NCBI GenBank assembly: GCA_011364975.1
Contig: RDOE01000065.1
Span: 1-18,478 of the forward strand
Reading direction: 5' to 3'
Origin: Promethearchaeota archaeon
GTDB taxonomy: Archaea > Asgardarchaeota > Lokiarchaeia > Sigyniarchaeales > SOKP01
DNA: 18,478 nt
In this document: positions 1-18,478 of the stretch, piece by piece
How the letters are laid out: each line of letters opens with the position of its first letter
Position numbering within the stretch: the first letter of the stretch is position 1
Made by a program: the position numbers and the translations under genes
Notes under the pieces: generated by a model
What the model saw: the letters and a program-made list of their open reading frames with translations, nothing else
What the model was told of the DNA's origin: nothing
Database searches by the model: none

Positions 1-93
1 TTCATGTTTAAACTTGATTTAGGAATTTATAAAATTTTACTTATTTTTGAAAATTCTTAGTCATTAAAAAAAATTGTAAAGAAAAATTAAGAT

Positions 94-1083
94 TTAGAAT
101 GCGATATCTTGACCAATCTCTTCCAATGTAGCTCGATCGTAAACTAATTTAGCAACAGCAACATCCTGAGCACTAATACCAACAGATTTAAAAATAGTTA
201 TGTCCTGATCAGAAATCCTCCCTTGCTTTTTTCCAGTAATTATTTCTCCAATTGAAATAATATCATCCTTTTTGATTAAACCTTCATTGATGGGAATAAT
301 ATAATCTCCTGCTTCTGCTAAACAAGCCTCTTTTAGACCTGCAGTTAAAAGATTCGCTTTTTGTATCGTTTTTGAATCTAGTTCGCGAGCTTCGGGTGCA
401 TGTGCGCCAATCGATGAGATATGTACTCCGGGTTCTATATCATCTCCTGAAAATAGCGGAACTATACTAGTTGTTGCGGCTACTATGATATCAACGCTTT
501 TAAGTAACTCATTTCCAGATTTCGCTATTTGTATTTCTATTCCTAACTCTTTTTGTAGTTCTTTTCTGAATTCTTCAGCAGACGCCTTATTTAAATCATA
601 GACTATACACTTTTCTAAATTTCCATTCAGCCCCCAATATACTCCAGATACTTGCTTTCTTGCTTGAACTCCCGCACTATAAATTCCTAAAACCTTACTA
701 TTTTTTCTTGCAAGATATTTCACTGAAACACCTGTTGCAGCTCCTGTTCTCATTGCTGTAATTAAGGACCCATCCATTATTCCAACAATATCACCTGTAT
801 TTATGTCTTGTACCATAATTTTTGCTAAAACCGTAGGCATATTATACTTCTCAGGATTTTTCTTGTACACTGAGACAATTTTGGTTGCAAGCGCATTCAT
901 TTCACCACCAATTATACCAGGCATTACTAAAGTTAACCCGGGTGCTGGATCGGTTATAGCTATTCTTTGAGGTACTAACGCATTTCCAAGAGTTAATTGT
1001 TTATAGGCTTCTTCAACATACTTTATTGCGTCTTGCATATTTAAAAGTTGAGCTACGTTTTGTTTTGTTAAAATTCTTACCAT
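94..1083 (-). CDS. Ornithine cyclodeaminase / mu-crystallin family protein (archaeal-type alanine dehydrogenase-like)
   Basis: 329 aa with family motifs LVMPG, ATKIVSV, ITAMRTGAA, HISSIGA and FKSVGISAQD. GTGA SD-like motif at 1091-1094. Substrate not determinable. Confidence 0.9.
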   Translation of the reverse strand: MVRILTKQNVAQLLNMQDAIKYVEEAYKQLTLGNALVPQRIAITDPAPGLTLVMPGIIGGEMNALATKIVSVYKKNPEKYNMPTVLAKIMVQDINTGDIVGIMDGSLITAMRTGAATGVSVKYLARKNSKVLGIYSAGVQARKQVSGVYWGLNGNLEKCIVYDLNKASAEEFRKELQKELGIEIQIAKSGNELLKSVDIIVAATTSIVPLFSGDDIEPGVHISSIGAHAPEARELDSKTIQKANLLTAGLKEACLAEAGDYIIPINEGLIKKDDIISIGEIITGKKQGRISDQDITIFKSVGISAQDVAVAKLVYDRATLEEIGQDIAF

Positions 1084-1213
1084 AAATGATTCACATAAAG
1101 TTTTTAATTAATTTTATTTTGAAAATAAATAAGTTTTACCTAGAGATACTTATATCAATTTTTTAAAATGCATTATAAAAATTAATAGTTATTCTACAAA
1201 TTATTCAAGAATT

Positions 1214-2509
1214 TTAACTTAAACTATGAATAATATCTGGTATTTCATCAAAAGATTGTGTCCATATAGGATATACTCCCATTTCATAATAGGGGATACT
1301 AATTGATTCTAGTTGATCTATTGTGGGAATCTTACCAATTAAATCTTCAGGTAATTTTAGAATCGCGAAGTGAAAACGACCAGGGTACTGATTTTCAGCC
1401 TCACGTAACATCCTGTTCATCGACTGATCCGTAAAAGAGCATCCTACGTATAATGCTATGTGAACTGGATTCGCAAGATAACGTTTTAATACTTCTTCAA
1501 TAAGTCCTGTCTTTTGGCCTGAATAAACTTGATAATATTGAGCCGTTGAAAATATAAAATTAATATTTGTAATTTGGAAAAGGTCTTGGGGAGTATAACC
1601 ATGAAGATGATAAATGGGTACGTGCCAATTGTTATTTTTTGCTAACTGGTTATAAATCGTTTTCACCTCACTATTATCCATTAACCACGCAACATAAGGA
1701 ATCTGAATTTCCTTTAATGCCGATTCCATTAAATCGTCAAAATTGTAATTAATTATCGATTCTACTCCTGGAAAAATTCCTGGACCGCGTTCAGGGACCA
1801 TTTGTCCATATGATAAATCTGCAATTGCTTTATGAATTTCACTTGGTTTTGAAGCTCGTGAATATATGATTTGTGTTAAGTGTTGAAATAAGAATTGACC
1901 AAATAAATCATAACATAACTGTGCTCCTTCCATTAACATTTCGGTGTCAAATTTCTTCTTTTTTATTGATTTTAGTACTTTTTTGGCCTTTTTTTCATAT
2001 TCCGGCTTGAATCTTTCTACTTTAACCACTTCTCTTCTTACTTGTATATGTTCGGGGGTACTATCTGGGGTAGGGACCATTCTGGAAATTTCGTGCCCTT
2101 TTTCTAAGGCGGTTTCCAATAATACTTGGACTAGTTCAGGCCATGAGGGCCCCCCCGCAGCTATGGTAACTCCTGCGCCTATAACAAATGATAATGCGCT
2201 AGATCGACGAATCATTCTTAAAAGCCCAATGTCAAGATCACGTTGTTTCCATCCCATCTCCTTTCTTAGATTTTTTAGAAGAGGTAAAACACGTTGAATC
2301 TGTGATTTTACATTTTCTATTGCTACAAAAGGACCTGAAGACATTCGATAAAGTCCATTTATGTATGTAGCAATTTGAAAATATGTTACTCCCGGAGGTT
2401 CTGTTTTACTTAGATTTAACAAGAGGTCATCATTACCCTTATAGAGCGCTTCCTGCCAAGCTTGCTGTTTTTGTGATGGTCCAATATACATAGAATTTAC
2501 CTCACTCAA
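1214..2509 (-). CDS. SIR2-like domain protein (SIR2_2 type, putative NAD+-consuming enzyme)
   Basis: 431 aa, TTG start. Motifs FVIGAGVT..AGGPSWPEL, INYNFDDLME, IYHLHG and LYVGCSFTD match SIR2-like domains. No zinc-ribbon cysteines of classical sirtuins. Confidence 0.82.
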   Translation of the reverse strand: MSEVNSMYIGPSQKQQAWQEALYKGNDDLLLNLSKTEPPGVTYFQIATYINGLYRMSSGPFVAIENVKSQIQRVLPLLKNLRKEMGWKQRDLDIGLLRMIRRSSALSFVIGAGVTIAAGGPSWPELVQVLLETALEKGHEISRMVPTPDSTPEHIQVRREVVKVERFKPEYEKKAKKVLKSIKKKKFDTEMLMEGAQLCYDLFGQFLFQHLTQIIYSRASKPSEIHKAIADLSYGQMVPERGPGIFPGVESIINYNFDDLMESALKEIQIPYVAWLMDNSEVKTIYNQLAKNNNWHVPIYHLHGYTPQDLFQITNINFIFSTAQYYQVYSGQKTGLIEEVLKRYLANPVHIALYVGCSFTDQSMNRMLREAENQYPGRFHFAILKLPEDLIGKIPTIDQLESISIPYYEMGVYPIWTQSFDEIPDIIHSLS

Positions 2510-2538
2510 TTAAAATTAAGTCAATTTAAATTAATTAA

Positions 2539-2562
2539 GTATAAATGTAAGACTTTACATTT
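2539..2562 (-). promoter_or_regulatory. Putative TATA box overlapped by an 8-4-8 inverted repeat upstream of the SIR2-like gene
   Basis: Minus-strand TTTATAC at 2539-2545, about 30 nt upstream of the start. AAATGTAA-gact-TTACATTT at 2543-2562. Confidence 0.45.
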
Positions 2563-2709
2563 TAATTAATTGATTTTTTTATACGGAATTAACTATAAGA
2601 ATTGATGATTTAATATACGCGTGTTATCTTTGTCTAATGAAATTTTAAGCAAAAATCTTGATTGTCTTAATTTTCTCAAATTGTAAAAATAAAATATAAA
2701 AATAGAGTC

Positions 2710-3663
2710 TTATTCCTTATTTTTTTTCCCCGACTTCTTAAGTTTCTTCTTTTCTTTTTTTTCCGCGCGTAATCTTTTCTCTTTTTCAGTAAGTTTCACT
2801 AAAGTTTCTTCGCCAAATTTCCTAGTTAATATAATTGCGATTGCCCAAGTTATTAATGCTGTTATTACTCCACCTGCACTATCGGTAACTCCTCCGAACA
2901 TGACCTGAGGAATGAAATTTAGTAATCCGTGGAATAGAATCATAATGAACACGCTTTTAGTATTATTATAAATCCATGTATAGATTATTGATACTCCGAT
3001 TGTACTCGCTGTAAAACCTATAATTGAAAGAATTGATAAATATGGTCCAAAATTTAGCTGAGTTAAATACAAATACAGTAAGTAAGGATAATGCCAAATT
3101 GACCACACAATCCCGAGTATTATGCTTGATTTATTTGCATTGTATTTTTCTTGTAGGGTTGGAAGTGCATATCCTCTCCACCCAGGTTCTTCTAAACCCG
3201 ATGTCAAGGTTGTATTAAGAAACATTAAAAATACAAATAAGGCAGACATTCCAGGATTAAATAGCTTTGTAACATCGGTGAATGAAAGTAAAGCACTAAG
3301 AAAGAAAATTACTAATGATAAAGCTATTATTATACCATACCATTTGATGTGTACTTTTACTTTTCCTATGCGTCTTAGTAAATCGATTAAACCTTTCCTT
3401 TTTTTAGTCATTGTTATTATAATGACAGCAGCTATGAATGGCCCATAAACGCCAACTTGATTAAGAATAAATGTAAACATATGTAGATCATCAATAAATC
3501 CCTCTGAAATCAATTGGTTAAAAGTCAAAATACTCGGCATATAGTAATCATTTAAAGCAGAAATTAATAGAGTAGGTATCCAAAAAAGCCAGGTTATCCC
3601 AATTGCGAGAATAAAATACTGGAGTAATGGGTTTTTCAATGATAATAATGATTGTTCTGACAT
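2710..3663 (-). CDS. CPBP family (Abi / CAAX protease type II) intramembrane glutamic endopeptidase
   Basis: Multi-TM protein with GLEEPGWRGY, WSIWHYP and ILFHGLLN motifs; lysine-rich C-terminal tail. Confidence 0.92.
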   Translation of the reverse strand: MSEQSLLSLKNPLLQYFILAIGITWLFWIPTLLISALNDYYMPSILTFNQLISEGFIDDLHMFTFILNQVGVYGPFIAAVIIITMTKKRKGLIDLLRRIGKVKVHIKWYGIIIALSLVIFFLSALLSFTDVTKLFNPGMSALFVFLMFLNTTLTSGLEEPGWRGYALPTLQEKYNANKSSIILGIVWSIWHYPYLLYLYLTQLNFGPYLSILSIIGFTASTIGVSIIYTWIYNNTKSVFIMILFHGLLNFIPQVMFGGVTDSAGGVITALITWAIAIILTRKFGEETLVKLTEKEKRLRAEKKEKKKLKKSGKKNKE

Positions 3664-3917
3664 TATTTCGTCTATTTTTTTTTGTTATTTATTAAATAAT
3701 ATCTTTCTATTTTAGCTTTTTAATTAGGAATTATAAAACAAAGAGGGATAAAAGTGATGTAGAATAAAGATTTAAACTGAAAGATGTTTAAAAAATAAAT
3801 TTAGTAGGAAATTATTTTGTTTAATCGTTTAAAAGATAATCTATTATTATGATATTTTCCTATATTTGCTCGATTTCAAGAAAATTTTCTTTAATAAATT
3901 TTATATTAATCTTTATA

Positions 3918-4304
3918 TTATTGCTTTTTCACTACACCTTTAAATGAAGGGAACTGCTTGAAGATGCTTGTATCTCCTTCGATCTTAGCAAAAATATTTA
4001 CAGGAGACGCTGCTTTAGGTTTATCATCTTTACTAACAGGAGTGGGTCCAAAGAATATGCAAAAACCCTTTCCATCCGGCCAGTAACCAACGTCTCCAAC
4101 CTCACAATCGACTTGAGGATTCTCTTTTCCGAGAGCTACAGGGATTTCTCCATATAATTCCTCACCCCATCTTGCTAAATTGATATTAAATGGTAATTTT
4201 TCCCAGATGGCTTTACAGGTTTTTGGATTTTTATCTAACAATAATCTAGCTCTAATTTGACCAATTTTTTCATTTTCAATAATAATATAATCCATAATTT
4301 TCAC
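3918..4304 (-). CDS. Cyclophilin-like fold protein (DUF369 / TM1367-like)
   Basis: PKTCKAIWEKLP, RWGEELY, GDVGYWPDG.GFCIFFGPTP and ASPVNIF motifs. GTG start at 4304, or ATG at 4295. Lies 18 nt downstream of the UroD-family gene, so likely co-transcribed. Confidence 0.85.
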   Translation of the reverse strand: MKIMDYIIIENEKIGQIRARLLLDKNPKTCKAIWEKLPFNINLARWGEELYGEIPVALGKENPQVDCEVGDVGYWPDGKGFCIFFGPTPVSKDDKPKAASPVNIFAKIEGDTSIFKQFPSFKGVVKKQ

Positions 4305-4322
4305 AGGAAGCGATAAATAATA

Positions 4323-5498
4323 TTAGTTAATTTGGATAGGATATTTGCCATATTTTTTTAATGTTTCGTGCATAACAAGAAAATTTTCTAATTTAATAGC
4401 AGGATTTATACTATGACCGGAGCTAAGGATAAATCCACCCCCAGGAGCTAGATTTTTTATTAATTTTTTCACATATCTTTCAATTACTTTATGAGATTGA
4501 TCAGCTAAATCTTGAGGTGAGACATTTCCAACAAATGTAATATGATCTCCATATTTTTGATGTAATTTGAAGATATCGTAATTAGGATTAGCTGTAGTGG
4601 GCTCAATAGGATGAATAAGGTCTACACCGCATTCTATGATACTTTCGAAAATATCAAGGATATCGCCGCAGCTATGTAAAAAGAATTTTACCCCCGCTTT
4701 ATGAGCTATATCGCACATTCGTTTTAACCATGGGAGGATATATTGTTCATAATATCTCGGGCTCATGAGTAGCCCATTTTTAAAACCATAATCATCCCCC
4801 ATAAAAATCATTCCATCTTCACCCCAATCAATGATTCTTTTAAGGATTTCTACTGCAAATTTACCCCGATTGTCAAAAATCTGTCGTAATATTTTTGGAC
4901 GGGCGAAAAATTTACTAAATTTATCTAAACCAAAACATTGCCAAGTACCTTCCATTATACCTCCAATAGAGGGAATAGTATATATCTTTCCTTTAAATTT
5001 TTCCTCAATTTGTTTCGCATTTTTAAAAATGGTTTCTCTTTTAGGATCATCTGGATTCATAGGAGGAAATTGCTCAAAATCCTCTATTGTATTAAAGGTA
5101 CCGCCCATATAATAAAGGATATCCATATTATCGGCAGGATTCTTTTTAAAGTGCATTCTTCTCCCATAATCGTCAATGATACCTTCTCGTTCATAAAAAA
5201 CGGGTAGACTTGTAATATATATAGGGCAAAGATCGATTCCAGCTTTCATATATAATTCAATTGCTGGAGTAAGAGTATCTGAAACCTTGCTAGATTTATC
5301 AATAAACTTTTTTAAAAATTTAGTATCACCCTTGAGAAGATCATATGTTTTCTTTAATAGATCTCCATTTCCTTGATATCCATATTTTAATCCGAAATGG
5401 GTATATATTTTTAAATTATCAATTGAAACCTCAAAAGAAGGAACTTGATCTGGTTCTTCATGGTTTACAGCTTTTAAAACTCTCTCTTTAGCATCCAT
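4323..5498 (-). CDS. Uroporphyrinogen decarboxylase superfamily protein (MtaA/CmuA methyltransferase-like)
   Basis: N-terminal ERVLKAVNHEEPDQVP, plus GDDYG, FLHSCG, FVGNV and PGGGFILSSGHSI motifs. This is the broad UroD/MtaA-like group, not canonical HemE. Confidence 0.87.
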   Translation of the reverse strand: MDAKERVLKAVNHEEPDQVPSFEVSIDNLKIYTHFGLKYGYQGNGDLLKKTYDLLKGDTKFLKKFIDKSSKVSDTLTPAIELYMKAGIDLCPIYITSLPVFYEREGIIDDYGRRMHFKKNPADNMDILYYMGGTFNTIEDFEQFPPMNPDDPKRETIFKNAKQIEEKFKGKIYTIPSIGGIMEGTWQCFGLDKFSKFFARPKILRQIFDNRGKFAVEILKRIIDWGEDGMIFMGDDYGFKNGLLMSPRYYEQYILPWLKRMCDIAHKAGVKFFLHSCGDILDIFESIIECGVDLIHPIEPTTANPNYDIFKLHQKYGDHITFVGNVSPQDLADQSHKVIERYVKKLIKNLAPGGGFILSSGHSINPAIKLENFLVMHETLKKYGKYPIQIN

Positions 5499-5628
5499 TT
5501 TTGACTTTTTAATTTTTTGCTTAGGTATAATAATGGAGTAATTATTAATAATTTTTGAAACCCACTGAAAATTTATGTAAAAAATTTAATGGGTTTTAAT
5601 TTCTATTTTTCCTATTATAGCACATATT

Positions 5629-6819
5629 ATGAACTTTTCTTTAGATCATTTTGATAAATACGTAGACCGAACACAGACTTGGTCTATTAAATGGGACCCT
5701 GATTACATGATTGAGAGATTTGGTACAGCAGATTTTCTCCCATTTAACCATGCAGAAATGGATTTTGAATGTCCTAAGCCCATTATTGATGCTATACGAC
5801 AGCGCAGTGATCATGGGATATACGGTTATACATTAGTCAAATCAGACTACTATGATTCTGTTATTCGATGGTATCAGCATCGTCATGGTATTAAGTTTTC
5901 AAAGGAAGAGATTCTCTATTCTACGGGCGTTGTATTTAGTTTAAGAAATGTTATCCAATTTTTTACGAATATAGGAGATAAAATCTTAATTTTCCCTCCG
6001 ATTTACAGACCTTTAGCGGAAGCAGCAACAGATCAAGCTCGAAAACTCATTATGGTCCCCCTTCGCCTTAAAGAAGGAACCTATCAAATGGATTTCGATC
6101 AAATTGAATATGCATTCCAGACTCATTCCATTAAACTAGTCATTTTATGTAATCCTCATAATCCAGTGGGTCGCGTTTGGACGCGCTCAGAATTGCAGCG
6201 TTTAGGTGATTTATGTTTGAATTATAACGTAATGATTGTTTCCGATGAAATTCATTGTGATATCCTCTCACAAGGATATCATTATAGCTCAATTGCATCA
6301 ATTTCTCCTGAATTAGGATTAAAAACAATTATGCTTAGTTCAATGACAAAAACATTTAATACTTCTGGTCTAAAAATCGCTAACATTTTTATTAAAAATC
6401 CTGAAATTAGAATACCTTTTTTCCGGTTTTTCGATAAAAAATTTATTTATGCTCCCAACGTATTTGGAATTCTCGGAATGCAAGCTGCATATAATCACTG
6501 TGCTCAATGGGTGGATTTATTGGTCCAATATTTGGATGATAACTTTCGTTTTGTGCAAGAGTATCTTACAAAACACGAGATGAATATTGACTTAATCCAA
6601 CGTGAAGGCACTCCGCTTATTTGGCTTGATTTCCGAAAAATTCCATTGGCTCCCGATCAAATATTTCAGTATCTCATTAAAAAAGCCCATATTATACCCT
6701 ACGATGGTAGGGATTTCACAGCGAATGGAGAAGGATTTCAACGCTTAAGCATTGGTTATCCTCGCAAAATATTAAAAGAAGGGCTCGATAGGATTAGGAA
6801 GGCAATCCAACTACTCTAA
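5629..6819 (+). CDS. patB: MalY/PatB family PLP-dependent C-S lyase (cystathionine beta-lyase-like)
   Basis: SIKWD, AEMDF, HGIYGY, LCNPHNPVGRVW, SDEIHCD and SMTKTFN (PLP lysine) motifs. Confidence 0.9.
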   Translation: MNFSLDHFDKYVDRTQTWSIKWDPDYMIERFGTADFLPFNHAEMDFECPKPIIDAIRQRSDHGIYGYTLVKSDYYDSVIRWYQHRHGIKFSKEEILYSTGVVFSLRNVIQFFTNIGDKILIFPPIYRPLAEAATDQARKLIMVPLRLKEGTYQMDFDQIEYAFQTHSIKLVILCNPHNPVGRVWTRSELQRLGDLCLNYNVMIVSDEIHCDILSQGYHYSSIASISPELGLKTIMLSSMTKTFNTSGLKIANIFIKNPEIRIPFFRFFDKKFIYAPNVFGILGMQAAYNHCAQWVDLLVQYLDDNFRFVQEYLTKHEMNIDLIQREGTPLIWLDFRKIPLAPDQIFQYLIKKAHIIPYDGRDFTANGEGFQRLSIGYPRKILKEGLDRIRKAIQLL

Positions 6820-6864
6820 ATCAAATATAGAGAGAGCGTTGAATTTAATAAAAAGTTAATTTAG

Positions 6865-6934
6865 GTTTGGTAAGGTGTGGCTAACCATTAAAAGTAAAAT
6901 ATCATGCTTGTTTTCAATTTTACTCTTTCCAAAC
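6865..6934 (-). promoter_or_regulatory. SECIS-like RNA element in the 3' UTR of the selenoprotein gene (circularly permuted eukaryote-type layout)
   Basis: mRNA reads GUUUGG A AAGAGUAAAAU UGAA AACAAGC AUGAU AUUUUACUUUU AA UGG-UUAG-CCA CACCUUA CCAAAC. This gives an 11-bp helix, a tandem G.A core, an AA dinucleotide, a 3-bp mini-hairpin and a 6-bp closing helix. It begins 7 nt after the stop. Folded by eye. Confidence 0.65.
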
Positions 6935-6941
6935 ACATTTT

Positions 6942-7409
6942 TTATATTTTCTCTAAAATTTCGAATAATATTTCGTTTTCAGGAATATCCGACATACTAT
7001 CTCCGTAATAAGCATGCTGAATGATACCTGCTTTATCCACAACTAAAAGTCCCGGCATCCTTCCTCCCTTTAACAATTTTATCTCTTGGTTCAGCATTTT
7101 TGGTACCTTTTTTGAAGGATCGTAGAAGACTGGGTATTTCCGAGCATATTTTTCTTCTAATTTTTTTGCATTTTCTTCAGAATCGGCTAAAATTGGATAA
7201 AGGTAGGTATCCATTTGTTCAAATTTCTCATAATCTTTTCTTAAATGGGCCGCGTGCCATCTACAATAGGGTCAATTTATATTTCGAAACAATACAATTA
7301 CTACTTTTTTCTTACCCTCTAGATCTCTTATATTTACAGATTCTCCTCTAGAATTTGGTAAGGAAAATTCTTGAATTTTCGTACCAACTAGTTGAAATTT
7401 ATCTTTCAA
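6942..7409 (-). CDS. Peroxiredoxin-like (AhpC/TSA, PRX-like2 / SelU-like) selenoprotein, 155 aa, Sec at codon 46
   Basis: The tracked 90-aa ORF extends upstream in frame through one TGA (7272-7274) to a TTG start at 7409, with GTGA SD at 7416-7419. Sequence: MKDKFQLVGTKIQEFSLPNSRGESVNIRDLEGKKKVVIVLFRNIN-U-PYCRWHAAHLRKDYEKFEQMDTYL... The TGA is the first position of a thioredoxin-fold (C/U)xxC motif. Confidence 0.92.
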
Positions 7410-7551
7410 TAATTATCACGCAGAAAGGTTCTTCTAGAAGGTATTTATTGCATCAATAAAAAATTTACTAGTAACTTTCTAATCATTTTAAGACAAGAAT
7501 AAATTATTTAATTTTAAAAAAAAATATTAATGAATATAAAAAAGTTATAAT

Positions 7552-9312
7552 TTATTGAGAATCTCCATATTGGGCTTTCCATTTTGGGTCCTTAATTTGT
7601 AATTCTCTCCTCTGGACTTTTCCAACCATAGATTTAGGAATTTCTTCTATTATTTCAATTTCTTTCGGACACTTATAATGAGTTATATTTTTTTTACACC
7701 AAGAAATCAATTTAGTCTCGTTAATCTTTCCTTTTGATTCATCTTTAATTTGAACCCAAGCTTTTACTATTTCTCCAGCTTCTAAATCTGGTAAGCCTGC
7801 TACAGCTACTTCCAGGATATCAGGGTGACTTCCCAACAATTCCTCAACTTCTTTAGGGAAAACTGAATACCCTTTATACTTTATCATCTGTTTTTTACGA
7901 TCTCTAATTACAATTTGCCCCCATTCATCCATATATCCGATATCACCAGTTAAACACCAAATACGTCCATCCCAAGTTTTAAGTGTCTCAGCAGTAGCTT
8001 TGGGATTATTTAAGTATCCTTTCATTACCTGAGGTCCATGAACACATATTTCTCCAGTGTATTCTATTCCATATCCTTTTAATGGTCCTTTGTTAAAATC
8101 TTCTGCATCGAATATAGCCCAATCAACTCCAGAATAGGGTAAGCCTATTGTTCCAGGAGTATCGGTTCCATCAAAAGGACCTGCACTTACAGCAGTAGTA
8201 CATTCTGTAAGGCCATATGCTTCAACCAATTTACCTCCACTGACTGCTTCAAACTCATCCTTTACAGGTTTATGAAGTGGACCAGCGCCACTTACACATA
8301 AACGAAACATATTTTTAAGCCTTGGTTCTGGATTATTTTTTAAATAACGCGTTAATCCAATAAATAAATTTTCAACTCCTGGTAAAATAACTCCCTTTTC
8401 TGGTCCAACTTCTAAAATTGTATCGATAACATCTTTTAAAGATTCAGGAGGTCGTGGAAATAAAATATTATAATCTCCTCCTTCAATTACAACATTCTGG
8501 ACTATTGTCATGCCAAAAGCATGAAACATTGGCAAAATTCCGATACAAGCCATCGGATGTTCAGCATCAGGCATCCACATTACATTTTGTTTAGCATTGC
8601 ATACAGCATTGTAATGTGTTATAATAGCAGGTTTGGGAACACCTGTTGTTCCTCCTGTCATTAAATAAACTGCGGTATCGTTTACAGGATCAATTTCAAC
8701 AGCGGGAATATCAACATCACCACGTTTATCACATACATCTAAAAACTTAAGAGCACCAGGAACCTCTCCAGTAGGAATAGTTCCGTCTTTAATTAGTTGT
8801 TCTTTTATTGCGGGAGGAATTGCTGCTAAATCAACAATACATGTTGAAATAATGAAATCGAATTTATGTTTGTCTTGTATCGGTTTAATTAATCCATACA
8901 TTGCATCCATACAAATTAATGCTTTAGCATTTACTTGCTGAAGAACATTTAATATTTCAACAGGCTTATAAGTTGGGTTAATTGGGGTTACAATCCCACC
9001 CAACTTAACGGTTGCAAAATATGCGATTGTAAATTGAAAACTATTCGGAAGTAAGATAGCAACAACATCCCCTTTTTTTATCCCCTGTTTTGCAAGCGAT
9101 GTTGCTAATGAATCAGTGTATTTTCGAAGAACCCGGTAATTCATAAAAGTTTTTGAAAACCACATACATTTATTTTTAGCAAACTCTTCCGTTTTTTGAT
9201 CAAACCAATCTCCTAAACTAATTACGGGAAATTCGGGATGTTTAGGAACACCCTCTTGGTATTTCTTAAACCAAGGTTTAGAATCATCTACATACCATTT
9301 AGGTATTGTCAT
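7552..9312 (-). CDS. Long-chain fatty acid--CoA ligase (AMP-binding family)
   Basis: MTGGTTGVPK, EAYGLTE, TGDIGYMD, DRKKQMIK and PKSMVGKV motifs. ATG at 9312 preferred (GGAT upstream); the track uses TTG at 9321. Confidence 0.93.
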   Translation of the reverse strand: MTIPKWYVDDSKPWFKKYQEGVPKHPEFPVISLGDWFDQKTEEFAKNKCMWFSKTFMNYRVLRKYTDSLATSLAKQGIKKGDVVAILLPNSFQFTIAYFATVKLGGIVTPINPTYKPVEILNVLQQVNAKALICMDAMYGLIKPIQDKHKFDFIISTCIVDLAAIPPAIKEQLIKDGTIPTGEVPGALKFLDVCDKRGDVDIPAVEIDPVNDTAVYLMTGGTTGVPKPAIITHYNAVCNAKQNVMWMPDAEHPMACIGILPMFHAFGMTIVQNVVIEGGDYNILFPRPPESLKDVIDTILEVGPEKGVILPGVENLFIGLTRYLKNNPEPRLKNMFRLCVSGAGPLHKPVKDEFEAVSGGKLVEAYGLTECTTAVSAGPFDGTDTPGTIGLPYSGVDWAIFDAEDFNKGPLKGYGIEYTGEICVHGPQVMKGYLNNPKATAETLKTWDGRIWCLTGDIGYMDEWGQIVIRDRKKQMIKYKGYSVFPKEVEELLGSHPDILEVAVAGLPDLEAGEIVKAWVQIKDESKGKINETKLISWCKKNITHYKCPKEIEIIEEIPKSMVGKVQRRELQIKDPKWKAQYGDSQ

Positions 9313-9474
9313 TTTTAACAATCCATTTTTTATTTTTTTTTAGTAGAATTATATTTGATTTTTGTTTATATAAAATTGATTGTTTCAATCCTTCTTTACT
9401 TTAGGATATATTTAAGAAATAACTCGAGTAATTTTTAGAAGACCTATTAAAGGTTTGATTTTCAAAATATATGA

Positions 9475-9522
9475 GAAAACTAATTATAAGATCTATGAAT
9501 AAGTTACTTAATTTTAAAGGAG
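9475..9522 (+). promoter_or_regulatory. Putative archaeal BRE/TATA promoter and SD of the small protein gene
   Basis: Purine-rich GAAAA followed by TTATAA (9484-9489). AAGGAG at 9517-9522 lies 8 nt before ATG 9531. Confidence 0.5.
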
Positions 9523-9530
9523 TAATTATT

Positions 9531-9710
9531 ATGAGTAAAAAATACGAACATAGAGTAGAGCATCTTAAGGACCATAAACATGATAAAGAAGAGAATCGAC
9601 ATCACGATGAAATAAAGCCATATTCGGCAAACAATACAGTAAGTCAACTAAAAAAAGCGGAAAAAAAATTTCATAAAAAAATTGATGAAAGCGAATATAC
9701 TTGGTTATAA
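9531..9710 (+). CDS. Small His/Lys/Glu-rich hypothetical protein (59 aa)
   Basis: Strong SD before ATG 9531 (preferred over the tracked 9471 start); occupies an otherwise empty intergenic gap. Confidence 0.7.
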   Translation: MSKKYEHRVEHLKDHKHDKEENRHHDEIKPYSANNTVSQLKKAEKKFHKKIDESEYTWL

Positions 9711-9847
9711 ATAAAAATAGAACCGTCTAACAAACCTATTTTTCAAAAAAATTTAATTAAAAAAGAGAATTTTAATTTCACGGGTAAAGTTACGTAAATA
9801 AATAGGAAAAAAGCGAGAGTTTTGCCTAGACCCAACTAGTATTGTTA

Positions 9848-10498
9848 TCAAGATTTAGGATACCATTTCTTTATTAAATTATATCTTTTAATATATCTTA
9901 GTAAATAAAGCGAAAGAACGAATGTAATTATGTCCTCGATATACCATATCAACTCACTCATTGTAAGAACAAAATTATATTGCCAATTACCTATTGAAAT
10001 AACACCTATATCTATTATGGGTATCCAAAAAAAGTCAGGAGCTCGTATTAAAACCCAAGGATAAAATAATTCAATATATGAATGCGAGGGAAGATCTATC
10101 AATAGATGTGTTAAACCACCGAGTAATGAAGAATAAAAAGCTATAATAAAAAATCTTTTGTCATATTTCTTCCTATTTAGCATATACCAATCATCGATTC
10201 CGAAATATTTTAATTGCTTAGAAATAAATCCCTCTCCCTTAGCATATTTTGATATCCTTGGTCCGATATGGCTACAAAAAAGAATTGTTAATAGTATAGT
10301 TAAAGGTATTGTAATAATAAAAAGCCCCAAAAAACTGTGAGTTATATTTATAAATCGAGTGGAGAAAATTAGATCGATTGGGCCATTTATGTCAACAACA
10401 CAAGCCCCAAGGCAAATTGCAGTTCCATCAATCCACTTTGGAAATTTAATTTTAATTAATAATCCTGGTGCTTGATGAGAGATTACTGGATTAGGCAT
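9848..10498 (-). CDS. DUF4184-like membrane protein (putative metal-dependent hydrolase)
   Basis: MPNPVISHQAP N-terminus, THSFLG and GGLTHLLIDLPSH His/Asp motifs; hydrophobic segments. Confidence 0.7.
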   Translation of the reverse strand: MPNPVISHQAPGLLIKIKFPKWIDGTAICLGACVVDINGPIDLIFSTRFINITHSFLGLFIITIPLTILLTILFCSHIGPRISKYAKGEGFISKQLKYFGIDDWYMLNRKKYDKRFFIIAFYSSLLGGLTHLLIDLPSHSYIELFYPWVLIRAPDFFWIPIIDIGVISIGNWQYNFVLTMSELIWYIEDIITFVLSLYLLRYIKRYNLIKKWYPKS

Positions 10499-10569
10499 AA
10501 GCTAAAATCTCAATATCTGTATTTGAAAATAAGCCAATTATGCTAAATAAATATTTCTTTTGGGTTTAT

Positions 10570-11286
10570 TTAGATATTTTTAATTTGATGCAAAGTGTAA
10601 AAAGCCGCGGGTATGAGCCAAATCTGCTGAGCAAACAACATTACCCATTCAAGGAATGGCTCTGTAACTATTGGTGGAGGATTGAGAAATAATAACCCTG
10701 CCACAAAAGGTCCTATTATCATATATAATCCTAAAAATCGCGGACAGATTGCTTTTTTCAATGTTATAGTGATCCCTTCAAAGAGAGCCCCAAATATTAA
10801 GCCTGTAAAAACTAATACAGAAAAGATAAAGTGTAGGTTAAATTGGGTTGTTCTATCAACACTAAAAATACCAATACCAAACAAACCAATTGATCCTACA
10901 AGAAGGAAAAATAATCCTAAAATAGCGTTGAAAACAATAATTAAATGAAAGAACCTTTTAAGGAATTTCTCATTTGAGTCTAAAATAATCTTTGGAGAAT
11001 TTAGTATAAGAAATTTAAAATTATAGAGGAAAGCAGGAATGATTAAGATGGCTCCAGTCATTACAATTATATCAAACAGGTAAGGGACAGGTGTAACGTT
11101 TAAAGAACCTAAATCACTTATATATTGATTCCATATAGTATACCCTTGAGGACCAACTAATGTTGCAATTAACACACATATAGCTAAACCAGGAATAAAA
11201 GTAAATAGATTGATTCTTATTGTAAGTTTGACAAGGTTAGGTTCCACAAGCAATTTATAAAATCGTTTAAAATAGAGCACATTCAT
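10570..11286 (-). CDS. DUF998-like integral membrane protein
   Basis: GYTIWNQYISDLG, GIGIFS, LHFIFS and PFLEW motifs; about 6 TM helices. Confidence 0.72.
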   Translation of the reverse strand: MNVLYFKRFYKLLVEPNLVKLTIRINLFTFIPGLAICVLIATLVGPQGYTIWNQYISDLGSLNVTPVPYLFDIIVMTGAILIIPAFLYNFKFLILNSPKIILDSNEKFLKRFFHLIIVFNAILGLFFLLVGSIGLFGIGIFSVDRTTQFNLHFIFSVLVFTGLIFGALFEGITITLKKAICPRFLGLYMIIGPFVAGLLFLNPPPIVTEPFLEWVMLFAQQIWLIPAAFYTLHQIKNI

Positions 11287-11329
11287 TTTTTTAAGCTCAG
11301 GGGAATTGATTAAAGTAATTAAGTTTTGA

Positions 11330-12778
11330 TTATTCTAAAAATAATTTTTCCTTTTCAATAAAAGACTTATAGTAATATGAATTTTTTGAAAGTTTAATTC
11401 TACTAATAAAAAGAAAGGCAATCAGATAAAACAATCCCATGGAAAGAAAGACAATTGTAATGGCAAACGGATTTTCTTCATTATTACCGGAAAGGAGAGC
11501 ACCAACAAAAATCGAGGCAAAAGCAGGACCTAATGAGTTAATAAAAGATGATAATCCATAATAAGAACCGGAAATTTTGGACATAGACACATCCAAATTG
11601 GATTCAAAATTTTGATCAGCAGCTTCATGAACAAGAGATGCCATTATCGGTATTGAAAAGAGGGGAAAAGCGTACATAGAACCTAATACAGTACTCCAAG
11701 AGAGAATATATAGGAATAAATTAAATTCATAAGGTAAATTACCGAATAGGAAAAAGAGATCGATGATAGAGCCAAAAATTGCGAATAATAAGCAAATAGA
11801 ATATGATTTTAAGATATAAGATTTTTTAAGTACTTTTTTCCATATAAAATACCACACAAATTTTCCAAGTATCGAAATGACTATATAAATATAAAATTGG
11901 GCTGATTGGAATTGCATCACATATGTTTGAAAGGGGAAAACTAATAAACCAACAATTTTTCCACTAACACCGGTAAAGAAACCTGCAAATATTAATTTAA
12001 GGTAATTTTCGTCTTTAATAGGTATTGACATACGTTTAAAAGCATCAAAAACTTTTACTTTTTCAAATTGATGGTTGGAATTATTATTATGAAAACTTTC
12101 ATCAACAGATAGAAAAATTAGTATCACAGTTATTAACCCAAATATTGAACATGATATTCCAATCACAGGTATAAAAAATAAGATTACTTCACCTGAAGGT
12201 TCCCACCACTTGACATTTGCAGGATCAGTTAAAAAGCTTTGAACTATTAGTGGGAGCATTAAAGCTACAATAGAAGCAATAATTTGAAAGGCTGACGAGA
12301 TCGCAGCCAATTTCTCTCTATTTTTTAATGTTTGAGATTGTTCTGGCAACATAGAAACATAAACATTATAAATAAGAGCACGGAAAATAGATCTTATAAT
12401 GGTAATAATCCAAAAGAAGCTTGCTGTTGGTAAAAAAAGAGAATTACCTTCGGGACAATAGGGAGGAAACCATATTAATATAGTTGTAATAAACCATATT
12501 GGTAAGCCTATGAGTAAGTAAGGACGACGCTTTCCATACTTGCCCGGTTTTTTATTATCAACTAAAACTCCAAAAATGATGGCAAAGACAGAACCTATAA
12601 CTAATTGAGCAGTTACGCCTATTGATACTAATAATGCGTTAAGATTTACCGTGTACACATAGAATTGGAAGAGAAATACACCTGTGAACATGTTTGGTAG
12701 TGTAAGACCTAAATCCCCTAGAGAGTATCCTAATAGACGTTTTCCATGTAATTCCCGAGGTTTAACTAAATTACTCAT
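11330..12778 (-). CDS. MFS transporter, glycoside-pentoside-hexuronide (GPH/MelB-like) family
   Basis: About 12 TM; GYSLGD, GVLVDNKKPGKYGKRRPYLL, YVSMLPE and SGSYYG motifs. Confidence 0.88.
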   Translation of the reverse strand: MSNLVKPRELHGKRLLGYSLGDLGLTLPNMFTGVFLFQFYVYTVNLNALLVSIGVTAQLVIGSVFAIIFGVLVDNKKPGKYGKRRPYLLIGLPIWFITTILIWFPPYCPEGNSLFLPTASFFWIITIIRSIFRALIYNVYVSMLPEQSQTLKNREKLAAISSAFQIIASIVALMLPLIVQSFLTDPANVKWWEPSGEVILFFIPVIGISCSIFGLITVILIFLSVDESFHNNNSNHQFEKVKVFDAFKRMSIPIKDENYLKLIFAGFFTGVSGKIVGLLVFPFQTYVMQFQSAQFYIYIVISILGKFVWYFIWKKVLKKSYILKSYSICLLFAIFGSIIDLFFLFGNLPYEFNLFLYILSWSTVLGSMYAFPLFSIPIMASLVHEAADQNFESNLDVSMSKISGSYYGLSSFINSLGPAFASIFVGALLSGNNEENPFAITIVFLSMGLFYLIAFLFISRIKLSKNSYYYKSFIEKEKLFLE

Positions 12779-12880
12779 AGTATTTATAATTCAAATAGTT
12801 AGATATGAAAAAGGGGAAATATTGAAAAAATTTTCCATTACAAATTTTATTCAATACATATTTCTTTATGATTTTAACCA

Positions 12881-14101
12881 TTAAGGTTTGCCACAACACA
12901 CTTTAAATTTTTTTCCGCTACCGCAAGGACAGGAATCATTTCTACCCACTTTTCTTAATTTAAATGTAGTAAGGCTTTCTATTTTATTTCTCAATTTATA
13001 ATTTTCGGCAATAGAGGCAAATTGAGGGAGAGTTCGAGTATAAAAAATTTTCCATCCTTCACAGAGTATACTTATTTGCCTGCTTTTATTTGGCGACGCA
13101 TAACGAAACTTTTGGCAATCTCCATGGCATAAAGACAAGTATGGACATTTATCACATTCTAAATTCCAATTTGCTTTTTGCGTCCCAAAATCTTCATAAA
13201 TTTTAGATTTCGTTAATTTTTCCCAATTATGTGTTTTTATATTTCCTAATAATAAATCATCCCTTACAAAGAAGTCACAAGGATATACCCCACCATCATA
13301 TTCTACTACAAAATATTGTCTACAATCCTCCTGCATTTGACAAACGTTATATTTACCATAAACCAAATATTCCATGATGGAGTCGAATAATCGAATTGAA
13401 ACCCGATTAATATCTTCCTTTATCCATTCTTTAAATAGTTCAGTAAGAAATAATCCCCACTGTTTACCGGTTATAGAGAAGGGTTGAAGAGTTCCATTCT
13501 CACTAAATTCTACGCAAGGAATATACTGATGATAATAGAAATCGTTTTGAATAAAGTAGTGGTAAATTTCACTTGCTTTTTCGACATTTTGACTATTTAT
13601 TAAAGATAATATATTGAACTCTACACTATTATTTCTTAAATGCTCAATTCCTCGCAGAACCATTTTATGAGTTGGTTTCATACCAATTGTTTTGCGATAA
13701 TGATCATGAAGATAATCAGGTCCATCAAGACTTACTCCCAGAAGAAATCGATACTCTGCAAGAAATTTGGCCCAATCCTCAGTGATAAGCGTTCCATTAG
13801 TTTGTAGTCCATTACTTATAGTAGCACCTGGAGGAGCATATTTCTTCTGAAATTCTACAGCTTTTTGAAAGAATTTTAAACCCATAATCGTAGGTTCTCC
13901 ACCTTGCCATCCAAAAGTATAATGTTTATCTTGGTTAGTGCTCATATAACTCTTGATCATGAGTTCTAAGGTTTCCTCAGACATTCGAGGATTTGAGCTC
14001 TGCTGATTCAAATGATTAATATAGAAACAATAATCACATCTAAGATTGCAATCCGCAGAAGCAGGTTTTATTAAGATTGAGAAGGGTTTCATTCTTTTCA
14101 A
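12881..14101 (-). CDS. Anaerobic sulfatase maturase (radical SAM/SPASM, AtsB/AslB-like) with C-terminal SEC-C motif
   Basis: IKPASADCNLRCDYC, WQGGEP, QTNG and GVSLDGP; SPASM cysteines (YPCDF, CDKCPYLSLCHGDC); C-terminal VGRNDSCPCGSGKKFKVCC. Start TTG 14101 or ATG 14092. Confidence 0.92.
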   Translation of the reverse strand: MKRMKPFSILIKPASADCNLRCDYCFYINHLNQQSSNPRMSEETLELMIKSYMSTNQDKHYTFGWQGGEPTIMGLKFFQKAVEFQKKYAPPGATISNGLQTNGTLITEDWAKFLAEYRFLLGVSLDGPDYLHDHYRKTIGMKPTHKMVLRGIEHLRNNSVEFNILSLINSQNVEKASEIYHYFIQNDFYYHQYIPCVEFSENGTLQPFSITGKQWGLFLTELFKEWIKEDINRVSIRLFDSIMEYLVYGKYNVCQMQEDCRQYFVVEYDGGVYPCDFFVRDDLLLGNIKTHNWEKLTKSKIYEDFGTQKANWNLECDKCPYLSLCHGDCQKFRYASPNKSRQISILCEGWKIFYTRTLPQFASIAENYKLRNKIESLTTFKLRKVGRNDSCPCGSGKKFKVCCGKP

Positions 14102-14185
14102 TGATTTAAAATACTCTAATTAAAATAAAATTTTTTAGAAATTTAGGTTTTTCATTCAAAATAATTTCTTAAGGGCTGATTTGTT

Positions 14186-15622
14186 TTATTGACTATTTAA
14201 TTTGCTGAAATCGTTTGAAGTTTGAGATTTGTATAGCGCATTCTTTTCTTGATGTAATATAATAACTTTTTGATGCAGTTCTTCAAGAACTTTTCCATGT
14301 AAAGGAAAGAAATAAATACTGATAAGCCCTGCCAAGTTGATTATCGAGGGAACAATAAGTAATAGAAATTTTATCCCTATTGAAGCACTCGGTAATTGCA
14401 TTGGAGCATCACGAACAAATCCAAAAAGAAGTAATACTGAGGTGCCTATAATTGGTCCTATGCTCTCTGCGATTTTATTAAAGAAAGCATTGGTTCCTAA
14501 TATTAAACCTTCCCTCCGTTCATTATTCAGAACTTCATCTTCATCAGTGACTAACATCATTACGGGATAATCAAATAACATGAATCCTGATACAATTGAG
14601 TTAATAGTCATAAAAATCCATATTAAAATATCCACTCCTGGTAATAATATTATGAAAAAACCAATTGTATTTATAGAAATTTGGATTATTCGCCCCCATA
14701 TTATCAATGTTCGCATTTCCTTCTTCATGGAAAGCTTTTTGTATAGTAAAAAACCGATTAATGCAACAAATGTACTTAATATATAATAAAGTAAAGATGC
14801 TGTGGTAATATCTACGCCCAGAATATATATATAAGCAAACATAAAGCTTAGTCCTAATGCTAAATTAAGTTGATTGAAAACTCTAAATAAGGTCATTGAG
14901 ATATAGGATCTTGTTTTAAGAACTTCTTTCAGTGCTCTTAATAGTGGGACGGTATCTTGATTAATATATAAAGCAGGTCGTTCCTTAAGAATTGAACCTA
15001 TATAATAATAACAAACTCCACAAATTAATGCACAAATTCCAGTAAAAATTTGAAACGTTAATAGTCCTGAAGCGTATATCAAAAAAGCTAATAAAACAGG
15101 GAAAGCACCAACTATTTGAAAATATTGATTATTCAATGCCATCTTGTTTCTTTCATCATTGCTTTCAGTCAGTTCAGGCATTAAGGCAAGCCAAACCAAC
15201 CATACTAACGACAGCATCATATCAAAAGCACAAATAGATATGATAAACTGAAGGAAGATCAAAATTTGATTTGAATAACTCCAAGGAAACCAAGTTAAAA
15301 AGAAAATAATTGCCCATAGGATACCACCCCATTTAATATATATTAGTCGTCGGCTCCCCCATTTTCTAACATTTGTCTTATCTGTGAGTCTGCCAAAATA
15401 AAAGTCATTTAAAGAGTTTACAACAGCATATATTGCTTGTCCAATAACAAAAAGTGTTTGTTGTAATTGTAAATCGTCCCAAAAGTAATTAACATAAGTT
15501 AAACCAAAGATACCTGCTAAAATGATATTAGGTAAATTAGTTAAAGAATATAAAATTCTTTCTTTTTTTGTTAGATTATAGCTTTCTCTCCCTCGTTTAA
15601 TTTGAACTTCATGGGTTGACAG
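14186..15622 (-). CDS. MFS transporter, GPH family (about 478 aa, probable CTG start)
   Basis: The frame stays open upstream of the tracked TTG 15262 until TAA at 15635-15637. The extension encodes typical GPH N-terminal sequence (KKERILYSL..., NSLNDFYFGRLTDKTNVRKWGSRRLIYI). C-half has DEDEVLNNERREG. Confidence 0.85.
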   Translation of the reverse strand: MSTHEVQIKRGRESYNLTKKERILYSLTNLPNIILAGIFGLTYVNYFWDDLQLQQTLFVIGQAIYAVVNSLNDFYFGRLTDKTNVRKWGSRRLIYIKWGGILWAIIFFLTWFPWSYSNQILIFLQFIISICAFDMMLSLVWLVWLALMPELTESNDERNKMALNNQYFQIVGAFPVLLAFLIYASGLLTFQIFTGICALICGVCYYYIGSILKERPALYINQDTVPLLRALKEVLKTRSYISMTLFRVFNQLNLALGLSFMFAYIYILGVDITTASLLYYILSTFVALIGFLLYKKLSMKKEMRTLIIWGRIIQISINTIGFFIILLPGVDILIWIFMTINSIVSGFMLFDYPVMMLVTDEDEVLNNERREGLILGTNAFFNKIAESIGPIIGTSVLLLFGFVRDAPMQLPSASIGIKFLLLIVPSIINLAGLISIYFFPLHGKVLEELHQKVIILHQEKNALYKSQTSNDFSKLNSQ

Positions 15623-15774
15623 ATCAATACCCCTTTATGCTTGTTTTTAAAATATAATAAAAATTTCAACTTTACTTTTTAAAAAGGTTATGACTATTGA
15701 CTTTTTAATCAATGATTTTATAACATTAAAAAATTAATGATTAGGTTGTTTTTCTGATTGTAAAATACCATGAT

Positions 15775-18477
15775 TTAATCGGTTATTTGTATGACTGCTA
15801 ATGCATTTAAATTAGTATAAAATTTGGCTAAATTGCGTTTCTTCATTTCATTAAGTAAATCTTCATATTCAAAAGCAAGATCATCAACTAATCTTTCGAT
15901 CTTTTTTATATCTTTTCTAATAAAATTGATTTGTTCCTCTAACTCCTGAATTTTCTCTAAGCGCTCCTTCTTTTTGCTTTGATCGGTTAATTTTTCAATA
16001 TTGAGCAACTGTTTTTCTGTGGGTCTCTTTTTTTCTTGGCGTTCCAATGTTTTTTTCAAGGTTTCCAATCTAAGATAGAACATTCTTTTTCGGTATTCAT
16101 AGATTTTCTCTTTTTTAATTTGTTCCTTCTCAAAGATTTTTTCATTTAATGCTTTTATCTCTTTTTTCCAAAGGGAAGTTTTCAACTTTACTCGATCCTT
16201 AGCTTTAATTCTTAAGGAATCAAGCAGTTTAGGATTTATAGGTTCAAAATCGTCTAACTTAATGGTCAGATCAAACAATTTCGCAAAATTATTAATATCT
16301 AATAACGTATCGGGTAGATTTATAAGTTCTAGAAGGTATCCTTGAAATTTAACATTGAAGATGAAGAGATATAATTGATTATGAATTCGAATTTCATTCT
16401 TCAAAAATTCAGGAAGTAATTTTTCTTTTACTTTTAATACAGTAAAATTACCTTTGAAAGAAGTAGATTTGCAAAAATCTATAATAGAATTTATCAAAGG
16501 ATGACCTAAAGCAAAAAAGTCGATATCTTCCCTTTCTCGAGCCAATTCTAAATTAAAGGTACCAACATATTCTTCTTGTAGCTTATAATTATCATTAAAA
16601 GCCTCCATTAATGTGATTTTTATTAGATTATTACTTTTCTTAGCCTCTGGTTTCAGAACTTCATTTATGCTAGCTATAGTTCCATAATTGTGATTTTTAA
16701 GGTCTAAAAAATATTTTGTCAGCAAGAATAATTCATTATGAGACAATTTTACCTCTTGACATGCTTCTAATGAGGTTATTAAATCATCTATCTGGAAGGA
16801 TTTTTTATCAATCAATAAATCATCCAGCTGCATTTCCATTTCTTTAGCTTGTTTGACTTCAAGATCTAATTTTCTATTAAATTCATTCAATTTTTTTCTT
16901 CTAGATCCATCCTCCTCTGTAAAAATAATAGCCTTAATATCTTTCTCGATAGTTCCGATAATGGGTTCTAAATGACCAATAGACTCCTCGAATAAATGTA
17001 TTCTTTTATCTAGTGCAAAAATAATATCAGTTTCGATTGTACCTTCGAGATAAAAATTATAAATATAGATTTCTTTTGATTTTTGACCAATTCTATCAAG
17101 ACGTCCAATCCTTTGTTCTAATTTCATAGGATTCCAAGGTAAATCATAATTAATTAGTACTCTAGCAAATTGGAAATTTCGCCCTTCACCACCTATTTCG
17201 GTTGATATCAGGATAGATAATCCTTTATGATTTCGGAACCTTTCAACAGCATTATCTTTCTCTTCTTTATTCATTCCGCCATAAAAGATTTCAACATAAT
17301 AATCTTCCTTTTGGGATTCAAGAGAATACTTTAAATGGAAGACGGTATCAACAAATTGACTAAATATTATAATTTTTTCATAGGGATTTTGTGCATGAAT
17401 TTGTTTGACTAATTCTATTAATTTAATAATTTTAGAATCATATGGTAAATCCTTTAACTTATTGTAAAATTCTTTTAATATTTTTTCTTGGTTTAATAAA
17501 TCAAGTGCACTCTCATTAGGCTCTTTTTTGTTTTTTTCAATAAAAGAATAGGCAAATTCAGTATCTAAATATTCATCTTCTAATTCGGATTCGAAAAATT
17601 CTGGATCCTCTTCAATTAATTCATCTAAATCAACCGAAATAGTTTTTAAGCGCTGAATTTGTTCTAATCTTCTTTCAAGACTTTTCAAAAATGCGGCTTT
17701 AGAACTAGTGAGAAGTTTTTGTAAGGTGGTAATTACAAAGCCAATTCCTACATTCTCTTTGCTAATTGAGGAATTGTATATTTTAGCTAAATATAATCGA
17801 ATTTCCTTGTATAATTCCATTTCTTGTTTAGAAGGGTTAACCAGTATCGTTCTAACAATACGTTTATTCAAGAGAGTTTCTGCAAAAACGTTTTTTTTGC
17901 GATTTCTAATAAGAAATTGAGAGAGTGTATGATCTTTTTCAATTCTCTTTAATAAATTTGATTTAAACGAATTTTCATTCAATTTATCAAGAACGTCACT
18001 ATCTGATTCTTTTTTGCCAATATAATTAAGATCTCGAAGTAATTTGAAAGTGTTTTGTACTTCAAATTTATTCAATTTGTCAATTTGGTTTAAATTTGAA
18101 ACTAATAAGTTTATAAAAGGCATATTTTTTCTAAAATGCTCAAAATTAGAAAAATTATCGAAAGCTTCCCGCTGTATTAACTCAATAAGAGAATATAACT
18201 CGAAAGAGTGAAGTTGTAAAGGGGTTGCAGAAAGTAATAACATAGATTCAGTAGAAATACTCAATCTACGTGATAATTCAAAATTTAATGTCTCCCGATA
18301 ATTTTCTGTCGCTGCGTTCATCAAGTAACGCCTTAAATGATGAGCCTCATCAAAAATGACAATATCCCAAGAAATTTGTGATAATAATCCCGCATATTTT
18401 CTATTTCGTGCAAATTGAAGAGAACAAATGATTAGATTATTATTATAAAAAGGATTAATATATGTTTCTTGAGTTTT
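15775..18477 (-). CDS. SNF2/RapA-like SF2 helicase/ATPase, 5' end outside the window
   Basis: The frame stays open to the window edge and includes WDIVIFDEAHHLR (DEAH at 18340-18351). Also LLLSATP, IIFSQF, STEIGGEGRNFQ and NYDLPWNPMKLEQRIGRLDRIGQ; long charged coiled-coil C-terminus. Confidence 0.92.
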   Translation of the reverse strand, partial: KTQETYINPFYNNNLIICSLQFARNRKYAGLLSQISWDIVIFDEAHHLRRYLMNAATENYRETLNFELSRRLSISTESMLLLSATPLQLHSFELYSLIELIQREAFDNFSNFEHFRKNMPFINLLVSNLNQIDKLNKFEVQNTFKLLRDLNYIGKKESDSDVLDKLNENSFKSNLLKRIEKDHTLSQFLIRNRKKNVFAETLLNKRIVRTILVNPSKQEMELYKEIRLYLAKIYNSSISKENVGIGFVITTLQKLLTSSKAAFLKSLERRLEQIQRLKTISVDLDELIEEDPEFFESELEDEYLDTEFAYSFIEKNKKEPNESALDLLNQEKILKEFYNKLKDLPYDSKIIKLIELVKQIHAQNPYEKIIIFSQFVDTVFHLKYSLESQKEDYYVEIFYGGMNKEEKDNAVERFRNHKGLSILISTEIGGEGRNFQFARVLINYDLPWNPMKLEQRIGRLDRIGQKSKEIYIYNFYLEGTIETDIIFALDKRIHLFEESIGHLEPIIGTIEKDIKAIIFTEEDGSRRKKLNEFNRKLDLEVKQAKEMEMQLDDLLIDKKSFQIDDLITSLEACQEVKLSHNELFLLTKYFLDLKNHNYGTIASINEVLKPEAKKSNNLIKITLMEAFNDNYKLQEEYVGTFNLELAREREDIDFFALGHPLINSIIDFCKSTSFKGNFTVLKVKEKLLPEFLKNEIRIHNQLYLFIFNVKFQGYLLELINLPDTLLDINNFAKLFDLTIKLDDFEPINPKLLDSLRIKAKDRVKLKTSLWKKEIKALNEKIFEKEQIKKEKIYEYRKRMFYLRLETLKKTLERQEKKRPTEKQLLNIEKLTDQSKKKERLEKIQELEEQINFIRKDIKKIERLVDDLAFEYEDLLNEMKKRNLAKFYTNLNALAVIQITD

Positions 18478-18478
18478 A

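Follow-up and report, generated by a model that had tools for sequence, protein, structure and literature searches.

SECIS elements of Asgard archaea serve in arguments on the origin of eukaryotic selenocysteine (Sec) insertion. In the accessible text of Mariotti et al. (2016, PMC4989117), peroxiredoxin-like (PrxL) genes are stated to have the canonical SECIS shape, and SBP2 is reported to be absent in Lokiarchaeota. For the euryarchaeal SECIS, the same text describes a lower stem of 10 bp rich in G+C and an upper stem of three G/C pairs, which a GAA/A internal bulge separates. The accessible part of a 2024 Asgard survey (PMC11227280) recognises two hairpin types, I and II, with eSECIS-like structures in 85.1% of selenoprotein genes and none in about 15%, and a 2026 review (PMC13188914), as far as its text is accessible, has types I and II alone. 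The word stems "permut" and "three-way" are absent from PMC11227280, and we found no description of a three-way-junction SECIS architecture in the searchable literature.

The window analyzed here, the whole stretch of 18,478 nucleotides, contains on its minus strand a PrxL gene with an in-frame UGA and, starting 4 nt past the TAA stop codon and about 330 nt downstream of the UGA, a conserved element that is very probably the SECIS of this gene, as judged from comparative sequence evidence. The gene product matches PF00578 in Pfam (E 2.7e-23), so that the in-frame TGA and the protein family bear out the preliminary description of the site as a 3' UTR in an archaeal selenoprotein gene, which here belongs to the Asgard group (Promethearchaeota). 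The features of the locus are as follows.

6942..7409, minus strand: PrxL gene of the AhpC/TSA family, 155 codons plus TAA stop at 6944-6942 (from the list of open reading frames, translated with TGA as U)
7272..7274, minus strand: UGA in frame at codon 46 (motif U-P-Y-C), read as selenocysteine
6861..6938, minus strand: whole conserved 3'-UTR element of 78 nt, three-way junction, candidate SECIS (match of model R1)
6929..6934, minus strand: 5' strand of P1, GUUUGG, pairing with 6865-6870 (MFE fold)
6917..6927, minus strand: 5' strand of P2, purine-rich, 11 nt (MFE fold, parse, covariation)
6901..6916, minus strand: terminal loop of P2, 16 nt, candidate K-loop core, with U-GA-AAA (6916-6911) at its 5' end and AUGA-U (6905-6901) at its 3' end
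6890..6900, minus strand: 3' strand of P2, pyrimidine-rich, 11 nt (MFE fold, parse, covariation)
6887..6889, minus strand: junction J23, AAU, in columns that are A/U mixtures among relatives
6874..6886, minus strand: P3 hairpin, GGU (6886-6884) pairing with ACC (6876-6874), loop UAGCCAC (6883-6877) (parse and covariation)
6865..6870, minus strand: 3' strand of P1, CCAAAC (MFE fold, parse, covariation)
6850..6854, minus strand: U5 tract, likely an archaeal transcription stop past the element

All letters on which the preliminary description had drawn its structure are present in the window, namely AUGAU at 6905-6901, AUUUUACUUUU at 6900-6890, AA at 6889-6888 and U5 at 6854-6850, as are the helix strands AAGAGUAAAAU-UGAA at 6927-6913 and GUUUGG/CCAAAC at 6934-6929 and 6870-6865. 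Two contigs from other studies, X15 (6800-7248, 1 difference) and X3 (6875-7433, 0 differences), match this part of the window, so that an assembly artefact is excluded. The PrxL gene is the only AhpC/TSA gene with a TGA in the source genome, and an ortholog with one TGA at the equivalent place was found in 37 of 61 related genomes. The source genome also encodes Sec machinery, comprising a SelB-like GTPase, a PSTK-like gene and SepSecS (367.6 bits) adjoining a tRNA with a UCA anticodon (identified by eye; the Rfam tRNA-Sec score of 40.3 lies below the gathering score of 47, and ARAGORN called no tRNA at this locus).

The PrxL element resembles the lokiSECIS, as the latter is presented in the accessible text of PMC4989117, in that it lies by the stop codon, in the 3' UTR of a selenoprotein gene from Lokiarchaeia. 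The two also share the letters AUGA, GA, an A-run and UAG, an A/U-rich helix of about 10 bp and coexistence in the same genomes. Whereas the canonical lokiSECIS is a single hairpin, AUGA and GA of the PrxL element stand on opposite sides of the loop that ends the long helix, the element is entered through a separate closing helix, and a third hairpin bears the UAG within UAGCCA. The junction, P1 and the UAGCCA hairpin belong to neither the type I nor the type II model, as given in the accessible text of PMC11227280. With eukaryotic type II SECIS, the window shares the core letters and the order of AUGA-N, a helix strand, unpaired A's and a small hairpin on one strand; however, the GA-bearing complementary strand lies upstream, helix I is absent, and the AA is unconserved in the PrxL element. 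The layout is unlike that of the euryarchaeal SECIS by its description in PMC4989117, in so far as that text is accessible, as the PrxL element has a G+C content of 31% and an uninterrupted P2.

RNAfold of 6850-6945, the check proposed together with the original drawing, reproduced its topology with the outer helix, the 11-bp helix and the small hairpin in the MFE structure at -12.3 kcal/mol, but the stability did not exceed that of shuffled sequences (mean -10.47 kcal/mol, z -0.66). Since 48 of 200 shuffles folded as well as the native sequence, the fold of the single window is no better than chance. That the structure is real emerges from comparison among relatives. In a MAFFT alignment not fitted to the structure (A2), 93.2% of the cells were paired and both-sided changes were present in 11 of 21 pairs. 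The model-fitted alignment of 87 copies (A4) had 96.6% of its cells paired and compensatory changes in 19 of 21 pairs, counts that do not represent independent events as the aligned copies share kinship. None of 500 shuffles reached values as high for either alignment, and slid controls of A4 were 33-61% paired. Within A4, P1 was paired in 98.2% of the cells with compensatory changes in five of seven pairs, P2 in 94.9% with changes in all ten modelled pairs, and P3 in 98.2% with changes in all four. P1 and the 11-bp P2 as originally drawn are thus backed by covariation across relatives in both alignments. Family-wide, P1 is a closing helix of 6-7 bp, P2 is an A/U-rich hairpin of 10-12 bp and P3 is short.

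Model R1, a covariance model built from PrxL orthologs, gave a single match in the 3.74-Mb source genome, at 6861-6938 on the minus strand (76.6 bits, E 1.2e-11), and matched 74 of 151 genomes of the class. A weak match at L111 (36.5 bits) was dropped from the counts as a false positive, the upstream open reading frame being GTPase-like and devoid of TGA. The element starts between -5 and +11 nt from the stop codon in 86 of the 87 copies, and 84 have an upstream open reading frame with an in-frame TGA, the Sec motif being UxxC in 63, UxxA in 15, UxxU in five and UxxS in one, with three not parsed. Across at least three classes, the element is retained wherever the TGA is retained, also behind genes with a UxxU or UxxA motif and, in tandem duplicates, behind every copy. 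Two TGA-less homologs, with Asp at the Sec position and the only two such controls, do not have the element. The R1 matches, the covariation in A4 and the upstream reading frames together establish the proposed three-way junction as a conserved structure associated exclusively with TGA-containing PrxL orthologs. Several divergent loci (L028-L031, L146, L147 and L074) went undetected by R1 and stand outside the 87 copies, their junctions having been drawn by the parser, by RNAfold or by eye; no junction was seen at L148 of family f3. To judge from the single-contig genomes G050 and G055, which contain a divergent version of the element, related forms seem to be present in cultured Asgard strains, and the question is thus amenable to direct testing.

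Could such a structure travel with the gene family for another reason, as a 3'-UTR stability element, a terminator, a regulatory structure or a small RNA, with Sec inserted by means of some other signal? A tract of at least five T's follows within 45 nt of the 3' end in 63 of the 87 copies (at least four T's in 78), and the element could conceivably act in forming the 3' end; the negative controls amount to the two TGA-less homologs. Oligo-U terminates archaeal transcription; to our knowledge, a hairpin is not required for it, which counts against a terminator. The retention of the element together with the TGA across classes, motif variants and duplicates, the presence of the SECIS signature letters, and the lack of any other SECIS candidate in the window and in 18 PrxL loci likewise argue against such roles, and we consider them highly improbable. 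If the element is a SECIS, it would direct from its position right after the stop codon the recoding of the UGA upstream.

For comparison with the canonical lokiSECIS, we used 40 canonical elements and a covariance model of the canonical form (R2). All 40 consist of AUGA, 9 bp, an 11-nt loop, 9 bp and GA, with AUGA and GA invariant. Their apical loops have an invariant AAA, G as the last nucleotide in 40 of 40 and UAG at the end in 35; GA/GA is found in none of the 40 and RUGA at the loop end in three. Canonical elements occur in 60 of 61 genomes of the family, six of them in the source genome, after VhuD/HdrA-type genes. The best R2 score in the window was 15.5 bits (E 0.15) at a place 11 kb from the element, with no match at the element itself even with filters off and E up to 10. 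In 18 PrxL loci R2 found its own seed only, and Rfam at gathering thresholds gave no match. The expectation that canonical SECIS models would miss the element was thereby confirmed by both R2 and Rfam, and R2 located no canonical SECIS near the PrxL gene of the window nor, its seed apart, in the 18 loci. The window element does not combine AUGA just 5' of its main helix with GA just 3' at the helix base, nor does it have the 9-bp helix and 11-nt loop ending in (U)AG, its P2 being 11 bp with a 16-nt loop that ends in GAU. Generally, P2 is 2-3 bp longer than the canonical helix. Paralog L071 of the PrxL family has the canonical SECIS shape.

The terminal loop of P2 holds what we take as the candidate core. 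In the window, and also on deep family branches, the 5' end of the loop reads N-GA and the 3' end (A/G)UGA-N, the polarity expected of a SECIS core capped by a loop. G6915 and A6914 stand opposite G6903 and A6902, with a U.U adjoining the helix, which is the sequence requirement of a K-turn; folding programs do not model it. The N.N position flanking the loop GA varies freely, like the 3b.3n position of K-turns. The K-loops of archaeal box C'/D' RNAs, to which L7Ae binds, have tandem G.A/A.G pairs adjoining a helix, the second helix being replaced by a terminal loop. By sequence, exactly that loop arrangement is found in 37 of the 87 PrxL copies, although the PrxL element resides in an mRNA 3' UTR and has no guide function, and the loop in the window spans 10 nt beyond the GA pairs.

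P2 has a purine-rich 5' strand and a pyrimidine-rich 3' strand in 86 of 87 copies each. The pyrimidine-rich strand that follows AUGA in 33 of the 40 canonical elements has its counterpart past the AUGA of the PrxL loop. The symmetric GA/GA is not invariant, however: 10 copies have GA/AA and 40 have neither in the register tested. Among those 40 are whole clades that retain Sec, namely the UxxA clade, the genus g21 clade, genera g8 and g9 of family f2, and family f4. GA/GA sits on deep branches of the protein tree and is ancestral by that tree (a quick, midpoint-rooted IQ-TREE in which 37 of the 90 inner branches are open and from which L071 and L074, missed by tblastn, were left out), and all but one of the orthologs examined in other classes have GA...RUGA, GUGA variants included. 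The letters of a core facing across the loop are thus present in the window and in the 37 copies with GA/GA, and are not universal in the family. What all P2 loops share is only an A-run within the first nine nucleotides (81 of 81 copies). The extra length of P2 and the lack of a conserved AA after P2 likewise count against a permuted core, and weight matrices built on the stem strands of canonical elements gave no significant similarity, with 9 of 87 and 2 of 87 copies above the random 95th percentile.

On this evidence, the mapping of a permuted core onto the P2 loop seems to us about as probable as its opposite. According to this mapping, RUGA on one strand and GA on the other would form tandem sheared G.A pairs at the distal end of P2, under a K-loop-like cap, whereas the usual place of the core is at the helix base, by the lower helix. 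The connectivity would then be a circular permutation of the one that canonical lokiSECIS elements have in this genome, with the junction and P3 in place of the apical region, and the same spatial arrangement might be read by a K-turn-binding protein or the Sec elongation factor. A three-way-junction SECIS with a loop-capped, circularly permuted core at the far end of P2 is, taken as a whole, the best explanation that we can offer, with a probability of about 0.5.

The element might instead be the same SECIS without any permutation. P2 would be the ordinary upper helix with its A-rich apical loop, the junction and P3 would replace the basal AUGA/GA K-turn by providing a kink or a protein contact, and GA/GA in the loop would be local variation in some lineages. 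The A-run in 81 of 81 P2 loops corresponds to the invariant AAA of the 40 canonical loops, and the dispensability of GA/GA in several Sec-retaining clades fits such a reading. Genus g18 and genera g8 and g9 of family f2 have a canonical look, with a P2 stem of 9-10 bp and a loop of 11-13 nt ending in G; the loop of g18, A-rich and ending in GAG, cannot be told apart from some canonical loops. With a weight matrix for canonical loops, the P2 loop had a mean of 5.0 (best window) against 0.8 for the 11-mer ending at the UAG of P3 and scored best in 58 of 87 copies, a result that gives the permuted mapping no advantage. The loose type I pattern of PMC11227280, re-implemented without indels from the accessible text, also formally fits P2 at 6931 (UGGAA, 10 bp, 16-nt loop, UAAUG, -6.6 kcal/mol), and PrxL elements may already have been counted as type I among the 85.1% of that survey.

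Other observations weigh against an unpermuted hairpin. A SECIS devoid of the core would be odd in this lineage because AUGA and GA occur without exception in the 40 canonical elements, and the alignment columns of the junction hold no conserved G.A tandem. The flanks of the P2 base are GG-A and AA-U. A K-turn at this base (UGGA ... AA), which the loose type I pattern would imply, was considered and rejected, as G6930 and G6929, the G's of the formal "GGA", form Watson-Crick pairs with C6869 and C6870 in P1. Among 86 distinct rows, these two pairs are G-C in 82 and 84, with replacement by A-U, and the "GA" at the P2 base cannot be the core because it is paired in P1 with covariation. The last nucleotide of the loop, G in 40 of 40 canonical elements, is a G after A in only 23 of 81 P2 loops. 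The P2 loop has a conserved RUGA at its 3' end (column counts of A57, U74, G59 and A61 among 87 copies), as opposed to three of 40 canonical loops, and the composition of the P2 strands is inverted relative to the canonical ones. Even with filters off, R2 found no match to P2 at E 10. In view of both sets of observations, we regard the unpermuted hairpin as a serious but rather unlikely alternative.

Taken furthest, the element could be a natural circular permutation of a SECIS, a reading to which we would give slightly less than even odds. The core would have become a K-loop, the mRNA would enter and leave at the former apical end via a new closing helix, and the former apical loop (A's ... 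UAG) would have turned into the junction and the UAGCCA hairpin. A tandem duplication of lokiSECIS followed by loss of the outer halves could be the origin, dating back at least to the separation of several Asgard classes, and the product would work beside canonical elements in one cell. The one invariant UAG of the PrxL element lies in P3, past the strand that comes after RUGA; with canonical apical loops lacking GA/GA and mostly ending in UAG, this placement favours the permuted mapping.

Of the features that the preliminary description had aligned with a type II SECIS, the AA and the register of the mini-hairpin were not borne out. The AA at 6889-6888 is not conserved, and the hairpin UGG-UUAG-CCA had been drawn out of register, as the covarying helix pairs G6886, G6885 and U6884 with A6876, C6875 and C6874. 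The resulting P3 loop, UAGCCA, is the most conserved feature of the element (U87, A84, G86, C86, C84 and A86 of 87 copies). This near-invariant loop had gone unrecognized in the preliminary description.

The conservation of P3 raises the question of whether the SECIS determinant is mainly this hairpin with its UAGCCA loop and the junction, as a new PrxL-specific recognition site, with P2 as a spacer or stabilizer and its loop motifs secondary. UAGCCA persists in family f4 and also, as UAGCAAU in L074, in a second PrxL paralog, where the P2 loop differs; all four P3 pairs covary. Nevertheless, genera g8 and g9 of family f2 have a GCCC-type loop in place of UAGCCA and yet keep the Sec codon, P2 and the A-run of its loop are as widely conserved, and no partner of the loop was found. 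Pairing of its GCCA with the UGGC of the W-H codons about 12 nt past the UGA was rejected, as the loop is retained where the protein reads CRAH, CKRH or CRRH, and the tRNA-Sec candidate contains no complement. A determinant confined mainly to P3 is accordingly improbable in our estimate.

Irrespective of the position of the core, the PrxL element is a second, structurally distinct candidate signal, conserved, covarying and specific to a gene family, beside the canonical hairpins. SECIS-based selenoprotein finders would mis-draw or miss the PrxL family, for which a model like R1 offers a remedy. Two architectures in one cell constitute a natural experiment that separates core, helix length and distal motif, and they constrain recognition by the Asgard SECIS-binding factor, because one cell must accept both. 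If the permuted reading is true, the Asgard Sec machinery would recognise how core, helix and distal motif are arranged in space and not how the chain connects them, and the element would represent a circular permutation of a functional mRNA element, rare in RNA evolution.

An AUGA located 5' of P1 was also considered as a possible core and rejected. Both its G and its A take part in Watson-Crick pairs with U-C (G-C 71, G-U 4 and A-U 3 at one pair; A-U 77 and G-C 5 at the other), and no GA follows P1. In relatives, this AUGA often overlaps the stop codon.

The gene preceding the candidate element encodes a peroxiredoxin-like (Prx-like) protein, PrxL, with an in-frame TGA; its motif is the UxxC redox box (U, Sec) of Prx-like proteins, known from Lokiarchaeial selenoproteins according to PMC4989117. 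The convergent gene downstream of PrxL ends at 6819, which limits the non-coding part of the PrxL 3′ UTR to about 120 nt.

Features of the PrxL gene and its 3′ element
6942–7409 (−): AhpC/TSA-family ORF, 155 residues (PF00578, E 2.7e-23)
7272–7274 (−): TGA at codon 46, motif N-I-N-U-P-Y-C, from the ORF translation
6934–6929 with 6870–6865 (−): P1, conserved, covarying helix
One to three nt (−): junction J12
6927–6917 with 6900–6890 (−): P2, conserved, covarying helix with a 16-nt loop
6889–6887 (−): junction J23
6886–6884 with 6876–6874 (−): P3, conserved, covarying helix with the loop UAGCCAC
6873–6871 (−): junction J31

The preliminary description had read this three-way junction as a circularly permuted eukaryote-type SECIS, and the sequence bore out all of its letters and coordinates. 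RNAfold returned the same topology for positions 6850–6945, though with a z of −0.66 against dinucleotide shuffles, and thus the single sequence proves nothing.

The support came from relatives. Promethearchaeota/Promethearchaeia MAGs (Asgard archaea) contain close relatives of the PrxL protein. One-TGA orthologs are present in 37 of 61 related genomes. RNAfold, run independently, gave the same three-helix structure at the start of the 3′ UTR of most TGA orthologs, and a simple descriptor parser recognized it in 28 of the 29 cases, the exception having two P2 mismatches. A covariance model of the junction element (R1), built from 23 orthologs with a seed from one genus, matched the genome of the window once (6861–6938 (−), E 1.2e-11) and 74 of 151 genomes class-wide, mostly once each. 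Outside this class, the element likewise follows orthologs in three families of the same phylum (f18, f21 and f24), and an identical copy occurs in independent assemblies of other studies. In a MAFFT alignment of orthologs, 93.2% of cells were paired and 11 of 21 pairs had changed on both sides. An alignment of 87 copies fitted to the model, which leans toward structure, raised these values to 96.6% and 19 of 21, with 118 cells changed; none of 500 shuffles scored as high and slid controls reached 33–61%. These sequences are those of relatives, and the counts are not independent events.

P1 has 7 bp in most relatives, its opening G-A paired to U-C. P3 changes from A-A-G-U/A-C-U-U to A-A-C-U/A-G-U-U and to G+C-rich versions, the layout of divergent forms of the element having come from a parser or from visual inspection. 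The P3 loop, unnoticed in the preliminary description, shows the strongest conservation within the element, as its letters are nearly invariant (U 87, A 84, G 86, C 86, C 84 and A 86 among 87 copies). The UGG/CCA mini-hairpin described there is not in the conserved register, which is that of P3, and the AA following P2 is unconserved across the 87 copies.

The element is associated with Sec. Measured against the stop codon, the R1 model begins at −5 to +11 nt in 86 of the 87 copies, and the ORF on its 5′ side carries UxxC (63), UxxA (15), UxxU (5) or UxxS (1), the other three being unparsed (contig end, truncated duplicate, TGA stop). At least five consecutive T's lie within 45 nt 3′ of the element in 63 of 87 copies. 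The element is absent after two TGA-less homologs, the only such controls. Both homologs (L027, in genome G058; the second gene of L013, G057:C126:6218-6685) read L-M-D-L-F-C and are probably not redox-equivalent, because Asp, not Cys, occupies the Sec position. On comparative sequence grounds, we conclude that the three-way-junction element is real and proper to the Sec form of the PrxL family, and we put the probability that it is the SECIS of the PrxL gene at roughly 0.85–0.9.

Three loci carry tandem PrxL genes with an element copy after each (L038, G061:C26; L143, G190:C4; L144, G205:C16), two of them placing a UxxC gene beside a UxxU gene. At L058 (G136:C62), a second element lies 3′ of a truncated C-terminal PrxL fragment. 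Outside archaea, the nearest PrxL relatives (32–41% identity; L209–L252) come from Anaerolineae/Chloroflexota, Thermoleophilia and Coriobacteriia MAGs, which hints at inter-domain transfer of the family.

The predicted Sec machinery is present in the own genome (3.74 Mb, 30.6% G+C; the window is its contig C167). The genes cluster on contig C106 (32958–39594): SepSecS (367.6 bits), an adjoining 87-nt tRNA-Sec-like gene 230 nt off (UCA anticodon; 40.3 bits, Rfam threshold 47; candidate not found by ARAGORN at this locus) and, about 4 kb beyond, a SelB-like GTPase (234.5 bits, slightly below the curated 242). A PSTK-like gene scored 166 bits, below cut-off.

The same genomes use canonical lokiSECIS. 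Scanning the own genome for AUGA-stem-loop-GA recovered textbook elements (9 bp, 11-nt loop) 3′ of VhuD/HdrA-type genes with in-frame TGAs, and a covariance model from six such hairpins (R2) matched six times in this genome. Of the family's 61 genomes, 60 gave R2 matches. All 40 aligned canonical elements share AUGA, GA and an 11-nt loop whose positions 3–5 read AAA and whose last letter is G; the loop ends in UAG in 35. No canonical element was found near the PrxL gene, the best R2 score on the window with filters off being 15.5 bits (E 0.15) at 18037–18074. Elsewhere, an ORF of about 158 codons (contig C169, ~63860–64374 (+)) that ends in D-V-G-C-U-U-E-K, its two in-frame TGAs side by side, precedes a canonical lokiSECIS (47.2 bits) and may represent a selenoprotein family whose motif is C-U-U. 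A type II-like hairpin on contig C71 (~3064–3110 (+); AUGA, 8 bp, 17-nt loop with a 3-bp ministem, GA), which follows a roughly 315-codon ORF with no obvious TGA, may be the SelD-type lokiSECIS or a chance match.

Where, then, is the core? K-turns at the base of P2 or P1 were rejected since the candidate G and A sit in covarying Watson-Crick pairs. The preliminary description had placed the core at the loop end of P2. In the window, the P2 loop starts with N-G-A-A-A-A and ends with (A/G)-U-G-A-N, and this symmetric GA/GA recurs in 37 of 87 copies; another 10 have GA/AA instead. In a quick, midpoint-rooted protein tree, the deep branches have GA/GA and other loop types belong to derived clades; the other-class orthologs examined all have it, GUGA variants included, except one (AUGG). 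The two flanking N's take any combination, as does position 3b.3n of K-turns. Canonical apical loops never show GA/GA (0/40) and always end in G, whereas 23 of 81 P2 loops end in AG. The strand 3′ of RUGA is pyrimidine-rich in 86 of 87 copies, like that 3′ of AUGA in canonical elements (33/40), and the distance from RUGA to the only invariant UAG, about 20 nt, matches that of the canonical hairpin. Together these put AUGA, the A's, UAG and GA, the four motifs conserved in canonical elements, in the order expected from circular permutation, an order that would result if the element had been duplicated in tandem and the outer halves then lost.

However, the GA motif is missing in the registers tested from 40 of 87 copies, including entire Sec-retaining clades. 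Canonical stem-strand matrices showed no significant similarity to the element strands, and P2 is 2–3 bp longer than the canonical helix. P2 might instead retain the ordinary apical loop, the core being replaced by the junction and P3. The one universal P2 loop feature is an A-run (81/81), which defines an ordinary apical loop, and P2 resembles the canonical upper stem-loop in genus g18 and Lokiarchaeum-like genera. A canonical-loop weight matrix also gave the P2 loop a mean of 5.0, taking the best among several windows, against a mean of 0.8 for one window only, the 11-mer that ends with the P3 UAG. Weighing these points, we give a permuted core about even odds and consider a retained apical loop rather doubtful.

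An Ala-for-resolving-Cys subfamily (U-P-Y-A; L012, L014–L020, L022–L026, L038, L039, L047, L049, L078, L087 and L108) makes up a separate clade that has a P2 loop type of its own, with 15 nt and UUGA at the end.

No junction or permuted SECIS is mentioned in the main texts of the papers searched. Huang et al. (PMC11227280) use a loose pattern for type I that, as re-implemented here, the P2 hairpin formally fits. The hairpin may therefore already be tabulated there under ‘type I’, its core given as GA_AA, a core contradicted by covariation. According to Mariotti et al. (PMC4989117), every PrxL lokiSECIS is canonical, which does hold for another PrxL paralog, L071 (W-U-S-H-C; canonical element at 51.2 bits). 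A third paralog, L074 (Y-U-V-P-C; G055:C1, ~339389–340000), has a junction-type 3′ UTR that R1 did not detect. Its closing helix has 8 bp, one hairpin has an 8-bp stem and an A-rich loop of 12 nt, and the other has a 4-bp stem and the loop UAGCAAU.

Follow-up and report, generated by a model that had tools for sequence, protein, structure and literature searches.

In an AT-rich contig of 18,478 bases (the window, which is the complete contig; G+C content, 28 to 36%), part of a 3.74-Mb genome bin of 200 contigs, a frame on the minus strand is interrupted by a single TGA. The question raised by this locus is whether the two pieces are one selenoprotein gene and, if so, which signal would cause the TGA to be read as selenocysteine (Sec). 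We found that the UGA is conserved, that the two pieces form one known fold, that the genome carries the Sec machinery, and that a covarying RNA is linked exclusively to this gene family. Positions 7409 to 6942 very probably encode a 155-residue PrxL selenoprotein of an Asgard archaeon of the Lokiarchaeia type, in which UGA 46 is translated as Sec by way of SelD, PSTK, SepSecS, EFSec, and tRNA-Sec, with recoding most likely brought about by a 77-nt RNA behind the gene. The parts of the coding region are as follows.

6942 to 7409, minus strand: probable PrxL (peroxiredoxin-like) selenoprotein gene, 155 codons, TTG start (7409 to 7407) and TAA stop (6944 to 6942)
7272 to 7274, minus strand: in-frame TGA, codon 46, taken here to encode Sec46, which opens the redox box U-P-Y-C
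7263 to 7265, minus strand: TGT codon of Cys49, the second position of the redox box and the sole Cys of the protein
7415 to 7419, minus strand: GTGAT, 5 bases upstream of the TTG start, read from the sequence as a possible Shine-Dalgarno-like site

Under translation table 11 the frame breaks into a 45-aa ORF and a 90-aa ORF. The original prediction held that the 90-aa ORF was the C-terminal part of a 155-aa read-through protein with a TTG start and a thioredoxin fold of the peroxiredoxin type, and each of these points was borne out. Apart from the TGA at 7274 to 7272 there is no further stop or frameshift between 7409 and 6942, and the motif around Sec46 reads VVIVLFRNIN-U-PYCRWH, with U-P-Y-C at residues 46 to 49, a UxxC box identical to the one predicted. 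The aligned start is ATG in 14 of 20 orthologues, a Leu codon in 5 (including the present gene), and an Ile codon in 1. The TGA at 7272 to 7274 is unchanged in spanning contigs from two other studies (X13, 0 differences over 6875 to 7433; X19, 3 differences over 6930 to 7430, none of them at the TGA), and these independent assemblies exclude a sequencing error.

The read-through protein matched the Pfam family AhpC-TSA over profile positions 1 to 123 of 124 (E value, 2.7e-23) and Redoxin with an E value of 1.5e-18. Because the AhpC-TSA match covers both the 45-aa and the 90-aa pieces, these are halves of one domain. An AlphaFold2 model (pLDDT, 95.6) places Sec46 immediately before the first helix (residues 47 to 58), and the best Foldseek matches were BCP-type peroxiredoxins (Bcp1; TM score, 0.81 to 0.85), with ResA also near. 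Sec46 aligns with the first Cys of CPYC in the thioredoxin-family structure 3hdc and with the Thr/Ser of the peroxiredoxin T/SxxC motif, in which the peroxidatic Cys aligns with Cys49.

With the read-through protein as query, a search of 41 related genomes recovered 27 places with E values below 1e-20, all 27 with an in-frame TGA (one TGA in 26 places, two in 1). In the 20 orthologues that we fetched, the TGA occupies the identical aligned column, within [FL][RT]xxx-U-P, without exception. An even draw of 151 genomes from the phylum gave 34 orthologous places at an E value of 1e-15 or less, of which 33 carry the TGA (29 with one and 4 with two); the sole place without it is a C-terminal fragment at a contig end that holds residues 91 to 152 only. 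No orthologue with Cys at position 46 was found in these 151 genomes at that threshold. More distant homologues do have Cys at the aligned position, including CPYC in PDB entry 3hdc and CPKC in a haloarchaeal protein in the supplementary alignment of PMC11227280. The check that had been proposed, whether Cys or TGA aligns at position 46, thus came out in favor of the reading, with TGA in all close orthologues and Cys in the distant homologues.

Selection on the gene was estimated on either side of the TGA. Against orthologue L023, dN/dS was 0.10 upstream and 0.05 downstream, and against L024 it was 0.19 upstream and 0.09 downstream; over three orthologues the values ranged from 0.10 to 0.19 before the TGA and from 0.05 to 0.09 after it, with dS between 0.8 and 1.6. 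The low ratios on either side of a frozen TGA indicate that both halves of the gene are under purifying selection, and the relaxed selection downstream of the TGA that had been named as a possible sign against the reading was looked for and is replaced by its opposite. Moreover, retention of the TGA by chance is excluded, since the column is kept in all 20 orthologues at dS values near saturation.

The original prediction also anticipated that automated annotation would split or pseudogenize the gene, and split or misread forms do occur. In public protein sets, all 23 full-length relatives have Trp at position 46, as results from translating TGA with code 4, and the remainder of the 100 database matches are mostly C-terminal pieces of 85 to 106 residues. 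Some of these pieces are named "peroxiredoxin" or "thioredoxin peroxidase [Candidatus Lokiarchaeota archaeon]." The active site of this protein and its relatives is thus lost or wrong in public records, which hold either truncated C-terminal forms or sequences with Trp in place of Sec.

The same genome encodes the machinery for Sec, as the original prediction had supposed. SelD (188 bits) and SepSecS (460 bits) both scored above their cut-offs; SelD itself carries Sec (KIHG-U-SCK), and its 3' untranslated region (UTR) can be read as a SECIS of type II, with AUGA and GA. A PSTK-like gene (166 bits; cut-off, 290) and an EFSec-like gene (bacterial SelB model, 234.5 bits, just below the cut-off of 242) are clear best matches, and both cut-offs come from models built on other lineages. 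Directly beside SepSecS lies a candidate tRNA-Sec gene that scored 40.3 bits with the Rfam tRNA-Sec model (cut-off, 47), likewise a clear best match. It spans 123 bases (folding energy, −48.3 kcal/mol), with an acceptor stem of 9 bp, a T stem of 4 bp, and a long variable arm of 6 bp; the anticodon, UCA, lies in the loop CUUCAAA, the GCCA end is encoded, and an additional hairpin of about 25 bases sits within the D arm. A Loki tRNA-Sec with a 31-nt intron in the T loop is described in PMC4989117; the insertion site in our candidate differs from that 2016 case, being in the D arm rather than the T loop. ARAGORN, run with or without its intron option, called 10 tRNAs in the whole genome and did not call this candidate, and the D-arm insertion may be the reason for both the low Rfam score and the ARAGORN miss. 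ARAGORN also called a tRNA-Pyl (CTA), but the best PylS match reached 31.7 bits against a cut-off of 178, so that pyrrolysine use is not supported.

Elsewhere in this genome UGA is a stop and not an ordinary sense codon. Trp51, five codons past the TGA, is encoded by TGG; TGA ends 1 of the 14 ORFs in the window; no in-frame stop interrupts the SepSecS, PSTK-like, or EFSec-like gene; and in-frame TGAs were encountered solely in known selenoprotein families, namely, SelD, VhuD (next to HdrA), and PrxL.

These results bear on two alternatives in which selenium plays no part. The TGA could be a true stop and the locus a pseudogene, two small genes, or an assembly error, as the 45-aa and 90-aa ORFs under table 11 and the public annotations that list the C-terminal piece alone might suggest. 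We regard this as scarcely credible, given that a single Pfam domain runs across both pieces, that the TGA column is kept in 20 of 20 orthologues despite near-saturated dS with purifying selection on both sides, that independent contigs hold the same TGA, and that the genome has Sec machinery. Alternatively, UGA 46 could stand for an ordinary amino acid (Trp, Gly, or Cys) if the code had changed throughout the genome or if near-cognate read-through occurred, and gene callers have indeed made W-containing full-length proteins from short contigs. This too is highly improbable: the TGG codon of Trp51, the absence of in-frame stops from the SepSecS, PSTK-like, and EFSec-like genes, and the restriction of in-frame TGAs to SelD, VhuD, and PrxL all speak against it, homologues have Cys rather than Trp at position 46, and the complete Sec pathway is retained in the genome. 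We therefore infer that Sec is inserted at codon 46, and we treat the protein as a selenoprotein below.

Selenoproteins of this kind are already catalogued. Mariotti et al. (2016; PMC4989117) described PrxL selenoproteins in Lokiarchaeota as Prx-like proteins with a CxxC-type box in which the first Cys is Sec and with no other Cys, and according to that paper the family had never been functionally characterized. Huang et al. (2024; PMC11227280) reported a Prx-like selenoprotein in 43.2% of Sec-using Asgard archaea. The supplementary alignment of the latter study holds sequences of the same subfamily as ours, labeled Lokiarchaeia and Sifarchaeia. Among its entries are LFRNIN-X-PYCRWHAAHLRKD, labeled Lokiarchaeia; the X-PYCRWH motif and L025-like whole sequences, as entries of the form "Lokiarchaeia_..._U"; and likewise the X-PYAKAH form. 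The present protein has the fold of the family, a box with Sec first, no extra Cys, a conserved UGA, and a host with Sec machinery, and it clusters with the published members. With the family published in 2016 and 2024 and near-identical sequences in the 2024 alignment, the gene is one more example of a known selenoprotein family, and the protein itself adds nothing to the Asgard selenoproteome.

Within the redox box, Sec46 is the constant residue, since residue 49 varies among Cys, Sec, and Ala/Ser/Thr. Residue 49 is Ala, Ser, or Thr in 9 of 20 orthologues, which leaves those proteins without any Cys, and other orthologues have a second Sec in the box (UxxU). The proteins that have Sec and no Cys (UxxA/S/T) suggest that the important residue is Sec46 and not the Cys aligned with the peroxidatic position. 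All 24 sequences compared have R117, and it aligns with an Arg of Bcp1 (3drn) that may be the catalytic Arg of the active site. On this alignment Sec46 would take the nucleophilic first-Cys place of a thioredoxin-fold CxxC box, and its selenolate would attack a peroxide or a disulfide. The resulting selenenic acid or mixed selenenylsulfide would be resolved by residue 49 when that residue is Cys or Sec and presumably by an outside thiol in orthologues with neither. Among 34 flanking ORFs from 17 orthologous loci, no conserved neighbor was present except among close relatives; since the neighboring genes are not conserved, gene context offers no clue to function or partner.

The published lokiSECIS consists of AUGA, a 9-bp stem, an 11-nt loop (AAAAAnnnnAG), and GA, and it lies right behind the stop codon (PMC4989117). 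A pattern scan for this 9/11 form from −30 to +230 nt of the stop found it in 0 of 19 orthologue UTRs of the present PrxL subfamily; two matches with 7-bp stems in those UTRs were judged spurious. There was no 9-bp/11-nt lokiSECIS-like match anywhere on the contig, and an Rfam scan of positions 6500 to 7500 at an E value of 10 or less gave chance-level matches alone, with no SECIS family among them. We also ran the loose type I eSECIS model from PMC11227280 on 38 UTRs and set it aside, its matches being scattered and at no conserved position. The same pattern scan of the whole genome found six clean lokiSECIS copies, three of them behind HdrA-VhuD pairs with in-frame TGAs, and another PrxL type of the genus (FFRGNW-U-SHC) has a lokiSECIS 10 to 12 nt past the stop at 5 of 8 loci examined (5 of 6 UxxC-type loci). 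The present gene thus lacks the lokiSECIS in the 3' UTR that helps to define the Loki PrxL genes published earlier.

Behind every orthologue, the UTRs share an element of 71 to 81 nt. In the present gene it is 77 nt long (6936 to 6860) and begins 5 nt after the stop codon. Its parts are listed below.

6860 to 6936, minus strand: three-way-junction RNA in the 3' UTR, candidate Sec insertion element (covariance model R1, 70.6 bits)
6929 to 6934, minus strand: outer stem, 5' strand GUUUGG, pairing with 6865 to 6870
6865 to 6870, minus strand: outer stem, 3' strand CCAAAC
6890 to 6927, minus strand: hairpin H1, with arms at 6927 to 6917 and 6900 to 6890 and a cap at 6916 to 6901
6914 to 6915 and 6902 to 6905, minus strand: core of the H1 cap, GA (6915 to 6914) opposite AUGA (6905 to 6902)
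6874 to 6886, minus strand: hairpin H2 (GGU/ACC), with the conserved loop UAGCCAC at 6883 to 6877
6850 to 6854, minus strand: T5 run just past the element, a possible archaeal transcription stop

RNAalifold returned an empty structure for a plain MAFFT alignment of 18 UTRs, and the structure was taken from single-sequence folds together with a structure given by hand. Folded singly, most of the 18 copies form the outer stem, a long AT-rich H1, and a short H2 with the loop UAGCCAY; within the H2 region, GTTAGCCA is invariant in 14 of 14 sequences. A covariance model, R1, was built on 14 copies. In its own genome R1 had one match, at 6936 to 6860, among 150 scored of about 14,000 first-look candidates. 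In the 151 genomes of the phylum it matched 31 places in 27 genomes, 8 genera, and 4 families. All 30 of the 30 places examined lie 0 to 2 codons after a PrxL gene with a redox-box TGA, and the 31st lies 20 nt behind a PrxL gene with two TGAs. Model and gene coincide closely in this set: 27 genomes have R1 and 29 have the gene, and R1 matched none of the 122 genomes without it. Of the two gene-bearing genomes that R1 missed, one gave a weak match (26.9 bits with filters off) in the expected position, and the other holds only gene fragments at contig ends. Where gene copies stand in tandem, every gene has its own element.

Pairing within the element was examined over 38 distinct copies. In an alignment fitted to R1, which favors the structure, 95.8% of the cells are paired, and compensatory changes on both sides occur in 17 of 20 pairs. 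The outer stem is 97.7% paired, with changes on both sides in 4 of its 7 pairs, and such changes occur in 9 of 9 pairs of H1 and in 4 of 4 pairs of H2. None of 500 shuffles reached the observed values, and sliding the partners by 1 to 3 columns reduced pairing to 36 to 52%. The compensatory changes are nonetheless plain in the raw sequences, for example, as GGU/ACC, AAGU/ACUU, AACU/AGUU, GAUC/GAUC, and, in the outer stem, UCAAAC/GUUUGA.

We consider the junction RNA to be probably the Sec insertion signal of the PrxL gene. The contrary view, that the gene encodes a selenoprotein while the RNA serves in 3'-end formation, stability, or regulation and Sec insertion depends on another signal, is unlikely in our judgment but has several observations on its side. 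The element lacks the published lokiSECIS arrangement; in the nine UxxA/S/T orthologues the GA/AUGA of the H1 cap has decayed, leaving UUGA or UCGA opposite AUA; and a run of at least five T's lies within 46 nt past the element in 26 of the 38 distinct copies, so that termination could account for part of the element's conservation. On the other hand, from −30 to +230 nt of the stop in 19 orthologues there is no other conserved structure and no canonical SECIS, nor does the contig hold the 9/11 form. In no fewer than four families of the phylum, the element occurs solely with this gene family and its UGA, it sits 0 to 2 codons past the stop, which is the usual lokiSECIS site, and each tandem gene copy has its own.

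If the junction RNA is the insertion signal, as we favor, its form remains to be related to that of a SECIS. An NNGA sequence adjoins the 3' arm of H1 in 35 of 38 copies (AUGA in 19, GUGA in 3, UUGA in 10, and others in 3), and (N)GA followed by adenines adjoins the 5' arm in 22 of 38. The GA and AUGA strands of the H1 cap would oppose each other like a SECIS core. Past the AUGA strand come 9 to 12 paired bases and then an A-rich stretch ending in UAG, the G of which is 20 to 23 nt from GA in 35 of 38 copies; the canonical distance is 9 + 11 = 20. With an AUGA/GA core, a helix, and an A-rich strand ending in UAG at like spacing, the element reads as the parts of a lokiSECIS in another connectivity. 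On this basis we tentatively suggest that the three-way junction could be a circularly permuted, loop-capped ("K-loop") form of a Loki/eukaryote-like SECIS, a reading on which we would place somewhat less than even weight. Against it, the 5' GA is absent in the UxxA/S/T subgroup, and part of the A-rich stretch is base-paired in H2. Set beside the known lokiSECIS and eSECIS-like elements, the candidate AUGA/GA core sits at the top of a hairpin and not at its base, and the helix opens into the junction, where those elements end in an A-rich apical loop (type I) or a ministem (type II).

The unusual part of this locus is a conserved, family-specific three-way-junction RNA in place of a canonical SECIS. 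We found no description of a three-way-junction or otherwise noncanonical Asgard SECIS in the literature searched, to which the SECIS tables of PMC11227280 and the supplement of PMC4989117 did not belong. If the permutation is true, a whole PrxL subfamily in at least four Asgard families has long relied on a SECIS of different topology beside canonical ones in the same cells, and the element would reveal which RNA parts the Asgard SECIS reader needs. According to PMC11227280, an SBP2 homologue was not found in Asgard archaea. An element with some SECIS features kept and the rest rearranged, occurring beside the canonical form, offers a ready set of variants for probing SECIS recognition in Asgard archaea.

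Compared with the PrxL proteins of 2016 and 2024, the present protein has the same AhpC/TSA fold, with Sec first in the redox box (UxxC here and UxxU in some orthologues), likewise has no Cys beyond the box, and comes from an Asgard host with Sec machinery of the archaeal/eukaryotic type. It departs from them in two respects: the 2016 genes as described in PMC4989117 have a canonical lokiSECIS where the present subfamily has the three-way junction, and a 2026 review table gives just UxxC and UxxU for the family, whereas the box is UxxA/S/T in 9 of 20 orthologues here. The bacterial "Prx-like thiol:disulfide oxidoreductase" selenoproteins and SelL-related proteins have, in the review table, the same UxxC/UxxU box in an AhpC/TSA fold but differ from the Asgard gene in host domain and in the type of insertion signal. 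The best NCBIfam match was SelL_rel_redox (NF040769; E value, 4e-12), and its 46.1 bits, far below the cut-off of 120, indicate that the PrxL protein is not a member of the SelL-related subfamily. BCP/PrxQ peroxiredoxins such as Bcp1 of Sulfolobus solfataricus (3drn) are the best match in both sequence (E value, 2.4e-9) and structure. In place of the PxxxT/SxxC motif of a true peroxiredoxin of that class, however, our protein reads R-N-I-N-U-P-Y-C: the Thr of T-x-x-C is Sec46, the Pro four residues earlier is Arg42, and the Cys that aligns with the peroxidatic one is dispensable, 9 of 20 orthologues doing without it.

On the side of the RNA, two known motifs invite comparison. A K-loop is a kink-turn core closed by a loop, as in the archaeal box C'/D' RNAs bound by L7Ae. 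Such motifs have the same tandem GA and UGA strands at a helix end under a short loop as the H1 cap, from which the UxxA/S/T subgroup differs in missing the 5' GA. With the lokiSECIS and the type I eSECIS, the element shares its site right behind the stop and, in part of the copies, an [A/G]UGA that would face GA at the end of a 9- to 12-bp helix. In contrast to the lokiSECIS, its connectivity is reversed: the GA strand precedes the AUGA strand, and a short A-rich cap shuts the core. At its other end the helix leads into a three-way junction, where a second hairpin (loop UAGCCAY) and an outer stem join it.

The redox box of the peroxiredoxin-like (PrxL) protein, U-P-Y-C in the window, varied among orthologues. 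Nine of 20 orthologues carried a U-P-Y-[A/S/T] box and had no Cys anywhere in the protein, so that Sec is the sole redox residue in these proteins. These Cys-less orthologues included those at loci L028-L033, L035, L036, and L041, as well as others, and belonged to the same genus. In the table of a 2026 review, UxxC and UxxU are the only boxes given for the Prx-like family. Different boxes also occurred side by side in tandem gene pairs, and a separate three-way-junction element, the conserved RNA of the PrxL 3' untranslated region (3'UTR), was located 3' of every gene in the following pairs:

G048:C26 5844-7600, tandem PrxL pair, one gene UxxA and the other UxxC
G081:C4 673171-674398, tandem PrxL pair, one gene UxxU and the other UxxC
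G097:C16 24401-25628, tandem PrxL pair, one gene UxxU and the other UxxC

Other neighbors differed among relatives. A heliorhodopsin gene (Pfam E value, 4e-79; L039 556-1395, plus strand) adjoined the PrxL orthologue in one relative, whose genome belongs to the same taxonomic order, and a Snf7 (ESCRT-III) gene (L027 601-1227) adjoined the PrxL gene in another relative.

The PrxL family was present in the public protein collection in two wrong forms: full-length proteins that carry Trp where Sec belongs and come from short contigs of low GC content, and C-terminal fragments of 85 to 106 residues. The Trp forms apparently arose from gene calling with code 4, and three of these records extend beyond the true stop.

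The genome bin holding the window (G000) may encode an additional selenoprotein, judging from a candidate 158-codon frame outside the window (G000:C169 ~63800-64400, plus strand) with two consecutive in-frame TGAs (QPDVGC-U-U-EKV) and a clean canonical lokiSECIS (AUGA, 9 bp, loop ACAAAUACUAG, GA) 23 nt 3' of it. Two more clean lokiSECIS matches were located at C119 ~38611 (minus strand) and C154 ~20448 (plus strand); no TGA-containing frames of at least 90 codons were found ending close upstream of either, and both elements may lie behind small genes, for example VhuU.

The following Sec machinery loci, one of them a candidate, were located in the same bin:

L001 ~1501-1623 (G000:C106 ~34342-34464), minus strand, tRNA-Sec candidate
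G000:C76 9141-9941, minus strand, SelD, with its 3'UTR in L004

The tRNA-Sec candidate, which scored below the Rfam cutoff and was not called by ARAGORN, has an intact T arm and an additional hairpin of ~25 nt inside the D arm; in the 2016 paper (PMC4989117), it is the T loop that is reported to contain the intron of the Loki tRNA-Sec. Because ARAGORN called just 10 tRNA genes in the whole genome despite a bin completeness rated at 99%, we suggest that many tRNAs in G000 are intron bearing or split. One of the 10 calls was tRNA-Pyl (CTA; C21:6638-6714), and PylS was not found in G000 (best match, 31.7 bits versus a cutoff of 178).

The SelD protein contains Sec (HG-U-SCK) and is thus a selenoprotein in its own right. 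The 3'UTR of its gene can be read as AUGA followed by an arm of 8 nt, a bulge containing AAA, a ministem (CAC/GUG), and then GA, in agreement with the type II form given in the literature for Loki SPS.
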